Shown: positions 1-64,000, counted from the first letter of the stretch. The stretch: DNA of 64,000 bases from Candidatus Dormiibacter inghamiae (GCA_016464725.1 JAEKNO010000030.1:41803-105802); one strand, 5' to 3'. Notes: generated by a model from the sequence alone, not told the origin. Program-made: numbers and translations.

Positions 1-387
1 GCCCAGAGCCCCGGCGTAGGCGACCGCCCGCCGGTGAGCGTCGCGGGCCGCCTCGGCGCAGGCTTGCGCCCGTGCTGGATGGCTGGAGGACAGTGTCCAG
101 CTTGGTCCGACGACCTCTGCCCCAGCCTGCTGGACTGCCTCCCTCACCAGACGTGAGGCGAGTTTGGGGTCGTGGTGGGCGACCATGACCTGCACTATGG
201 CCCGGTGACCGCGGTGGCGATGCTCCTGGCGTTGAGCGTCCCACTCGCTCTCCGGCCGCACGGAGACGCCCGAACTCGACCAGTCCGCCGCCGTAAGGCC
301 CGCAGCCGTGAACGCCTCCTCCAGAGCTGCGCTTCGCCTTGCCACCTGGTCCAGGGCGGCGTCGGGCGGCCCCTCGAGGCGGGTCAC
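1..387 (-). CDS. hypothetical protein, partial (3' end runs off the window)
   Basis: This is the only minus-strand frame with protein-like composition (VTRLEGPPDAALDQVARRSAALEEAFTAAGL...AHRRAVAYAGALG). It opens at GTG 387..385 and stays open to base 1. No family recognised. Confidence 0.3.
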   Translation of the reverse strand, partial: MTRLEGPPDAALDQVARRSAALEEAFTAAGLTAADWSSSGVSVRPESEWDAQRQEHRHRGHRAIVQVMVAHHDPKLASRLVREAVQQAGAEVVGPSWTLSSSHPARAQACAEAARDAHRRAVAYAGALG

Positions 388-565
388 GGCGAGTAGCGGT
401 CAGGCCGCCCCCGGGCCATCCCCTCTCCTCGCACAGTGACAGTCGACGCCATCAGCCCTGCCTCCCCCTCCGCCGCCGCCGGCAGGTCGGATCTTCCCCG
501 CTGAGCCGGTCGGCTCGTACGCGGGCGAGCTCTCCCATGGCAATCATTCTCTAGCATGGTCAGCC

Positions 566-1183
566 GTGTCTGAAGCGCTTGTCATCTTCAAACCGGACTC
601 CGCGCATCGTCTGGCAGCGCGCGCAGCTCTCTGGGAGTGGCTCGCCAGCGAGCGGGACTGGAAGCTCCAAGGGCTGACCTGGTTTCAACCGCCGAGGGAG
701 TTGGTCGAGAGCCACTACGACTTCCTGGCCGACCGCCCATTCTTCTCCTGGCTGATCCAGTTCATGACAGCGCTGCCGGTCCTCGTCGGCCGCCTCGAAG
801 CGGAGCCGGAGGCTCTGGTCCAAATGCGTCACGACCTGGGCGAAACGCAGGTGCCCAAAGCCCGGCCGGGCTCGCTACGAGAGCGCTACGGCATCGGCGG
901 CGGCGTCAACGTCATGCACCTTTCCGACGCAGCCGAGACGGGCGCCAAGGAGGTGGAGAATTGGAGCCGCTTCGTGCGCCTTGACTCAGTCGAGCCGCCC
1001 GATGCAAACGACGGCCGGCCCGACCACACCTTTCACCTTCGCTCATTGGCCGGGCAATACGGCGCCGGTGTGCACAGGGAACTGGCGGCTGCGGAAATCC
1101 GGCGTTTGCTCGCTGAGGAGAGTGACCTCCGCCCTGAGCAGCTGTCGAGCCTCGGCCGGATAGTGCTGGCTGCGTTCGAATAG
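566..1183 (+). CDS. nucleoside-diphosphate kinase family protein, divergent, with about 60-aa C-terminal extension
   Basis: NDK blocks appear in order: VIFKPD, HYDFLADRPFF, PGSLRERYG, NVMHLSDA (canonical NxxHGSDS with the active-site His retained). Confidence 0.65.
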   Translation: MSEALVIFKPDSAHRLAARAALWEWLASERDWKLQGLTWFQPPRELVESHYDFLADRPFFSWLIQFMTALPVLVGRLEAEPEALVQMRHDLGETQVPKARPGSLRERYGIGGGVNVMHLSDAAETGAKEVENWSRFVRLDSVEPPDANDGRPDHTFHLRSLAGQYGAGVHRELAAAEIRRLLAEESDLRPEQLSSLGRIVLAAFE

Positions 1184-1397
1184 CAGCGAGTGTCCCTGCG
1201 TCAGAGATTCGTTGAGTAGATTGTGGCAGCCGCCCGGAGGCCGGTCCGGGCATCAAGGCCAGGAAATGGGTGGCACCAGGAGGAGCGCACTTCCGGCCGG
1301 GGGCCCCGCGGCGGGGCGTGCGACGACGGGCCGGCCCCATGACGCCGGCATCGATGTCCGGAGCCGCAATATGCCAACGAATTTCTGGCACGGGACA

Positions 1398-1874
1398 CTA
1401 GCCGGCTGGGACGTCAGGCTCCGGTTCGGCCTTCGGGCTGGCCCAATCGGGAGGCGCCTGCCGCACGGTCAGCGTGTTGCTGAAGAGCGAGATGTTGGGA
1501 ATCACTATGAGCGCGCCGTCCTCGCCTCGCAGGTAGGTGGTGCGCATGCGCACCTCCTCCACCCGGCCGGTCGCCCCACCGGTCTCCAGCAGCTCGCCGA
1601 CCCTGACGTTCCGCTCCAGCAGTACGTAGAAGCCGGCGACATAGCTCTTGAAGATGTCCTGCAGGCCCAAGCTGGTCACGAAGGCCGCGACCAACAGCCC
1701 GGTCAGGCCCGCGGCAGCATTGCCCAGGGAGAGGGAGATGAACTCGAACACACCCAGCCCGATCAGCCCCGCGTAGACGACGCGCTCGGTGAGCAGCGCC
1801 ATGTCCGGCCTGATGTGACGGCGGGCCAGGGCGCGGCGCAGGACGCGCCGGATGAGCAGCGCCAGCAGGTACAC
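1398..1874 (-). CDS. MscS-family mechanosensitive channel, short form; start uncertain
   Basis: TM3/beta-domain signature: SLGLQDIFKSYVAGFYVLLERNVRVGELLETGGATGRVEEVRMRTTYLRGEDGALIVIPN. The frame stays open and hydrophobic upstream of the first canonical start. Confidence 0.6.
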   Translation of the reverse strand: MYLLALLIRRVLRRALARRHIRPDMALLTERVVYAGLIGLGVFEFISLSLGNAAAGLTGLLVAAFVTSLGLQDIFKSYVAGFYVLLERNVRVGELLETGGATGRVEEVRMRTTYLRGEDGALIVIPNISLFSNTLTVRQAPPDWASPKAEPEPDVPAG

Positions 1875-1996
1875 GAGGGCTAGGACCAGCAGACCTGAGA
1901 TGACCTGCCGGACCGGCGCCAGCGCCTGCGAGTTCAGGTACCAGTCAGGGGTGAGGACCGCCGGTGCCGGACCGATCGGCCTGAAGCCCGAGAGGA

Positions 1997-2656
1997 CTAT
2001 TCGGCCCCTTCCGCAGAGTGCTCTTCGGCCGCCTCCTCCTCGCCAGCCTCGGCCGGCTCTTCGGCCTGGCCTTCCGCGGCTTCTTCGGCGGCCAGCTCGG
2101 CGACCATGTCGCGGCGCGCCGTCAGCTTGACCACCATCTCCTCGGGATCGTCGACGACGCTTACTCCCGGCGGGAGCCGCAGGTCGCCCACTCGGATGCC
2201 CTCGTCGATCTCCTTCAAGCCCGAGATATCCACGTCGACGACGTCCGGGATGTCAGTGGGCAGGCACTCGACCTTGAGGTTGTGAAGCACGTGAAGGACG
2301 TCGGCGTCGCCGGCATCGACCGGAGCCGGGAGACCGCTGACTGTAACCGGCACCTCCACCTGCAGCTTCTCCCGCAGGCTCACCTGGTGAAAATCCACGT
2401 GGACAACGTGGTGCCAGCGAGGCGAATGCTGGATCTCCTTGACCAGGACCTTGTGCGGTCGCCCGTCGTCGATCACCAGGTCGATCAACGAAGTTCGGCC
2501 CACCCTGGCGAAGACCCTGCCGAACTCCCGCGCGTCGAGCTGCAGGTTGAACGCCTTGGTGTGGTGGCCGTAAAGGACGGCGGGCAGCAGGCCCTGATGG
2601 CGGAGCTTGCGGCTGGCTTTGCCCAGGCTGTCCCGCTTGTTGGCATTCAGTTGCAT
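1997..2656 (-). CDS. rplY: 50S ribosomal protein L25 / general stress protein Ctc
   Basis: MQLNANKRDSLGKASRKLRHQGLLPAVLYG... followed by an acidic C-terminal tail. The start was moved to the internal ATG at 2656 that begins the conserved N-terminus. Confidence 0.85.
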   Translation of the reverse strand: MQLNANKRDSLGKASRKLRHQGLLPAVLYGHHTKAFNLQLDAREFGRVFARVGRTSLIDLVIDDGRPHKVLVKEIQHSPRWHHVVHVDFHQVSLREKLQVEVPVTVSGLPAPVDAGDADVLHVLHNLKVECLPTDIPDVVDVDISGLKEIDEGIRVGDLRLPPGVSVVDDPEEMVVKLTARRDMVAELAAEEAAEGQAEEPAEAGEEEAAEEHSAEGAE

Positions 2657-2754
2657 ACGATCTCCAAAAGTAAGCCGCCTTGCAGCTGACGCTAGTATCA
2701 TCTGCACTGCGTGAAACAAAACGCTGTTTCCGCGCGTTCAAGTTTAGCAACTCA

Positions 2755-4116
2755 ATGCGAAAAACCACCAGAATCTACGTTCTCGTCGCACTCAACCTGG
2801 TAGCACTCATCGCCCTCGGCGGTTCCCTCTTGATTACTGCGGACCGCGAGAGCAATCGTGCCCAAGCCCAGTATGAGCAGAACCGCGCGCGTCTGAGCGC
2901 GGCGCTCCAGCAGGCGCAGGCTCAGGGCTTCACGGCCGCCGATCTCCGGCCCTTCGATGGGGCACTCTCAGGTATGGACCACGCCCAGGCACCCTCCTGG
3001 CCACCGGCTCGGGTTCACTACTTTCGCTCGAATGCCACGACAGCGGATCAGCTGAACAGCCAGCTGACTGTGCGTGAGCGCCAGCTGCTCGACTCGGCTC
3101 AGAGCGACGCTGCCAACCAGATCAAGACCGACCAGGCTGCCCTGGCCAACAGCCAGGCGATCGGCGTCGACCCGACTGATGTGACTCCCCTGCAGCAGCG
3201 GCTGGACGGTGCGGTGAAGCAGCAGGGTGCCGCCCACACCATCACCGACTACCGCAAGGTGTCGGCCGACGCCCAGGCGCTCAACAACGACATCGCCGCC
3301 CTGGTCGCCAACCAGGCCAAGGAGAACGACGCCATCCAAACGGCGGCCGCCGATCTGAAGGGCAAGACCGCAGGCAATCTGGACGCCATCCACAAGGCCG
3401 GCCAGGACGCTCTGACCGAGGGTCGCAACAACGCGACGGCAGCCGCCTACCTGAACAAGCCCAGCCCCTTCAAGGGCTGGAACGCTGTCAACTCGGCTTA
3501 CTCGAAGCTCGAGAAATACGCCGCCAAGCTTGGCTCAGGCAACGTGGATGAGGCAGCCGTGGCAGCCGCCGCCCTCCAGCGCTACAACAGCCAGATCCAC
3601 GACGGGCTCTTCAGCAATCTGCCCCCGAAGGCGATCATGATCCAGCACGACGCCCAGCAACTGTGGGCTTATGAGAACGGCCAGGAGGTCCGCTCCACTC
3701 AGGTCACCACCGGTCGGCCGGCTCTGCCCACCGACATCGGCCCGATGAAGGTGCTCAGCAAGTCACATCCGTGGAAGATGCACTCGCCCTGGCCGAAGGG
3801 GTCTCCCTACTGGTACCCGGACACGATGGTTCAGTACGTGCTCTGGTTCACCAATACGGGCGAGGGCCTGCACGACGCCTCCTGGCAGGGCTGCTGCTGG
3901 GGCCCCGGCTCCGAGAACAACGAGGGCCTCGCCAGCCATGGCTGCATTCACGTGCCCTTCGACACCGAGGTCTGGATGTTCAACTGGGCGCCCGAGGGCA
4001 CGCCCGTGATCTTCTACCCCGGCGATGGCAGCCCTGTCCAGAACCAGCTCGCTCAGATCACGACCGACGACAAGGGCAATCCGCTGAGCGGTCCTGGGGG
4101 CGCCCGGGGTATCTAA
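2755..4116 (+). CDS. L,D-transpeptidase (YkuD domain) with N-terminal membrane anchor
   Basis: N-terminal TM segment (IYVLVALNLVALIALGG). C-terminal YkuD block with the catalytic motif: LHDASW...SHGCIHVPFD. Confidence 0.8.
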   Translation: MRKTTRIYVLVALNLVALIALGGSLLITADRESNRAQAQYEQNRARLSAALQQAQAQGFTAADLRPFDGALSGMDHAQAPSWPPARVHYFRSNATTADQLNSQLTVRERQLLDSAQSDAANQIKTDQAALANSQAIGVDPTDVTPLQQRLDGAVKQQGAAHTITDYRKVSADAQALNNDIAALVANQAKENDAIQTAAADLKGKTAGNLDAIHKAGQDALTEGRNNATAAAYLNKPSPFKGWNAVNSAYSKLEKYAAKLGSGNVDEAAVAAAALQRYNSQIHDGLFSNLPPKAIMIQHDAQQLWAYENGQEVRSTQVTTGRPALPTDIGPMKVLSKSHPWKMHSPWPKGSPYWYPDTMVQYVLWFTNTGEGLHDASWQGCCWGPGSENNEGLASHGCIHVPFDTEVWMFNWAPEGTPVIFYPGDGSPVQNQLAQITTDDKGNPLSGPGGARGI

Positions 4117-4161
4117 AGGGACGCTAGCCGCCCGATTCGCCGGTCTCCGCCGGCGCTGATC

Positions 4162-4599
4162 CTAGCGGGCGGGAAAGCGGTTGCGCAGCCAGTCGATGAT
4201 CGACTGCAACGGGGCGCCGGGGGTGAAGATCTCGGCCACGCCCTGCTTCTTTAACTCGACTATGTCGTCCTCGGGCACTATGCCCCCACCGAAGACCACT
4301 ATGTCCTCAGCCCTTCGCCTCCTCAGCTCTTCGACCACTGCCGGAAAGAGCGTCATATGCGCCCCCGAGTGGAGCGAGAGACCTATTACCTGAGCGTCCT
4401 CCTGCAGGGCGGCCTCGACAACCATTTGCGGGGTTTGCCGCAGACCCGTGTAGATGATCTCGAAGCCGGCGTCACGCAGGGCGCGGGCAACCACCTTTAC
4501 GCCGCGGTCATGTCCGTCCAGGCCCACCTTGGCCAGCACTATCCTCACCGGTCGAGCGGGCTCCTCGACCTGCGCGCCGGCCGCCGCCAGCTCGCTCAA
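4162..4599 (-). CDS. acyl-CoA mutase cobalamin-binding small subunit
   Basis: B12-binding DxHxxG motif ([28 protein letters not shown]). Overlaps the large-subunit stop by 4 nt. Confidence 0.85.
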
Positions 4600-6248
4600 A
4601 TCACAGCCTTCTCGGTGTAGAGGCCGAAGACGTCAACCATGGCGCCCATGATCTCACCCTCCGTGCAGTAGGCGCGTACGGCGTCGAGGATGTAGGGCAT
4701 CAGGTTCTCCCTCGGCGAGGCGGCTGCCTTCCGCAGCTGCGTTACCGCCCTGGCGGCCTGCGCCTGGTCTCGTCGGCGGCGGACTTCGCGGACACGCTCC
4801 ACCTGTTCCTGTTCCAGCCGGCGGGGGATGCGGAGGATCTCGATCTCGTCCTCCTCGTTGCCGGCCGTGAACTCATTCACGCCCACTATGAGGCGCTGGC
4901 GCGTTTCCAGCTCCTGCTGATGGCGGAAAGCGGCGTCGGCGATCTCCTTCTGCATGAAGCCGGCCTCAATGGCCGGGATGACGCCGCCGTAGGCGTCGAT
5001 CCGCTCGAAGTACGCCTCCGCCTCCGCCTCCATCCGGTCGGTGAGCGCCTCGACGAAGTAGGAGCCGCCAAGCGGGTCGACAGTGTTGGCGACGCCGCTC
5101 TCGAAAGCGAGCATCTGCTGCGTGCGAAGCGCTATCCGTGCGGACTTGTCGGTGGGCAGACCCAGAACCTCATCCATGGCGTTCGTGTGCAGCGACTGGG
5201 TGCCCCCGAGCACCGCCGCGAGCGCTTCGGTGGCCGTCCGGGCGATGTTCAGCTCAGGTTGCTGGGCAGTGAGTGAAACGCCTGCCGTCTGGGTGTGAAA
5301 GCGCAGCTTCAAGGAGCGTTCGTCCTGGGCGCCGTAGCGGTCACGCAAGTGACGTGCCCAGATGCGACGGGCGGCGCGGAACTTCGCTATCTCCTCGAAG
5401 AAGTCAATGTGCGCGTCAAAGAAGTACGCCAGCCGCGGCGCGAAGTCATCGATCTTGAGGCCTCGTTCGAGGCAGGCGTCGACGTAGGCGAAGCCGTCAG
5501 CCAGCGTGAACGCGAGCTCCTGAGCGGCTGTCGAGCCCGCTTCCCGGATGTGGTAACCGGATATGGAGACTGTGTTCCAGCGCGGCACCTCCTTGGCGCA
5601 GTACTCGATCGAATCGACCACCAGTCGCATCGAGGGCTGCGGCGGGAAGATGAACTCCTTCTGAGCGATGAACTCCTTCAGGATGTCGTTTTGGAGCGTG
5701 CCGTTCAGCTGCTTCATCGACGCGCCCTGCTTCTCGGCCACTGCCAGGTACATACAGAGCAGAACAGCGGCAGGTGAATTGATGGTCATCGAGGTGGAGA
5801 CCTGGGCCAGCGGTATCCCCCGGAACAGCGTCTCCATGTCGTCCAGGGAGTCGATCGCGACCCCGCAGTGACCAAGCTCGCCCCGGCTGGTGGGAGCGTC
5901 AGAGTCCTGGCCCATCAGGGTTGGCATGTCAAACGCCACCGAGAGCCCTGTCTGCCCGTTCTCCAGCAGGTACTTGTACCGCCGGTTGGTTTCAGCGGCG
6001 GTAGCGAAGCCCGCGAACTGGCGCATCGTCCAGAGCCTGCCGCGATAGCCGGCGGCGTGAATGCCCCGCGTATAGGGAAACTCTCCGGGCAGCTCTTCCG
6101 GCCCCTCACTCAGCGAAGCTGAGGTGTAGAGAGGCTCGATATCCGCTCCCGAGACTGTGGTGCTGCTCACGCCATCACTACGCTTGGGCGCGGTCTCGAA
6201 CTGCCGCTGCCACTGAGCGAAAGTCTCCTCGGCGTAGCGAACTTTCAC
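4596..6248 (-). CDS. acyl-CoA mutase large (substrate-binding) subunit with isobutyryl-CoA-mutase-like signature
   Basis: [56 protein letters not shown]. The TIM-barrel domain is present without a fused B12 domain. Confidence 0.85.
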
Positions 6249-6309
6249 GCTTCGGACTGTACCAATCGGCCTAGGCGCGCTTCGCCAGAAGCTTGGGCTC
6301 AGCCCTGAT

Positions 6310-7269
6310 TCAGGTTCTGGCTGCCTCGGGCACGAGGCGACCGCCTGCCCGGGTCAGGATCTCCTCGGCGGCGGCGTAGGGGATGCGGTCGCGACGCAGG
6401 CGGCCGGCGACCGCCTCATCGTGGTCCAAGAGGCGCCGGGCCTGAGCCCGAGCCCATTCCGCGACCAGATCGGCGGCTTCGTCCTTCAACCTCGCTTCAG
6501 CCCGCTTGGCGGCCTCGCCGGTCGCCTCCAAGTGGGCGCGATGGCGCTCCACGGCCGCCAACACCTCGACCACTCCCTCGCCTTTGATGGCGCTGGCACC
6601 GACGATCGGCGCGCGCCAGCTGAGCTTGGGCCCCATGTTGAGCATCGAACGAATTTCTTGCATCGTCTTCTGGGCGCCCGGCAGGTCTGCCTTGTTGACC
6701 ACAAAGACGTCGGCTATCTCCATGATGCCTGCCTTGAGCATCTGCACGCCGTCGCCCAAGCCCGGAGTCAATACGACCAGCGTGGTGTCAGCGATGGCGG
6801 CCACCTCCAACTCCGACTGGCCGACGCCCACGGTTTCCAGGATGACCTCGTCAAAGCCGAAGGCGCCCAGCAGGCGGACAGCCTCGCGGGAGGCCACCGA
6901 GAGACCGCCCAAGTGCCCGCGGGCGCCCATGGAGCGGATGTAGACGCCTGGGTCGAGCGCGTGCCTCTGCATGCGGATGCGATCGCCGAGGATGGCGCCC
7001 CCCGAATACGGCGAGTTGGGGTCTACTGCCAGAACTGCTACCCGCAGCTTGCTCTCGCGGAGATTGCCGACCAGCGCATCGACGAGCGTGGACTTCCCAG
7101 TTCCGGGGGCGCCGGTGAAACCGAGCACGCGGGGCCGCCGCGCACCGTTCGCCAGCGCTTCCAGCAGGTGCCTGACCGAAGGGTCCCGCTGCTCGACCAG
7201 CGAGATGGCGCGGGCCAGGCCGCGGATGTTGCCGGCCTTGAACTCGGCCAGCAGGTTACGTTCCGGCAT
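6310..7269 (-). CDS. meaB: mutase-associated G3E GTPase MeaB/ArgK
   Basis: P-loop [14 protein letters not shown] plus VVNKADL. Lies directly upstream of the mutase genes on the same strand. Confidence 0.85.
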
Positions 7270-7343
7270 GCCGTTCCATCATGGAGCAAGACATCCGGCT
7301 CCTATGCAGGAGGCAGCCGCAAAAAAGGATGATCTGGCGGAGA

Positions 7344-7361
7344 AGACGCCTTCCGGCGTCT
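7344..7361 (-). terminator. hairpin (7-bp stem, GGAA loop on the minus strand) downstream of the LCP gene, possible terminator
   Basis: AGACGCC-TTCC-GGCGTCT. On the minus strand a T6 run follows, but only about 17 nt later, so it is not a canonical intrinsic terminator. Confidence 0.3.
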
Positions 7362-7376
7362 CGGCGCTCGCTGCTA

Positions 7377-7553
7377 GAGGTGCGGCCGGGAACCCGGACG
7401 AGAGATTGGGTGGCCAAGTGGGTCAAATCCAAGGAGCCGACGAGCACCGCAGTGAGCGTATTGCGAATACGCCCAGCGAGGAGCGCAGGAGGCGGCGCCG
7501 GAGATGGCCCGCATGGGCGCCGAAGTTCCAGACGGGCTTTTCGGCCGCACCTC
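7377..7553. repeat. terminal-inverted-repeat element, copy 1 (177 nt), MITE-like or structured RNA
   Basis: Begins GAGGTGCGGCCG and ends CGGCCGCACCTC, a perfect 12-bp inverted repeat. Flanked by TA on both sides (7375-7376 and 7554-7555). Two further copies are in the window. Confidence 0.8.
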
Positions 7554-8986
7554 TAGGCGTTTGCTTGGCCAAGCCAGCGCAGGGCATAGTCGTGGCCGAG
7601 GACAACCACCAAGCCTCCTGCCGGCGGCTGAGGGGTCGGCGAGGGCTGGCCGGCGACCGGCTGCACCACGGTGGCGCTGAAGTACTGCTGGAGCCAGCGG
7701 GTGGTCTCCGGATAGCGGCCACCGGAATAGTCGTAGACGGCGGTTGCTGTAGCGCTGCGGACACGCTGCGGCGGCTGCACCTGCAGGCCGAGGGGTTTCA
7801 GGCTGAGGCTCACCCTATCTCCCAACTCGGCCAGCGAGCGGCTGCCGTTGGCGATCTGCACAGGTGCCTTCTCGGTCACCACGCTGGGAGCCACAAAGAG
7901 GTTGGCGAAGTACTGGTGCATCATTCTCCAGCTGGGGTCCAAGGGACAGACCAGGTAGGCCGCCGGGCTGCTGCATTGATCGCTGACCAGGTCGTCGACT
8001 GTGATGGCGGCGTGGCCGATGGCGTTGTCCCGCAGTTTGCTCGTCCACGCCTGGAGGGCACGGAGGTTGTTCAGGTCCAAGTCGGTGGAGAAGTCCTTCT
8101 GGAGGGCATCCATGAGCTGCGGCACCTTGGTCAACGCGTTCACTGACATGGCCTGTTTACGGATGGCGCTGAGAAGAAGCTGCTGGCGGCGGGAGCGTCC
8201 GAAGTCGCTGGCCTCGGCCGGCTGCTTAGCGTGGCGCGAGCGCGCCAGCTGGAGGGCCTGCTCGCCGTTGATGTGCTGACAGCCCTTCTGGAAGTGGATG
8301 CCGCCCTTCACATAGCCGTTGTGATAATCGGGGTACTGGTAGTCGTCAAGAGGTCCGTCCAGACAGACCTCGATGCCGCCCATGGCGTCGACCACGTCGC
8401 GGAAGGCCTTGAAGTCGGCGGCCAGATAGCCATCGAACTTGAGTCCTGTCACGGCGGTTACGGTTTGTTCGGCGAGGCGGCCGCCGCGATCTTTACCTGT
8501 CCGGAACTGACTCTTCTGACCGCTCCAACCCTGTGTGTCCATGGCCACCGAGTAGGCCGCGTTGACTTTCTCAGTCACCGGAGGGGCATTTGCGAAGGCG
8601 TCTATCTTGACCTGGAGGTCTCGCGGGATCGAGACTTGCATGACCCTACCGCTGGCCGGGTCAAGGCTCACCACCACCATCGAGTCGGTCAGCCAAGGAG
8701 CATCGTTCTCCGCCCCTCCGTAGCCGAGCAGCAGCAGGTTCACCTGCTCCTTGTGATTGAGCTTCCAAGCGATGGAGCCAGGCGCCGGCCGAAAGGCTTC
8801 CTGAGCTTCCTGAAAAGGATTGCTGAACCCCGTCACGCTGTGCAGGAAGCCCTGGGCGCGGTAGGCGGCAAAGCCACCCGCGAGGATGACCAGTGCCAGC
8901 GCCGCGGCTAGAACTACTCGTTTGCGAGGCCGAGAAGACTGCTCGGTTGCGATCGCTTCTGACAAGGGCGGTAAAGGCGTTGACAT
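7553..8986 (-). CDS. LytR-CpsA-Psr (LCP) family cell-envelope phosphotransferase
   Basis: N-terminal TM segment, then an LCP core (NLLLLGYGGAENDAPWLTDSMVVVSLDPASGRVMQVSIPRDL) and a LytR_C-like tail. Confidence 0.8.
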   Translation of the reverse strand: MSTPLPPLSEAIATEQSSRPRKRVVLAAALALVILAGGFAAYRAQGFLHSVTGFSNPFQEAQEAFRPAPGSIAWKLNHKEQVNLLLLGYGGAENDAPWLTDSMVVVSLDPASGRVMQVSIPRDLQVKIDAFANAPPVTEKVNAAYSVAMDTQGWSGQKSQFRTGKDRGGRLAEQTVTAVTGLKFDGYLAADFKAFRDVVDAMGGIEVCLDGPLDDYQYPDYHNGYVKGGIHFQKGCQHINGEQALQLARSRHAKQPAEASDFGRSRRQQLLLSAIRKQAMSVNALTKVPQLMDALQKDFSTDLDLNNLRALQAWTSKLRDNAIGHAAITVDDLVSDQCSSPAAYLVCPLDPSWRMMHQYFANLFVAPSVVTEKAPVQIANGSRSLAELGDRVSLSLKPLGLQVQPPQRVRSATATAVYDYSGGRYPETTRWLQQYFSATVVQPVAGQPSPTPQPPAGGLVVVLGHDYALRWLGQANA

Positions 8987-9019
8987 GGAAGCCGGCTACC
9001 TCTTCTGATTGGAACGTGG

Positions 9020-9070
9020 AGTGGAAAGGAAAGGAAGCGCAAGGGCCGCCCGCGGCAGGCGGACGGCCCC
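9020..9070 (-). terminator. intrinsic-terminator-like GC hairpin with U-rich tail
   Basis: Stem GGGCCG.CCGC / GCGG.CGGCCC at 9043-9069, 14 nt after the stop at 9084. The minus strand continues UUGCGCUUCCUUUCCUUUCC. Confidence 0.5.
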
Positions 9071-9083
9071 TAGGCTACGTGAT

Positions 9084-9887
9084 CTAGCCGCCGCCGCGGG
9101 AGTTGATAACCACAGCGACGATGGCGTAGATGATGCCGCCGAGCAGCAGGACTGTGCCGATGATGCCCAGGATGAGTCCCGCAGTCGCCATACCTCCGCC
9201 ACCAATGGTCCCACCGCTGGCGGCAACGCGACGGCGGGCGCTGAGGCTCAAGAAGACCGCGACAGGACCGCAGAGCGAGCAGCAGACGATGCTGATGATG
9301 CCCAGGATCATCGACCAGAGCGCACCGTTGTCGCGGGGCGCTGCGGCCAGCGCGCCACCCCCTGTCGAATAAGACGGCGGTGGGCCGTAGGAAGCTCCGC
9401 CGGAGTACTGCGAGCCGCTTGAATACGGCTGGTTCTGGGGACTGTAGGAGGGAGGCGGCGGGGGCGGTGGTACGCCCGGGCCCGACTGTGGCTGCCAACC
9501 GCCTGGAGGGCTCTGGCCCGGCTGCGAAGGGGGCTGCCAACCACCTGGAGGGCTCTGAGTAGGCTGCGAGGGGGGCTGCCAACCGCCCGAGCTGCTGGAC
9601 GCCTGGCCCGGCTGGGAAGGTGGCTGCCAACTGCCCGCACTGCTCGGCGGCGGTGGGGGCGGCGGCGGTCCGCCCTGACCGTGCTCGGAGGGTGGTTGCC
9701 AGCCGCCCGAGCTGCCGGAGCCGCCGGGAGCCGGGCCCTGGCCTGACTCAGAGGGCGGCTGCGAGCCACCGGGGCCGCCGGAGCTGCCCGAAGACGAGCC
9801 CTGGCCGGACTGTGAGGGTGGCTGCCAGCCAGCCGACCCGCCGGAAGAACCGGGCGGGTTGGGAGGCGGCGGCGGATTTTCGCTCAA
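9084..9887 (-). CDS. Pro/Gly/Ser-rich repeat protein with C-terminal DUF4190-type membrane domain
   Basis: Seven GWQPPSQ-like units, then LWSMILGIISIVCCSLCGPVAVFLSL...ATAGLILGIIGTVLLLGGIIY. Confidence 0.7.
   Translation of the reverse strand: MSENPPPPPNPPGSSGGSAGWQPPSQSGQGSSSGSSGGPGGSQPPSESGQGPAPGGSGSSGGWQPPSEHGQGGPPPPPPPPSSAGSWQPPSQPGQASSSSGGWQPPSQPTQSPPGGWQPPSQPGQSPPGGWQPQSGPGVPPPPPPPSYSPQNQPYSSGSQYSGGASYGPPPSYSTGGGALAAAPRDNGALWSMILGIISIVCCSLCGPVAVFLSLSARRRVAASGGTIGGGGMATAGLILGIIGTVLLLGGIIYAIVAVVINSRGGG
9470..9840 (-). repeat. in-frame tandem repeats (about 42-47 nt period) encoding G-W-Q-P-P-S-Q-P-G-Q units
   Basis: GGCTGCCAACC(G/A)CC recurs near 9490, 9532, 9574 and 9621, with degenerate copies further on. 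Confidence 0.6.
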
Positions 9888-9908
9888 GGTAAGACTCCTT
9901 ATCAGTTA

Positions 9909-10643
9909 TCAGTAGGTCGGTTGGGACGGATAGTAACCGGGATTGCTGGGAGGTGGCTGAGGAATTCTGGCCTGGCGCCGCTGCTCCAGATAGACCATTG
10001 CACCCGCATCCACCAGATAGGCATAAGGGATGGTGAAGGCCACGCCCACAATGCAGGCGATGACGCCCACCTGGCCGAGGAGTTGGCCGACGAAGCGGCC
10101 AAGCGCTGCCATGAACGAGTCCAGCGGGGCCGTCCGGAAGTCGTGTATGACGGCTGGCAGGTTGAGGCCGGCCCCAATGCCGCCGTAGTAGGTCCGCAGC
10201 AGGATCACTGGCGTCAACAGCGCCAGCCCGAGTGCCAGCACAAGCGCCCCCAGGTAGCCGGCCAGGATCACAACGACGCCGAGAACACCAAGAGCCCCCG
10301 TCGTGCCGGAATCACCGCTGAGGTTGGCGCCGATGGCTGTAAGCCCGAATCCAACCAGGTACACGATGCCCAACAAGACGGCGACGACCAGGCCGTAGAG
10401 CAGCAGCACCACACCTGGGTTGACTCCTCGACCGATGTAGCCGAACCCAGCCGGAGGAATCTCCTGACGCCCGCTGCGGAGGTTGTCAAAGGCTGTGTAG
10501 ACCCACCCGTACAGGTTGAGCACAATCACTATGTTGAGCAGCGGCACTAACAACAGGAGGCAGATGAGTCCCATGAGGAGGATTTTCGAGACCCAGCTCT
10601 GATCTCTCATCGGCCAGGCGAGCATGTCGCCAAAGTCGTACAT
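9909..10643 (-). CDS. polytopic membrane protein, DUF4013-like
   Basis: N-terminal W..KILLMGLICLLL..P and a GY/GW motif followed by 4-5 TM segments. The family assignment is from memory only. Confidence 0.5.
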   Translation of the reverse strand: MYDFGDMLAWPMRDQSWVSKILLMGLICLLLLVPLLNIVIVLNLYGWVYTAFDNLRSGRQEIPPAGFGYIGRGVNPGVVLLLYGLVVAVLLGIVYLVGFGLTAIGANLSGDSGTTGALGVLGVVVILAGYLGALVLALGLALLTPVILLRTYYGGIGAGLNLPAVIHDFRTAPLDSFMAALGRFVGQLLGQVGVIACIVGVAFTIPYAYLVDAGAMVYLEQRRQARIPQPPPSNPGYYPSQPTY

Positions 10644-10704
10644 ACAGCCGGAAACTATATAGCGCGCCGATTAAGCGGGAGGCGAACCGGCTCTAGCGAC
10701 CTGC

Positions 10705-11841
10705 TCAGCGGAGCAGTGCGCGAGCGATCACTACGCGTTGGATCTGGTTGGTGCCCTCGTAGATCTGAGTGATCTTGGCGTCGCGCATCATCCGCTCGAC
10801 GGGGTAGTCCTGGATATAGCCATATCCGCCCAGCACCTGCACGGCATCGGTAGTCACCGTCATCGCCATGTCGCTCGCGAACAGCTTGGCCATGGCAGCC
10901 GTCTTCGTCAAATCCTCCGCGCGCGAATCGACCTTGGTAGCGGCCAGGTAGACGAGGTGGCGCGCGGCTTCAATCTGGGTGGCCATGTCGGCCAGCATGA
11001 ACTGCAGCCCCTGGAATTCGGCGATCGGCCGACCGAACTGGCGGCGCTCTTTGGCGTAGTTGAGGGCGTACTCAAACGCCCCCTCGGCGATGCCGAGCGC
11101 CTGAGCTCCGATCCCCGGTCGCGAGCGATCCAGCACGCCGAGCGCGATCTTGAAGCCCTGGCCCTCCTCGCCCAGCCGGTTGTGAGCCGGGACCCGCACC
11201 TCGTCGAAGGCGAGCATGGCCGTCGGCGAGCCCCTGATGCCCAGCTTGTGCTCCAGCTTGGTGACTGTCCAGGGGCTCTCCTCCCGCTCCAGCACGAAAG
11301 CAGAGGTGCCGCGGGAACCGCCATCAGGATCGGTTCGGGCGAAGACGACGAGTGTGTCGGCCACGCTGCCGTGGGTGATGAAGATCTTGCTGCCGGAGAG
11401 GACGTACTCGTCTCCGTAGCGCTTCGCGCTCGTCCGCATGGCCGCCGCGTCCGAGCCGGAATCCGGCTCCGACAGCGCGTAGGCCGCGACCCTGCCCTCC
11501 GCCAGGGGCGGGCAGAGCCGCTTCTTCTGCTCCTCCGAGCCGGCCAGCAGGATTGGGTAGGAGCCGAGCGCCTGCACCGCCAGGATCAACGAGGAACTTG
11601 TGCAGACCTTGGCGATCTCCTCCACAGCCATGCAGATGGTGACGCTGGAACCTGAGATGCCGCCGTACTCCTCCGGAAAGGGGATGGCAAGGATGCCGTT
11701 CTCGGCGAACAGCTTCTCCAGGTCAGCCGGGTACTCGGACTTCTCATCTATCTCCGCCGCGCGTGGTGCCACCCGATCTTGGACGAGCTTCCGGACGGTG
11801 TCCCGGATGGCCAGCTGCTCGGCCGAGAAATTGAGGTCCAT
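10705..11841 (-). CDS. acyl-CoA dehydrogenase (short/butyryl-type)
   Basis: Full-length ACAD blocks: YALSEPDSGSDAAAM, GEEGQGFKIAL, QIYEGTNQIQRVVIAR. Confidence 0.9.
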   Translation of the reverse strand: MDLNFSAEQLAIRDTVRKLVQDRVAPRAAEIDEKSEYPADLEKLFAENGILAIPFPEEYGGISGSSVTICMAVEEIAKVCTSSSLILAVQALGSYPILLAGSEEQKKRLCPPLAEGRVAAYALSEPDSGSDAAAMRTSAKRYGDEYVLSGSKIFITHGSVADTLVVFARTDPDGGSRGTSAFVLEREESPWTVTKLEHKLGIRGSPTAMLAFDEVRVPAHNRLGEEGQGFKIALGVLDRSRPGIGAQALGIAEGAFEYALNYAKERRQFGRPIAEFQGLQFMLADMATQIEAARHLVYLAATKVDSRAEDLTKTAAMAKLFASDMAMTVTTDAVQVLGGYGYIQDYPVERMMRDAKITQIYEGTNQIQRVVIARALLR

Positions 11842-11850
11842 ACGGTGAGT

Positions 11851-12996
11851 TTATGGCCGCCCTCTGAGCAGGGAGCGAGCTATGACCAGGCGCTGAATCT
11901 GGTTTGTACCTTCATAGATCTGCAGCGCCTTGGCATCACGGAAGTGTCTCTCGAAGGGCTGATCACTCAGGTAGCCGTGGCAGCCGGCCAGGTCGAGGCC
12001 CTGGCTGGCAACCTCCATGGCAAGATCGGTGCAGAAGAGCTTCGCCATGGCGGCTTCGCGCGTGAACGGGCGGCCGGCCGAGCAGAGTGACGCCGCGTTG
12101 TGAGCCAGCTGCCGGCCGGCGGTGAGGAGGGTCGCGAGGTCAGCGAGAACAAATGACACCCCCTGGTCCAGAGCCACTTGCCGGCCGGACAGGTGGCGCC
12201 GGCGCGTGTAGTCAAGCGCCCCCTCGAGGACTGCCCGGGCGATCCCCAGCGCCTGCCCGGAGATGCCGATCCGGCCCGAATCCAGAGCCCGCATAGCGAT
12301 CGCAAAGCCTCCTCCCTCTGGGCCGAGCAGGTTTGCCGCCGGCACCTTCGCCTCTTCCAGCACGAGCTCGCCGGTGACCGAGCCGTTCAGGCCCATCTTG
12401 CGAAAGACCTGACCGACCTTGAGCCCGGCTGACTCGGCGGGCACGAGAAAGGCGCTGATCCCGGCGGCCCCCTCTTCGGCCGTGCGGGCGAAAACCAGGT
12501 AGAGCCCGGCCTCCCCCACATTGGTGATGAAGACCTTGGTTCCGTTGAGGACCCAATCCTGACCCACCCGCCGAGCAGAAGTGTTCAGGGCTGCGGCGTC
12601 TGAGCCGGAGCCCGGCTCGGTTAGAGCGAATCCGCCCAGCGTGCTCCCGCCGGCCAGCGCCGGCAGCCAGCGCTGCTTCTGCGGCTCGCTGCCGAAGAGA
12701 ACTATCGGCTCACTCGCGACAGAGTTGTGCACGTCCATGATCACGGCCGTGCTGGCACAGGCGCGGGCCAGCTCCTCCACCGCCAGGGTGAAGGAGAGGT
12801 GATCGAGTCCCGCACCGCCGTACTGACGCGGGACCAGCATGCCCATCAAACCCAGTTCGGCTGCGCGCCGGAGGATGTCGCGCGGAAAGGCGTGTTCACT
12901 GTCGATCGCAGCTGCTTTGGGCCTGACTTCTGCCTCAGCAAAGTCCCTGACCGCGTCCCGGACGACGAGCTGCTCGGCGGACGGTTCCAGCTGCAT
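11851..12996 (-). CDS. acyl-CoA dehydrogenase
   Basis: FALTEPGSGSDAAAL and QIYEGTNQIQRLVIAR. Start placed at ATG 12996 (MQLEPSAEQLVVRD). Confidence 0.85.
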   Translation of the reverse strand: MQLEPSAEQLVVRDAVRDFAEAEVRPKAAAIDSEHAFPRDILRRAAELGLMGMLVPRQYGGAGLDHLSFTLAVEELARACASTAVIMDVHNSVASEPIVLFGSEPQKQRWLPALAGGSTLGGFALTEPGSGSDAAALNTSARRVGQDWVLNGTKVFITNVGEAGLYLVFARTAEEGAAGISAFLVPAESAGLKVGQVFRKMGLNGSVTGELVLEEAKVPAANLLGPEGGGFAIAMRALDSGRIGISGQALGIARAVLEGALDYTRRRHLSGRQVALDQGVSFVLADLATLLTAGRQLAHNAASLCSAGRPFTREAAMAKLFCTDLAMEVASQGLDLAGCHGYLSDQPFERHFRDAKALQIYEGTNQIQRLVIARSLLRGRP

Positions 12997-13021
12997 GGCG
13001 GACCTACAATAGCCATCGCCC

Positions 13022-13444
13022 ATGGATGCTGGACCGCGCTATCTGGAAGGCACCACGATCGGCAGCGGTCGCGACATCATAGGGGTGCGGCGGGATCGGA
13101 TCAACGCGATCATCGAACAGGGCAAGGAGATAGTGACCCGAGCCAAGCAGGAGAAGATCCTGCCCAACACGATCACAGGTCCAACGGCCGCAGTGCTGGT
13201 CACCGTCGCCGGCTTCGGTGAGCCCCTGAGCGAAGGGCAGTGGCGCGAGCTCTCGGGAGTGGTCGGGGGCATCATGCGGGACCCTGATTTCGGTGATCTT
13301 TCCCGACTGCGGACGGTCGTCACGCCTGAGCAGTTCGCGATGGTGTCCCGAAATCCGGGCTATGCCCGCTTCTTCCATCGCAAGGACGACGGCCGCTGGG
13401 TCTGCGACCTGACACCCACGCTTGACGACGTCCCTGACGAGTAA
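13022..13444 (+). CDS. hypothetical protein
   Basis: 140-aa ORF with balanced composition (K/E/I/F present), unlike the GC-frame artefacts. No family recognised. Confidence 0.45.
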   Translation: MDAGPRYLEGTTIGSGRDIIGVRRDRINAIIEQGKEIVTRAKQEKILPNTITGPTAAVLVTVAGFGEPLSEGQWRELSGVVGGIMRDPDFGDLSRLRTVVTPEQFAMVSRNPGYARFFHRKDDGRWVCDLTPTLDDVPDE

Positions 13445-13456
13445 GGCGCAATCCGG

Positions 13457-14629
13457 TCAGCAGCCCAATTCGCGGGCGATCAGTATCCGCTGAATTTCGC
13501 TGGTGCCTTCGCCGATCTCGTTGATTTTCACGTCCCGCCAGTACCGCGCTACCGGATAGTCCTCGATGAACCCATAGCCGCCGTGGATCTGGACAGCCTG
13601 GTCGGCTGCCCGCTTGGAAGTCTCTGAGCTGAAGAGCTTGGCCATCGCCGCCAGCCGCCGGACCTCGCCCGTAAGCTTCCCGGCCGAGTTCTGGTAGGCG
13701 GTGGCGGCGCGATAGGTGATGAGGCGTGAGAGCTCCACCTCCATCGCCATGTCGGCCAGCTTGAACTGTACGGCCTGGTGTTTGGCGATCGGCCGGCCGA
13801 AGGCAACCCGTTCCTTGGCGTAGCTGAGCGCGGCGTCCAGGCAAGCCTGGGCCAGCCCGACTGACAGCGCCGCGATGGCCACCCTGCCGCCTGTCAGCGT
13901 GTGCAGGAACTGGGAGTAGCCGCCGCCCCGCCGGCCGAGCAGGCCTTGTTCAGGCACCCGGCAGCCGTCAAAGGCCAAAGGGTGCGTGTCAGAGGAATGC
14001 CAGCCGAGCTTGCGATAGGCCGGCTGCACTACGTAACCGGGAGTGCCACCCGGCACCAGCAGCGCGCTGATTTCCGGCCTTCCGGCAGCCGTTCGACCGG
14101 TCAGCGCTGTGATCGTCACCCCGGCAGAGATGTCCGTGCCGGAGTTGGTGATGAACTGTTTACTGCCTGCGATGACCCATTCGCCGTCCTGCAGCTCGGC
14201 CCGCGTGGCTGTGGCGCCCGCGTCCGAGCCGGCGCCCGGCTCAGTCAGCCCGAATGCCCACAGCCGTTTGCCGGCCAAGAGGTCGGGCAGAAGATCGGCT
14301 TTTTGCTGCGAGGTGCCGAAGTCATGGATGGGCGCGGCTCCCAGCGAGACGGCCGCCTCCAGGGTGATGCCAACTCCGGCGTCGCCGCGGGACAGCTCCT
14401 CGATGGCCAGGCAGTAGCTGAGGAAATCCGCGCCGGCGCCACCGTGCTCCTCGGCGAAGGGAAGCCCGAAGAGGCCCAGCTCGCCCATCTGGCGAACGAT
14501 CTCGTAGGGGAAGCGATGTTCGCGATCCAGCTCCTCCGCAGCAGGAGCGACAACCTGGCCGGCGAAGTCGCGGCAGAGATCGCGGATCGCCCTCTGCTCG
14601 TCGCTGAGCTCAAAATCCACCGGCGCCAT
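13457..14629 (-). CDS. acyl-CoA dehydrogenase
   Basis: FGLTEPGAGSDAGAT and EIGEGTSEIQRILIAR. Confidence 0.9.
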   Translation of the reverse strand: MAPVDFELSDEQRAIRDLCRDFAGQVVAPAAEELDREHRFPYEIVRQMGELGLFGLPFAEEHGGAGADFLSYCLAIEELSRGDAGVGITLEAAVSLGAAPIHDFGTSQQKADLLPDLLAGKRLWAFGLTEPGAGSDAGATATRAELQDGEWVIAGSKQFITNSGTDISAGVTITALTGRTAAGRPEISALLVPGGTPGYVVQPAYRKLGWHSSDTHPLAFDGCRVPEQGLLGRRGGGYSQFLHTLTGGRVAIAALSVGLAQACLDAALSYAKERVAFGRPIAKHQAVQFKLADMAMEVELSRLITYRAATAYQNSAGKLTGEVRRLAAMAKLFSSETSKRAADQAVQIHGGYGFIEDYPVARYWRDVKINEIGEGTSEIQRILIARELGC

Positions 14630-14663
14630 CGTAAGAGCAAGGGGAGGCAGGCCTCCCTGCGGC

Positions 14664-15095
14664 TCAGTTCGGCAGTACCGTCAGCTTCAAGGCCCAGTTG
14701 ACCAGCAGCGGCAGGGCGGCCAGAAAGGGGAGCGCCCGCAGCAATGCCGGGTGCGCCAGCAGCCGGACGTCCCGGTCTCTGACCAAAGCGACTATCAGCA
14801 AGGCAATGCCGACCACTGTCGCCGCGAAGAACACAGGCCCCAGGGGATAGAGCTGCAGAGCGTGGCCGAAGTCACCGTTCCAGGTGTAGGCGAAGGAGCG
14901 GGTGCCGCCGCAGAGCGGACAGGGATGACCGGTGACTGCCAGGAAGGGGCAGCGCGGCAGGGTCGCGTTGACGCTGTGCAAGGGCCAGAAGAAGCGCGTG
15001 TACAGCAGCCAAGCGGAGAAAAACGCGAGAAGGCAAACGTTGCGCACGCGCGCGTAGTGATCGGCCGGAACTACAGCCACGGCAACCGGCATCAC
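14664..15095 (-). CDS. DUF2752-type membrane protein
   Basis: CPFLAVTGHPCPLCGGTRSF motif followed by TM helices. Confidence 0.6.
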   Translation of the reverse strand: MMPVAVAVVPADHYARVRNVCLLAFFSAWLLYTRFFWPLHSVNATLPRCPFLAVTGHPCPLCGGTRSFAYTWNGDFGHALQLYPLGPVFFAATVVGIALLIVALVRDRDVRLLAHPALLRALPFLAALPLLVNWALKLTVLPN

Positions 15096-15205
15096 GCCGG
15101 CGAGTCTAGCAGTCAGGCGTTCTAGTGTCCTGCGACACTAGCGGGGCGGGTTCATAAGGATTGTCCGGGTTCCGTCTGGTGCTTGCCTGCCGGCCGGCGC
15201 GCTGC

Positions 15206-16072
15206 TCAGGCCCCGACCAGCACCTCCACCAGCTCGTCAGTCGTCTCGGCCACCCGCACGCCGGCGGCCCGGAACGCCTCCTCCTTGCTTTTGGCGGTGC
15301 CTCGGTTGCCGGAGACGATGGCGCCTGCGTGGCCCATGCGCTTGCCCTCGGGCGCCGTGCGACCGGAGATGAAGGCGACGGTCTTGAGGCGCGAGCCGCG
15401 CCCCAGCAGCTCGGCCGCTCTCTCTTCATCAGAGCCGCCGATCTCTCCGATGAGCGCCAGGTGCGTGGTTTCCGGATCGTTCTGGAAGAGCTCGACCACG
15501 TCCCAGAACGAGAGGCCCAGCACTGGATCGCCGCCTATGCCCACGATCGTGGACTGGCCTGCCCCGGCCGAGGTCAGGGCGGCCATTGCCTCGTAGGTGA
15601 GTGTGCCGCTGCGGGACACCACGCCAACATGCCCGGGCAGCGAGAACTGCTGCGGGATGATGCCGATCTTGGCCACGCCGGGCGTGATCAGACCAGGGCA
15701 GTTGGGGCCGATCAACCGACAGCCGGGATGGAGGCGAAGGAAGTCCCTGACCCGGATCATGTCCTGGATCGGGATGCCCTCGGTGATGCAGACCACCAGC
15801 GTCAGGCCGGCGGCCGCCGCCTCCATGATCGCGTCAGCTGCAAACGGGGGCGGAACGAAAATGCCTCCCGCATTGGCACCTGTCTCGCGCACGGCGTCGG
15901 TCACCGTGTTGAAGATCGGCACGCCGAGATGAGTGGTGCCGCCCTTACCTGGGCTGGTTCCGGCAACCACGTTGGTGCCCATCGACTGCATCTGCTCGGT
16001 GTGGAAGGTGCCTTCCCGGCCGGTGATCCCCTGCACCACTACCCGGCTCTCACGGTTCAAGAGGATGCTCAT
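15206..16072 (-). CDS. sucD: succinate--CoA ligase subunit alpha
   Basis: [18 protein letters not shown] and [10 protein letters not shown]...MGHAGAI (phospho-His loop). Confidence 0.95.
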
Positions 16073-17196
16073 CTCGTCATCTCCACGATCTTCTGAGCTG
16101 CCTCCCAGCCGCTGGCGCCTGGCTCGATGCCGTTGGCGCGCAGGAGCTCCCGCCCCTCGGTCTCGTTGGTGCCGGAGAGCCTCACCACCAGCGGCAGCCG
16201 CAAGTTCAGACTGTCGCGGGCCTGAACCAGGCCGCGGGCCACCTCGTCGCCGCGCGTGATGCCGCCGAAGACGTTGATCAGCACTCCCCGCACGTTGGGA
16301 TTCATGAGGATGACCGAGAGAGCGTTCTCCACCACCTCGGCCTTCGCCCCGCCGCCGATGTCGCAGAAGTTGGCAGCCCGCCCGCCGGCGCGCTGGACCA
16401 AATCCAGGGTGCCCATGCAGAGTCCGGCGCCGTTTCCGATGATGCCAACCTCGCCTTCCAGCGAGACGTACGTGAGGTTGCGCTTCTTGGCCTCGCGCTC
16501 GTAGGGGTCACCCTCCACCACATCGCTGTAGCGTTCTTCCAGCTCCCGGTGCCGGAAGGCGGCGTTCTCGTCGGTCTCCAGCTTGGCGTCGCCGGCGATC
16601 ACCTTGCCCTGCTTGCTGATGACGAGAGGGTTGATCTCAGCAGTGACGGCGTCGTAATCGGTGATGGCGCGAAAGAGCTGCCGGATCACAGGCACCAGCG
16701 CCCGGCTGTGCGAGCCGAGATCAGCCTCCCAGACCAGCTGGTTCAGCTCGAAGTTGAGCGGGCCGCGCCAGGGGTTCGGGTAGAGGCGGGCGATGGCGTC
16801 GGGCGACTCCTCCGCCAGCTGTTCGATATCCATGCCGCCCTGCGCCGAGAGCATGAGGACGTTGGCGCGTGCGTCGCGGTCGACAGTGAAGCCCAGATAG
16901 ACCTCCTGCGCGATGTCCAGAGCGGTCTCGCAGTAAACCAAAGGCACCCGAAAGCCTTTGATGTCCATGCCGATGATCTGCTCTGCCGCCGCCCGAGCCT
17001 CGTCGGCGGTCTGAACCAGCTTGATGCCGCCCGCCTTGCCCCGGCCGCCGACAGGCACCTGCGCCTTGACGGCGACAGCACCGAGCTCGGCGCAGGCCCG
17101 CGCTGCCTCCTCCGGGTTGTGCGCGACCCGGCCCGGCGGGATGGGAATCCCCAGCTGACTCAGAACTTCCTTCGCCTGGTATTCGAGCAGCTTCAT
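16069..17196 (-). CDS. sucC: succinate--CoA ligase subunit beta
   Basis: [12 protein letters not shown]...[18 protein letters not shown]. Overlaps sucD by 4 nt. Confidence 0.95.
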
Positions 17197-17531
17197 CGGT
17201 CCGGAAGACTAGCCGAATACGATGCTCCGGCTGTGTCGAGCCCCTTTTGGAAGCCACTTCGACACGCCGTGCCGGCGGCGGTCGGCCGTTCCAAAAGGCG
17301 ATTCCGCGGCCGTCAGCGCCGGGTCCCAACCGCCTCCAGGTATTGGATCGGGGCGACCAGGGTGCCATCCGTCGCAGTGTTGAACCGGTCGCTCAGCTGG
17401 GTCAGGTCCCGTCAGGGCTTCCGCTACTACCTGACACCAGCCGGGCAGGAGCTGGCTGAGCTGGTGATGCAAAGTGTTTCGGAAAGCAAGGGCGCCTGGG
17501 CCCTTGTCTCACTAGGTGCCTGTACCAGCAA

Positions 17532-19094
17532 CTAGAGGGGGATGTTGCCGTGGCGGCGGGGTGAGCGGGGGCGCTCCTTCCGCAGCGCCAGGCGGAGCGC
17601 CCGGATCAGCTCGGGGCGCGTCTGGCGGGGCTCGATGACCGCGTCGACGTAGCCGCGCTCGGCAGCCACGTACGGGTTGGCGAACTGCTCCGAGTAATCG
17701 CTGACCAGCTGCGCCCGGCGCGCCGCCGGATCGGCGGCTGACTCCAGCTGGCGGCGGAAGATGACGTTCACCGCTCCCTCCGGTCCCATCACTGCCACCT
17801 CAGCGGTGGGCCAGGCGACGTTGTAGTCGGCCCTGATGTGCTTGGAGCACATGACGCAGTAGGCGCCCCCATACGCCTTGCGCGTGATCACCGTGAGCTT
17901 GGGGACTGTCGCCTCGCTGAAGGCGTAGAGCAGCTTGGCGCCGTGGCGGATGATGCCGCCATGCTCCTGACGCACTCCGGGCAGAAAGCCCGGCACGTCT
18001 TCGAAGACCACCAGGGGCAGATTGAAGGCGTCACAGAAGCGGACGAAGCGGGCCGCCTTGACGGAGCCGTCGATGTCCAGCGCCCCGGCCATCACCTTCG
18101 ACTGGTTGGCCACGACGCCGACCGGATAGCCGTCCAGGCGGCCGAAGCCGACAACAATGTTCATGGCGTGGAATGGCTGCACTTCGAGAAACTCGCCGTG
18201 GTCCACGACGCGGGTGATCACCTCCTTGCAGTCGTAGGCCTCCTTCGGGTTGTCAGGGATGAGGGTTTGCAGCGCGGGATCAGCACGGTCCCAGGGATCG
18301 TCGGCCGCTGCACGGGGCGGCGCCTCGTCGCAGTTCTGGGGCAGGAAGGAGAGCAGCCGGCGCACTTGGCTCAGGCACTCGTCCTCGCTCTGGGCCAGGA
18401 AGTGCGCAACGCCTGAGATGGCGTTGTGGACCTCGGCGCCGCCCAGCTCGTCGAAGTCGACCACCTCGCCGGTGGTGACCCTGATCACCTCTGGCCCCGT
18501 GATGAACATGTAGCCGACGCCGTGGACCATGAAGTTGAAGTCGGTCATGGCGGGTGAGTACACGGCGCCGCCGGTGCAAGGCCCGAGGATCAGGCTCAGC
18601 TGCGGGATGACGCCGCTCGACTCCACGTTGCGCCAGAAGATCTCGGCGTAGCCGGCGAGCGAAACGACGCCCTCCTGGATGCGCGCGCCGCCCGAGTCGT
18701 TGATGCCGATGATCGGCACCCGGTTCCGGTAGGCCAGGTCCATCACCTTGCAAACCTTCTCGGCGAACACCTCCCCCAGCGAACCGCCGAACACAGCGGC
18801 ATCGTGGCTGAAGAGCAGCACCTGGCGGCCGCCGATGCTGGCCAGCCCAGTGACGACACCGTCGCCGGGCGGTCGCCGCTCACCCAGACCCAGGCTTCGC
18901 GAGCGGTGACGGGCGAAGAGGTCCAGCTCCTCGAACGAGTTCCGATCGACCAGGCGCTGAATGCGCTCGCGGGCTGTCAGCTTGCCCTTGGCGTGCTGCC
19001 GGCGAAAGGCGTCGGCGTCGCCGTGCCCTGCCTCGTACTTTCGTTGCCGGAGGAGGTTGATGCGATCAACCCGCGGTTTGGACTCCCGGGCCAT
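17532..19094 (-). CDS. acyl-CoA carboxylase carboxyltransferase (propionyl-CoA carboxylase beta-like)
   Basis: Two-domain CT pattern: HAKGKLTARERI, INDSGGARIQEGV, GVVANQ, AYGGAY. Start ATG 19094 overlaps the upstream stop (ATGA). Confidence 0.9.
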   Translation of the reverse strand: MARESKPRVDRINLLRQRKYEAGHGDADAFRRQHAKGKLTARERIQRLVDRNSFEELDLFARHRSRSLGLGERRPPGDGVVTGLASIGGRQVLLFSHDAAVFGGSLGEVFAEKVCKVMDLAYRNRVPIIGINDSGGARIQEGVVSLAGYAEIFWRNVESSGVIPQLSLILGPCTGGAVYSPAMTDFNFMVHGVGYMFITGPEVIRVTTGEVVDFDELGGAEVHNAISGVAHFLAQSEDECLSQVRRLLSFLPQNCDEAPPRAAADDPWDRADPALQTLIPDNPKEAYDCKEVITRVVDHGEFLEVQPFHAMNIVVGFGRLDGYPVGVVANQSKVMAGALDIDGSVKAARFVRFCDAFNLPLVVFEDVPGFLPGVRQEHGGIIRHGAKLLYAFSEATVPKLTVITRKAYGGAYCVMCSKHIRADYNVAWPTAEVAVMGPEGAVNVIFRRQLESAADPAARRAQLVSDYSEQFANPYVAAERGYVDAVIEPRQTRPELIRALRLALRKERPRSPRRHGNIPL

Positions 19095-20686
19095 CAGCTG
19101 AGGTCCGGCGGCTGGTACTCGCCTACGACCTGGCGGAGGCGGTCGCAGCACTCGCCGATGGTGGCGTAACCGGCCAGCGCCTCCTTCAGCGGATAGAGAA
19201 GATTCTCGCCGCTCCTGGCGGCCGCCTCCACGTGTCCCAGACAGCGCTCCACCCGCGCCGAATCGCGTTCCGCGCGAACGCGGCGGAGCGATTCGATCTG
19301 GTCCACCTGGTGCTGAGGACCTATCTTCATGATCTCCGTCGCGTCCAGCTCGTCGCCGCTCTTGGCAAACCGATTCACCCCCACCACCACGCGTTCACCG
19401 CTCTCGATGCGCTGTTGGAAGCGGTAGGCGGACTCGGCGATCCGGCGCTGCATCCAGCCGCTCTCGATCGCCGCCACCGAGCCTCCCCGCTCCTCGATGT
19501 CGGCCAGCAGCCGATGCGCCTCGGCCTCGATCTGGTCGGTCAGTGACTCCACGTAGTAGGAGCCGCCCAGGGGATCCACCACCTTCGCCACGCCTGTCTC
19601 GTGAGCGATCACCTGCTGGGTGCGCAGCGCCAGCTCGGCGGCCGGCTGAGAGGGCAGTCCCAGCGCCTCGTCGTAGCTGTTGGTGTGCAGCGACTGGGTT
19701 CCCCCCAAAACAGCGCTCAGCGCCTCTAGCGAGGTCCTCACGACATTGTTCAGAGGCTGCTGGGCGGTCAGCGTGACACCGCCGGTCTGGGTGTGAAAGC
19801 GCAGCGCCCATGAGCGGGGATCCCGGGCCCCAAAGCGCTCTTTCATGATCCGGGCCCACATGCGGCGGGCCGCCCTGAACTTCGCTGCCTCCTCGAAGAA
19901 GTCCATGTGGCAGGCGAAGAAGAATGACAGCCGAGGCGCGAAGCTGTCCACGTCAAGTCCTGCCGCGACGGCTGCCTCCGCATAGGCGATGCCATCCGCC
20001 AGCGTGAACGCCACTTCCTCGGCGGCTGTCGCTCCCGCTTCCCGCATGTGATAGCCCGAGATCGAGATGGTGTTCCAGTTGGGCAGCTCCCGCCGGCAGT
20101 AGGCGAAGAGGTCGGTGGTCAGCCGCATCGATGCCTGCGGTGGATAGATGTAGGTACCGCGGGCGGCGTACTCCTTCAGGATGTCGTTTTGCACTGTGCC
20201 GGTGATCCGCTCCGGCGGGCAGCCCTGTTTCTCCGCCACCAGCTGGTAGAGCAGCAGCAGCAGGGCGGCGGTGGCGTTGATGGTCATGGAAGTGGAGATC
20301 CGCTCCAGCGGCAGCCCCTGCAGCAGCACCTCCATGTCGCGCAGGCTGTCGATGGCGACCCCCACCTTCCCCACCTCGCCGTGCGCCATGACGTGGTCGG
20401 AGTCGTAGCCGATCTGAGTGGGTAGATCAAAGGCAACTGAAAGGCCTGTCTGGCCCTGCTCGAGCAGGAAGCGATAGCGCCGGTTCGATTCAGCTGCCGA
20501 GCCGAAGCCGGCGTATTGGCGCATCGTCCAATGGCGACTGCGATACATTTCCCGCCGGATGCCGCGAGTGAACGGATAGTCGCCGGGCGCCGGCAGCTGC
20601 GCTGTCCAGTCGCCGGCGTCGTACACGGGCTGGAGCGGCAGCCCGCTGTCGTTCACCACCTGGGGTTGGTCTGAGTCAGCCGGCAT
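19094..20686 (-). CDS. methylmalonyl-CoA mutase-type large subunit (catalytic domain only)
   Basis: [25 protein letters not shown] and [21 protein letters not shown], giving the Tyr/Arg specificity pair. No B12 domain. Confidence 0.9.
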
Positions 20687-21083
20687 CTTGCTCGAGCTCG
20701 GTCAGCACGCCATGCGTGCTGCGGGGATGGAGAAAGCCGATCTTGGTCTTGCCGTCGCCACCTCGGCGAGGCACCTGGTCGATGGTCTCAAGGCCGTTGG
20801 CCCGGGCCTCGCTCAGCGCCTTCTGTACATCGGCGACCTTGTAGGCGATGTGATGGATGCCCTCACCACGCTTGTCGATGAACCTGCCCACCGGGGAATC
20901 TTCCCCCAGCGGCTGCATCAGCTCGATCTCCACCTCGCCGATCTTGAAGGCGGCCGCCTCCATCCTGTCCTGCTCCGCCACCCAGCGGTGACTCACCTTG
21001 ACTCCGAAGACCTGCTCGTACAGCTGGATAGCTTCGTCCAGGTCCCTGACCGCCAGCCCGAGATGTGAGATCGCCTTGATCAT
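20676..21083 (-). CDS. mce: methylmalonyl-CoA epimerase (VOC/glyoxalase fold)
   Basis: [22 protein letters not shown]...[11 protein letters not shown]...[14 protein letters not shown]. Sits between the mutase and the 3-hydroxyacyl-CoA dehydrogenase. Confidence 0.85.
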
Positions 21084-21961
21084 TGCTTTACCTCGATTGG
21101 GTAGGAGTACCAACCTTGCTGAGTCTTGCGGCCCAGCTCGCCCGCCGCGACCTTGGCGGCAAGCTGCTTCGAGGGCTTGTAGCGGGGATCGCCGGTTGTC
21201 TCGTACATGTGCTGGCGCGCGTTATAGGTGATGTCAAGGCCTGTCAGATCGCCCAGCCGGAAGGGTCCGAGCGGCCAGTTCAAGCCCTTCTCGACGGCTG
21301 TGTCGATGTCCTCGACGCTGGCGACGCCCGAGTCCAGCAGGCGGTAGGCCTCCTGGGTCGCCATGTGCAGGATGCGGTTCACTATGAAGCCTGGAATCTC
21401 CTTTTTGACCAGCACCGGCGTGCGGCCGATGTCTCGCACGAACCGAATGGCCCGCTGAATGGTTTCGTCAGAGGTTTGCGGCCCCTTGACCACCTCGACC
21501 AGGTCCATGACCAACGGCGGATAGAAGAAGTGCAGGTTGCAGCAGCGCTCAGGCCGGCAGTCAGCCGAGATCAGCTGGGAAACGCCCATGGTAGAGGAAT
21601 TGCTGGCCAGAATGGCATCGGGTTTGCTGAAGGCGGCCAGCCGGCCGAAGATCTCCCGCTTGGCTTCCAGCCTCTCGGTCACAGCCTCCAGCACGATGTC
21701 AGCCCCTGACGCAGCCTGAACCAGGTCAGTGGTGAGGCTGACCCGCCCCAAGGCCGCCTCCAGGTAGGCGGCGTCCAGGCGGCCCTTGGCCACCCGCCGC
21801 TCGAGGAGCTGACGGTTGGAGCGCCGGGCGCGCTCGAGCTGATCTTCTGAGATGTCCTGCAGGGCGACCGACAGCCCAGAGAGTGCCGCCTGCTGCGCGA
21901 TCTGCGCGCCCATCGAGCCCGCCCCGACGACAGCGAGCCGCGCCCCCCCTCGCTGGCTCAT
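21080..21961 (-). CDS. 3-hydroxyacyl-CoA (3-hydroxybutyryl-CoA) dehydrogenase
   Basis: Rossmann LAVVGAGSMGAQIAQ, plus NSS and GFIVNR blocks. Start placed at ATG 21961. Confidence 0.85.
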   Translation of the reverse strand: MSQRGGARLAVVGAGSMGAQIAQQAALSGLSVALQDISEDQLERARRSNRQLLERRVAKGRLDAAYLEAALGRVSLTTDLVQAASGADIVLEAVTERLEAKREIFGRLAAFSKPDAILASNSSTMGVSQLISADCRPERCCNLHFFYPPLVMDLVEVVKGPQTSDETIQRAIRFVRDIGRTPVLVKKEIPGFIVNRILHMATQEAYRLLDSGVASVEDIDTAVEKGLNWPLGPFRLGDLTGLDITYNARQHMYETTGDPRYKPSKQLAAKVAAGELGRKTQQGWYSYPIEVKQ

Positions 21962-21971
21962 CGCGGGCGGC

Positions 21972-22397
21972 TCAATTGCCGTCCGGCCACACGACGTCAA
22001 CCCGGGTGGTGGCCTCGGTCAGCTGCTGCGAAGCCTTGGTGTAGCGGACGATGGTGGCCAGATCCCCCTTGAGCTTGATCTTGCCCGAGAGCATGCCGCG
22101 CGTGGCGTCGAGCTTTTTCTGGGCGACCTCCTTCCAACGCGAGTAACTGGAGGTGAGGACGAAGTCGCAGGCTCGAGCGTCGTCAGCAGTACCGACACGC
22201 ACGTCGCGGGCCTCTCCGTCGTGGAGGTCCATGACTATGCCCCGAGCCTCGGGAAAGTTCTTCTGCGGCTCCGCTTCCACCACTAGGCCGACTGTCCACT
22301 TCCAACCCTTGGCCGCCTTTCGGTAGCCCTCACTGCCGTTGACTTCGGACCTGAATTGAGCCGCCCATTCGGGCGAGAACGCCTCCACCGCCATCAA
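21972..22397 (-). CDS. SCP2 sterol-carrier-like domain protein
   Basis: C-terminal LSGKIKLKGDLATIVRYTKASQQL, typical of SCP2. Confidence 0.65.
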   Translation of the reverse strand: MMAVEAFSPEWAAQFRSEVNGSEGYRKAAKGWKWTVGLVVEAEPQKNFPEARGIVMDLHDGEARDVRVGTADDARACDFVLTSSYSRWKEVAQKKLDATRGMLSGKIKLKGDLATIVRYTKASQQLTEATTRVDVVWPDGN

Positions 22398-22418
22398 ACA
22401 TCGCCTCCTTGTTCGATT

Positions 22419-24494
22419 CTAAGAATCCGACCTTAGCCGCTGGGCCGGACCGGCGGCCGCCTCCGTCAGGCGGGGAGAACCTTTCAGGTGCTCCTGGAAC
22501 CAGCCGGTGATGCGGCGCAGCCGCTCAACCCTGCGGTCCGGCCGACCGGAACGGGAGAGGTCATGCGACTCGCCGGGGAAGCGGACCAGCTCCACCCGCT
22601 TGCCGAGCAAACGCAGGGCGCCGAACATCTCGTCGGCCTGGGAGATCGGGCAGCGCAGGTCCATCTCGCCGTGCAGAAGGAGCAGCGGCGTTTGAATGTC
22701 GTTCACACGCCGAATCGGCGAGCGCCGCCAGAGCGCTTCCGGATCGGGCCAGGGCGGGGCTCCCACCTCCTGTTGGTGCCACGCGACTATCTCGCTCTGA
22801 GCATAGTCGCTGACCAGATTGCAGATCGACCGCATGGCGACCGCCGCCCGGAATCGAGGCGTCTGGCCGATCAGCCAGTTGGTCATATAGCCGCCGTACG
22901 AGCCGCCGGCCACGCCCAGCCGATGCCCATCCAAGCTCGGCTCGGCTGCCAGCGCCTGGTCCAGGGCCACGATGAGATCGAGGGCGTCGCGGCCGGCCCA
23001 GTCGCCGACCACCGCTCGCTTGAAAGCCTCGCCGTAGCCGTCCGAGCCGCGCGGGTTGAGGTAGAGAACCGCCAGTCCGGCTCCCGCCAGGACTTGGAAC
23101 TCATGGAAGAACGACCAGCCGTACTGGGCGTGCGGTCCGCCGTGGATCTGCAGAACGAGCGGGCAGGGCTGAGGAGTGCCTTCCCGAGGCTGAAGCAGCC
23201 AGCCCTCGAAGTCCCAGCCGTCTTGGGCCTCGAAGGCAAGCCGCTTTGGCTCGGCGAGCCAGCGTTCCCCGAGCCACGGGTTGCAATCGGTCAAGCGCCG
23301 CTCGGCACCGCCTCTGCAGAGGCTCAACTCGCCAGGTGAGCGAGGGTCCATGGCGCACAGCGCAAGCAGATCGTCGCCGCTGCTGTCGAACTCGTAAACC
23401 GCTCGCCCGGAGGCCGCGGCCTCCCGCTGGGTCTGGCCGTACAGATCGACCGACCAGATCTCAGCGCAGCCGGGGCCGCTGGCAAGGAAGCGCAGGCGGT
23501 TCGCCGCCCAGGACCAGATCAGTCGCGCTTCGTGGCCGGCGCGTATGTCGCTCAGCACGCCGCCATCGCAGGCTCTGTCGAACTCAGCGGTGAGACAGCG
23601 CGGCTCGCCCCCCTCTGCCGACACCACCCAGACCCTCTCATGGCGGCCGGCGCCCTCGCCGAGCGGGGCGAGAAAAGCGATCAGGGCACCGTCAGGCGAC
23701 CAGGCGCAGGTGGAGGCCTTCATGCCTCCCACCAGCTGCCGCCGGCTGCCGTCGAGACCCACCCGATAGAGATGCGCCTCCCGGCCGAGATCGGCGTTCG
23801 GCTCAGCGTTGCCTGTGCAGGCAAGAGCCCGTCCGTCCGGCGACCAGTCGAAGCTCTCCACCGACCAGTGACCGCTGGTCAGCTGCTCCGGCGCGGCCTC
23901 CGGCTTCGCCCCCATGACGAAGAGGTGGACGTAGCGGCCGTCGTTGAACCCGTGGCCGTCGTGCTTGTCGTCCAGCCGCCTAATCACCCTGGCCACCGGC
24001 GGCCTCGGCTCCTCCGGCGCCGGCCGCGAGTCGGGCACTACAGCGTCGAGATCCTCCAGGACAGGCGCCAGAAACGCCAGCCGGCTGCCATCGGGCGACC
24101 AGCGTACCTGCCGCACACCGAAGGGCAGATCGGTCAGCCGCTGCGAGGAGCCGGCGGTCAGGTCCGCGAGATAAAGCTGGTCAAGCCTGTCGCTCCGGCC
24201 CGAGAAGGTCAGCTGGCAGCCGTCAGGACTCCACTCGGGAAAGCGGTCGCGATCGCCGGAGCCGGCGAGGGTCAGCTCCGAGCCGCTGCCAAGGTCTCGA
24301 ACGATCACAGCGCCCTGATAGTCCTGCAGGTCCGCGTCCGCCCAGCTGAGCTGATAGGCGACCCGGCTGCCCAGCGCGTCCAGGCGCGGATGATCAATCC
24401 AGCGAAAGTGATGGAGGTCTTCAGGCCGGAGAGGTTCTGCAGGCATGTAGCCCATAGCGTGCGGCAAAACCGGGCACTGGCTCTCTTCCGTCAA
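22419..24494 (-). CDS. S9 family serine peptidase (beta-propeller plus prolyl-oligopeptidase/acylaminoacyl-peptidase domain)
   Basis: TolB-like repeats (WSPDG x4). Nucleophile motif GGSYGGYM. The C-terminal region supplies Asp and His (GESHDL). Confidence 0.85.
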   Translation of the reverse strand: MTEESQCPVLPHAMGYMPAEPLRPEDLHHFRWIDHPRLDALGSRVAYQLSWADADLQDYQGAVIVRDLGSGSELTLAGSGDRDRFPEWSPDGCQLTFSGRSDRLDQLYLADLTAGSSQRLTDLPFGVRQVRWSPDGSRLAFLAPVLEDLDAVVPDSRPAPEEPRPPVARVIRRLDDKHDGHGFNDGRYVHLFVMGAKPEAAPEQLTSGHWSVESFDWSPDGRALACTGNAEPNADLGREAHLYRVGLDGSRRQLVGGMKASTCAWSPDGALIAFLAPLGEGAGRHERVWVVSAEGGEPRCLTAEFDRACDGGVLSDIRAGHEARLIWSWAANRLRFLASGPGCAEIWSVDLYGQTQREAAASGRAVYEFDSSGDDLLALCAMDPRSPGELSLCRGGAERRLTDCNPWLGERWLAEPKRLAFEAQDGWDFEGWLLQPREGTPQPCPLVLQIHGGPHAQYGWSFFHEFQVLAGAGLAVLYLNPRGSDGYGEAFKRAVVGDWAGRDALDLIVALDQALAAEPSLDGHRLGVAGGSYGGYMTNWLIGQTPRFRAAVAMRSICNLVSDYAQSEIVAWHQQEVGAPPWPDPEALWRRSPIRRVNDIQTPLLLLHGEMDLRCPISQADEMFGALRLLGKRVELVRFPGESHDLSRSGRPDRRVERLRRITGWFQEHLKGSPRLTEAAAGPAQRLRSDS

Positions 24495-24529
24495 CGGCGC
24501 CAGCAGCCAGCCGGACTGCGGCTGGGCGG

Positions 24530-26059
24530 TTGCGGCTCTGGTCGCCTAGATTCTTGCTCATGAGGTCGGGCCGGACGACTCCCTTCTGGCGGGGCGCCGC
24601 TGCCGGCGCGCTGGCAGGTCTGGCGGCAGTGGCCCTCATGGAGCTGCTCGCCTTGGGCGTGGGCCTGAAGACGGTGCCAGACCTACTCCAGGGGCCGCTG
24701 CTGGGTCTGCTGCCGGGCGCTGTATTCGGTTTTCTGATCGACACACTGCAGCATCTGGGCAAGGTGCTGGAAGAGGCCGGCTTGCTACTGGCGATGGTGC
24801 TGGCGCTGGGCGCACTGGGGGCGGTGGCTGCCTCTGTCGAGGCGCGCCTACAGCAGTGGCGGCCGGGTCTGGTGGCGGCGGCGGCAGGCTGGCTGGCGCT
24901 CACCGCGCTCAGTTTGGCCGACGCGGCCGGCGGAGGTTTGACTGTCTTGACGGCGATCAACTCGGCCGCCTGGGCGCTGGTCATGGCAGCTTGGTACTGG
25001 CTCTGGCACAGGCTGCTGCAGCCGCGCGAAACCCTCGACGAAGTCGACCTGGGCCGCCGCAGGGTGGCTCTGCTGTTCCCCGCCGGATTGGCAGTGCTCA
25101 GTCTCGCCGTGATCGGCGGCCTGCGAGTGCCCGAGTGGCTGCACGCGCTGGCCGGGGGTGACGCTCCGCCCGGGCCGGTTCCCGCCCTCACTCCGGTCTC
25201 TGACTTCTACAGGGTCTCCAAGAATCTGCGAGACCCGGTTGTCGTCGAGTCAGGCTGGTCTCTGCGCCTGTTCGGCCAGGTCGGCCGGGAGCTGAAGCTG
25301 GACCTGGCTCACCTGAGAGCCGTACCGCAGAGCAAAGAAGTGGTGACCATGGAGTGCGTCAGCAACCTGGTGGGCGGCAATCTGATGAGCACTGGCCGCT
25401 TCACAGGCATCCCGCTGCGCGACCTGCTGACCATGGCCGAACCCAATGCGGGCGCCCGCTCTGTCACCTACCGAGCTGAGGACGGCTTCAGCGAGAGCCT
25501 GCCGCTCAACCTGGTGCTGGCCGACCCGAGGATTCTGATCGCCCTGCAGCTCAACGACCAGCCGCTGCCTGTCGAGCACGGCTTTCCGGCCCGAGTGCTG
25601 ATCCCAGGCCGCTACGGGATGAAGGGGCCCAAATGGCTCAAGGAGATCGAGCTCACCACCACGCCACAAGGCGGCTACTGGGAGGAGCAGGGCTGGGACC
25701 GCGAGGCCATCGTCAAGACCACTGCCCGCTTCGACGTGCCTCTGCTCGGCTCCTCCCTGCTCAGCCCTGTGCAGCTGGCTGGAGTCGCCTTCGCCGGGGT
25801 GCGGGGCGTGCACGCAGTGGAGTGGAGTGCGGACGGAGGCCGCAGCTGGCATCCGGCCGAGCTGGAAGCGCCGCTCTCCGAGTTGACGTGGACGCGCTGG
25901 CGGGCCACCTGGCGACCGGCCCAAGAAGGCGCCTACACGCTGGTCGTGCGAGCGCGGGACGGTTCGGGTCAAGTCCAGACCGGCCAGGAGGCGCCCAGCT
26001 TCCCCAACGGCGCCTCCGGCTACCACCGCCTCCAAGTCCGCGCCCGCCCGGTCGGCTGA
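24530..26059 (+). CDS. membrane-anchored sulfite-oxidase-family molybdopterin oxidoreductase
   Basis: About 200 aa of TM helices, then the Mo-ligand Cys block VVTMECVSNLVGG, then a Mo-co dimerisation-like C-terminus. Confidence 0.8.
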   Translation: MRLWSPRFLLMRSGRTTPFWRGAAAGALAGLAAVALMELLALGVGLKTVPDLLQGPLLGLLPGAVFGFLIDTLQHLGKVLEEAGLLLAMVLALGALGAVAASVEARLQQWRPGLVAAAAGWLALTALSLADAAGGGLTVLTAINSAAWALVMAAWYWLWHRLLQPRETLDEVDLGRRRVALLFPAGLAVLSLAVIGGLRVPEWLHALAGGDAPPGPVPALTPVSDFYRVSKNLRDPVVVESGWSLRLFGQVGRELKLDLAHLRAVPQSKEVVTMECVSNLVGGNLMSTGRFTGIPLRDLLTMAEPNAGARSVTYRAEDGFSESLPLNLVLADPRILIALQLNDQPLPVEHGFPARVLIPGRYGMKGPKWLKEIELTTTPQGGYWEEQGWDREAIVKTTARFDVPLLGSSLLSPVQLAGVAFAGVRGVHAVEWSADGGRSWHPAELEAPLSELTWTRWRATWRPAQEGAYTLVVRARDGSGQVQTGQEAPSFPNGASGYHRLQVRARPVG

Positions 26060-26141
26060 TGCTGGTGCTGCAGCAGGCGCGGAAGACCGTTGAGATAGGG
26101 GTCGGATTGCGACTGTCGGGTTTGCTGGAGCTCGATTCCCT

Positions 26142-27479
26142 CTAGCGGCGGAAAGGCCGGTAGAGCGAAAGGCCCGCCTTCACGCTGTCGCGGATCAGGC
26201 GCAAGCCGCCCTCTTTGCGGACCATCTTGCTGATGCGGCGCTGCTTCTCCCACTTGGAGACGCCGTCGACCCGGAAGAACTCGTCCAGGGCACTGTCCAT
26301 GATGCCTGGGTACTTGCCGAGCAGTCGCTGGTTGTGCTCCAGCAGAGGCACCGCCTTGTCGTACTTGCGCATGTCGGCCATGATCCAGCTCTGGTCGAGC
26401 TTGCCCTTGTACTCGCGCAGCGAAGACGCGCTGAAGTCGCTCTTCTCCCTGGCATGAATGATTGTCTCACCGGCCAGCCGGCCTGACTCCATGGCCAGGT
26501 TCGAGCCCTCCCGGTGCACTGGATTGGAGAGCATGGCGGCGTCACCGCAGACGACGTAGCCGTCGCCAAAGAGCTTGGGGATGGCGCGATGGCCGCCCTC
26601 CGGGATCATCTTGGCCAGGAACTCGACAGTCTCGCCCCCGGCCAGGAGAGGTCGGATCGCCGGGTGCGACTTGAAGTGCTCCAGGATCGCGTTCGGCGCT
26701 CGCTCGGCCAGTTCGGCCCGGCTCAGCCGGGTGTCGCTCATCTCGCTCAACAGGGCTCCCCCACCGACGCTTAGCGTGTCCCGGTTGGTGTAGATGAACA
26801 TGAAGCCGGAGAGGCCCCGGGTGGCGTCGCCGTAGCACTCGATCGAGGCTCCCTCGCCGGGCTCGCAGTTGAAGCGCGATTCGATCAACCCCTCATCGAG
26901 GCTGATCACCTCCTTCACGGCCATGGCCACCTGATTCGCCCTGAGTGGCGTCTTCAGGCCGGCGCGCTCCAGCAGCTTGCTGCCCAGCCCGACGCCCTCG
27001 CAAACCACTGTCACGTCCGCCCGCAGCTCCTCGGTCGGGGTCTTCACCCCGACCACGCGGCCGTTCTCGACCACGAGCTGCTCAACCACCGTCTCGGGCA
27101 GCAGGAAAGCCCCGGCCGCCTCCGCCTGGGCAGCGAACCAGGCGTCGAAGCGGGCCCTGAGGACGGAGAAGGAGTGCGGGTGCACGCGGTTGCGAAGGTT
27201 CTTGTAGCCGACCAGTCGGATGGCGGCCTCCTCGGTCATCAGCCAGCGCTGCTCTTCGATGATGGGCCGCTCCAGCGGTGCTTGCTGCCAGCTCTCGCCG
27301 ACGACTGCCTCCAGGAAATGCGTGTAGAGAATGCCGCCCATGACGTTCTTGGAACCCGGTTTGGCGCCCTTCTCGATCAGAGCCACCTGGAGTCCGGCTT
27401 TGGCCATCGTGAGCGCCGCCGCGGTGCCGGCGGGGCCGGCGCCCACCACTATGGCGTCAAGCTTCTCCTCCTCACTCAT
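26142..27479 (-). CDS. FixC-type FAD-dependent ETF:quinone oxidoreductase
   Basis: DAIVVGAGPAGTAAALTMAKAG dinucleotide fold. About 445 aa with FixC-like blocks (MIPEGG, VCGDAA). Confidence 0.75.
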   Translation of the reverse strand: MSEEEKLDAIVVGAGPAGTAAALTMAKAGLQVALIEKGAKPGSKNVMGGILYTHFLEAVVGESWQQAPLERPIIEEQRWLMTEEAAIRLVGYKNLRNRVHPHSFSVLRARFDAWFAAQAEAAGAFLLPETVVEQLVVENGRVVGVKTPTEELRADVTVVCEGVGLGSKLLERAGLKTPLRANQVAMAVKEVISLDEGLIESRFNCEPGEGASIECYGDATRGLSGFMFIYTNRDTLSVGGGALLSEMSDTRLSRAELAERAPNAILEHFKSHPAIRPLLAGGETVEFLAKMIPEGGHRAIPKLFGDGYVVCGDAAMLSNPVHREGSNLAMESGRLAGETIIHAREKSDFSASSLREYKGKLDQSWIMADMRKYDKAVPLLEHNQRLLGKYPGIMDSALDEFFRVDGVSKWEKQRRISKMVRKEGGLRLIRDSVKAGLSLYRPFRR

Positions 27480-27568
27480 CGAGCCACATCGTAGAGGACT
27501 GAAAAGCCACTGCCAGCTGTCCTCGCTGGGCGCTTGGCGTCCTGGCAGGGGACAGTACAGTCGCGGGC

Positions 27569-28171
27569 ATGAAAGTGGTTGGGTTGACCGGCGGAATCGG
27601 CACCGGCAAGAGCGCAGCTGCCGAGCTGCTGGTTCGTCGGGGTCTACCCGTCATCGACGCCGACAAGGCCGCCCGCGCCGTCCAGGCAGCGGGCAGCCAG
27701 GGGTTGGCGGAGCTCGCCAGTGAGTTCGGGAGCGGGATCTTGACAGGGACTGGAGACTTGGACCGGCAGGCGCTGGCAGCCCAGGCGTTTGGCGATCCCG
27801 AGCGGCTGGCGCGGCTCAATGCGATAGTCCACCCCCGGGTCAGGGCCTGGATGGCTGAGCGGCAGCGCGAGCTGGAGGAACGTGGCGAGCGCGTGGTTGT
27901 GCTCTCCATCCCCTTGCTGTACGAGGCGCGAGGAGCCGAGGGGTTCAGCGCAGTCATGGTGATCTACGCGCCGCGTGCCACCCAACTTCGGCGCCTGGTC
28001 GAGCAGCGTGGCATGACTCCGGCCGACGCTGAGGCGCGCATCGCTGCCCAGCTGCCGATCGAGGAGAAGCGACTGTTGACGCCCTACGTCATCGACAACT
28101 CGGGCCCTCTGGACCGGCTGGCTGCCGAGGTGGACAGGGTCTGGTCGCAGGTGGCTGCCAGCCTAGCCTAG
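27569..28171 (+). CDS. coaE: dephospho-CoA kinase
   Basis: VVGLTGGIGTGKS P-loop, then IDADK and VHP blocks. Confidence 0.9.
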   Translation: MKVVGLTGGIGTGKSAAAELLVRRGLPVIDADKAARAVQAAGSQGLAELASEFGSGILTGTGDLDRQALAAQAFGDPERLARLNAIVHPRVRAWMAERQRELEERGERVVVLSIPLLYEARGAEGFSAVMVIYAPRATQLRRLVEQRGMTPADAEARIAAQLPIEEKRLLTPYVIDNSGPLDRLAAEVDRVWSQVAASLA

Positions 28172-29278
28172 CCCAGGGCCTCCGACACCGCCTGTCGCGC
28201 CGCTGCCGAGCCCTACCTCTGCCAGCACCTCGGCGGTGTGCTCCCCCAGTCGCGGCGCCGGCCGCCGAGGCGGTTGCGCAGGCCAGTGATTCGCTGCCAC
28301 GACTTGAGAAAGCTCCAGCACCGGCTCACAGCAGACGTCCTCACCGGCCAGCTGTTGGGCCCACTCATCGCGTCCTCTGGCGGCGAAGATGGCCTGCAGC
28401 TCCTGCCGCAGTGCTGCCTGGTCGGGATGGAACTGACGGCCTCTCAAATCGGGGCGGCCGAGCGCCCGGCAGAGGTTGGCCCAGAACTTTGCCTCCAGCG
28501 CCGCCAGGGAGAGGAAACCACCATCGCGACAGGCGTAGACGTCATAACAGGCATAGCGGCCGCTCAGCTGAGGCGCCAGCTCGCTGGGCGCCGCGGCCTG
28601 CTCGGCCAGCGTCAGCTCCAGCCAGTGGTGCGCGGTCCGGGCCAGGCCCACGTCCAAGTGCCTACCGGAACGGCCACGGGCAACGTCGTAGAGGGCGCCC
28701 GCGATCTGGAAGGCGGCCATCTGCGCGCCGCCCAGATCCGCCACCTGCACGCTGAGCGGGTGGGGTGCTCCACCCCGCGGCCGGTTCAGGGCCAGCACCC
28801 CGGCCAGGGCCACGTAGTTGAGGTCGTGCCCGGCCCGGCCCGCCAACTTGCCGGTTTGCCCGTAACCCGTGAGAGAGCACAGAATCAGCCGAGGATTGGC
28901 TGCGCTCAGCACCGGCCAGCCCAACCCCAAGCGCTCAAGGGTTCCTGGGCGGTTACCCTCCAGCACCACGTCGCTGTGGGCGGCCAGACGCAGCAGTGCC
29001 TCGCGCCCGGCTTCGGCCTTCAGGTCCAGCACTGCGCTGCGCTTGCCGGCAGAGATGGCGTCGAAGAGCACGCTCTGGCCGTTGATGAGCGGCGGGTAGT
29101 GGCGGAGAGGGTCGCCGTCCGGCGCTTCCAGCTTCGTCACGTCGGCGCCCTGCTCAGCCAAGAGCAGGCTGCAGAAGCCGCCGGGCAGAAGGCGGGTCAG
29201 ATCCAACACGCGCACCCCGGCCAGGCTCACAGCGACATTGTCAACCCCCTGTGTACTTGGCAGGTTGACGCCATTCAT
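28163..29278 (-). CDS. family III CoA-transferase (CaiB/BaiF)
   Basis: GVRVLDLTRLLPGGFCSLLLAEQGADVTKLE and the GYGQ block. The exact start is uncertain. Confidence 0.85.
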   Translation of the reverse strand: MNGVNLPSTQGVDNVAVSLAGVRVLDLTRLLPGGFCSLLLAEQGADVTKLEAPDGDPLRHYPPLINGQSVLFDAISAGKRSAVLDLKAEAGREALLRLAAHSDVVLEGNRPGTLERLGLGWPVLSAANPRLILCSLTGYGQTGKLAGRAGHDLNYVALAGVLALNRPRGGAPHPLSVQVADLGGAQMAAFQIAGALYDVARGRSGRHLDVGLARTAHHWLELTLAEQAAAPSELAPQLSGRYACYDVYACRDGGFLSLAALEAKFWANLCRALGRPDLRGRQFHPDQAALRQELQAIFAARGRDEWAQQLAGEDVCCEPVLELSQVVAANHWPAQPPRRPAPRLGEHTAEVLAEVGLGSGATGGVGGPGLG

Positions 29279-29291
29279 GCATTAATCAGCC

Positions 29292-29795
29292 ATGGCCACC
29301 CACTTTCCGTTGCCTTCGCTGACGCTGCGGGTGCCGGCGCCGTTCTCGGGCGTCGCGGAGTTGGGCTTTTCTGCCCGCTATCCCGAGCAGGGGCTGTTCT
29401 CTCCCCTACGAGATGTCCCGCTCTGGATCGAAGGGCCTGCCCGGCCCATGGCGAGGTTGATGCACAGACTGCACATGCTGGCGGCGACATCGGCGGCGGA
29501 TCATGGCTGGCGGGACCCGGTGTCCCTCAGCGACGAGGTGGTGATCATCGCCTTCCACGGCGGCGCCAAGGCCGCCGAGGACGGGCCGCTGGTCAGGCCT
29601 GAGCCAAACTACCTGCTCAATCTGGTGCGGCCTGTGGTCTTCCCGTTCCTCAGGGACTGCGCGGAGGTGGCCCACCTGCGCCTCAGCGAGTCTATCGAGG
29701 TGGGAGTCCTCCGCTCTGACGCCACGCTCGCGGAGCTCAGACTCCGGCTGGCCGACATCACCAGCAGCAACGGCGAGGACCTCCTGGTCGCCTGA
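29292..29795 (+). CDS. hypothetical protein
   Basis: 167-aa ORF filling the gap between the transferase and the carbonic anhydrase. No family recognised. Confidence 0.4.
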   Translation: MATHFPLPSLTLRVPAPFSGVAELGFSARYPEQGLFSPLRDVPLWIEGPARPMARLMHRLHMLAATSAADHGWRDPVSLSDEVVIIAFHGGAKAAEDGPLVRPEPNYLLNLVRPVVFPFLRDCAEVAHLRLSESIEVGVLRSDATLAELRLRLADITSSNGEDLLVA

Positions 29796-29806
29796 ACGAC
29801 GCTGCG

Positions 29807-30292
29807 GTGGATCCCCTCCTCGATGTTCTCATCGCGAACAACGAATACGTCAAGGGCTCCCATGTCTCGGGGCTTGCGCCGGAGCCGACGCGGCAGCTCA
29901 TCGTACTCACGTGCATGGACGCTCGCCTCGACCTTTTCGCTGCGCTGGGTCTCCACCTAGGCGAGGCCCACATCATCCGCAACGCGGGCGGCATCATGAC
30001 GGATGACGTAGTCCGCAGCATGCTTCTCTCAAGCTGGGCTCTCGGCACGAGAGACCTGCTCGTCTTGCAGCACACTCAATGCGGTCTGCATGGCCTGAAC
30101 GAGAGCGCCCTGAAGGACCGGATCGAGGCCGGCTCGGGAGTCCGCCCAGCTGTGCAGCTCGGCAGTTTCGACGACATTGAGCGGCGGGTGCGGGAGTCGG
30201 TCTGGCGGGCACGAGCTGAACCCGGTCTGCGCCTGCGACGGGTGCTGGGCGGCGTGTTCGACGTGGCCACCGGCGCCATCCGGCAGGTCTGA
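29807..30292 (+). CDS. beta-class carbonic anhydrase
   Basis: Zn ligands CxDxR...HxxCG: LTCMDARLD and VLQHTQCGL. Confidence 0.85.
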   Translation: MDPLLDVLIANNEYVKGSHVSGLAPEPTRQLIVLTCMDARLDLFAALGLHLGEAHIIRNAGGIMTDDVVRSMLLSSWALGTRDLLVLQHTQCGLHGLNESALKDRIEAGSGVRPAVQLGSFDDIERRVRESVWRARAEPGLRLRRVLGGVFDVATGAIRQV

Positions 30293-30301
30293 TGCGAGCT
30301 G

Positions 30302-31171
30302 CTAGTCGGGACGCGCCGGGCCGTTCAGTAGGCTGACAGCGGCCTGCCACCACCTCTCATCGCCGTCCAACTTTCGCAGCAGCCAGTGTTCGGCGCCCCA
30401 GAGCACCACTGTCTCAAATCGCAGCTGCGCCAGGCGGCGGGCCAAGACAGGCAGGCGACCCGGGTCGTGGCCTGCCTCACCCCAGGGTTCGGCCTGGGCC
30501 TCGATGACCCAGGCCCGGCAGCCTGCCGTCTCGGCGCGCCGCCGAAGCCAGGCTGCCTCCCAGGCCCAGGTAGGCCGGGCCCGGCTGCCCGGCAGGTCTG
30601 TGTAGACATCCAGGCCCAGCACGTCCCCGGGCAGCAGCAGCGGCAGCAGCTGCGCTTGGGCGCTCCGCCAGCGCGAAGGTCGGGACGCCCACTCGCTGCG
30701 CAAGGTGAAGTGGTGGAAGCAGTTCAGCACGACCGGCCGGGAGTCCAGCTCGCGCACAATCGCCAGCTCAGCTCTGAGCAGCCCAACGTCGACCAGGGCG
30801 TTCTCCGGCCCTGAGCGGTTGCGCGGCTCGTTCTCGACCTGCCACGCGGCCACCGCCGGATGAGCGCGATGACGGCGCACCGACTGCGCCACGAATTCGA
30901 GCACCGCCTCCTGCTCGCGCCCGTCTGGGACATAGAACTCCGGCCAACGCATGCCCTTCATGCCAACCGTGAGCAGAACCCGGGCCCCGACGGCGGCTGC
31001 CGCCTCCAGGTACACCTCCAGCTCCGAACGGCCGCCTGCCACCTCATCCCAGAAGCAGCTCAGTCGGAGGCCACGAAAGCCTGCGGTCAGCAGCGTTTGG
31101 AAGGCGGCCGGCCCGTCAAGGCCCAGGTGGGCGGCGTGACGCGGACTGAAGTTGACGCCCCACTGCGGCAA
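30302..31171 (-). CDS. clan GH-A (TIM-barrel) glycoside-hydrolase-like protein
   Basis: Acid/base-type WQVENEP motif and a later Glu block (WVIEAQAEPW). The specific family is not resolved. Confidence 0.5.
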   Translation of the reverse strand: MPQWGVNFSPRHAAHLGLDGPAAFQTLLTAGFRGLRLSCFWDEVAGGRSELEVYLEAAAAVGARVLLTVGMKGMRWPEFYVPDGREQEAVLEFVAQSVRRHRAHPAVAAWQVENEPRNRSGPENALVDVGLLRAELAIVRELDSRPVVLNCFHHFTLRSEWASRPSRWRSAQAQLLPLLLPGDVLGLDVYTDLPGSRARPTWAWEAAWLRRRAETAGCRAWVIEAQAEPWGEAGHDPGRLPVLARRLAQLRFETVVLWGAEHWLLRKLDGDERWWQAAVSLLNGPARPD

Positions 31172-31197
31172 CAGACCGGCGTCGGGCGGCCGGCCGC

Positions 31198-31935
31198 TCA
31201 GCGGTGCGAATCCTGGCTGCTGGGTGGCTCGTCGCCGGCGTCAGCTGCGGGAGCGTTCAGGCCCCGGTGGCGCGCCAGCTCGGCCGCCGCTTCGAACTCG
31301 GCAGAACTCAGTTGAAGCTCGCGCAGGAACGGGTCCTCGGCGCCGATCCGGCCTCCGGGCGAGCGCCCGGCGACTAGCCTCTCCAGACCGTCAGCATGCG
31401 TCTGCACTGCCGCCAGCTCCGCTCGAGCTCTCACCAGTTCCATCTGCACGGCTCCCTCATCCCCGGCCAGCGCTGCACCTGCCTGTCCGGCCCGAGCCCG
31501 CGCCTGGGCCGAGCCGAGCCGGGCGCGGAGGAGGTGCAGATCGGTCCGGAACCGATCGATCTCAGCATCGAGGCGCAGCCCGGCCTGGCGGAGGCGCTCT
31601 TCGTCGTCCGCCAGCTGTCCAGCCTCGGCGCGCACGCGAGCAGCCTGCTGGGCGATGGTCACCCCCCGCGAGGCGGCCTCTCCCAAGTGGCCGGTATCCG
31701 GGTCGGCAACTAGGTGGGAGCGGTGCCGCGTCCCCTCCCGGGTCACCTCGGCGTCCAGGTGGCGGGCGTGCATCTCGAGTCGAGTCCGGGCAGCGACCAC
31801 CTCGGCCACCGCCTGGCGGAGCTGCTGGCGCAGCTCCAGCTGCGCCTCGCAGATACTGTCGAGCGCTGCCAGCGGATCGGGCGCGTTGCCTTCAGGCTCG
31901 CCGGCGAAGAGGGAGCGGAGGAAACCGCCGGCCAT
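31198..31935 (-). CDS. PspA/IM30-like coiled-coil membrane-stress protein
   Basis: Heptad-rich sequence with the N-terminal pattern DPLAALDSICEAQLELRQQLRQAVAEVVAARTRLE. GAGG lies 3 nt before the ATG. Confidence 0.55.
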   Translation of the reverse strand: MAGGFLRSLFAGEPEGNAPDPLAALDSICEAQLELRQQLRQAVAEVVAARTRLEMHARHLDAEVTREGTRHRSHLVADPDTGHLGEAASRGVTIAQQAARVRAEAGQLADDEERLRQAGLRLDAEIDRFRTDLHLLRARLGSAQARARAGQAGAALAGDEGAVQMELVRARAELAAVQTHADGLERLVAGRSPGGRIGAEDPFLRELQLSSAEFEAAAELARHRGLNAPAADAGDEPPSSQDSHR

Positions 31936-31947
31936 CTACCTCAACCA

Positions 31948-32124
31948 GAGGTGCGGCAGGGAACCCGGCCGAGAGATTGGGTGGCCAGGTGGGTCAGATC
32001 CAAGGAGCCGACGAGCACCGCAGTGAGGGTATTCGGAATACGCGCAGCGAGGAGCGCAAGAGCCGTCGCCGGAGACGAGCCGCATGGGCGCCCAAGCTCC
32101 GGACGGGCTTTTCGGCAGCACTTC
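31948..32124. repeat. terminal-inverted-repeat element, copy 2 (177 nt)
   Basis: Collinear with copy 1 over its full length and roughly nine-tenths identical by eye. Ends GAGGTGCGGCAG / CGGCAGCACTTC. Right flank TA, left flank CA. Confidence 0.8.
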
Positions 32125-32137
32125 TATGTCGCGGCGC

Positions 32138-33613
32138 CTAGCGGGGCTCGTCGGGTGGAGACTGGGCGCCCTGGCCGTTGCTCGGCGACGCTTCGCCGGC
32201 CGCTCCAGACCTGCCACCGCTGAGCAGGCTGCGCGCCAGCTTGAGGCCGGTGGCACCCTGGCTCAACGCCTGCGCTAGCGTGTCCGAGATGCCCTGCGCG
32301 CCGTTCAGCACGATCAGCTGGTCGATGTCCCCGAACGGCTTGGCTGCCGCTTCCACGATGGCAGGCCATTTCTCGGCCAGCTGCTGGCCGATGACCGCAT
32401 CCTGGTTGCTGGCTAGCGCGTCCGCCCGGGCCTTGATGGCGTCGGCCTCAGCCATGCCTCGGGCCTTGATGGCGTCGCCTTCGGCCAGACCCTTGGCCCG
32501 CGTCGCATCTGCCTCGGCGATGCCCAGCATCCGGGTCTGCTCCGAGTTGGCGCCCGCCTGCAGCTTCACCCGCTCAGCCTCCGCGCCTGCTTGGAGCTTG
32601 ACCTTGCTGGCATCGGCCGCCGCCTGCAGCTCGACTTCGCGGGCTCGGCCCTGAGCCTGGGCGATGTGCGACTCTCGTTCGGCTCCGGCCAGCGTCACCT
32701 GTTCGTAGGCCCTGGCGTCGGCTGGCTTGCGGACCTGCACCTGGAGCTGCTGCTCGACGCGCTGGGCCTCCAGCTCGGCGACCTTCGTTTCCTCGACCAC
32801 CACCTTCTGCCGGGCCGTCGCTTCGGAGAGCGGGCCCGCCTGCCGGGCTTGGGCGGAAACCTGGTCCACCTCGGCCTGGTAACCTGCCTGCTTCATCTGA
32901 GCGTCGCGCCGAGCCTGGGCTTTGATGGCCTCAGCCTCCTGCTCCTTTTCGGTCGCGTCTCGGTCGGCCTGGGCTTTGGCGATGCGAGCTTCTCGCGCCA
33001 CCGCCCACGCGTGCGGCTGGGCCAGGTTCTCGATGTATCCGGTGGGGTCGATGATCTCCTGTACCTGCGTCGAATCGACTATCAGGCCCAGTTTTTCCAT
33101 CTCCGTCCCGACATGCTCGCGGGCGAGGCCCGTCAGCTTCTCCCGATCCCGGATCATGTCTTCGACGGTCATGTTGCCCACGATCGCGCGCAGATGGCCG
33201 GCGAACAGGTTGTGGACCTTCTGATCCATCTGGTTCTGCTGGTCCAAGAAGCGCCGCGCCGCGTTGGCGATTGAAACCATGTCGTCCCCGACCTTGTAGA
33301 TGACCACACCGCGAATCTTGAGCGGGATGCCCTGGTGCGTCACACAGTCGATCTGCAGCTCGGTCTCATGCAGATCGAGCGAGAGCCGGCGCACTGCCTG
33401 CACGCCTGGCACTACCAGCGTGCCCTTGCCTGTGACTATCTTGAAACCAAGGTTCTCCTCGGATCCGCCGCCGTGGCGGAGGCCTGAGATGATCAGTGCC
33501 TCATTCGGCTCGGCCACCCGCCACATGAGCCGGAACAGGATGAAGAGCAGGATCAGCGCCACCACCACAGCGCCGACGACCAGGCCTAAGATCGAACCGA
33601 TGAAAAACTGCAC
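32138..33613 (-). CDS. flotillin / SPFH (band 7) domain protein
   Basis: N-terminal TM segment, an SPFH core, and a long Ala/Glu/Gln coiled-coil repeat region (EAQR...AEADA...). Confidence 0.85.
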   Translation of the reverse strand: MQFFIGSILGLVVGAVVVALILLFILFRLMWRVAEPNEALIISGLRHGGGSEENLGFKIVTGKGTLVVPGVQAVRRLSLDLHETELQIDCVTHQGIPLKIRGVVIYKVGDDMVSIANAARRFLDQQNQMDQKVHNLFAGHLRAIVGNMTVEDMIRDREKLTGLAREHVGTEMEKLGLIVDSTQVQEIIDPTGYIENLAQPHAWAVAREARIAKAQADRDATEKEQEAEAIKAQARRDAQMKQAGYQAEVDQVSAQARQAGPLSEATARQKVVVEETKVAELEAQRVEQQLQVQVRKPADARAYEQVTLAGAERESHIAQAQGRAREVELQAAADASKVKLQAGAEAERVKLQAGANSEQTRMLGIAEADATRAKGLAEGDAIKARGMAEADAIKARADALASNQDAVIGQQLAEKWPAIVEAAAKPFGDIDQLIVLNGAQGISDTLAQALSQGATGLKLARSLLSGGRSGAAGEASPSNGQGAQSPPDEPR

Positions 33614-33633
33614 TAGCTTCCTCCTTAGCGCCG

Positions 33634-33858
33634 CTAGACCGGGCTGACGATCACAGTGCGCGGGGGCAGATGCTCAACTATGACCACGCGGCTGCCACGG
33701 GCGATGATCTGCTCGGGCTCAGCCGGGTACGCATTGAAGGCCTCGCTGCCACCCCGAACTTCGATCATGACCTCACCCAGGCGACCGGGCCCGACAGTGC
33801 CGGTTACCCGACCGACCTTGCCGATCACCCGCTGATCCGCCATCCTCGCCATCATCAT
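33634..33858 (-). CDS. NfeD-like OB-fold protein (flotillin partner)
   Basis: GKVGRVTGTVGPGRLGEVMIEVRGGSEAFNAY...GSRVVIVE. Lies immediately upstream of the flotillin gene. Confidence 0.65.
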   Translation of the reverse strand: MMMARMADQRVIGKVGRVTGTVGPGRLGEVMIEVRGGSEAFNAYPAEPEQIIARGSRVVIVEHLPPRTVIVSPV

Positions 33859-33913
33859 CCTGTAAAGACAACGCCGGAGGACGAGGTCCTGGTCTAGGGG
33901 ACTGTGACCGCCT

Positions 33914-34138
33914 CTAGTGAGTCGGCGAGGCGGTGGGTCGAACCGAGGCTGCAGGCGAGACAGCCGCCGATGGCGAGGCTGAGGTCGAAACCGTGACGCT
34001 TGGCGTCGGCGCTGGAGCCGAGCCGGCGCCTGATTGATTGCCGAAGTAGAGCGCCACCGGCACCACTATGAGACCGATCAGAACTGTCACCACAAAAGTG
34101 ACAGCGCCCCATTCGCGGATGAGGAAAGATCGGTTCAA
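33914..34138 (-). CDS. small single-pass membrane protein, hypothetical
   Basis: One clear TM helix (VTFVVTVLIGLIVVPVALYF) followed by an Ala/Ser/Pro tail. Confidence 0.4.
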   Translation of the reverse strand: MNRSFLIREWGAVTFVVTVLIGLIVVPVALYFGNQSGAGSAPAPTPSVTVSTSASPSAAVSPAASVRPTASPTH

Positions 34139-34183
34139 AGCACGCCGATTCTTGGGTCCTGCGCCAGGAGGGTCTGCGTCCGG

Positions 34184-34441
34184 CTAATCGTCGTCGCGCG
34201 CTTCCTCTTCGTCTCGGCCCTTGCGCTGGTTCAGCAAGCGCAGGAAGTCCTGAGCTCGGGCCAGCGCCTTCCAGCGTTCCGGAAAGAAGTCCTGGGCCAG
34301 GACATTCCGGTCAGGCAGCTGATAGACAGAGACGCACCACTTGTTGAGCGTGCGCTCGACCTCCACTTCGAAATCCTTCTCAGCCGTCTCGAAGCGCACG
34401 GTCCGGTCGTCGTCGGGTCGTCTTCGTCCAGAAACTGCCAT
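34184..34441 (-). CDS. hypothetical small acidic-tailed protein
   Basis: MAVSGRRRPDDDRTVRFETAEKDFEVEVERTLNKWCVSVYQL... has normal composition. The track ORF's upstream extension (to 34618) runs through repeat copy 3 and is discarded. Confidence 0.45.
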   Translation of the reverse strand: MAVSGRRRPDDDRTVRFETAEKDFEVEVERTLNKWCVSVYQLPDRNVLAQDFFPERWKALARAQDFLRLLNQRKGRDEEEARDDD

Positions 34442-34526
34442 CTCATCGATCCAGTGAGCGTGCCCCACAGAGCCGGGCGTAAGCCGGAGTATACGAGCGG
34501 CCCTGACCGGCACCCGGCGGCGGCTG

Positions 34527-34646
34527 GAGGTGCGGCCGGGAACCCAGCCGAGAGATTGGGTGGCCAGGTGGGTCAGAGCCAAGGAGGGACGCCGGAGATG
34601 GCCCGTATAGGCGCCCAAGATCCGGACGGGCTGTTCGGCTCCACTC
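34527..34646. repeat. terminal-inverted-repeat element, copy 3 (120-nt deletion variant)
   Basis: Same 5' and 3' portions as copies 1 and 2, but the central 60-nt module is replaced by GGAC. Right flank TA, left flank TG. Confidence 0.75.
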
Positions 34647-35545
34647 TAGGCTCGGACTTCCGCGCTGCTGACGAGCTCCCGGATGACCGCCAGCATCTCC
34701 TCGCGAAGGTCGTCGCGCTGGAGCGCCAGCGCCAGGTTGGACTTCAGATATCCGGCGATGGTCCCGGTGTCGTAGTACTCACCTTCGAACTCCACGGCGA
34801 CGACGCGGCCACCAGCGATGGTGCTCTTGATCGCGTCGGTGAGCTGAATCTCCCTGCCGGCGCCCGGATCGGTCGAGTCGAGCGCGGTCAGCACTTCAGG
34901 TGTAAGCACATAGCGGCCGAAAATCGCGAGGTCGCTCGGCGCCTCTTTGAGTGGCGGCTTCTCGACAGTGTCGAGCACCTCGTGGAGCCGGCCGTTCCTG
35001 ACGCCGGTGGCGACAATGCCATAGCGGCTGACTTCGTCCGGAGCCACCCGGCGGACCGCCAAAACCGTGGCGCCGGTCTCGACGTGCGCGTCGATGAGCT
35101 GCTTCAGCACTGGCACCGTGCCCAAGATGACGTCATCCGCGAGAAGGACGGCGCACGCCTCGCCCTCGACGAGGCGGCGAGCAGTCCACACAGCATGACC
35201 AAGTCCCAACGGTTGCCGCTGCTGGACGTAGTTGAGGTCGACCCGGTCGCTGAGCGCGTCGACCTCCGCCAGGATCTGGAGCAAATCCGCCCTGTCACGC
35301 TCTCGCAGGTAGAACTCGAGGTCCAGCGAGCGATCGAAGTGATCCACTATCGCCCGCTTGCCGCCCCCGGTGACCATGATCACCTGCTCGATGCCTGCCG
35401 CAATCGCCTCCTCCACGCCGTACTGGATGGTCGGTTTGTCCACCAGCGGCAGCATCTCCTTGGGCTGGGCTTTGGTGATGGGGAGGAACCGGGTACCCAG
35501 GCCGGCAGCCGGGAAGATGGCGCGGCGAACACGTCTTTGCGGCAT
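34646..35545 (-). CDS. galU: UTP--glucose-1-phosphate uridylyltransferase
   Basis: AIFPAAGLGTRFLPITKAQPKEMLPLVDKPTIQY. Start placed at ATG 35545. Confidence 0.9.
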   Translation of the reverse strand: MPQRRVRRAIFPAAGLGTRFLPITKAQPKEMLPLVDKPTIQYGVEEAIAAGIEQVIMVTGGGKRAIVDHFDRSLDLEFYLRERDRADLLQILAEVDALSDRVDLNYVQQRQPLGLGHAVWTARRLVEGEACAVLLADDVILGTVPVLKQLIDAHVETGATVLAVRRVAPDEVSRYGIVATGVRNGRLHEVLDTVEKPPLKEAPSDLAIFGRYVLTPEVLTALDSTDPGAGREIQLTDAIKSTIAGGRVVAVEFEGEYYDTGTIAGYLKSNLALALQRDDLREEMLAVIRELVSSAEVRA

Positions 35546-35582
35546 TCCTGACAAGACTGTACGTGCCGGCCAGGCTGCCGGC

Positions 35583-35753
35583 TCAGCCGCTCTTTGCTGG
35601 GCCGCGCCGCCTGCGCTGAGCCAGTCGCAGTGCCTGGGCCTTGAGTCCGGGATTGTCGACCACAACCCGGGGACCGCGCAGCTTGCGCTCCCTGTTCGCA
35701 ACCCGCGAGCTCTCTCGCTCGACGGCAGCCAGGCTGCGCTCGTGATCGTTCAT
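35583..35753 (-). CDS. possible 56-aa basic protein (below the ORF-track cut-off)
   Basis: An ATG-initiated frame (MNDHERSLAAVERESSRVANRERKLRGPRVVVDNPGLKAQALRLAQRRRRGPAKSG) fills the gap upstream of galU. No homology recognised. Confidence 0.25.
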   Translation of the reverse strand: MNDHERSLAAVERESSRVANRERKLRGPRVVVDNPGLKAQALRLAQRRRRGPAKSG

Positions 35754-35810
35754 GATTCCGATGCTAGTCGGCTCGGTCAGAGCCCGTGTCGCAGGCGGAA
35801 GTCCAAGCGG

Positions 35811-36134
35811 CTACCTGCTGTTGGAGCGCACGAATTCCAGCGCTTCGCGCGTCAGGGCGTCCCAGTCCTGTGTAGAGGAGTCCCGGAGCGACAACCACTC
35901 CTTCAGCGGCCGGCCGCCTCGAGGATCGAAGCGGTCGCCGTCCCCCGACGCGATCAGCTCCTTCACCCGCCGGCCTGGCAGCTTGACCACGAACTGGCCG
36001 CTCGAGGAGAGCATCGCAAAGATCCTGCCACCCACCGTGAGTGAGGACGCACCGAAGCCTCTGCCGGCCTGGCTCACTCCAGGTTGAATTAGGTAGGCCT
36101 TGACCAGCTCCGCGTATCTCTCATCTGATGTCAT
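35811..36134 (-). CDS. TfoX-N/YjbR-like small protein
   Basis: GFGASSLTVGGRIFAMLSSSGQFVVKLP...GRPLKEWLSL resembles the TfoX N-terminal domain pattern. Confidence 0.45.
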   Translation of the reverse strand: MTSDERYAELVKAYLIQPGVSQAGRGFGASSLTVGGRIFAMLSSSGQFVVKLPGRRVKELIASGDGDRFDPRGGRPLKEWLSLRDSSTQDWDALTREALEFVRSNSR

Positions 36135-36192
36135 GGCTGGCAGCCCCGATGTTAGCCGCCCGTCCCTCCCGCCTACCTAAGATTGGGGCGAC

Positions 36193-37170
36193 ATGGAAGT
36201 GGGGACGGAGGCTGGAATCCGGCCCGAGTTGGTCGAAGAAGCCGCCCGCTCCCTTAACCCGTACCTTCCGCCCACTCCCCTGCAGCAGTCCCGCGCGCTC
36301 ACAGTAAAAGCCGGTTGCCAGGTCTTCCTCAAAATCGAGTCGATCCAACCGACCCGCTCCTTCAAGGTGAGAGGGGCGCTCAACAAGCTCATCCTGATGA
36401 GCGCGGCCGACCGGCAGGCCGGCGTCATCACGGCTTCCGCGGGCAACCACGGCCAGGGCGTCGCCTACGCCGCCGCGGCGTTCGGTATCGCTGCGACCGT
36501 CTTCGTACCCGAGAACGCAAATTTGCTCAAGGTTGAATCGATGAAGAGGCTCGGCGCTCGGGTAGTCCCGGCCGGCCGCAGCTACCAGGAGGCGTACCAG
36601 GAAGCGACAAGAGTTCAGGCGGTAACCGGAGCCACCCTGGTGCACGCCTTCGACGACCCTCAAGTCATTGCCGGTCAGGGGACTGTCGGGGTGGAGATTG
36701 GGGAGCAGCTGCCAGAGACAGACACAGTGCTGGTGCCGGTGGGTGGTGGCGGCCTACTGGCAGGCATGGCCCTCTACCTGAAGGCCAGGCGGCCCGCGGT
36801 CCGCCTGATAGGGGTGGAACCTCAGGGGGCCGACGGGCTCACCCGCTCTCTGGCCGCGGGCCAGCAGGTGGTCCTGGACCGGGTGCAGACGATGGCTGAC
36901 GGCCTGGCCGCCAGCGGGCCCGGCCGGCTCAACTTCGAGCTCTTGAAGAACCGGGTGGACGAGATGATCCGGGTTGGGGAGGACGAGATGCTCCGCGCCA
37001 TCCGGCTCCTGTTCGAGTGGGAGCACCTCCTGGCGGAGCCTTCCGGCGCGGCGCCTTTGGCGGCGCTGCTCCATCGCTACAGAGCTGAGCCCGACGAGCG
37101 AGTGGTCCTCGTGCTCTCTGGCGGTAACGTCACCGAAGAAGTGATGATGCGGGCGCTGCGCAGCCGCTGA
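36193..37170 (+). CDS. PLP-dependent threonine/serine dehydratase (no ACT regulatory domain)
   Basis: PLP-Lys block ESIQPTRSFKVRGALNKL and the GGGGLLAG loop. Confidence 0.85.
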   Translation: MEVGTEAGIRPELVEEAARSLNPYLPPTPLQQSRALTVKAGCQVFLKIESIQPTRSFKVRGALNKLILMSAADRQAGVITASAGNHGQGVAYAAAAFGIAATVFVPENANLLKVESMKRLGARVVPAGRSYQEAYQEATRVQAVTGATLVHAFDDPQVIAGQGTVGVEIGEQLPETDTVLVPVGGGGLLAGMALYLKARRPAVRLIGVEPQGADGLTRSLAAGQQVVLDRVQTMADGLAASGPGRLNFELLKNRVDEMIRVGEDEMLRAIRLLFEWEHLLAEPSGAAPLAALLHRYRAEPDERVVLVLSGGNVTEEVMMRALRSR

Positions 37171-37222
37171 TACGCCGCAGGCTCTACGCTTGGTGGAACT
37201 GTCCGAATGGAGGAGGTTCTTT

Positions 37223-37450
37223 TTGAAGGCGTACGTGCTGATCAACGCTTCGCCCGGTCGGGCGATTGACGTCGCTGAGCGGATCAAGGGCCAGGACGGC
37301 GTGGTCGGCGCGGATGCGATCACCGGTGAATATGACGTCATCGCCGTCTGCGAGGCGCCTGACGTGAATCAGGTGGGCCGCGTCATAGTGGAGAAGATCC
37401 AGAAGGTCGACGGCGTATTCAAGACGATCACCTGTCTCGTCGTCAAGTAA
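37223..37450 (+). CDS. stand-alone Lrp/AsnC ligand-binding (RAM) domain protein
   Basis: KAYVLINASPGRAIDVAERIKGQDGVVGADAITGEYDVIAV. A TTG start at 37223 lies 6 nt after GGAGG. No HTH domain. Confidence 0.7.
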   Translation: MKAYVLINASPGRAIDVAERIKGQDGVVGADAITGEYDVIAVCEAPDVNQVGRVIVEKIQKVDGVFKTITCLVVK

Positions 37451-37468
37451 GCCCGAAACAGGCGAAGG

Positions 37469-38965
37469 GTGGCCAGCGTGGGGCTTGGATTCCCGCTGTG
37501 GATCGTCGCCACCCATTATCTGAACATCCTCTTCCTGGTCTTCCTGGCGCGAAGCGGAATCCAGATTCTGACAGCCTTCCCATTCTTCTACAAGAACGAC
37601 CACTGTGAACCCGGCAAGGAGATGTTCAAGTTCACCAGGCGCAAGGTGCCGAGAGATCGCCTCACTCAGTCACTGGACTGGGAGCTCGATGCGCCGCCCT
37701 GGCTGGCGCTGCCCGGACACAAAGGGATAGGCATCGGTCGCCACTGGCACTTCTTGGCCATGATGGGCTGGGTCCTGACGGGCCTCGTCTACATAGTCCT
37801 GTTACTGGTCACCGATCAGTGGCGACGGCTGGTTCCCACAACCTGGGAAGTTTTCCCGCAGGCGCTCCAGGCGGCGACCACCTACCTTCACTTCCAGATC
37901 CCACCGCCAGCTCCTGGGCTGCCTTTCAACGCCCTCCAGCAGCTGGCCTACTTCACGGTCGTCTTCCTCCTGGCGCCGCTTCAGATCGCGACCGGAGCCG
38001 CCATGTCCCCGGCCATCATGGCCCGAGCCCCTTGGTATCCCAGCCTCTTCGGCGGCAAACAGGTCGCGAGAACCCTCCACTTCTTTGGCCTTCTGGCCTT
38101 CACGGCTTTCGTCCTGGTCCACACACTGATGGTGGTGGTCCACGGCATTCCCGAGGAGTGGACGAGAATCGTCCTGGGCCCAGCCACTGGCGTCAATCCG
38201 GCGGCCGTCGCCGTTGGCTTGGCTGGACTGCTGGTGATCCTGATTGCCAATCTCGCCGCCCACGCCTTGGCTAAGCGCTCTCCTCGCCTGGCGCAGCAGT
38301 TGCTGGCCCCGCCCAGCGACGTACTGCAGCGAGAGCTGTCGTATCACCTGCACAGCCGCCAGCACTACCCACGGTCCGACATCTCCCCTTACCACTGGAT
38401 CAACGGCTACCCACCGCCTGATCAGGACTACGAGGAGCTGGCGAAACGACAGTTCGAGGGCTACAGGCTTCTTATCACCGGTCGGGTGGAGACGCCGCTG
38501 TCCTTGAGCTTGGCGGACCTACGCCGAATCGGCTACGAGAGCCAGATCGTCAAGCACAACTGCATCCAGGGCTGGTCGGGCATCGCCGAGTGGTCGGGGG
38601 TGCCGCTGGCAAAGTTCATTGAACACTGCCACCCGACGCCGGAGGCGCGGTACGTGGTGTTCCACGGTTTCGACGACAAGGCCAAGACCCAGCCCGAGAC
38701 GGGTGGGGTGGGCCGCTTCTACGAAACCCTCGACCTGAGGCTGGCGGTGTCACCCCAGACGATGCTGGCTTGGGAGATGAACGGCGAGCCGCTGCCGATT
38801 CCGCACGGGGCGCCGCTGCGACTTCGGGTGGAGACCCAACTGGGCTTCAAGATGGTGAAGTGGATCCAGTCGATCGAGTTCGTTGACGACTTCCGCAGCA
38901 TCGGCCTGGGTCACGGCGGCTGGCGAGAGGACTACGCCATGCACAGCCGGGTGGTCGGCATCTAG
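37469..38965 (+). CDS. fusion of a di-heme cytochrome b (b561/PhsC-like) membrane domain to a sulfite-oxidase-fold molybdopterin domain
   Basis: N-terminal half: RHWHF, NALQQLAYF, TLHFFG, LVHTLMVVVHG (four His in TM helices). C-terminal half: IVKHNCIQGWSGIAEWSGVPL (Mo-ligand Cys). Confidence 0.8.
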   Translation: MASVGLGFPLWIVATHYLNILFLVFLARSGIQILTAFPFFYKNDHCEPGKEMFKFTRRKVPRDRLTQSLDWELDAPPWLALPGHKGIGIGRHWHFLAMMGWVLTGLVYIVLLLVTDQWRRLVPTTWEVFPQALQAATTYLHFQIPPPAPGLPFNALQQLAYFTVVFLLAPLQIATGAAMSPAIMARAPWYPSLFGGKQVARTLHFFGLLAFTAFVLVHTLMVVVHGIPEEWTRIVLGPATGVNPAAVAVGLAGLLVILIANLAAHALAKRSPRLAQQLLAPPSDVLQRELSYHLHSRQHYPRSDISPYHWINGYPPPDQDYEELAKRQFEGYRLLITGRVETPLSLSLADLRRIGYESQIVKHNCIQGWSGIAEWSGVPLAKFIEHCHPTPEARYVVFHGFDDKAKTQPETGGVGRFYETLDLRLAVSPQTMLAWEMNGEPLPIPHGAPLRLRVETQLGFKMVKWIQSIEFVDDFRSIGLGHGGWREDYAMHSRVVGI

Positions 38966-38968
38966 GGC

Positions 38969-39745
38969 TCATTCGCCGGCCGGAGGTGTCCGCCCTCGGC
39001 GACCGAGCCGGCGCCACCAGGGACGGCGAGGCTGTCGGTCGCGCCCGCGGCCGAAGCGTCCCAGGATGCCGCCCCTGACCCGATCCAGCACATCGCTCAC
39101 CCGGCGGTTCAGACTCCCCCAGCGGGGCGGATCCGGCCAGATGGGCGGCCCGATCGAGACTGTCACGCGCCGAAAGGGCCTCAGGCTCTCCAGCCCGCTT
39201 ACCGCTACCGGGCAGATCGGAACGCCGGCCTGGAGAGAGAAGTGGGCGACGCCCGCCTTGAGTGGCCTGAGATTCGACCCCCGGGAGTAGCCCCCCTCTG
39301 GGAACATGAGTACCGCGCCGCGCCGATCCAGGATCTGATAGACGGTCTCCAGGCCCCGCTGGTCGAGTTCGCCGTTCTGCGGCTGAATCGGAAAGACGCC
39401 GATCCGGGTCACTAGCCAGCGCTTCCAGCCGCGGTTGAAGACGGTGTCGCGCCGGGCCATTGTGTAGACCATCGGCACCGGTCTCAGGCTGGCGATGATG
39501 AAGGCCGAGTCGTACCAAGCCTGGTGGTTGGCCGCGATCAGGAAAGGCGGCGGCGGCAGGCTCTCCAACCCCTCCACTCGAAGCCGGAAGAAGAGGCGGA
39601 CCACGAGCCTGACCAGCCAGAACAACACCCGATAGAACCGGGCGGGGCGCAGCGGGTCCGGATGCACTGAAGGGTCGAGCGAGAGCAGCGCCGCCGCCCG
39701 CGCCTGCGGTCCCCGATAGATCTCGGGGAGCCGGGCATCAGCCAC
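38969..39745 (-). CDS. 1-acyl-sn-glycerol-3-phosphate acyltransferase family (PlsC-like)
   Basis: HxxxxD block AANHQAWYDS and the FPEGGYSRG block. Confidence 0.8.
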   Translation of the reverse strand: MADARLPEIYRGPQARAAALLSLDPSVHPDPLRPARFYRVLFWLVRLVVRLFFRLRVEGLESLPPPPFLIAANHQAWYDSAFIIASLRPVPMVYTMARRDTVFNRGWKRWLVTRIGVFPIQPQNGELDQRGLETVYQILDRRGAVLMFPEGGYSRGSNLRPLKAGVAHFSLQAGVPICPVAVSGLESLRPFRRVTVSIGPPIWPDPPRWGSLNRRVSDVLDRVRGGILGRFGRGRDRQPRRPWWRRLGRRGRTPPAGE

Positions 39746-40679
39746 GCAAGAGTTCGATCAGCGCCTGGTTGAACTCCGCCGGCCGCTCTGCCTGTGGGGT
39801 GTGGCCGGCACCCACGATCACCCGCAAAGACGAGCCTGGCAGCAGGCTGTGCGCCCGCCTCGCCAGCTGGACCGGGAAGAGCGGGTCGAGCTCACCCCAG
39901 AGCAGACCGACTGAGATCGCCGACCGCGCCAGCCGCTGCGTCTGATCGGTCCCCAGGAAGGCTCGAGGCCGGGCCAGAGACCGGACGGTCGTCAAATACG
40001 CGCGGTGGTACCCCTGGGCGGCGTGGAGCTCCCGGAGGTGAGCGAAGTAATCCTCCTCGAACCGTTCTCCCTCCGCCGCCAGGGAGCGACCCGCGTAGCG
40101 GCGGGTGAAGCTGCGGAGCGTGCGCGGAGGCAGCCGGTGCAGGCCCAGGCGGATGGCGCCCAGCACCGCCTCACCCAGCCGCGGCACAGCCACCAGCGGG
40201 TAGTACGGCTTGGGCGCCGCCCGGCCCACACCGAGTGCGTTGACGAGCACCAGGCGGCGGATTCGTTCAGGCTGCCGCAGCGCCAGCTCGATGGCGACGC
40301 GACCCCCCAAGGACGCGCCCACCAGATCCACCCGGCTCAGCTGCAGGGCGTCCAGGTAGGCCTCGAGCGCGTCGGCAAAGAGGGGCACTCCATAGACGAT
40401 GTCCGGTTTGGCAGAGCGGCCGAAGCCAGGCAGGTCGGGCGCCAGGACGCGCCGCCGCCGAGCCAGCTCCGGCAGATTGTGACGCCACTCGATGTAACCG
40501 GCCGAGCCGAGGCCGTGAACAAGGACCAGGGGTGCGCCCGAACCAGCGCTGGTGTGGTGGAGCCGGTATTCTCCCGCCTCCACGAAGCCAGAGCGCAGGG
40601 GAGGCTGTGGTGGGCGCGTGCGCGCCTCGTCGGCGCCCGGGTTGGGCAATTCGTCTTGCGAGCGGCGGGTGCGCGGCAT
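39738..40679 (-). CDS. alpha/beta hydrolase
   Basis: LVLVHGLGSAGY and nucleophile elbow LVGASLGG. C-terminal GAGHTPQ. Confidence 0.75.
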   Translation of the reverse strand: MPRTRRSQDELPNPGADEARTRPPQPPLRSGFVEAGEYRLHHTSAGSGAPLVLVHGLGSAGYIEWRHNLPELARRRRVLAPDLPGFGRSAKPDIVYGVPLFADALEAYLDALQLSRVDLVGASLGGRVAIELALRQPERIRRLVLVNALGVGRAAPKPYYPLVAVPRLGEAVLGAIRLGLHRLPPRTLRSFTRRYAGRSLAAEGERFEEDYFAHLRELHAAQGYHRAYLTTVRSLARPRAFLGTDQTQRLARSAISVGLLWGELDPLFPVQLARRAHSLLPGSSLRVIVGAGHTPQAERPAEFNQALIELLRG

Positions 40680-40690
40680 CGGTGTTGAGA

Positions 40691-41416
40691 TTAGGCGGTC
40701 AGCATCGCGGCGAGGGCCTGCTCGGGATCTGGCGGCGGCAGCTCGACGATCTCCTGACCGGCTGTGTAGCGCCGGCCGCGGAAGCTGACCTCGCCGGCGC
40801 CGAGCGCACGCCAGAGACCGGCGTGATGAACGGCGGCAGTCCGGCTGTCGAGCCGCAGCAGCTCCAGCTCTGAGGCGCCACCCAGCACCTGCCAGCGGTG
40901 GCCGAGCTGATCGTGATGCGGAATGACGGCCAGCCCCCGCAGGAGACCGAGTGCCGGGATGGGTCTGCGCTCCAGGTGACGCGGCCAGCGAGCCATCACC
41001 AGCGTGCTGGCGCCAAAGGCCATCGCGCCGGCTGAGGAGCCGGCCAGCCCCGCTCCCCGCCGCCAGGCAGTCAAGATCGCCGCCCAGACGGGCGAGCCGG
41101 CCAGCACCTTGACGGCGTAGCCCGGGTCGCCACCCAGCAGGTAGATGGCGCCGGCGCCGGACGCCAGTGCGGTCAGCTCGGCCGATCTTGCGTCGGCCGG
41201 CCGCCGTACGGGCAGCTCCCTGGCCTCCGCGCCCAGACCGGCAAACCAGTTTCGGCCCAGCCTCAGCAGGGCCGGCAGGTCCTGGCGCACGGCCGCAGTC
41301 GGGACCAGCAGGAGAGGCCGGCCGGCGGCCTCGGCGACGAGGAGGCGGTCCTGAGCTTCGTTGCCTGGCTGCAGCTCATCGCCGCCGTTGACGAGAAGCG
41401 GCCCGCACATCAGCAC
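40691..41416 (-). CDS. peptidase S51 / cyanophycinase-like class-I glutamine-amidotransferase-fold protein
   Basis: IYLLGGDPGY and GSSAGAMAFG blocks. The start could instead be ATG 41410. Confidence 0.6.
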   Translation of the reverse strand: MLMCGPLLVNGGDELQPGNEAQDRLLVAEAAGRPLLLVPTAAVRQDLPALLRLGRNWFAGLGAEARELPVRRPADARSAELTALASGAGAIYLLGGDPGYAVKVLAGSPVWAAILTAWRRGAGLAGSSAGAMAFGASTLVMARWPRHLERRPIPALGLLRGLAVIPHHDQLGHRWQVLGGASELELLRLDSRTAAVHHAGLWRALGAGEVSFRGRRYTAGQEIVELPPPDPEQALAAMLTA

Positions 41417-41429
41417 TTACTATGGACTG

Positions 41430-42821
41430 GTGTCTGCGCCGCCCGTGCGGGTGCGGATCGCGCCCAGCCCCACCGGCTACGTCCACCTGGGTACCGCGCA
41501 CACCGCTCTCTTCAACCTCCTCTTCGCACGTCAGCGCGGCGGTTCCTTCGTGCTGCGGCTGGATGACACCGACCTGGAGCGCAACCGGCCGGAGTACGAG
41601 GCGGCGGTCTATGAAGGTCTGCACTGGTTGAACCTCAGCTGGGACGAGGGACCGGACCTGGGCGGCGCCCACGGGCCCTACCGGCAGAGTGAAAGGCTCG
41701 AGATCTACAAGCAGGCTGCCGCTCAGCTGCTGGCGGCGAAGAGCGCCTACCGCTGCTACTGCACCCGGGAGGAGCTGCAGGCCGAGCGGAAGGAGGCGGA
41801 GCGGCAGAAGGTGCCCTATCGCTACTCCCGCCGCTGCCTCCAGGACCCGCCCGCCGACTACCGCAGCCGGGATTTCACGGTCCGGCTCCAGGTGCCGGAG
41901 ACCGGCTTCACCAGCTTCAGCGACCTGATCCGAGGCGAGGTGCAGTTCGAGAACGCTCTTCTGGGTGACCCGGTGATAGTCAAGTCGAACGGCTACCCGA
42001 CCTACAACTTCGCCAGCCCTGTGGATGACGCGCTGATGGAGGTCACACACATCCTTCGCGGTGACGAGCATCTCTCCAACACGCCCATCCAGCTACTGGT
42101 TGCTGACGCCCTGGGCAGGCCCCGCCCGCAGGCGTTCGCGCACCTGCCTGTCATCACCGGCAAGGATCGCAAGAAGCTGAGCAAGCGCCTGCACCCGGAA
42201 ACGCGGCTCAGCTATTTTCAGCAGCTCGGCTACCTGCCCGAGGCGATGCTGAACTACCTGGCGCTGCTGGGCTGGAATTCCGGCACCGAACAGGAGGTGT
42301 TCTCGCTGGCCGAGCTGACGGAGGTGTTCGACCTGAGCCGCGTCCAGCACGCGGCCGCCATGTTCGACTGGGAGAAGCTGGACTGGCTGAACGGCCACTA
42401 CATCCGCTCGCTCAGCGATGCCGAGCTCGCCCGGCGGCTGCGCCCCTATCTGCCCAGCCTTTCCGAGACAGTGATCCGGCAGGCGGCGCCAGCGCTGAAG
42501 GGGAGGCTGGCCCGGCTCAGCCAGGCGGAGGAGCTCCTCGGCTATCTGACTCAGCCGCCCGCCCGGCCGGATCTGACAGCTGACCAGGAGCGCATGGTCG
42601 CGAAGGCGGCATCGGCGCTGACCGAGCTCAACGATTGGACGCCAGCGAGCATTGAGCTGGCCCTCGAGGCAGTGCGGCAAGCGCATGAGTGGAGCCGCGG
42701 CAGGTTCTTTTCACCCCTCCGCTGGTGCGTCGCGGGCAAGGTTTCGCCGCCGCTTCACCACACGCTGGCCCTGCTGGGCAAGGACGAGGCGCTGCGCCGC
42801 CTGCGGGGAGTGCCGGCATGA
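41430..42821 (+). CDS. gltX: glutamate--tRNA ligase
   Basis: RIAPSPTGYVHLGTAHTALFN (HIGH) and KLSKR (KMSKS). Start placed at in-frame GTG 41430. Confidence 0.9.
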   Translation: MSAPPVRVRIAPSPTGYVHLGTAHTALFNLLFARQRGGSFVLRLDDTDLERNRPEYEAAVYEGLHWLNLSWDEGPDLGGAHGPYRQSERLEIYKQAAAQLLAAKSAYRCYCTREELQAERKEAERQKVPYRYSRRCLQDPPADYRSRDFTVRLQVPETGFTSFSDLIRGEVQFENALLGDPVIVKSNGYPTYNFASPVDDALMEVTHILRGDEHLSNTPIQLLVADALGRPRPQAFAHLPVITGKDRKKLSKRLHPETRLSYFQQLGYLPEAMLNYLALLGWNSGTEQEVFSLAELTEVFDLSRVQHAAAMFDWEKLDWLNGHYIRSLSDAELARRLRPYLPSLSETVIRQAAPALKGRLARLSQAEELLGYLTQPPARPDLTADQERMVAKAASALTELNDWTPASIELALEAVRQAHEWSRGRFFSPLRWCVAGKVSPPLHHTLALLGKDEALRRLRGVPA

Positions 42822-43666
42822 CGCCGAGCGCCTACTTTGCCACGATGGTGATCGATCTCAACCCCAACGTGGCCCGCCTCGGGCCGCTGCTCATCACCTG
42901 GCACGGCGTCTTCAGCGTGATAGGCATCATCGCGGCGGCGCGCGTCGGCCAGTACCTGCTTGCCGGCGAAGGCATAAGCGGTGAGCGGGTCTACGACATG
43001 GCTGTCTGGATGGTCGTGGCGGGCATCGTGGGCGCCCGCCTTCTCTATGTCTGGGAGAACTACCACTTGTTCGTCGGCGCCTGGCAGAAGGTGGTCTTCC
43101 TGAACGAGGGCGGAATCAGCCAGTGGGGCGGCATCTTTGGCGGGCTGCTGGGCGGCCTCGCCTGGTCGCTCCGGAACGGCATCGACTACCGAAAGATCCT
43201 GGACGCAGTAGGTCCCGCCAACGCGCTCGGCTTTGCCATCGGACGCATCGGCGACGTGATCAACGGCGAGCACCACGCCATCCCATCGAACCTGCCCTTC
43301 GCAGTCGAGTACGTCAACCCCGAGACACTCGGCCAGCCCGGCCGCTCGGTCCACCTGGAGGTCGGCTACGAGCTGGTCTGGAACCTGCTCGTATTCGGAG
43401 TCGCTGTCCTGACTTACCAGCGGCTCAAGCTGCGCTTGCCGACCGGGGTGGTCGGGCTGCTCTGGCTCGCGGTCTACGCGTTCGGCCGCTTCTGGCTGAG
43501 CTTTCTGCGCGAGGACTCCCTGCTCTACGGCCTGCGCCAGGCGCAGTGGGCGTCGCTGGCGATGATCCTGGCGGCCGGGGTCCTGAGCGCGGTCTGGCTG
43601 GCCTGGGAGAGGCGGGGTCGCTCGGACACCGAGCTACCCGCCCCGCCGACCGCCGCTCAGGGCTAG
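42818..43666 (+). CDS. lgt: prolipoprotein diacylglyceryl transferase
   Basis: HGVFSVIGIIAA, GGIFGG and GRIGDVINGEHHA blocks. ATGA overlap with gltX. Confidence 0.85.
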   Translation: MTPSAYFATMVIDLNPNVARLGPLLITWHGVFSVIGIIAAARVGQYLLAGEGISGERVYDMAVWMVVAGIVGARLLYVWENYHLFVGAWQKVVFLNEGGISQWGGIFGGLLGGLAWSLRNGIDYRKILDAVGPANALGFAIGRIGDVINGEHHAIPSNLPFAVEYVNPETLGQPGRSVHLEVGYELVWNLLVFGVAVLTYQRLKLRLPTGVVGLLWLAVYAFGRFWLSFLREDSLLYGLRQAQWASLAMILAAGVLSAVWLAWERRGRSDTELPAPPTAAQG

Positions 43667-43673
43667 TGCACCA

Positions 43674-44504
43674 CTAGCGCCTCCCGCCGGCGGCAGCCCG
43701 AGCCCGAGCCTGGCGGAGCACTGGCGGCGGCTTCAGGAAGCGACCGGCGAACCAGGCCCCGCCGCCCACCAGGGGTCGAACGGCCGCGGCAGCCAGCCGA
43801 GGCCGGCGCATGCCGTAGAGCTGCAGGGCGCCCTCCGGCAGGATCGAGATGGCCGCTTGGCCGGCGACCGCCCAGACGGGACGCAGAAAGACGGGCAGCG
43901 GCGGATGCAGCACCGTGTCCACGGCCTCGCGCGCCGGCCGGGTGACCTGCAGAAGGTGCGCGGAGGAGTCGAGGAAGGCCAGGTTGGCTGCTTCACTGGC
44001 AGGCACCGCACCGGCTTTCAGGCCCACCAGTTCCGCCTGTCTGACCATCTCAGCCACGTAGGCATCAGCCTCGCTGGCTGACAGGTGGCGGACGAACCGC
44101 CGGTAGGCGGCCAGAAAGCTTGCCACCAGCGTTCCGTGAATCCAGAGCAGCAGGGTCGGATCGTCGGCCGCGTACGGCAAACCGGTCACCCTGTCCACAC
44201 CGTGGATGGGCACGTGCACCGCCCTCACCCGGGCGCCCAACGCGTGGGCCTGTTTGGTGGTGCCAAAGATGGTGGTCATGACGTAGTTGCTGGTTCGGTC
44301 GTAGCGGCCCCAGACGTCCTTCCGGTAGTCACTGTGATCGGCCACCGCGGCTATCGCCAGCGGGTGCAGGGCCTGCCACATGAGCGCCGAAAGCCCGCCG
44401 ACCAGCAGAGCCGGCTCGGAGTGCAGCCGCCAGGCGGCCGAGCCGGGGCCGAACAGGCCCAGGTCGGGACCTGGCCCGGTGCGAGACCGCGGCGGGTTGC
44501 TCAT
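43674..44504 (-). CDS. DUF2236 / MpaB-type oxygenase family protein
   Basis: LLVGGLSALMWQALHPLAIAAVADHSDYRKDVWGRYDRTSNYV pattern. Confidence 0.6.
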   Translation of the reverse strand: MSNPPRSRTGPGPDLGLFGPGSAAWRLHSEPALLVGGLSALMWQALHPLAIAAVADHSDYRKDVWGRYDRTSNYVMTTIFGTTKQAHALGARVRAVHVPIHGVDRVTGLPYAADDPTLLLWIHGTLVASFLAAYRRFVRHLSASEADAYVAEMVRQAELVGLKAGAVPASEAANLAFLDSSAHLLQVTRPAREAVDTVLHPPLPVFLRPVWAVAGQAAISILPEGALQLYGMRRPRLAAAAVRPLVGGGAWFAGRFLKPPPVLRQARARAAAGGRR

Positions 44505-45101
44505 CTACTCCAGCATGAACCGGGCCCGCTCAGGACCCTCAGGATCATGTTTGAAGTAAACGTGAACGACGCTGCCGCCGGCGGCCAGAGCGCGCAGCTC
44601 GCGCCGCCAGCGCTCCAGAGCCGGGCGCTCGTAGGAGCGCCGGAGACGGACATAGGCGAACTCCCCGGTCTCGGTCACAGGCGCCAGCGGCCACTCCTCA
44701 GCGTCGGTTCGGCAGAGGGCAGCGCCATGCCGTCGAAGGCAGTCGTAGACGGGCGCGCAGAACCATGACTCGTGCCGGAACTCGACTGCCGCAGGCCGGG
44801 AGAAGGCGGCAAGTAGTCGCTCGAGCAACTGCTCGTCACGCAGGCGCCCCGGCGGCCATTGGACGAGCGTGGGGCCGAGCTTGTCGCCGAGAGCGCCCAG
44901 CCGCTCGCCCAGAGTCGCTGCCAGTCCCTCCTTGTCGAAAGCGGCCGCCGAGTAGGTCAGGCCGCGGCTTGCTTTGCAGCAGAAGCGGAAGTCCTTGTCC
45001 ACCTGCGCCGCCCAGCTGGCCAGGGTGGTCACCGGCGGCAGCTGGTAGAAGGTGCCGTTCAGCTCCACCCCGTTCAGCCGCTCGGCGTAGTAGGGGAGCA
45101 T
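44505..45101 (-). CDS. DUF72 family protein (conserved N-terminus lies upstream of this first canonical start)
   Basis: YYAERLNGVELNGTFYQLPP and later DUF72 blocks. The upstream in-frame LYAGTSGFAYPNWKGGFYP block has no ATG/GTG/TTG. Confidence 0.7.
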   Translation of the reverse strand: MLPYYAERLNGVELNGTFYQLPPVTTLASWAAQVDKDFRFCCKASRGLTYSAAAFDKEGLAATLGERLGALGDKLGPTLVQWPPGRLRDEQLLERLLAAFSRPAAVEFRHESWFCAPVYDCLRRHGAALCRTDAEEWPLAPVTETGEFAYVRLRRSYERPALERWRRELRALAAGGSVVHVYFKHDPEGPERARFMLE

Positions 45102-45202
45102 GCGCCGAGCGGCGAACTTGGTCGGATAAAATCCGCCCTTCCAGTTGGGATACGCAAAGCCAGAGGTGCCGGCGTAGAGCGAGGTCAGCCTTCCTTCGGC
45201 AA

Positions 45203-46258
45203 CTAGCCCAGCTCACGCTCGACCCGGGCTCTGAGCTGGCCGCAGGCGGCGTCTCCCTCCCGCCCCCGCGTGTCGCGCAGCGTCACGTTCAGGCCCTGGG
45301 CGCGGATCTGAGCTGCGAACCGGCGCAGCGCCGGCGCCTCCGGCTCCCGGTAGGGCGTGTCATCGACGGGGTTGAAGGGGATGAGGTTGACATGCGCCAG
45401 CCGGCCCCGAAGCAAACTGCCGAGCTCCCGCGCGTCGCGCTCCGAGTCGTTCACACCGGCCAGCACCACCCACTCGTAGCTCACGCGCCGCCCTGTTTGT
45501 TGACCGAAGCGGTCAGCCGCAGCCACGACAGCCGCCAGCGGGTACTTGCGGTTGATGGGTACTAGGTCGTCGCGCAACTCGTCGCGGGCGGCGTGCAGTG
45601 AGATCGCCAGCGTCACGGGCAGGCCCTCGGCCGCCAAACGCTCGATGCGCGGCACCAGCCCAGCGGTTGAGACTGTGATGCGACGAGGGCTGATGCCGAG
45701 GCCACCCGGCTCGGCCAGGCAGCGCACCGCCGCCAGCACCGCTTCATAGTTGGCCATCGGCTCCCCCATGCCCATGAAAACTAGGTGGGAGAGACGCCTA
45801 CCCTCTTGCCGCAGAAGCCTGGCGGCGTCCACCCCCTGGTCGACTATCTCGTGGCTGCGGAGGTTGCGGCCGAAAGATCCCTGCCCGGTGGCGCAGAACG
45901 GACAGCCGATGGGGCAGCCGACCTGCGAGGAGATGCAGAGTGTGGTCCGGCGCTCGTAGCGCATCACCACCGCCTCCACTGTGTAGCCGCCCTCCAATCG
46001 ATAAAGCAGCTTGGTGGTAGAGGCTTGGTCGGCCTCGGTCCGGCGGATCTCCTCCAGAGAGTGGCTGCGGAAGTCCTCAGTCAGTTCCTGGCGAAGCTCG
46101 CTCGGCAGCTCACTCATGGCCTCGATCAGAGCTCCGCGCCAAAGGTCCTGCCGGATCTGCCGAGCGCGGTAGGGCGGCTGACCCCGAGCAGTCAGCCACT
46201 CGCTGAGATCATCGTCGGTCAGGCCACTGAGAGCCGGCTTCGCCGCCAGTGAGATCAC
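45203..46258 (-). CDS. rlmN: 23S rRNA/tRNA A-C2 methyltransferase RlmN (radical SAM)
   Basis: CISSQVGCPIGCPFCATG, and GMGEPMAN. Start set at in-frame GTG 46258, which has a -10-like TATCGT 6 nt upstream. The track ORF extends to 46408. Confidence 0.85.
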   Translation of the reverse strand: MISLAAKPALSGLTDDDLSEWLTARGQPPYRARQIRQDLWRGALIEAMSELPSELRQELTEDFRSHSLEEIRRTEADQASTTKLLYRLEGGYTVEAVVMRYERRTTLCISSQVGCPIGCPFCATGQGSFGRNLRSHEIVDQGVDAARLLRQEGRRLSHLVFMGMGEPMANYEAVLAAVRCLAEPGGLGISPRRITVSTAGLVPRIERLAAEGLPVTLAISLHAARDELRDDLVPINRKYPLAAVVAAADRFGQQTGRRVSYEWVVLAGVNDSERDARELGSLLRGRLAHVNLIPFNPVDDTPYREPEAPALRRFAAQIRAQGLNVTLRDTRGREGDAACGQLRARVERELG

Positions 46259-46277
46259 GCCGCTACGATACTGGCCG

Positions 46278-46928
46278 GTGCGCCGCCTCTTTCTGATCCT
46301 TGCGCCCCTGCTCGTGCTGGCCGCAGCCACGCCCGGCCAACGTCCCGCGGAGCGGCAGCCGCTGCCGGCGCCCAGCCCTGCCGCTGACGTAGACCACGGT
46401 GATGACATTCCAGAGTGGCTGCCCTATCTGGCAGCGCCGGCAAGCGGCCCTCGCCCCACCTTCAACTGGCCTCTGCGCGGATCCGTCTCGCAACCCTTTG
46501 GCTGCACTGGATTGGCTGCCGAGCGGGGCACGGCTGATTGCCCCGCCGGCTTTCACCAGGGCATTGATTTGGCGCAGCCTCCGGGCACGCCCATCGGGGC
46601 CGCAGCCGACGGTATCGCCTACGCCTTCCCCAACCGCGGCCGCTACGGCATCCACATCATCGTCCAGCATTCGAACGGCTATGCCACCGCCTACGGCCAC
46701 CTATCGCAGGCGACAGTCGGCTGGGGGGCGTTGGTCCGGGCGGGCCAGCAGATCGGGCTGGTCGGCACCACCGGCAACTCAACAGGTCCCCACCTCCACT
46801 TCGAGATCCGCTTCGCGGGCAGAGCGTTGGATCCGGCGCCCTACCTCGCCGCGCCCAAGTCCGACCCGGCGGTCCTACCCGCCGGCTGGCCAGGCGCCCC
46901 GGCGGACGACGGGCGCGGAATCCGCTGA
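46278..46928 (+). CDS. secreted M23 family metallopeptidase
   Basis: Signal peptide, then HQGIDL and GNSTGPHLHFEIR. Confidence 0.85.
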   Translation: MRRLFLILAPLLVLAAATPGQRPAERQPLPAPSPAADVDHGDDIPEWLPYLAAPASGPRPTFNWPLRGSVSQPFGCTGLAAERGTADCPAGFHQGIDLAQPPGTPIGAAADGIAYAFPNRGRYGIHIIVQHSNGYATAYGHLSQATVGWGALVRAGQQIGLVGTTGNSTGPHLHFEIRFAGRALDPAPYLAAPKSDPAVLPAGWPGAPADDGRGIR

Positions 46929-46950
46929 CCGCGCCGTTCCGCCGCTCCGG

Positions 46951-48225
46951 TCAGGCCTGGACGTCGCTTTCAGCGGGTTTCGGCGGCTGATACCTGCGCG
47001 CCTGTTCCGGCCGGCCGCGCCAGCGCCATTCCTCGGGCAGCATTGCCTCGAGCAGGTCGTCGTAGCTGACCACTCCCAGGATGCCGCCCCGCTCATCGAC
47101 AACCGGCAGCGAAGACAGGTTGTAGTCGGCCATCTGGACAGCCACCGAAGGCAGGTCGGCGTCGGCATAGACGGCAATGGGGTCGGAGGGAGAGAGATCG
47201 AGAAGAGTCGCTGACACTTCAGCGCAGAGCAGCTCCGCAAGACCGATAGCTCCTGACAATCGGCCGTCGACCAGGGTGTAGAGCGTGGTCAAGGTGGCGG
47301 GCACCTCCTCCAACCCACGAAGCCGCCGGATCGTTTGCTCCACTGTCAGAGCTGAGGGTAGAGCTATGAATTCGTTGCTCATGAGACCGCCAGCGGTCTC
47401 CGGGTTGTAGCCGAGCAGCTTGCGAACCTTGGCCTGCTGCTCAGGAGGCAGCAGCTCGAGCACGGGTCGGCGCTGCTCCTGGTCCAGCTCCATCAGCATG
47501 TCGGTCGCGGCGTCGGGATCCATGTTGGCGAGGATGGTTGCCACCTCCTCCCGGCTCCGGCCCTTGATGAACTCCAGCTGATGCTCTTCGTCCAGCTCCT
47601 CGAAAACGTCAGCTTCGAGTTCGTGGTCGTGCTGGACCGCGTCAAGAATCTCCTCGCCCTCATCATGCGAGGCCTCTTCCACGATGTCAGCGATATCGGC
47701 CGGCCTGAGTTTGGCCAAGCGGGAGGAGGGGCCCACCTGAGCCGACGGCACGTGACTCACCAGCGGCTCCACGCGCCTCCAGTCGATCTCACTCTGCTGG
47801 ACCCTGCCCAGGCCGAACGCGGCCAGGAGTCGGGAGGGAGGTGAGGGCACTATGCCGACCACCCGCCAGGAGCCCTGCTCACCTTCCAGCACGAGGTCCC
47901 TGACCCTCACCAGGCGGGCCGCATCGACATCGATGACTGAGTGACCCTGGACATCGCCCTCCAGCAGGACTTCCCCCGGGCGCCGTTCGAAAGGACGGCT
48001 GTCGACGCTCTCGGTGCGCAGCCTGCCGCCGTTGGCCGAGAGCTCGCTCAGATCGCGGGCGGAAACGAAGACGTCCTTGCCGTCCCGGTGGACGAGCACG
48101 CCTGTAACAGTGGGCAGGCCGCCATCGACCAGCTTCACCACACCGTCGACAATCTTGCCTACCTCGTTGCCGGACGCGGTCAGCAATGGCTGATCGTTCA
48201 GCTTCGAGAAGTGCAGCCTGGCCAA
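46951..48225 (-). CDS. soluble PRC-barrel + MgtE N-domain + CBS-pair protein (no MgtE membrane pore)
   Basis: LRPADIADIVEE...ILANMDPDAATDMLMEL...LLGYNPETAGGLMSNEF, then two CBS motifs (LPVVDERGGILGVVSYDDLLEAM). The protein ends 30 aa later with no hydrophobic segment. Confidence 0.8.
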   Translation of the reverse strand: MARLHFSKLNDQPLLTASGNEVGKIVDGVVKLVDGGLPTVTGVLVHRDGKDVFVSARDLSELSANGGRLRTESVDSRPFERRPGEVLLEGDVQGHSVIDVDAARLVRVRDLVLEGEQGSWRVVGIVPSPPSRLLAAFGLGRVQQSEIDWRRVEPLVSHVPSAQVGPSSRLAKLRPADIADIVEEASHDEGEEILDAVQHDHELEADVFEELDEEHQLEFIKGRSREEVATILANMDPDAATDMLMELDQEQRRPVLELLPPEQQAKVRKLLGYNPETAGGLMSNEFIALPSALTVEQTIRRLRGLEEVPATLTTLYTLVDGRLSGAIGLAELLCAEVSATLLDLSPSDPIAVYADADLPSVAVQMADYNLSSLPVVDERGGILGVVSYDDLLEAMLPEEWRWRGRPEQARRYQPPKPAESDVQA

Positions 48226-48243
48226 AGTGATGTACCTCCTAGC

Positions 48244-49911
48244 TTAACTATGAGCGCCAGCCGCCAACTGGATGCTTTTCACCACCAACAACAGTGCAGC
48301 GATAACCAGATACGCACGTAGAGCGGACATGCCGAACCGCCGCATGGGCGACCAGGTCGGCCGGTCCAGCAGCGCCAGGGGCGGCATAGTCCAGCCCTGC
48401 TGCCTTTGGCGCCGAGCTGCCGTCCGGTCAGTCCTGTGTCCTCTGCCCCTCACCGCCAGGACGGCGCCAAGGCTGAGCAATGCAGCCAGTACCAGTGCCG
48501 CCGTCACCGCGGCCAGGCTCTTCACGTCAACCCCGGGGAAAAGGGTGGTCACAGTCAGGATCCCAGACAGCGTCAGCAGCACTGTGATGATGACGGCTGC
48601 GATCGCGTTAAGCCAGGCCGGGTTCACCCAGGGCCCGAGCACCGCCCGGTCGTTGCAGAGGAGGAGTAGAAAAACGCTGGCGCTCGGCAGCAGCAGCCCT
48701 GCCAAGGCCTGCACGGCTGTGGTGATCAATCCGAGCGGCGCGTGGGGGATCAGGACGATGGCGGCGGCCCCTACGACAAGAGCCGCGAAGCTGGCGTAAA
48801 AGCCGCGCGCCTCCCGGAAATTCCAATGCAGCGAGTGGCGAACACCGAAGGTGTCCCCGGCAGCGTAGGAGGTGGCCAGGGCCACAGCCGACGCACCGAT
48901 CAGTGAGGCATTGAGGAGCACTATGGCAAACATTGCGCCGGCGGGTTTGCCCAAGGCCCGGCTGAGACTGTGCCCTGTCTGACCGGCATCACTGAAGTGG
49001 CCGAAGTCGGCTGAGCCCCCGAACGCTGCGGCGCAGGTCACGACGAGCGCTGCCGCACCGATGACCGTGATGACTGAGCCCAAAACGGTGTCAGCCCGCT
49101 CGTAGGAGATCCAGCGCGGTGTGATGCGCTTGTCGACAATGTTTGACTGCTGGAAGAAAAGCTGCCAGGGAGCCACTGTCGTGCCCACTATCGCGATTAC
49201 CAGCAGGATCGAGTCTCCGGTCAGTCCGCCCTGAATCCCCGGCACCACGAAGTCATGCACGACCGGCCCGATCTGCGGGTGGCTGATCACGACCAACGGG
49301 ATCACCAGGAAATTGGCAGCGACGAAGACGAAGAGCACACGCTCCCATCTGCGGAAGCTACCCGACGCAGTCACGACGATGAGCGCCAAGCCGGCGAGTG
49401 GAACCGATATGTATGGGCTCAGGCCGAAGTACTCCAGCGCCAGGCTGACGCCTATGAACTCGGTTACCAGCGTCAGAAAGTTGAGCAGAAAGAGGTCTCC
49501 GACTGCGAAAATCCCCCACCACTTGCCGAAGCGCTCAAAAATCATCTTGCCGTGGCCCATCCCAGTCACGGCGCCCAGGCGCACCACCATCTCCTGGTTC
49601 ACAATCAGGACCGGGATCAGCAGCAGCAGCTCCCACAAAAGGCTGGTGCCGTAGTTTTGGCCGGCCTGAGCGTAGGTGGCGACGCCGCCGGCGTCGTTGT
49701 CACCGACCATGACTATGATGCCGGGACCGATGACCGCCAGGAGGACGAGCAATCGCTGGCGCAGCGAGCGCGGCGGCCCCGAACCGAGCCTGATCGTTCC
49801 CAGCGCACCCGTGATGTCGCCGACGTGCGCCGGATCCAGGACGGCCCGCGAGGTACTGACTGGATCAATGCCCTCTCGGGGCTCGACCGAAGATCCGCGC
49901 TGGTTGCTCAT
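48244..49911 (-). CDS. NRAMP-fold transporter with NRMT-type (Mg2+) metal-site substitutions
   Basis: IGPGIIVMVGDNDAGGVATYAQAGQNYG (DPGN becomes DAGG) and IVGTTVAPWQLFFQQS (A..MPHN becomes T..APWQ). Strong SD AAGGAGGTG lies 6 nt before the ATG. Confidence 0.85.
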   Translation of the reverse strand: MSNQRGSSVEPREGIDPVSTSRAVLDPAHVGDITGALGTIRLGSGPPRSLRQRLLVLLAVIGPGIIVMVGDNDAGGVATYAQAGQNYGTSLLWELLLLIPVLIVNQEMVVRLGAVTGMGHGKMIFERFGKWWGIFAVGDLFLLNFLTLVTEFIGVSLALEYFGLSPYISVPLAGLALIVVTASGSFRRWERVLFVFVAANFLVIPLVVISHPQIGPVVHDFVVPGIQGGLTGDSILLVIAIVGTTVAPWQLFFQQSNIVDKRITPRWISYERADTVLGSVITVIGAAALVVTCAAAFGGSADFGHFSDAGQTGHSLSRALGKPAGAMFAIVLLNASLIGASAVALATSYAAGDTFGVRHSLHWNFREARGFYASFAALVVGAAAIVLIPHAPLGLITTAVQALAGLLLPSASVFLLLLCNDRAVLGPWVNPAWLNAIAAVIITVLLTLSGILTVTTLFPGVDVKSLAAVTAALVLAALLSLGAVLAVRGRGHRTDRTAARRQRQQGWTMPPLALLDRPTWSPMRRFGMSALRAYLVIAALLLVVKSIQLAAGAHS

Positions 49912-49970
49912 CTAACACCTCCTTTTGGTTGAGTGCGTTTCCTCTGTCCCGCACTCCGACAGGAGCTGAG

Positions 49971-50039
49971 CTAGCTGGTGCGAGCGATTCCCAGACGGGG
50001 CGCAGGGACGTCTTTCAAGTTCCGTTGGTCGGGACTCAT
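49971..50039 (-). CDS. candidate 22-codon leader uORF in the riboswitch expression platform
   Basis: AAAGGAGG-cgt-ATG, then MSPDQRNLKDVPAPRLGIARTS and a stop. The SD spacing is short (3 nt) and no homology is claimed. Confidence 0.25.
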   Translation of the reverse strand: MSPDQRNLKDVPAPRLGIARTS

Positions 50040-50131
50040 ACGCCTCCTTTCAACGCCCCTCATCGCTGGACCTCCGAGCGGGATGGCGCCTTGGGCAGGC
50101 TCAGGGCGGCGAGGCCGTCGTGTGCACCCCA

Positions 50132-50273
50132 CTCGTTTAGCTTTGGCGCCGCACGGCTTAGACTTTCGTCAGCCCGCTGACCCCTTAGCCGGGGGCACCT
50201 GTCCTGATCCGGCGCGCCTCCCGACGTTTTGGATCAGTGGCCTCTTTCCCGTGTGGTTGCCTCGCCTAACGAG
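50132..50273 (-). promoter_or_regulatory. M-box (ykoK leader) Mg2+ riboswitch aptamer
   Basis: The conserved blocks appear in the correct order on the minus strand: P1 CUCGUU/AACGAG; GUUAGGCGAGGC; helix CUGAUCC/GGAUCAG around AAAACGUC..GGCGC; CUAAGG; CAAAGCUAAACGAG. It lies about 220 nt upstream of the transporter ATG. Confidence 0.85.
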
Positions 50274-50302
50274 GCGCAGCAAACTGCTGAACCAGGATAT
50301 CA

Positions 50303-50329
50303 CCTTCCGCCCGGGATCCCGGCGGAAGG
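50303..50329 (-). terminator. strong GC hairpin 9 nt after the MBL-fold gene stop, terminator-like (no U-tract)
   Basis: CCTTCCGCC.GG-GATC-CC.GGCGGAAGG: a 9-bp stem plus 2 further bp. It separates the upstream gene from the M-box leader. Confidence 0.4.
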
Positions 50330-50338
50330 CCGGTCGCC

Positions 50339-51103
50339 TCATCCACTGGACCTGTAAAAGCCGCCCACCTCCCTCGCCCGGCCTTCCTGGATCAGCTTCC
50401 GCAGGTGTGCCTGCAGCGTCATCTCGGCTGCCTGCCGCAGTGCTGAGCCGGCCTCTAGCTCGGCATAGACGCGGTTGGCCAGCCCGCCCAGATCGGTGGG
50501 ACCGGCGGCCAGAGCGCTCAGCACCTGGAGCTCGCGTTGCAGGCGATGCTGCCGGTATTCGGCGATCTTGGCGGCCGGATCCTGGATCGGATCCCAATGA
50601 CCAGGAAAGATGAGGCGCGGTTTCAGCTCGGCGACAAGGTCCAGCGAGCGAAGATATTGAGCGACGTCGCCTTCTGGATAGGTGACCATCGAGCTGCCGC
50701 GACCGAGGATGAGATCGCCACTGAAGAGCACCCTGTCCTCGGCCAGCCAGAAGGCGAGGTGGTCGGCGGCGTGGCCAGGCGTATGCAGCGCGATCACGCT
50801 CAGCCGACCGATGCGCACCACCTCTCCGTGCTGCAGCTGAGGGAAGCGCAAGACGCGGGCGTGGTGGGCCGCGGCGAGCCGCTCGGCACCCTCCAGGTGA
50901 TCCGCGTGTGAGTGCGTCACAAGTACGGCTCCCAGCGCCTGCTGGCCAAGCGCCGCAACTATGCGCCCGCGGTGCACAGACGAGTCGGGGCCGGGATCTA
51001 TCACCAGCTTGACGGGCTCGTCGCCCACTACCCAGGTGTTGGTGCCGGGACCCGTGTAGGGGCTGGCGTTGGCAGCCAGGACCCTGCGCACTGTGGTCAT
51101 CAA
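50339..51103 (-). CDS. MBL-fold metallo-hydrolase
   Basis: HxHxDH motif (LVTHSHADHLEG) and downstream His/Asp blocks. Confidence 0.8.
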   Translation of the reverse strand: MMTTVRRVLAANASPYTGPGTNTWVVGDEPVKLVIDPGPDSSVHRGRIVAALGQQALGAVLVTHSHADHLEGAERLAAAHHARVLRFPQLQHGEVVRIGRLSVIALHTPGHAADHLAFWLAEDRVLFSGDLILGRGSSMVTYPEGDVAQYLRSLDLVAELKPRLIFPGHWDPIQDPAAKIAEYRQHRLQRELQVLSALAAGPTDLGGLANRVYAELEAGSALRQAAEMTLQAHLRKLIQEGRAREVGGFYRSSG

Positions 51104-51125
51104 GCGTGCCCGCCCAGTAAGACCT

Positions 51126-51251
51126 CTACGGCTGCGGTCGGCTGCGGGAGATGGCGACGACTATGAGGATCGCCAGCACGATGGCGAGGCCGACCGGCAG
51201 GAGCGGCACGCCGATGGGCACCTTCTTACCCCCTCCTCTCCGCGCTGACAT
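51126..51251 (-). CDS. possible 41-aa single-TM peptide
   Basis: MSARRGGGKKVPIGVPLLPVGLAIVLAILIVVAISRSRPQP fills the GNAT-MBL gap. No SD was seen, and it overlaps the GNAT 3' end by 26 nt. Confidence 0.25.
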   Translation of the reverse strand: MSARRGGGKKVPIGVPLLPVGLAIVLAILIVVAISRSRPQP

Positions 51252-51780
51252 CCAGGCGCAGCAGCGAGTAGATGACCATGTCATGCCAGCCGCCCGCTCG
51301 GAACTGGGCACCGCGGAGAACGCCCTCCCGGCTGAAGCCGGCTTTCTCCAGCGCTCGCTGCTCGGCCAGGTTTTCCACGTCGGTCGACGCTTCGAGCCGA
51401 TTCACGTTCGTGCTGGCGAAGAGCCGCCTGGCCAGCAGCTGCTGCGCCTCCACCCCGTAACCGTGGCCGCGCGCCTCCGGGATCAGGGCGATGCCGATGT
51501 TCCAAGCCCGAGATTCAGGATTAGGTCCATGGCTCACAGCGTGCCACGTCAGCGTGCCCAACGGGGTCGCGTCGGCACTTCGCTCGACGATGAGCAGGCC
51601 GCGCTCGTCGCTGATCAACCCTTGTCTCGTCAGCACCCGGGAGAGAGAGGCAGACGGCGCCGGACCGAAGTCGTTGAAGGAGCCGCGATAGAGCGGCGAG
51701 CTGTTCCAGCGATCGAGCAGAGGGCCGTCTCTCGAGGTCGCCTCGCGGAGCCGGACGCGGGTCGCGATCTCCCCGCTCAC
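51226..51780 (-). CDS. GNAT family N-acetyltransferase (RimJ/RimL-like)
   Basis: GYGVEAQQLLARRLF...NRLEASTDVENLAEQRALEKAGFSREGVLR. Confidence 0.8.
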   Translation of the reverse strand: MSGEIATRVRLREATSRDGPLLDRWNSSPLYRGSFNDFGPAPSASLSRVLTRQGLISDERGLLIVERSADATPLGTLTWHAVSHGPNPESRAWNIGIALIPEARGHGYGVEAQQLLARRLFASTNVNRLEASTDVENLAEQRALEKAGFSREGVLRGAQFRAGGWHDMVIYSLLRLDVSAERRG

Positions 51781-51781
51781 C

Positions 51782-52549
51782 TCAGGCGGCCGGCAGGTAG
51801 ATGCTCGCCAGGCCGCCCTCCTCGGGATCGAACCAGCCGCCCAGCCGCGTCTCCACGAGGAGGCGGATCAAAGGCTCACCCAGCTCGGGGACAGGTAAAG
51901 GCGCCCGCTCGCCGGCCGGTTCCAGGCGCAGTCGCCACCAGTCTCCTGAGGCCGTAGCGCTGAAGCAGGAGCCGGCGCCGCCAAGCCAGTCATACGTGCG
52001 GCTCAGCGCCTGCAGCAGCGATGGCTCGGAGGCAGTGACACGCGCCTGGGTGGGCACGCTGCGCTGCGCCCCCGGCGCCGCCAAGTTGAGGACGGCGCCC
52101 AGAACCACCGCGCGCTGCTCATCGCTCGGTTCGACCGCCAGCAGCTCCAGACCCTCAGCCCGCCGGCCGACCTCGAGGGCCAGGTCATGAATGTCCTCGA
52201 CGGAAACCGGGCGGCCGTAGGCCGACTGCCGGGTCAGCTCGCGCAGCGCAAGTAGCGAGGAACGCAGCTTGTGGCCGAGACGTTCGATGAGCCAGGTGCG
52301 GCCTTCGTCCGCCAGCTGTTGCGCCAGGAGCTCCGCCTGGCGGGCGGCTGCGCGGCCGTGCTGCGGGTCACGGGCCCAGCCGCAGAGACGGCCGCCGATG
52401 CGCAACTCGGTCCAAGGCCCGCCGGGCGGCGGTTGGTTAGCGGGTCCGTGCCGGCGGCCGCCAGGTACTTCCTGTAGCACTCCGCCGATGCGAACCCACA
52501 TCGGCGTGGAGTCGTCCCCCGGGCCGGTCAATCTGGCAGCCTCCGTCAT
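51782..52549 (-). CDS. cytoplasmic histidine-kinase-like protein with a degenerate ATP-binding domain
   Basis: H-box-like ERLGHKLRSSLLALRELTRQ. The C-terminal region aligns loosely to HATPase_c, but the N-box Asn and the G1/G2 glycine motifs are absent. Confidence 0.45.
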   Translation of the reverse strand: MTEAARLTGPGDDSTPMWVRIGGVLQEVPGGRRHGPANQPPPGGPWTELRIGGRLCGWARDPQHGRAAARQAELLAQQLADEGRTWLIERLGHKLRSSLLALRELTRQSAYGRPVSVEDIHDLALEVGRRAEGLELLAVEPSDEQRAVVLGAVLNLAAPGAQRSVPTQARVTASEPSLLQALSRTYDWLGGAGSCFSATASGDWWRLRLEPAGERAPLPVPELGEPLIRLLVETRLGGWFDPEEGGLASIYLPAA

Positions 52550-52633
52550 CAGTGAGGAACATAACCGCTTTCAACCCTTCCGCCAGCGCTGGACGCTGCA
52601 TCGGAACTCGCGCTCTTATACGATCCTCACAGA

Positions 52634-53398
52634 GTGCCGATACCCCGGAATCGACCCCGGCCCCCCCTGCCCCAAGGTCTGGACGTCTTCCGACCCGACG
52701 AGGTGATCGCCTCGACAGTGCTCGTCGTGGAGGACGAGCCTCCCATGCTGGCTCAGCTGGAGCTTGACCTCAAGCTGCTCGGTTACCAGCCCCGGACCGC
52801 CGCCGATGCCGAGACCGCGCGCCGCGTTCTGAGCGAGGAACGGATCGCCGGCATTCTCTTGGACCTCATCCTCGATGAGCGAGAGGAAACCGGGTTCGAG
52901 CTGCTCCGCTGGATCCGCCAGCACCATCCCGGACTGCCGGTGGTGGTACTGTCGGCGGCCAACGCGAGTTCCGCCTCCATCCGTCGAGCGTTCGAGCTCG
53001 GCGCAAGCAGCTATTTCGTCAAGGGAGCCGCCGGGCTGGGCCACATCTACTCCGACCTGGGCGCCCGCTTGGCCGAGGGCGGCGGCAGCCGCGGCGGCAG
53101 CTATATGTTTGGCCGGCTCGAATTCGACCCGGTCCGCCGCACGGTTAGCCTCGGCAGCGAGCAAATCCGGCTCACCTCACAGCAGACCTCGCTGCTCGTC
53201 CACCTCTCCCACGGGTCGAAGGCGGCCACGGCGGGCGACCTCATTGAGGCCGGGCTCTTCCGCCCTGACGCTGCGCGCTCAACCGTGCACTCGGCACTGC
53301 TGACGCTGCGCCGAAAGCTGGACGAGCTGGAGCCGGGACTGGGCGGCCGGTTTCTCTCCTCGACGGCCCGCGGCTATTCCCTCAGCAGCACTATCTAA
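52634..53398 (+). CDS. OmpR/PhoB-type response regulator
   Basis: Receiver domain: VLVVEDE, ILLDLIL, VVVLSA, YFVKG. Followed by a winged-helix output domain (FGRLEFDP...IRLTSQQTSLL...ARGYSL). Confidence 0.85.
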   Translation: MPIPRNRPRPPLPQGLDVFRPDEVIASTVLVVEDEPPMLAQLELDLKLLGYQPRTAADAETARRVLSEERIAGILLDLILDEREETGFELLRWIRQHHPGLPVVVLSAANASSASIRRAFELGASSYFVKGAAGLGHIYSDLGARLAEGGGSRGGSYMFGRLEFDPVRRTVSLGSEQIRLTSQQTSLLVHLSHGSKAATAGDLIEAGLFRPDAARSTVHSALLTLRRKLDELEPGLGGRFLSSTARGYSLSSTI

Positions 53399-53497
53399 CG
53401 TTCGTACGCTGCGGGGCGGATATCGGTGCGCTGCCGCGATCCAGAAGGCTTCGAGTGGGCTAGCAACCCCACCAGGACGGCCACTGAACGTGCCGTA

Positions 53498-54370
53498 ATG
53501 AACACAGCGTCCGCCCGTATAGTCGGCATGGTTTTGCTGCGTGCCCGCCGCCTGCTGCTGCTCTTGCTCCTACCGGTCCTCATCGCTGCGCTGCCAGCCG
53601 CGGCAGTTGCTCGCCCGGCAGCCAATGAGCTACCCCGGCAGCTGCTCAACGCGCAGGATCGAGCCCACGCCGCCCGCGTCCAAGCTGATCACCTGCGGGC
53701 CCAGCCTTCCGGCAGCACGCCCCTGGACCAGATGCGGCATGACGCGCAGGTGGAGCGCAGCGAATACGACTATCGGCAGGCGATCCGCACCGAGCAGGAG
53801 GTCATGTACCGCATTGCGGGGGCGCCCCAGGCTGAGGCCACCAATCTCACGTTAGTGCCGGCCGAGCGCCGGCCTGCGCTCAGCGCCGCCGCCAAAGCGC
53901 TGCGGGGCGTGTGGCGTCTGGCCGGCTACCAGGACTTGAGCCAGGTCCAGCCTCGCCACAACCGTCACTTCCCCGATTCGGAGCCGGTTGCAACTTTGCT
54001 GGGCTACTACCAGGAGGCCCAGTCTCGCTACGGGGTGAATTGGAGTTACCTGGCCGCCATCAACTACGTGGAGTCGGACTTCGGTCGCACCAACGGCCCC
54101 TCCAGCGCTGGGGCGCTGGGGCCGATGCAGTTCCTGCCTTCCACCTGGCAGGAGGTCGGCCAGGGCGGGGACATCATGAGCTCACGCGACAGCATCGTGG
54201 CGGCCGCGCGCTATCTGCTGAGGGCCGGCGCACCGGCCAACATGGATCGCGCGATTCTCGCCTACAACCACGACAACGACTATCTGGCAGCCATCAGCGG
54301 CTATGCCGAGGCCCTTCGCAGCGACCCCGGGTGGTTGGAGAAGCTGTACTACTGGAACACTTACGGATGA
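53498..54370 (+). CDS. secreted lytic transglycosylase (SLT_2-like)
   Basis: Signal peptide, then LAAINYVESDFGRTNGPSSAGALGPMQFLPSTW. Confidence 0.7.
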   Translation: MNTASARIVGMVLLRARRLLLLLLLPVLIAALPAAAVARPAANELPRQLLNAQDRAHAARVQADHLRAQPSGSTPLDQMRHDAQVERSEYDYRQAIRTEQEVMYRIAGAPQAEATNLTLVPAERRPALSAAAKALRGVWRLAGYQDLSQVQPRHNRHFPDSEPVATLLGYYQEAQSRYGVNWSYLAAINYVESDFGRTNGPSSAGALGPMQFLPSTWQEVGQGGDIMSSRDSIVAAARYLLRAGAPANMDRAILAYNHDNDYLAAISGYAEALRSDPGWLEKLYYWNTYG

Positions 54371-55503
54371 TGCGTCAGCCCCGCCCGCTTGCAACCCTCC
54401 TCGCCGGGGGGACGCTGGCGGTCTTCCTCGCCTGCGCCTGCGCGCCACCAGTGCCTCACTTGAGCAACCGCAGCAATGCCCGGGTGACCTCTCCCAGCCC
54501 GTCCGGCGCCCGAAGCACTCCGCTCCCGTCTCTGGCACCTCCTTCAGGCAGCTCGCAGGGCTCAGGTTTCGACGCCACTCACGCAGCAGCTGTGCTGGCC
54601 CCGGCAGTGGGTCTCGTCATAGTCAATCTGGCCGGCGGCCACGTCGCCGAGGGCAGCGGTTTCGTGATCGAGGTGAACGGCGGTCAGAGCTATCTAGCCA
54701 CCAACAATCACGTGATCGACAAGGCGCAGAAGGTGCAGGTGCTGATGCCCGACGGCCGCCACTTTGTAGCGGCTCTGCAGGGCACCGATCCCCTAGAGGA
54801 CGTGGCGGTGCTAAAGGTTCCCGACACACTTCCCAGGTCGGAGTTTGCAGACTCAACGCAGTTGAAGCCCGGCCAACCAGTGGTGGCGATCGGCAGCGCG
54901 CTGGGTGGTCAGGGCTTCGGCTCGGTCACCGTCGGGGTGATCTCCGCCCTGCACCGGACGCTCACCAATGTCGGCACGTCGGGCCAGGCGAGCGAGAGCC
55001 TGCCTGATGTACTGCAAACCGATGCGCCCATCAACCCGGGCAACTCGGGCGGTCCACTGGCCGATGGGGCCGGCCGGGTGGTGGGCATGAACACCGCCGG
55101 CGATCAGAACGCCAACAGCGTCGGCTTCGCTATTCCCAGCCGGGTGGTGCAACGGATCGCCGGCAACCTGATAGCAGGCCGGACCCCGGGGCACCCCTAT
55201 GCAGGGGTCAGCTATCTGCCCGTCGAGGATGCTCTCGTCAACCAGGACGTGAAGGGCTACGGCGTGGTCGTGAGCTGTGTGGTGCCAGGCAGCCCGGCCG
55301 AGCAAGGCGGCGTCAGGGCGCACGACGTGATCGAGAACTTGGACGGCCGACCGCTCAACAACGGGATCACCTTTGCCGGTGTGCTGCAGCTGCACAACCC
55401 GGGCGACAGCGTGGCCATGAGCCTTGTGCGGGGCGGCCAGAATGTCGACCTTCACGTCACTCTGGGCGAGCGTCCTGCCACACCCGCCAACTGCAGCGGC
55501 TGA
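54367..55503 (+). CDS. HtrA/DegP-family trypsin-like serine protease with PDZ domain (lipobox signal)
   Basis: LAVFLACAC lipobox. Catalytic triad blocks NNHVID, DVAVLKV, GNSGGPL. C-terminal PDZ (GSPAEQGGVRAHDVI). Confidence 0.85.
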   Translation: MMRQPRPLATLLAGGTLAVFLACACAPPVPHLSNRSNARVTSPSPSGARSTPLPSLAPPSGSSQGSGFDATHAAAVLAPAVGLVIVNLAGGHVAEGSGFVIEVNGGQSYLATNNHVIDKAQKVQVLMPDGRHFVAALQGTDPLEDVAVLKVPDTLPRSEFADSTQLKPGQPVVAIGSALGGQGFGSVTVGVISALHRTLTNVGTSGQASESLPDVLQTDAPINPGNSGGPLADGAGRVVGMNTAGDQNANSVGFAIPSRVVQRIAGNLIAGRTPGHPYAGVSYLPVEDALVNQDVKGYGVVVSCVVPGSPAEQGGVRAHDVIENLDGRPLNNGITFAGVLQLHNPGDSVAMSLVRGGQNVDLHVTLGERPATPANCSG

Positions 55504-55562
55504 CCGAACCGGCAGCTGATTCCCGGCCGGCCGGACGGAGACGACCATTAGAGTATTCACTC

Positions 55563-56258
55563 GTGGAGTATCGGATCGAACAGTTGGGGCAGGTCGCCGG
55601 CGTGGCTGTCGACACGATCCGCTTCTATCAAGGCAAGGGACTGCTCGAACCTCCCCGCCGCGAGGGCAGGGTCACCTGGTACGGACCGGAGCATGTGGAA
55701 CGCCTGGGGCGGATCAAGGGCCTGCAGCAGCGGGGCTTCACGCTGGGCGTCATTCGGCGTTTTCTGGCGGGCGAGCTCGAATCGTCAGACGAAGCGCTCG
55801 TTCAGGCGGTGACCGCGGAGGCGGCGCCGGAGACACTGACGCTGGACGAGATGGCCAATCGCAGCGGCGTTCCGGCGCCCCTCTTGCGGAACCTCGAGCA
55901 AGCCGGCCTGCTGGTCGCTGTCGGGGAGGGCGATGAGGCGCGCTACCCGGCGCGAGACCTGGAGGCGGTCGGCGCCGGACTGAAGCTGGTCGAGGCAGGC
56001 GTGCCGCTGAGCCAGCTGCTGGAGCTGGCGGCGGAGCACTCGGTCTCGATCGAGCGGACGGCGGCGCGCGCAGTCGATCTCTTCGACCACCACGTGCGCG
56101 AGCGGATCCAGGCGGAGGGATTGCCCGGGGAGGAAGCTGAGCGGCGCCTGCTGCAGGTCTTCCAAGAGCTGCTCGACGCGAGCGGCGCGCTTGTCCACCG
56201 TCACTTCGAACGCGCTCTCCTCCGCGCCGCGCGAGAGCGCATCGAGCGCCCCCTCTGA
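55563..56258 (+). CDS. MerR family transcriptional regulator (two HTH-like repeats)
   Basis: YRIEQLGQVAGVAVDTIRFYQGKGLL, and a second MerR-like segment LTLDEMANRSGVPAPLLRNLEQAGLL. Confidence 0.8.
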   Translation: MEYRIEQLGQVAGVAVDTIRFYQGKGLLEPPRREGRVTWYGPEHVERLGRIKGLQQRGFTLGVIRRFLAGELESSDEALVQAVTAEAAPETLTLDEMANRSGVPAPLLRNLEQAGLLVAVGEGDEARYPARDLEAVGAGLKLVEAGVPLSQLLELAAEHSVSIERTAARAVDLFDHHVRERIQAEGLPGEEAERRLLQVFQELLDASGALVHRHFERALLRAARERIERPL

Positions 56259-56263
56259 GCAAG

Positions 56264-57586
56264 TTGCAGGTCGGGCCGCCTCAGGTCCGCGAGCTGGAGA
56301 GCAGCCCAGATCTGATCAGCCTCATGAGCGCCGCCCGAGACGCTGGCTTGGAGACTATGCTGCTCGAGCGGCCGCTGCCGGACGCCGTTTCAATTTTGAG
56401 CTTGGGCCGCAGCTACGACCTCGTCGCCACTGTCGAGGGCGTGGCGCTCACGACGGCTGCTGGCACCCGGCTGGATGAGGAGCCGGGCCGCCCCAGGCTG
56501 GCGGCCGCCGGACGGCTTTGGGGGCGCTTCACTTCGGCTCAGGCGCTCGCTGAGCAAGCCCTGCCGGGCACAGGCCTGGTGGCACTGGGTGGCTTTGCCT
56601 TCGATCCCGATCGGGAGCCGGAGGCGCCCTGGCTGGGTTTCCCCTCCCTGCTCTTCCGGGTGCCTCAGCTCGCAGTGACCAGAGTGCGCGGCAGGACCTT
56701 CCTGAGCGGCGACGAGTCACTGCTGGACTGCCGGCCCTCCGCCCAGGCGCCGGCAGCCCGCCGGCTCAGCGTCGAAAGCGAGCGCAGCCCCGAGAGCTGG
56801 TCGGCTTCCGTGGCCGAAGCCAGCCGGCGACTGCGCGCGGGAGCGGCGGCGAAAGTGGTCCTGGCTCGCCAGGTCTTCGCCCATGCCGACGGAGTGCTGG
56901 CGGCGGGGGCTGTGCTTCGCTCCCTTCGGGCGTCCTATCCGGCCTGCTATATCTACCTGGTCAGCGGCGCGGACGGCACAGCGCTGGCCGGCGCCTCACC
57001 TGAGCTGCTGCTCCGCCGGGCCGGCACTCGCGCAGTCTCCCAGCCAATGGCCGGCAGCATCGCGCGCGGCCGCAACGAAGCCGAGGACGAGCAGCTCGCC
57101 GAGCAACTGCGCGCTAGCGCGAAGGACTCGGAGGAGCACAGGATCACCGCGCGCCACGTGCGTCACGCATTGGCACGCTTCAGCGACGAGGTCGAGCAGC
57201 GCCCGCCAGAGGTAGTGCGGCTGACCAACATCCAGCACCTCGCAACCGAGGTGCGAACGCGGCTGACGACGCCGGTTCCCAACCTGCTGGAGGTGGCAGC
57301 CGGGCTCCATCCCACCCCGGCGGTCAACGGGTATCCGGCCGCCGCTGCGGGGGACATGCTGGCGGAGCTGGAAGAGATGGAGCGCGGCTGGTATGCGGGC
57401 GCGGTGGGCTGGCTGGACTCCCGGGGAGACGGTGAGCTGGCTCAAGCCATCCGCTGCGGCCTGCTGGACGGCGACGGCGCGCGCCTCTACGCCGGCGTGG
57501 GAATCATGCCGGACTCCGACCCCGCCGCCGAGCTGGCGGAGACTGAGCTGAAGCTGAAAGCTCTCCTCGGCGCTATCTCGGCCTAG
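56264..57586 (+). CDS. menF: isochorismate synthase
   Basis: Chorismate-binding C-terminal blocks: SPELLLRR, GSIARG, LHPTPAVNGYP, RGWYAGAVGW. Confidence 0.85.
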   Translation: MQVGPPQVRELESSPDLISLMSAARDAGLETMLLERPLPDAVSILSLGRSYDLVATVEGVALTTAAGTRLDEEPGRPRLAAAGRLWGRFTSAQALAEQALPGTGLVALGGFAFDPDREPEAPWLGFPSLLFRVPQLAVTRVRGRTFLSGDESLLDCRPSAQAPAARRLSVESERSPESWSASVAEASRRLRAGAAAKVVLARQVFAHADGVLAAGAVLRSLRASYPACYIYLVSGADGTALAGASPELLLRRAGTRAVSQPMAGSIARGRNEAEDEQLAEQLRASAKDSEEHRITARHVRHALARFSDEVEQRPPEVVRLTNIQHLATEVRTRLTTPVPNLLEVAAGLHPTPAVNGYPAAAAGDMLAELEEMERGWYAGAVGWLDSRGDGELAQAIRCGLLDGDGARLYAGVGIMPDSDPAAELAETELKLKALLGAISA

Positions 57587-57604
57587 GCGCGCACGTCAAC
57601 CAGG

Positions 57605-59326
57605 TCAGCGAAGCGCCTCCGTCACCGCCGCCCAGCAGGCCTGGTGGCCGGCCAGGCTCTGCTCTCGTGAAAAGCGAGCGCAGACGAGGGTGGAGCGGTC
57701 GGCGAGCAGCGCTCGCTCCAGCGCATACGGCAGGTCCCCCGGGTCGGTTACCGCACAGAAGTAGAGGTCGTAGAGCAGCGCCACGTCCTCCAGGCGCAGA
57801 CCCAGCGGCGTCGTGAACAGTTCCTCGAATACGTCAGCGTGCTGCGCCGCCGGCAGGTAGTCGAAGATGCCGCCGCCGTTGTTGTCGAGCACGACTATCA
57901 CTGCGCGGACGCCGTGCCGCTTGGCCGCCCAGAGTCCATTCATGTCGTGGTAGAGGCTCAAATCCCCGAGTAGGAGAACCGTGGGGTTGCCGGCGTCGGC
58001 TGCGGCGGCGCCCAGCCCTGTGGACACCAGTCCATCGATGCCGCTGGCACCGCGGTTGGCCAGGAAGCGAACTCCCGGCGCCGCCCCGGGCCAGAACATA
58101 TCGACGTCGCGGATCGCCAACGAAGAGCCGGCAAAGACAGTGGCCGGCTCGGGCAGCTCGGAGGCGAGGGCCCGGACCACGTGGCCTTCGTGCAAGGGCG
58201 ACTGATAGAGCTTGCGGTCGAGCGCCGCCTGGGCAGTCGCTGAGGCGTCCCGCCAGACGTGCTGCCAGATGCCGTCGCCCTCGCGCAGCTTCCCCTCCAG
58301 CCGCTCCAAGAGGGGCAGAGGATCGCAGCGCACTATCTCGGCCGCCAGCAGGTCGGGATCGCGCCAGCCGCCCGCCTCATCGATGAGGATGGTGCGCGGG
58401 TGATAGCGAAGAAGGAACTGGTTCAGCGCCTTGGAGGTCGGCGGTGCTCCCAGCCGGAGCACCAGATCGGGAACATGGGCTCTGGCCCAACTGGCGTCGC
58501 GCAAGAGAGCGTCGTAGGACTCCACCACTCCCAGGCCGGCCCTCCGCCGCAGCTGCGAGGTGGGCTCCGCCAGAAGCGGGGCGTCCAGCCGGGTCAGGAG
58601 CGCGTCGAGGGCGTGGCGCAGGCGAGCGCCATCCCGCATCTCCCCGGCCACCAGAAGCGGCCGATCCGCCCGGGCCAGGGCAGTTGCGATCCTGTCCACC
58701 AGCTCCTCCGACGGCTGAGTCGGGGCCCGCCAAAACCAGAGCGGATCGGCGTCGACTGGCACGGCTCTCGGGACGCGGCCCGGTTTGGGACTGAGCGGCT
58801 CCCGGAAGGGCAGGTTCAGGTGAACCGGGCCTGGCACCTCGCCGCGAGTCTCGACCAGCGCTCGTGCAGCCAGCCGCCGCCAGCGCCTGGGCGCGGCGGG
58901 CTCGTCGTCGGGCAGGCCGGCATCGAAGAACCAACGAGGGGCGCTGCCGTAGAGGCGGCTTTGGTCAACCGCCTGGTTCGCGCCGACATCGCGAAGCTCG
59001 GGCGGGCGGTCGGCGGTGAGCACGAGGAGGGGAGTTCGCGAGTAGGAAGCCTCCAGCACGGCGGGGTGGAACTCCGCGGCCGCCGTACCTGAGGTGCAGA
59101 GGAGTGCCACCGGCCACTCCTGCGCCTTGGCCAGGCCCAGGGCAAAGAAAGCTGCGCTGCGCTCGTCTATGTGGACCCAGACCTTGACGCTTGGGTGCCG
59201 GGCGAAGGCCATGGCCAGCGGCGCTGAGCGGGAGCCGGGTGCCACGCAGACGTGGCGCAGCCCGCTCCGGGCCAGCTCATCGACGAAGGTCGCAGCGAAG
59301 GCCTGAGTAACCTCGCCCTCAGACAT
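57605..59326 (-). CDS. menD: SEPHCHC synthase (ThDP-dependent)
   Basis: VCVAPGSRSAPLA, and a GDLS...NNGGGIF ThDP motif. Confidence 0.9.
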   Translation of the reverse strand: MSEGEVTQAFAATFVDELARSGLRHVCVAPGSRSAPLAMAFARHPSVKVWVHIDERSAAFFALGLAKAQEWPVALLCTSGTAAAEFHPAVLEASYSRTPLLVLTADRPPELRDVGANQAVDQSRLYGSAPRWFFDAGLPDDEPAAPRRWRRLAARALVETRGEVPGPVHLNLPFREPLSPKPGRVPRAVPVDADPLWFWRAPTQPSEELVDRIATALARADRPLLVAGEMRDGARLRHALDALLTRLDAPLLAEPTSQLRRRAGLGVVESYDALLRDASWARAHVPDLVLRLGAPPTSKALNQFLLRYHPRTILIDEAGGWRDPDLLAAEIVRCDPLPLLERLEGKLREGDGIWQHVWRDASATAQAALDRKLYQSPLHEGHVVRALASELPEPATVFAGSSLAIRDVDMFWPGAAPGVRFLANRGASGIDGLVSTGLGAAAADAGNPTVLLLGDLSLYHDMNGLWAAKRHGVRAVIVVLDNNGGGIFDYLPAAQHADVFEELFTTPLGLRLEDVALLYDLYFCAVTDPGDLPYALERALLADRSTLVCARFSREQSLAGHQACWAAVTEALR

Positions 59327-60032
59327 GGTGATCGCCCTGCCCGGGTTCAGCCAGGGGCCCGAGAGCTGGGCCGAGCTGGCTCGCCTGACCGGCAGCTCCC
59401 GGCCCTGGTCGTGCCCTGAGCTGCCCGCGACAACGCTGCCGGCAGCCGCGGCCGAGCTGGAAGCGCTCTGCCACGAAGGCCCGCCCCTGGACTTGATCGG
59501 TTACAGCCAGGGCGGCCGGTTGGCCCTCTACGCGGCGGCCAGGGGTGTGTTGAAGGTGCGCACACTGACCGTGATCAGCGCTCAGGCCGGGTTTGAGGGC
59601 CGGGCCCGCAGCCAGCGACTGCGCGCCGACGAGGAACTGGCCAGCAAGATCGAACTCGAGGGCAGCGAGTGGTTCGCCGAGCACTGGGCGCAGCGGCAGC
59701 CGTTTGCCGGCCTCCGTGAGCGTCGCCCCGAGCTCGCCGGTCAGCTGGAGGCGGCGCGGCGCCGGCACGACCCGGCGCATCTGGCCGCGCTGCTTCGCGG
59801 TATGGGCGCAGCCGCTGAGCCACCTTTCTGGTCGCGGCTCGACGCCATTGAGGCGCCCACACTGGTCATCGCTGGCGCCGAGGACGAGCGCTATGTGGCT
59901 TACGCCCGGCGGCTGGCTCAGATACTGTCTCACTGTTCTCTTGAGATCGTGCCCGATGCGAGCCATGTCGTGCATCTGGAGCAGCCTCACAGAGTGGCGC
60001 GTCTTGTCGCCCGGCACCTTCACAGCCGGTAG
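59325..60032 (+). CDS. menH: SHCHC synthase-type alpha/beta hydrolase
   Basis: GYSQGGRLAL nucleophile elbow, then AGAEDE and ASHVVHLEQP. Sits within the men cluster. The N-terminus is very short. Confidence 0.7.
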   Translation: MVIALPGFSQGPESWAELARLTGSSRPWSCPELPATTLPAAAAELEALCHEGPPLDLIGYSQGGRLALYAAARGVLKVRTLTVISAQAGFEGRARSQRLRADEELASKIELEGSEWFAEHWAQRQPFAGLRERRPELAGQLEAARRRHDPAHLAALLRGMGAAAEPPFWSRLDAIEAPTLVIAGAEDERYVAYARRLAQILSHCSLEIVPDASHVVHLEQPHRVARLVARHLHSR

Positions 60033-60997
60033 CGCTCGAGCGCAGCTCGGTCGAGCTCGACCCCGAGCCCGGGGCGGCGTGGCAGCCGGAGATGGGGGCC
60101 TTTCCACTCGAGGCCTGCCGCCAGCTCCGACCCTCCCAGCCGTTCGGTGGCCAAGCCGCAGGCCAGCGGCTCGCGCTCCAATGCGCAGGCGACATGGAGC
60201 GCCGCCGCCAGGCCGATCGACGACTCGAAACTCGAACCGAGCGTGGCGCCGCCCTGTGAGCCGGCGGCCAGAGCCAAGGCCCGTTGGGGGCCGCCCACTG
60301 TGGCCAGCTTCACCGCCGGCAGCACTCCCAGCGAGAGCAGGGCTGCCGCCGCTTCTGGATCGGCCAGCGACTCGTCGGCCGCCAGCGGCAGGTGAGACTG
60401 TGAGCGGAGGTGGGCCCAGTCGCTCAGCGAGGCGGCCGCCGCGAGCGGCTGCTCGATCAACTCCAACTGGAAGCCGGCCAGCGCCCGAAGCCGCTCAGAC
60501 GCCTCCACCCGGCCCAGCGAACCGTTGAAGTCCAGGCGCAGCCGGGCGGTGGGGCCGGCCGCGTAGCGAGCCGCACCCAGTCTCTCCAGTTCCGACTCCA
60601 GCGCCCGACCGTTGGACTTCAGCTTGAACGCTGTGAAGCCGAGGGCGGCCCAGCTCTCCAGCTCCGGCACCACTCTTTCCGGAGCTTCGGCGCTGATGAG
60701 TGCTGTGCACTCGACAGAATCTCGGCGAGGACCGCCCAATAGGGCAGTGACCGACACTCCTCGACGCCGCGCCGCCAGGTCGAATTCCGCAGTCTGGAGG
60801 CCGCAGCGGGCCGATGGCCCAGGGGCTGTCCGGCCCTCCAGCTCAGCCAACAGCTCCACCAGGGACCCACTTCGCCCGGAGGTCACTGGCGCCTCCCCCA
60901 GCCCGTGGAGCTGGCCCTCAGAGCGGATCACCAGCACCGACTCCCGGAAGCCTGCGCCCGCCGGCCTTCGGATCGGGATCAGCTCCAGGCCCCTCAC
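60020..60997 (-). CDS. menC: o-succinylbenzoate synthase (enolase superfamily)
   Basis: FKLK, RLDFNGS, IEQPL and ADES metal-ligand blocks. Start GTG 60997 overlaps the menA stop (GTGA). Confidence 0.8.
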   Translation of the reverse strand: MRGLELIPIRRPAGAGFRESVLVIRSEGQLHGLGEAPVTSGRSGSLVELLAELEGRTAPGPSARCGLQTAEFDLAARRRGVSVTALLGGPRRDSVECTALISAEAPERVVPELESWAALGFTAFKLKSNGRALESELERLGAARYAAGPTARLRLDFNGSLGRVEASERLRALAGFQLELIEQPLAAAASLSDWAHLRSQSHLPLAADESLADPEAAAALLSLGVLPAVKLATVGGPQRALALAAGSQGGATLGSSFESSIGLAAALHVACALEREPLACGLATERLGGSELAAGLEWKGPHLRLPRRPGLGVELDRAALERYRL

Positions 60998-61812
60998 AGG
61001 AGTAGGCCGGCAGCCCAGAGCAGCGCCCACCAGACCTCGACGATGCCAGTGCGCTTCATGGCGCTGATGAGGACGGCGGGCTCCCGCGAACCGGAATCTC
61101 GGATGATGCCGCCCACCATGGTGACTGTCAGCATCGGCAATGCCGCCAGCCGCGGCACCCAACCAACGACTGCCGCGAGGAAGGGGATCGCCACCGAACC
61201 TGCCAGCAGAAGGGCTATCAGGGCGCGGGTGCCGCCCCTGCCAATACGCACGGCCAGAGTTCGCTTCCCAACAGCAGAGTCGGTCGCCAGATCCCGCAGG
61301 TTGTTGAGCGCCAGGATGGCGCAGGCGAGAGAGCCCGTCGCGCAGCCTGCCGCCCAGGCGGCTGCGGGGATGCGGTGCTCGTGCACGTAGACAGTGCCGG
61401 CGGTGGCGAAGAGGCCGAAGAAGATGAACACGAACAGCTCTCCCAGCCCGAGATAGCCATACGGTCGGGGACCGCCTGTGTAGAGCCAGCCGGCCACTAC
61501 CGCCAGCGCGCCCACGGCTATGAGCCGCCAGTCGCTGGTCAGCGCCACCGCCAGCCCGATCCCGGCCGCCATGGCAAAGGCGGCCAGGGCGGCGTACTTC
61601 ACCTGGCTCGGTGGAATCACTCCCGAAGCGGCCGCCCGGATCGGACCCACCCTGAGCGGGGTGTCAGTGCCCCGGGCGAAATCTGAGTAGTCGTTGGCGT
61701 AGTTGACGCCGATCTGCATGGCGATGGCCACAAGCAGGGCACCGAAGCCGGGGAGTGGACGGATCGAGTGGTCATGAGCGGCGATGGCCGTCCCCGCCAG
61801 CACGGGAGACAC
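60994..61812 (-). CDS. menA: 1,4-dihydroxy-2-naphthoate polyprenyltransferase (UbiA family); the true start is probably further upstream
   Basis: NYANDYSDFARGTD (NDxxD) and multiple TM segments. The conserved WWLAARPATL segment lies upstream of the first canonical start. Confidence 0.8.
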   Translation of the reverse strand: MSPVLAGTAIAAHDHSIRPLPGFGALLVAIAMQIGVNYANDYSDFARGTDTPLRVGPIRAAASGVIPPSQVKYAALAAFAMAAGIGLAVALTSDWRLIAVGALAVVAGWLYTGGPRPYGYLGLGELFVFIFFGLFATAGTVYVHEHRIPAAAWAAGCATGSLACAILALNNLRDLATDSAVGKRTLAVRIGRGGTRALIALLLAGSVAIPFLAAVVGWVPRLAALPMLTVTMVGGIIRDSGSREPAVLISAMKRTGIVEVWWALLWAAGLLL

Positions 61813-61897
61813 GCTTGCTGCCAGAGTTGCGGGCCGGGCGGCAAGCCACCAGATCAGCGGCTTACTCAGCGGGCGGCGGACTTCCGGTCTCAGGACA

Positions 61898-62725
61898 CTA
61901 CGGACGCTTTGGGAAGCGGCCGAAATCAGCCTTGCGCTTCTGGACGTAGGCGTCCCGGCCCTCCTGCGCCTCTTCGTTCATGTAGTAGAGCAGCGTCGCA
62001 TCGCCGGCCAGCTGCTGGATGCCCGCCAGGCCGTCGTCGGCGGCGTTTAGGGAAGCCTTGAGCAGGCGCAGGGCAAGCGGGCTGTGCTCGAGCATTCTCC
62101 GGCAGACCTTCAAAGTCTCCGCTTCCAGATCGGCGAGTGGCACCACCCGGTTCACCAGGCCCATCTCCAGCGCCTGCTGGGCGTCGTACTGCTCGCAGAG
62201 GAACCAGATCTCGCGGGCCTTCTTCTGACCTACTATGCGGGCCAGAAGGCCAGAGCCATAGCCGCCGTCGAAGCTGCCGACCCGGGGCCCTGTCTGACCG
62301 AAGCGGGCATTGTCAGCGGCGATCGTGAGGTCGCAGACGACATGTAGGACGTGACCGCCGCCCACTGCATAGCCGGCGACCATGGCCACCACCGGCTTGG
62401 GCGTCCGTCGGATCTGGATCTGGAGATCGAGGACGTTTAGGCGACCGATGCCCTGGGCGTCGCGGTAGCCGTCGTCACCGCGGATCCGCTGGTCGCCGCC
62501 GGAACAGAACGCCTCGGTTCCGGCGCCGGTCAGGATGATGACGCCGATGGCCGGATCGTCGCGAGCCACGTTGAACCCGTCGCTCAGCTCAAATAGAGTG
62601 GCCGGCCGGAAAGCGTTGTGCACCTCCGGCCGGTTGATAGTGATCTTGGCGATCCCGCCCTGCGTGTCGTAGTGAATGTCCTGGTAGGCTCCGGATCGCT
62701 GCCAATCGTTCAAGTCAGCACTCAT
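61898..62725 (-). CDS. menB: 1,4-dihydroxy-2-naphthoyl-CoA synthase
   Basis: Crotonase fold with MenB blocks: [38 protein letters not shown]. Confidence 0.95.
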
Positions 62726-62809
62726 GGAGCAGACGCTCGCATGGTGTAATGGTAATGAACTTCAACATCCGGTCGCTCGCCTCGGGCGCCGTTCGCCAGG
62801 ATTGAGCCG

Positions 62810-64000
62810 ATGGACCCCTTGAGACAGCTCGCCGCCCGGCACGGTCCCCGCCGGGCCCTGAGTGACAGGGGCGCGGGTTTTTGGGTGACGTGGTTCGATC
62901 TGGATCAGCTCGCTCATGCCTGGGCCGGCAGGTTTGAAGCGGGAGGGCTGAGCCCTGGCGAGCGGGTGGCTGTGCAAGAGCCTGCCGGCGTCCGCTTCTC
63001 GGCTCTGCTGCACGCCTGCCTGCGCTTTGGCGCAGCACTGGTCCCCATCTCACCCCGGACGCCTGCCGCCGAGTCGGAGCGGATTCTGGCGGATTCGCGG
63101 CCCCGCTTCCTGGTCCGCGAGGGGCAGCTGGAGCCGACCGGTTTAGAACCTGCCACAGGCGCGGCGGAGGACGTCTGCGTGCTCTACACCTCAGGTACCA
63201 CCGGCCAGCCCAAGGGAGTGCGACTGACCTTGGCGAACCACGCCGCCTCAGCTCAGGGCTGCGCTTCCGCACTGGCCGCGGGCCCTGAGGATCGCTGGCT
63301 CCAGGTGCTGCCCCCCCATCACGCGGGCGGCATGGCCATCCTTTTCCGCTCAGTCTTTTTCAACCAGCCTGTGGTGGCGCTGCCCGAGTTCGAGCCGACG
63401 CTTGTGCTTGACGCAATCGAATCTGAACGTCCGACGCTGGCCGCTCTCGTGCCGACGATGCTGACCAGGCTGCTCGAGGCAGGTGGCCTGGAGGAGCTGC
63501 GAAGATTGCGCGCCATCCTGATCGGCGGCGCACCCGCCCCGGCGGACCAGGTGAGGGTATGGGCGGATCTGGGGCTGAAGGTCTGTCCGAGCTACGGTCT
63601 GACGGAGAGCGCCTCCCAGGTCGCGGTGGTGCCACCGGGCAGAGCCAGGGAGCTGGCCGGGACCGCCGGGCTTGTCGGTCCCCACGCGCAGGTCGACCTG
63701 GAGGAGGGACAGATCATCCTCAGCGGCGCCTGCCTCTCGCCCGGTTACGTCAACTCCGAGCTGAAGCCCTCGCCTTCGGGCGGCCGTTTCGCCACTGGTG
63801 ATCTGGGACTCCTGCGCGATGGGGTGCTGACGGTCCTGGGCCGCAGCGACGACACCATCATCACAGGTGGAGAGAACGTCAGGCCGGAGGAGGTGGAAGC
63901 AGTTCTGCGAGCGTATCCGGGCGTGCGGGACGCCGCTGTCGCCGGCCGCTCCGATCCGCTCTGGGGCCAAGTGGTGAGCGCCTGGCTGATCGGCGAAGCC
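62810..64000 (+). CDS. menE: o-succinylbenzoate--CoA ligase, partial (3' end beyond the window)
   Basis: AMP-binding motif YTSGTTGQPKGV, then YGLTES and GDLG...GRSDD. Open to base 64000. Confidence 0.85.
   Translation, partial: MDPLRQLAARHGPRRALSDRGAGFWVTWFDLDQLAHAWAGRFEAGGLSPGERVAVQEPAGVRFSALLHACLRFGAALVPISPRTPAAESERILADSRPRFLVREGQLEPTGLEPATGAAEDVCVLYTSGTTGQPKGVRLTLANHAASAQGCASALAAGPEDRWLQVLPPHHAGGMAILFRSVFFNQPVVALPEFEPTLVLDAIESERPTLAALVPTMLTRLLEAGGLEELRRLRAILIGGAPAPADQVRVWADLGLKVCPSYGLTESASQVAVVPPGRARELAGTAGLVGPHAQVDLEEGQIILSGACLSPGYVNSELKPSPSGGRFATGDLGLLRDGVLTVLGRSDDTIITGGENVRPEEVEAVLRAYPGVRDAAVAGRSDPLWGQVVSAWLIGEA

Follow-up and report, generated by a model that had tools for sequence, protein, structure and literature searches.

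An M-box-preceded operon in Dormibacterota that pairs an NRMT-type transporter with a soluble MgtE sensing-domain protein

We analysed a 64,000-nucleotide stretch of DNA from Candidatus Dormiibacter inghamiae (the window), in which a sequence-only reading had placed a Mg2+ riboswitch, an NRAMP-related transporter and a pore-less MgtE-like protein in a single operon. The three indeed lie on the same strand, and the gene for the MgtE-like protein (the partner) starts 18 nt past the TAA of the transporter gene, with a strong Shine-Dalgarno sequence (AGGAGG) inside the gap. The locus is thus a real two-gene operon, preceded by an M-box, in which an NRMT-type transporter is followed by a soluble protein made of the sensing domains of MgtE. 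The features referred to below are the following.

50294..50302, minus strand: possible extended -10 element TGaTATCCT, read from the sequence, ~14 nt upstream of the aptamer
50121..50280, minus strand: M-box (ykoK-type) Mg2+ riboswitch aptamer, full-length RF00380 match
49912..50120, minus strand: leader or expression platform of 209 nt, between the aptamer and the NRMT start
50089..50075, minus strand: possible anti-P1 segment within the leader
50075..50071, minus strand: SD-like GGAGG within the leader
50063 or 50039 (AUG) to 49971 (stop), minus strand: upstream ORF (uORF) within the leader
48244..49911, minus strand: NRMT-type transporter gene, long form, 555 aa
48235..48240, minus strand: Shine-Dalgarno sequence AGGAGG of the partner, 9 nt before its start (TAA gct AGGAGG tacatcact TTG)
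46951..48225, minus strand: soluble MgtE-like partner, 424 aa, TTG start, with Pfam, PDB and model matches
47845..48225, minus strand: tandem PRC-barrel at the partner N-terminus, aa 1-127
47401..47709, minus strand: MgtE_N domain of the partner, aa 173-275
47038..47364, minus strand: CBS pair of the partner, aa 288-396
46912..46936, minus strand: GC-rich hairpin (GGCGCGG, 10-nt loop, CCGCGCC) without a U-tract, read from the sequence
46278..46928, plus strand: convergent M23 peptidase gene, filling the space downstream of the operon

The aptamer was matched by cmscan to RF00380 with 89.1 bits (E = 3.8e-18, model positions 1-169), about twice the gathering score of 44 bits, and no second Rfam match was found anywhere in the 64-kb window. 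The blocks from which the M-box had originally been recognised, CCUCGUUAGGCGAGGC, CUGAUCC..AAAACGUC..GGAUCAG, CUAAGG and CAAAGCUAAACGAG, are present in the window sequence, and the covariance-model search on the minus strand, which had been proposed as a check, bore the assignment out. All core blocks are conserved, and among 45 mappable consensus pairs 43 are canonical. The aptamer lies 209 nt 5′ of the transporter start on the same strand, that is, in the leader of a putative Mg2+-transport gene. The P4/P5 arm carries a deletion, being shorter than in the 95%-related locus L002 (135.8 bits), and this lowers the score in the window (89 bits) and in locus L001 (78 bits) below that of related loci (120–142 bits). 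The leader is conserved among three close relatives; in these, a conserved block, GTGATATCCTG, starts at TGaTATCCT, and the sequence further upstream diverges. This site is a possible extended -10 promoter element, at which a promoter scan made no call.

A terminator scan revealed no terminator-like site in the 209-nt leader, and the classical intrinsic terminator competing with P1 was not seen there; such a terminator is typical of the M-box family but does not define it (PMC12810186). The 3′ strand of P1 can pair with CGCCAUCCCGCUCGG (ΔG −21 kcal/mol), which is marginal relative to shuffled sequences (z −2.0). The same anti-P1 helix was not significant in a shuffle test of the leaders of other loci, and a clear switching helix was not found. 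The start context of the uORF is common to the window and locus L093. The pe20 Mbox of Mycobacterium tuberculosis, which D'Halluin et al. (2026, PMC12810186) showed to act through a translational platform and Rho-dependent termination, is similar in that it comes from a high-GC genome, has no intrinsic terminator and has small uORFs downstream of it. As the leader analysed here likewise has no intrinsic terminator, expression is probably shut off through leader/uORF translation and Rho-dependent termination; the platform, however, is demonstrated for pe20 and only deduced here, and the downstream genes are unrelated. It is quite improbable that the M-box is a decaying relic without regulation and the operon is expressed constitutively. 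The low score with its arm deletion, five sister lineages that lost or never had an M-box, and the missing switching helix would agree with decay, but a score still twice the threshold, the nearly complete set of intact pairs, the conserved core blocks and the preservation of the leader in close relatives argue against it.

The transporter matches Pfam Nramp PF01566 (E = 8.4e-79) over 355 of the 357 model positions, which corresponds to the NRAMP (LeuT-type) fold. Its best PDB match is EleNRMT from Eggerthella lenta (7QIA; E = 6e-58, 199.9 bits), with the next match at 3.1e-21 and MntH proteins at 1e-13 to 1e-15; in sequence it therefore stands nearer to a characterised NRMT than to the MntH/DMT proteins for Mn2+/Fe2+. 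The metal-site motifs are altered as had been described before, with D73-A-G-G76 in TM1 and T244-T-V-A247-P-W249-Q in TM6. Alignment to EleNRMT shows the NRMT signature (Asn to Gly in TM1, Ala to Thr and Met to Ala in TM6, and Gln in alpha-10), and every EleNRMT site residue checked is retained, as are all residues whose function has been tested in EleNRMT: D73, G76, E151, T244, A247 and Q401 correspond to D55, G58, E133, T224, A227 and Q379. Both proton-coupling His positions of alpha-6b are lost, being W249 and Q254 here and W and N in EleNRMT; the D, G, T, A, Q and the His-to-W change are identical in kind in the two proteins (PMC8806188). In contrast to EleNRMT, which has 438 aa and 11 helices, hydropathy predicts 11 core TM helices followed by TM12, an Arg-rich cytoplasmic loop and TM13. 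The TM12-13 loop carries the motif W-T-M-P-P-L-A-L-L-x-R-P-x-W-S, and the C-terminal extension is kept in 19 of 20 aligned homologues. The transporter clade also has a conserved cytoplasmic N-terminal motif, VLDxAHxGDIxGALGTI, which, like the TM12-loop-TM13 extension, is lacking in EleNRMT.

The partner contains MgtE_N (PF03448, 7.9e-22) and CBS (PF00571, 9e-14) domains; the match to PRC (PF05239) is marginal in this protein (23.1 bits against a cut-off of 21.2), and PF05239 is found in many homologues. A Pfam-A scan (E up to 0.01) gave no MgtE membrane domain. The match to the MgtE model TIGR00400 reaches 115.9 bits, where the cut-off is 232.75, and of the 450 model positions it spans no more than 26-251. 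Given these two results, the partner is not an MgtE channel. The best PDB sequence match is the MgtE cytosolic domain 2YVY (E = 1.7e-23), and Foldseek searches with the AF2 model (pLDDT 86) returned MgtE cytoplasmic domains (8GPV, 2YVY) at the top, with E of about 1e-17. The N-terminal part of the model (residues 1-130) was best matched by the tandem PRC-barrel of archaeal CdpB1/B2 (8QZO; E = 3e-6, TM about 0.5), followed by the PRC domains of RimM and RC-H. CdpB1/CdpB2 are, however, cell-division proteins with 12–15% sequence identity to the partner, and the resemblance is one of fold only. We found no published description of this PRC-barrel N-terminus in a partial search of the open-access literature. 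The pore-less MgtE_N and CBS protein with a PRC-barrel N-terminus that had been proposed from the sequence thus stands.

As in the cytoplasmic domain of Thermus thermophilus MgtE (2YVY/2ZY9), the partner has the N domain, the CBS pair, the start of the plug helix and five of the six Mg2+ ligands tested. The ligands in MgtE are E59, D91, D95, D226, D247 and D250 (PMC5882242), with which D206, D238, D242, N369, D390 and E393 align; all of these are acidic except N369. D206, D242 and D390 are invariant and D238 nearly so; in an alignment of 21 sequences N369, too, is nearly invariant. N369 takes a Mg5 ligand position and is the same change as D226N, which was combined with D250A in a double mutant to inactivate the Mg5 site in MgtE. 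These shared features suggest that Mg2+ clamps the N domain to the CBS domains in the partner in the same way as in MgtE, from which the partner differs by this Asn, by the absence of TM helices and by the extra N-terminal tandem PRC-barrel of ~130 aa.

Of T. thermophilus MgtE, the partner covers no more than residues ~27-254, and it ends in the plug helix, which is what one would expect of a truncated or frameshifted MgtE, or of one part of an MgtE split in two, with the pore part encoded elsewhere. Such an origin is hardly credible. At least 2,822 homologues of the same architecture occur in Dormibacterota and Actinomycetota, and a Nitrospirota query gave 3,752 matches; among the homologues listed, the pore domain is missing from 120 of 120, and the usual length is about 420 aa. 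The plug-helix remnant at the C-terminus carries a conserved motif, LPxEWRWRG, with W400-R401 invariant. Furthermore, minus-strand ORFs downstream of the partner in the 64-kb window had no Pfam match, the convergent M23 peptidase gene takes up the downstream space, and the partner travels with NRMT rather than with a pore gene. The pore-less form is not an artefact, and the missing membrane domain or assembly frameshift that had been considered was found neither nearby nor in the homologues listed. The GC-rich hairpin begins ~15 nt past the stop codon of the operon and overlaps the 3′ end of the peptidase gene. It possibly marks the operon end; a terminator scan made no call for it.

We surveyed the adjacency of the two genes in other genomes. 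Among 63 metagenomic NRMT loci that could be assessed, the partner lies on the same strand in 59 (~94%), spanning several phyla and three gene arrangements, and it goes with almost every long-form NRMT gene. In all nine independent Dormibacterota-type loci examined the transporter precedes the partner, with gaps of 13–94 nt where genes were called. An M-box immediately 5′ of NRMT was seen in independent lineages (the window, L005, L093, L010 and L040), but five of eight Dormibacterota-type lineages lack one, as do about 30 of the 33 loci in which the partner precedes NRMT; it is, thus, facultative at NRMT loci. Nor is the partner always co-regulated, because the riboswitch in L010 and L040 controls only the transporter. 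Locus L057 has an M-box-controlled NRMT paralogue without a partner gene. None of the four findings named beforehand as speaking against the sequence-only reading (no RF00380 match, an MntH-type transporter, a membrane domain nearby or lost to a frameshift, no recurrence of the pair) was made.

No characterised case of such a pair was known to the sequence-only reading. The combination had, however, been published by Shin et al. in 2014 (PMC4072509), who named NrmT and reported that most NrmT genes adjoin a gene for the MgtE cytoplasmic domain, often under an M-box ('mgtE-nramp operons'); it holds true that none has been functionally characterised. The partner is of the 'MgtE-like fragment' kind described there, being stand-alone, adjoining nrmT and retaining Mg2+ ligands. 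Since the pairing was already known, the locus is a new example and not a new system; what is new for the M-box/NrmT/MgtE-fragment arrangement is the host, from the Antarctic soil phylum Dormibacterota, and the inverted gene order. Ca_c0685 of Clostridium acetobutylicum and its relatives likewise bring together an M-box, a Mg2+ transporter related to NRAMP and a stand-alone, co-transcribed MgtE N+CBS gene (PMC4072509), though C. acetobutylicum has its partner in two pieces, each with a gene of its own, in contrast to the single 424-aa protein here. The published examples are mostly from Clostridia and Deltaproteobacteria and have intrinsic terminators, whereas the present leader is terminator-less; the present transporter is of the long form, with two extra helices (13 predicted), and the PRC-barrel N-terminus of the partner goes unmentioned in that paper.

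In Acidobacterium capsulatum, ACP_2976/ACP_2977 is likewise a pair of neighbouring genes for an MgtE-like protein and an NrmT-clade transporter, and it is the only pair for which co-expression was tested. Unlike the present locus it has no M-box, has the partner upstream, and encodes a transporter that behaved mainly as a Mn2+ importer: ACP_2977 rescued Mn2+ transport and Mg2+ transport only weakly (PMC4072509). The transporter analysed here could similarly be mainly a Mn2+ or broad divalent importer, its MgtE-like neighbour sensing Mn2+ or another ligand and the M-box only cross-regulating. ACP_2977 has the gene order of most long-form loci, most long-form NRMT loci are without an M-box, and EleNRMT carries both Mn2+ and Mg2+ (Ramanadane et al. 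2022, PMC8806188). Nevertheless, we regard this as improbable, as the window locus carries the M-box, which Shin et al. argue marks the Mg2+-specific NrmT subset (PMC4072509), and as T244 corresponds to EleNRMT T224, where the substitution T224A stops Mg2+ transport but spares that of Mn2+ (PMC8806188).

In the single published test, co-expression of the A. capsulatum partner with the transporter had no effect on transport, and Shin et al. offered 'metal chaperone activity' as an alternative role (PMC4072509). The partner might thus chaperone or buffer metal in the cytoplasm, or it might signal to another target through its PRC-barrels, being merely co-inherited with NRMT. PRC-barrels elsewhere make varied protein contacts (CdpB1/B2, RimM, the RC-H subunit), and the partners outside M-box control, together with the partner-less paralogue under it, fit this reading. 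We consider this rather unlikely, however, in view of the very tight linkage, of the retained remnant of the plug helix, with which MgtE contacts its pore, and of the conserved cytoplasmic motifs of the transporter clade.

Taken together, the locus is probably a Mg2+-uptake operon of Dormibacterota, switched by an M-box, whose partner acts post-translationally on the transporter, in the arrangement known from Shin et al. At low cytoplasmic Mg2+ the aptamer would be open and the operon expressed; at high Mg2+ it would compact and expression would cease. The transporter would bring in hydrated Mg2+, and probably Mn2+ as well, without proton coupling, like EleNRMT. The partner would form a dimer that, like MgtE, binds Mg2+ between the N and CBS domains, and would act as a detachable feedback sensor; gating of the transporter in trans is plausible. 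Docking may involve either the PRC-barrels or the plug remnant (EWRWR) of the partner, and the transporter may offer the VLDxAHxGDIxGALGTI motif and the TM12-13 loop as sites. More tentatively, and with some doubt on our part, the Mg2+-clamped dimer could be a gating subunit that docks on the long-form NRMT and closes the carrier at high Mg2+, with the M-box uORF/Rho layer on top.

What the MgtE-like neighbour of NRMT transporters does has been asked since 2014, and the structural work on EleNRMT, which considered no partner protein (PMC8806188), did not address it. The present locus is a clean and compact example, with its M-box, strong Shine-Dalgarno sequence and 18-nt gap. Experimental handles are given by the high linkage, the acidic ligands, tandem PRC-barrel and W400-R401 of the partner, and the cytoplasmic motifs of the transporter as a potential docking site. 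If the proposed mechanism is true, a channel-gating module of the MgtE type would have been recruited in trans to an unrelated LeuT-fold carrier, and the sensor domain of a channel would prove reusable as a separate regulatory subunit.

We scanned the 64-kb window with cmscan against Rfam 15, and its sole match was the M-box, RF00380:

50121..50280, minus strand: M-box aptamer (RF00380, cmscan against Rfam 15)

The match covered the full model at 89.1 bits (gathering score 44, E 3.8e-18), and 43 of 45 pairs were canonical when the Rfam consensus structure was mapped onto the window sequence. The M-box leader claimed in the sequence-only reading is thus borne out, and the blocks quoted there are found in the sequence. 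The aptamer scored 89 bits in the window, 78 bits in a 97%-related metagenomic locus (L001) and 136 bits in a 95%-related one (L002). The gap separating the window and L001 from L002 is due to the loss of 6-13 nt from the P4/P5 arm, which is shorter in the window aptamer (50121-50280, minus strand) than in that of L002 (L002:2930-3094). The aptamer is therefore variable even between close relatives. At 97% protein identity, the genomic locus nearest to that of the window comes from a Candidatus Dormiibacter spiritus MAG from Antarctic soil; the G+C content of the window is 67%. Upstream, a GC-rich hairpin with a 9-bp stem (50303-50333, minus strand; CCUUCCGCC, loop, GGCGGAAGG) directly follows the stop codon of the upstream metallo-beta-lactamase-fold gene and ends just ahead of the M-box transcript's putative -10 element; it probably insulates the two transcription units. 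Elsewhere, a 255-aa ORF (51782-52549, minus strand), flanked by GNAT acetyltransferase and response-regulator genes, had no Pfam match.

The first gene of the operon (48244..49911, 555 aa) matched Pfam Nramp at 8.4e-79. Its nearest solved relative in a PDB sequence search was EleNRMT, the Eggerthella lenta Mg2+ transporter (7QIA, E 6e-58), as against 1e-13 to 1e-15 for MntH/DMT structures; the sequence-only reading had likewise called it NRMT-type and not MntH-type. In the alignment to 7QIA, EleNRMT D55/G58/E133/T224/A227/Q379 correspond to window D73/G76/E151/T244/A247/Q401, a set that takes in the residues which Ramanadane et al. (PMC8806188) mutated or found at the ion site. In addition, the two canonical NRAMP proton-pathway histidines are replaced by W249 and Q254. 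The similarity to EleNRMT, the site residues and the histidine replacement together place the transporter, judged by its sequence, in the NRMT clade.

Hydropathy analysis showed that the transporter is of a long form, in which 11 core helices are followed by TM12 (469-487), an Arg-rich loop (488-525) and TM13 (526-544):

48244-48700, minus strand (NRMT residues 455-555): C-terminal extension, with TM12, Arg-rich loop carrying WTMPPLALLxRPxWS, and TM13

The loop is predicted to be cytoplasmic by the positive-inside rule, and its motif W-[TR]-M-P-P-L-A-L-L-x-R-P-x-W-S is kept in 19 of 20 aligned homologues. An N-terminal cytoplasmic motif, VLDxAHxGDIxGALGTI, is likewise conserved in the homologue alignment. 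EleNRMT and a short Nitrospirota NRMT (locus L004) lack both the extension and the N-terminal motif. The long form is very abundant, with at least 8,000 scored candidates, all past the E threshold, and nearly all of the 120 matches listed were 520-580 aa long. One long-form protein with 68% identity to that of the window (P0231) is annotated as coming from the archaeon Candidatus Nitrosotalea sp., which could reflect horizontal transfer or mis-binning.

The second gene of the operon (46951..48225, 424 aa, TTG start) encodes the soluble partner. The intercistronic sequence, TAA-gct-AGGAGG-tacatcact-TTG, has the expected 18 nt and includes a perfect Shine-Dalgarno (SD) sequence. Pfam detected MgtE_N (7.9e-22) and CBS (9e-14) in the partner, together with a marginal PRC-barrel match (23.1 bits versus a cut-off of 21.2), and did not find the MgtE membrane domain, in agreement with the pore-less domain order proposed from the sequence. 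Only positions 26-251 of the 450 in the NCBIfam mgtE model were covered, with a score under the cut-off. In the AlphaFold2 model (pLDDT 86), two small beta-barrels are followed by a helical N domain of the MgtE type and a CBS pair, and a short helix ends the chain. Its top Foldseek matches in the PDB were MgtE cytoplasmic domains (8GPV, 8GPS, 2YVY; E about 1e-17). Residues 1-171 modelled alone (pLDDT 86) matched best the archaeal tandem PRC-barrel CdpB1/CdpB2 (8QZO, E 3e-6); PRC domains from RimM and from the reaction-centre H subunit came next.

Such a protein could be a truncated or frameshifted MgtE. This was rejected because of its conserved architecture and C-terminus and the lack of downstream coding space. 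The same architecture occurs in at least 2,822 homologues from Dormibacterota, Solirubrobacterales, Gaiellales and Acidimicrobiia, and a Nitrospirota query gave 3,752 more matches. Among the 120 matches listed, partner homologues were mostly about 420 aa long, and the family shares a C-terminal motif, LPxEWRWRG. The downstream space is taken by a convergent M23 peptidase gene (46278..46928, 2.2e-30), and the minus-strand ORFs downstream of the partner had no Pfam matches. The absence of a pore is, thus, not an artefact.

We compared the partner with T. thermophilus MgtE, whose cytoplasmic Mg2+ sites were probed with the mutants E59A (Mg7), D91A/D247A (Mg4), D95A (Mg6) and D226N/D250A (Mg5) (Maruyama et al., PMC5882242). 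In a phmmer alignment to 2YVY these residues correspond, in the same order, to partner D206, D238/D390, D242 and N369/E393, so that acidic residues stand at 5 of the 6 ligand positions. The family alignments show no variation at D206, D242 and D390 and almost none at D238, and a conserved Asn takes the place of MgtE D226. The conserved ligands support the view that the partner has kept the N-CBS Mg2+ clamp, possibly with an altered Mg5 site.

We also considered whether the PRC-barrel N-domain co-varies with the C-terminal extension of the transporter. This was rejected, as in L004 the NRMT is short (410 aa) although its partner (420 aa) does contain the PRC-barrel. The L004 partner lacks the EWRWR motif, which is a lead only, because it comes from a single lineage.

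The two genes are recurrently adjacent. Among 80 loci (57-66% identity) taken from metagenome contigs scanned with an NRMT alignment, the partner lies upstream of NRMT on the same strand in 59 of the 63 that could be assessed; the other 4 had room but no partner, and a further 17 had too little upstream sequence to judge. The opposite order, NRMT then partner, holds for each of the nine independent loci of Dormibacterota type (the window together with L001/L002, L005, L088-L093 and the P0043 locus), with gaps of 13-94 nt where genes were called. At one further locus (P0058) partner and NRMT are convergent with overlapping 3' ends; this pair adjoins two genes with TrkA_N, a regulatory domain of K+ transport.

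The M-box is facultative. Of the Dormibacterota-type lineages, the window group, L005 and L093 have one and L088-L092 do not. Among 33 partner-then-NRMT loci, L010 (4563-4733) and L040 (1990-2160) have it between partner and transporter, where the riboswitch controls the transporter only and the partner is outside; in L072 it precedes the partner. Locus L057 (2346-7467) has two mutually convergent long-form NRMT paralogues. One comes after a partner gene but lacks an M-box. The other (5438-7069, minus strand) lacks a partner gene but is preceded by an M-box (7296-7467, 138 bits). Riboswitch control and partner linkage are divided between the paralogues. From these positions, the M-box, where present, is usually attached to the transporter gene. 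The inverted order in the window puts the partner under the same M-box control as the transporter.

How the aptamer might act was sought in the 209-nt leader. A terminator scan found no terminator-like hairpin with a U-tract in it, and the idea of an intrinsic terminator was rejected. Three M-box leaders contain upstream ORFs (uORFs):

window 49971-50063, minus strand: uORF
L093:1590-1650: uORF
L005:4096-4125: uORF

In the window, pairing is possible between the 3' strand of P1 and CGCCAUCCCGCUCGG (50089..50075; dG -21), a segment directly 5' of the GGAGG and AUG that open the 30-codon uORF (50063..49971); a second in-frame AUG at 50039 is preceded by its own AGGAGG. As a switching helix, this anti-P1 pairing looked attractive in the window but was set aside: there it beat dinucleotide shuffles only marginally (z -2.0, with 5% of shuffles equally good), and it was at chance level in the L005, L010, L040 and L093 leaders. 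Constrained folding with P1 free or blocked gave an ambiguous result for SD accessibility, without a clear change. On a conserved leader peptide the signs are mixed. The uORF start is common to the window and L093 (SD, AUG, MSP[DG]QR, two synonymous changes), and 6 of 7 uORF substitutions among close relatives are non-synonymous by our count from the alignment. The L005 uORF is unrelated, with 9 codons after the same UCGGAGGUCCA motif. These uORFs recall those 3' of mycobacterial Mboxes, of which the M. tuberculosis pe20 Mbox uses a translational platform plus Rho (PMC12810186). By analogy, we infer a non-terminator platform as the most likely mechanism of the window M-box.

The sequence-only reading knew of no characterised example of the pairing. 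The pairing itself was published in 2014 by Shin et al. (PMC4072509), who discovered NrmT via its M-box association, described an MgtE-cytoplasmic-domain gene next to most NrmT genes, often under an M-box, and speculated that this MgtE fragment serves cytoplasmic feedback regulation or has metal-chaperone activity. In that study, C. acetobutylicum transporters complemented without the fragment, and co-expression of the fragment had no effect with the A. capsulatum transporter, which acted as a Mn2+ importer. The EleNRMT structure paper of 2022 (PMC8806188) does not discuss the partner, and our literature search found no later paper on the role of the fragment and none mentioning PRC-barrel together with MgtE. 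The window locus, correctly read from its sequence, is a real instance of this published three-part arrangement. Specific to it are a new phylum, an inverted gene order, a long-form transporter with conserved cytoplasmic motifs, a partner that carries a tandem PRC-barrel and a terminator-less leader. Gating of the transporter in trans by the partner is a reasonable proposal.
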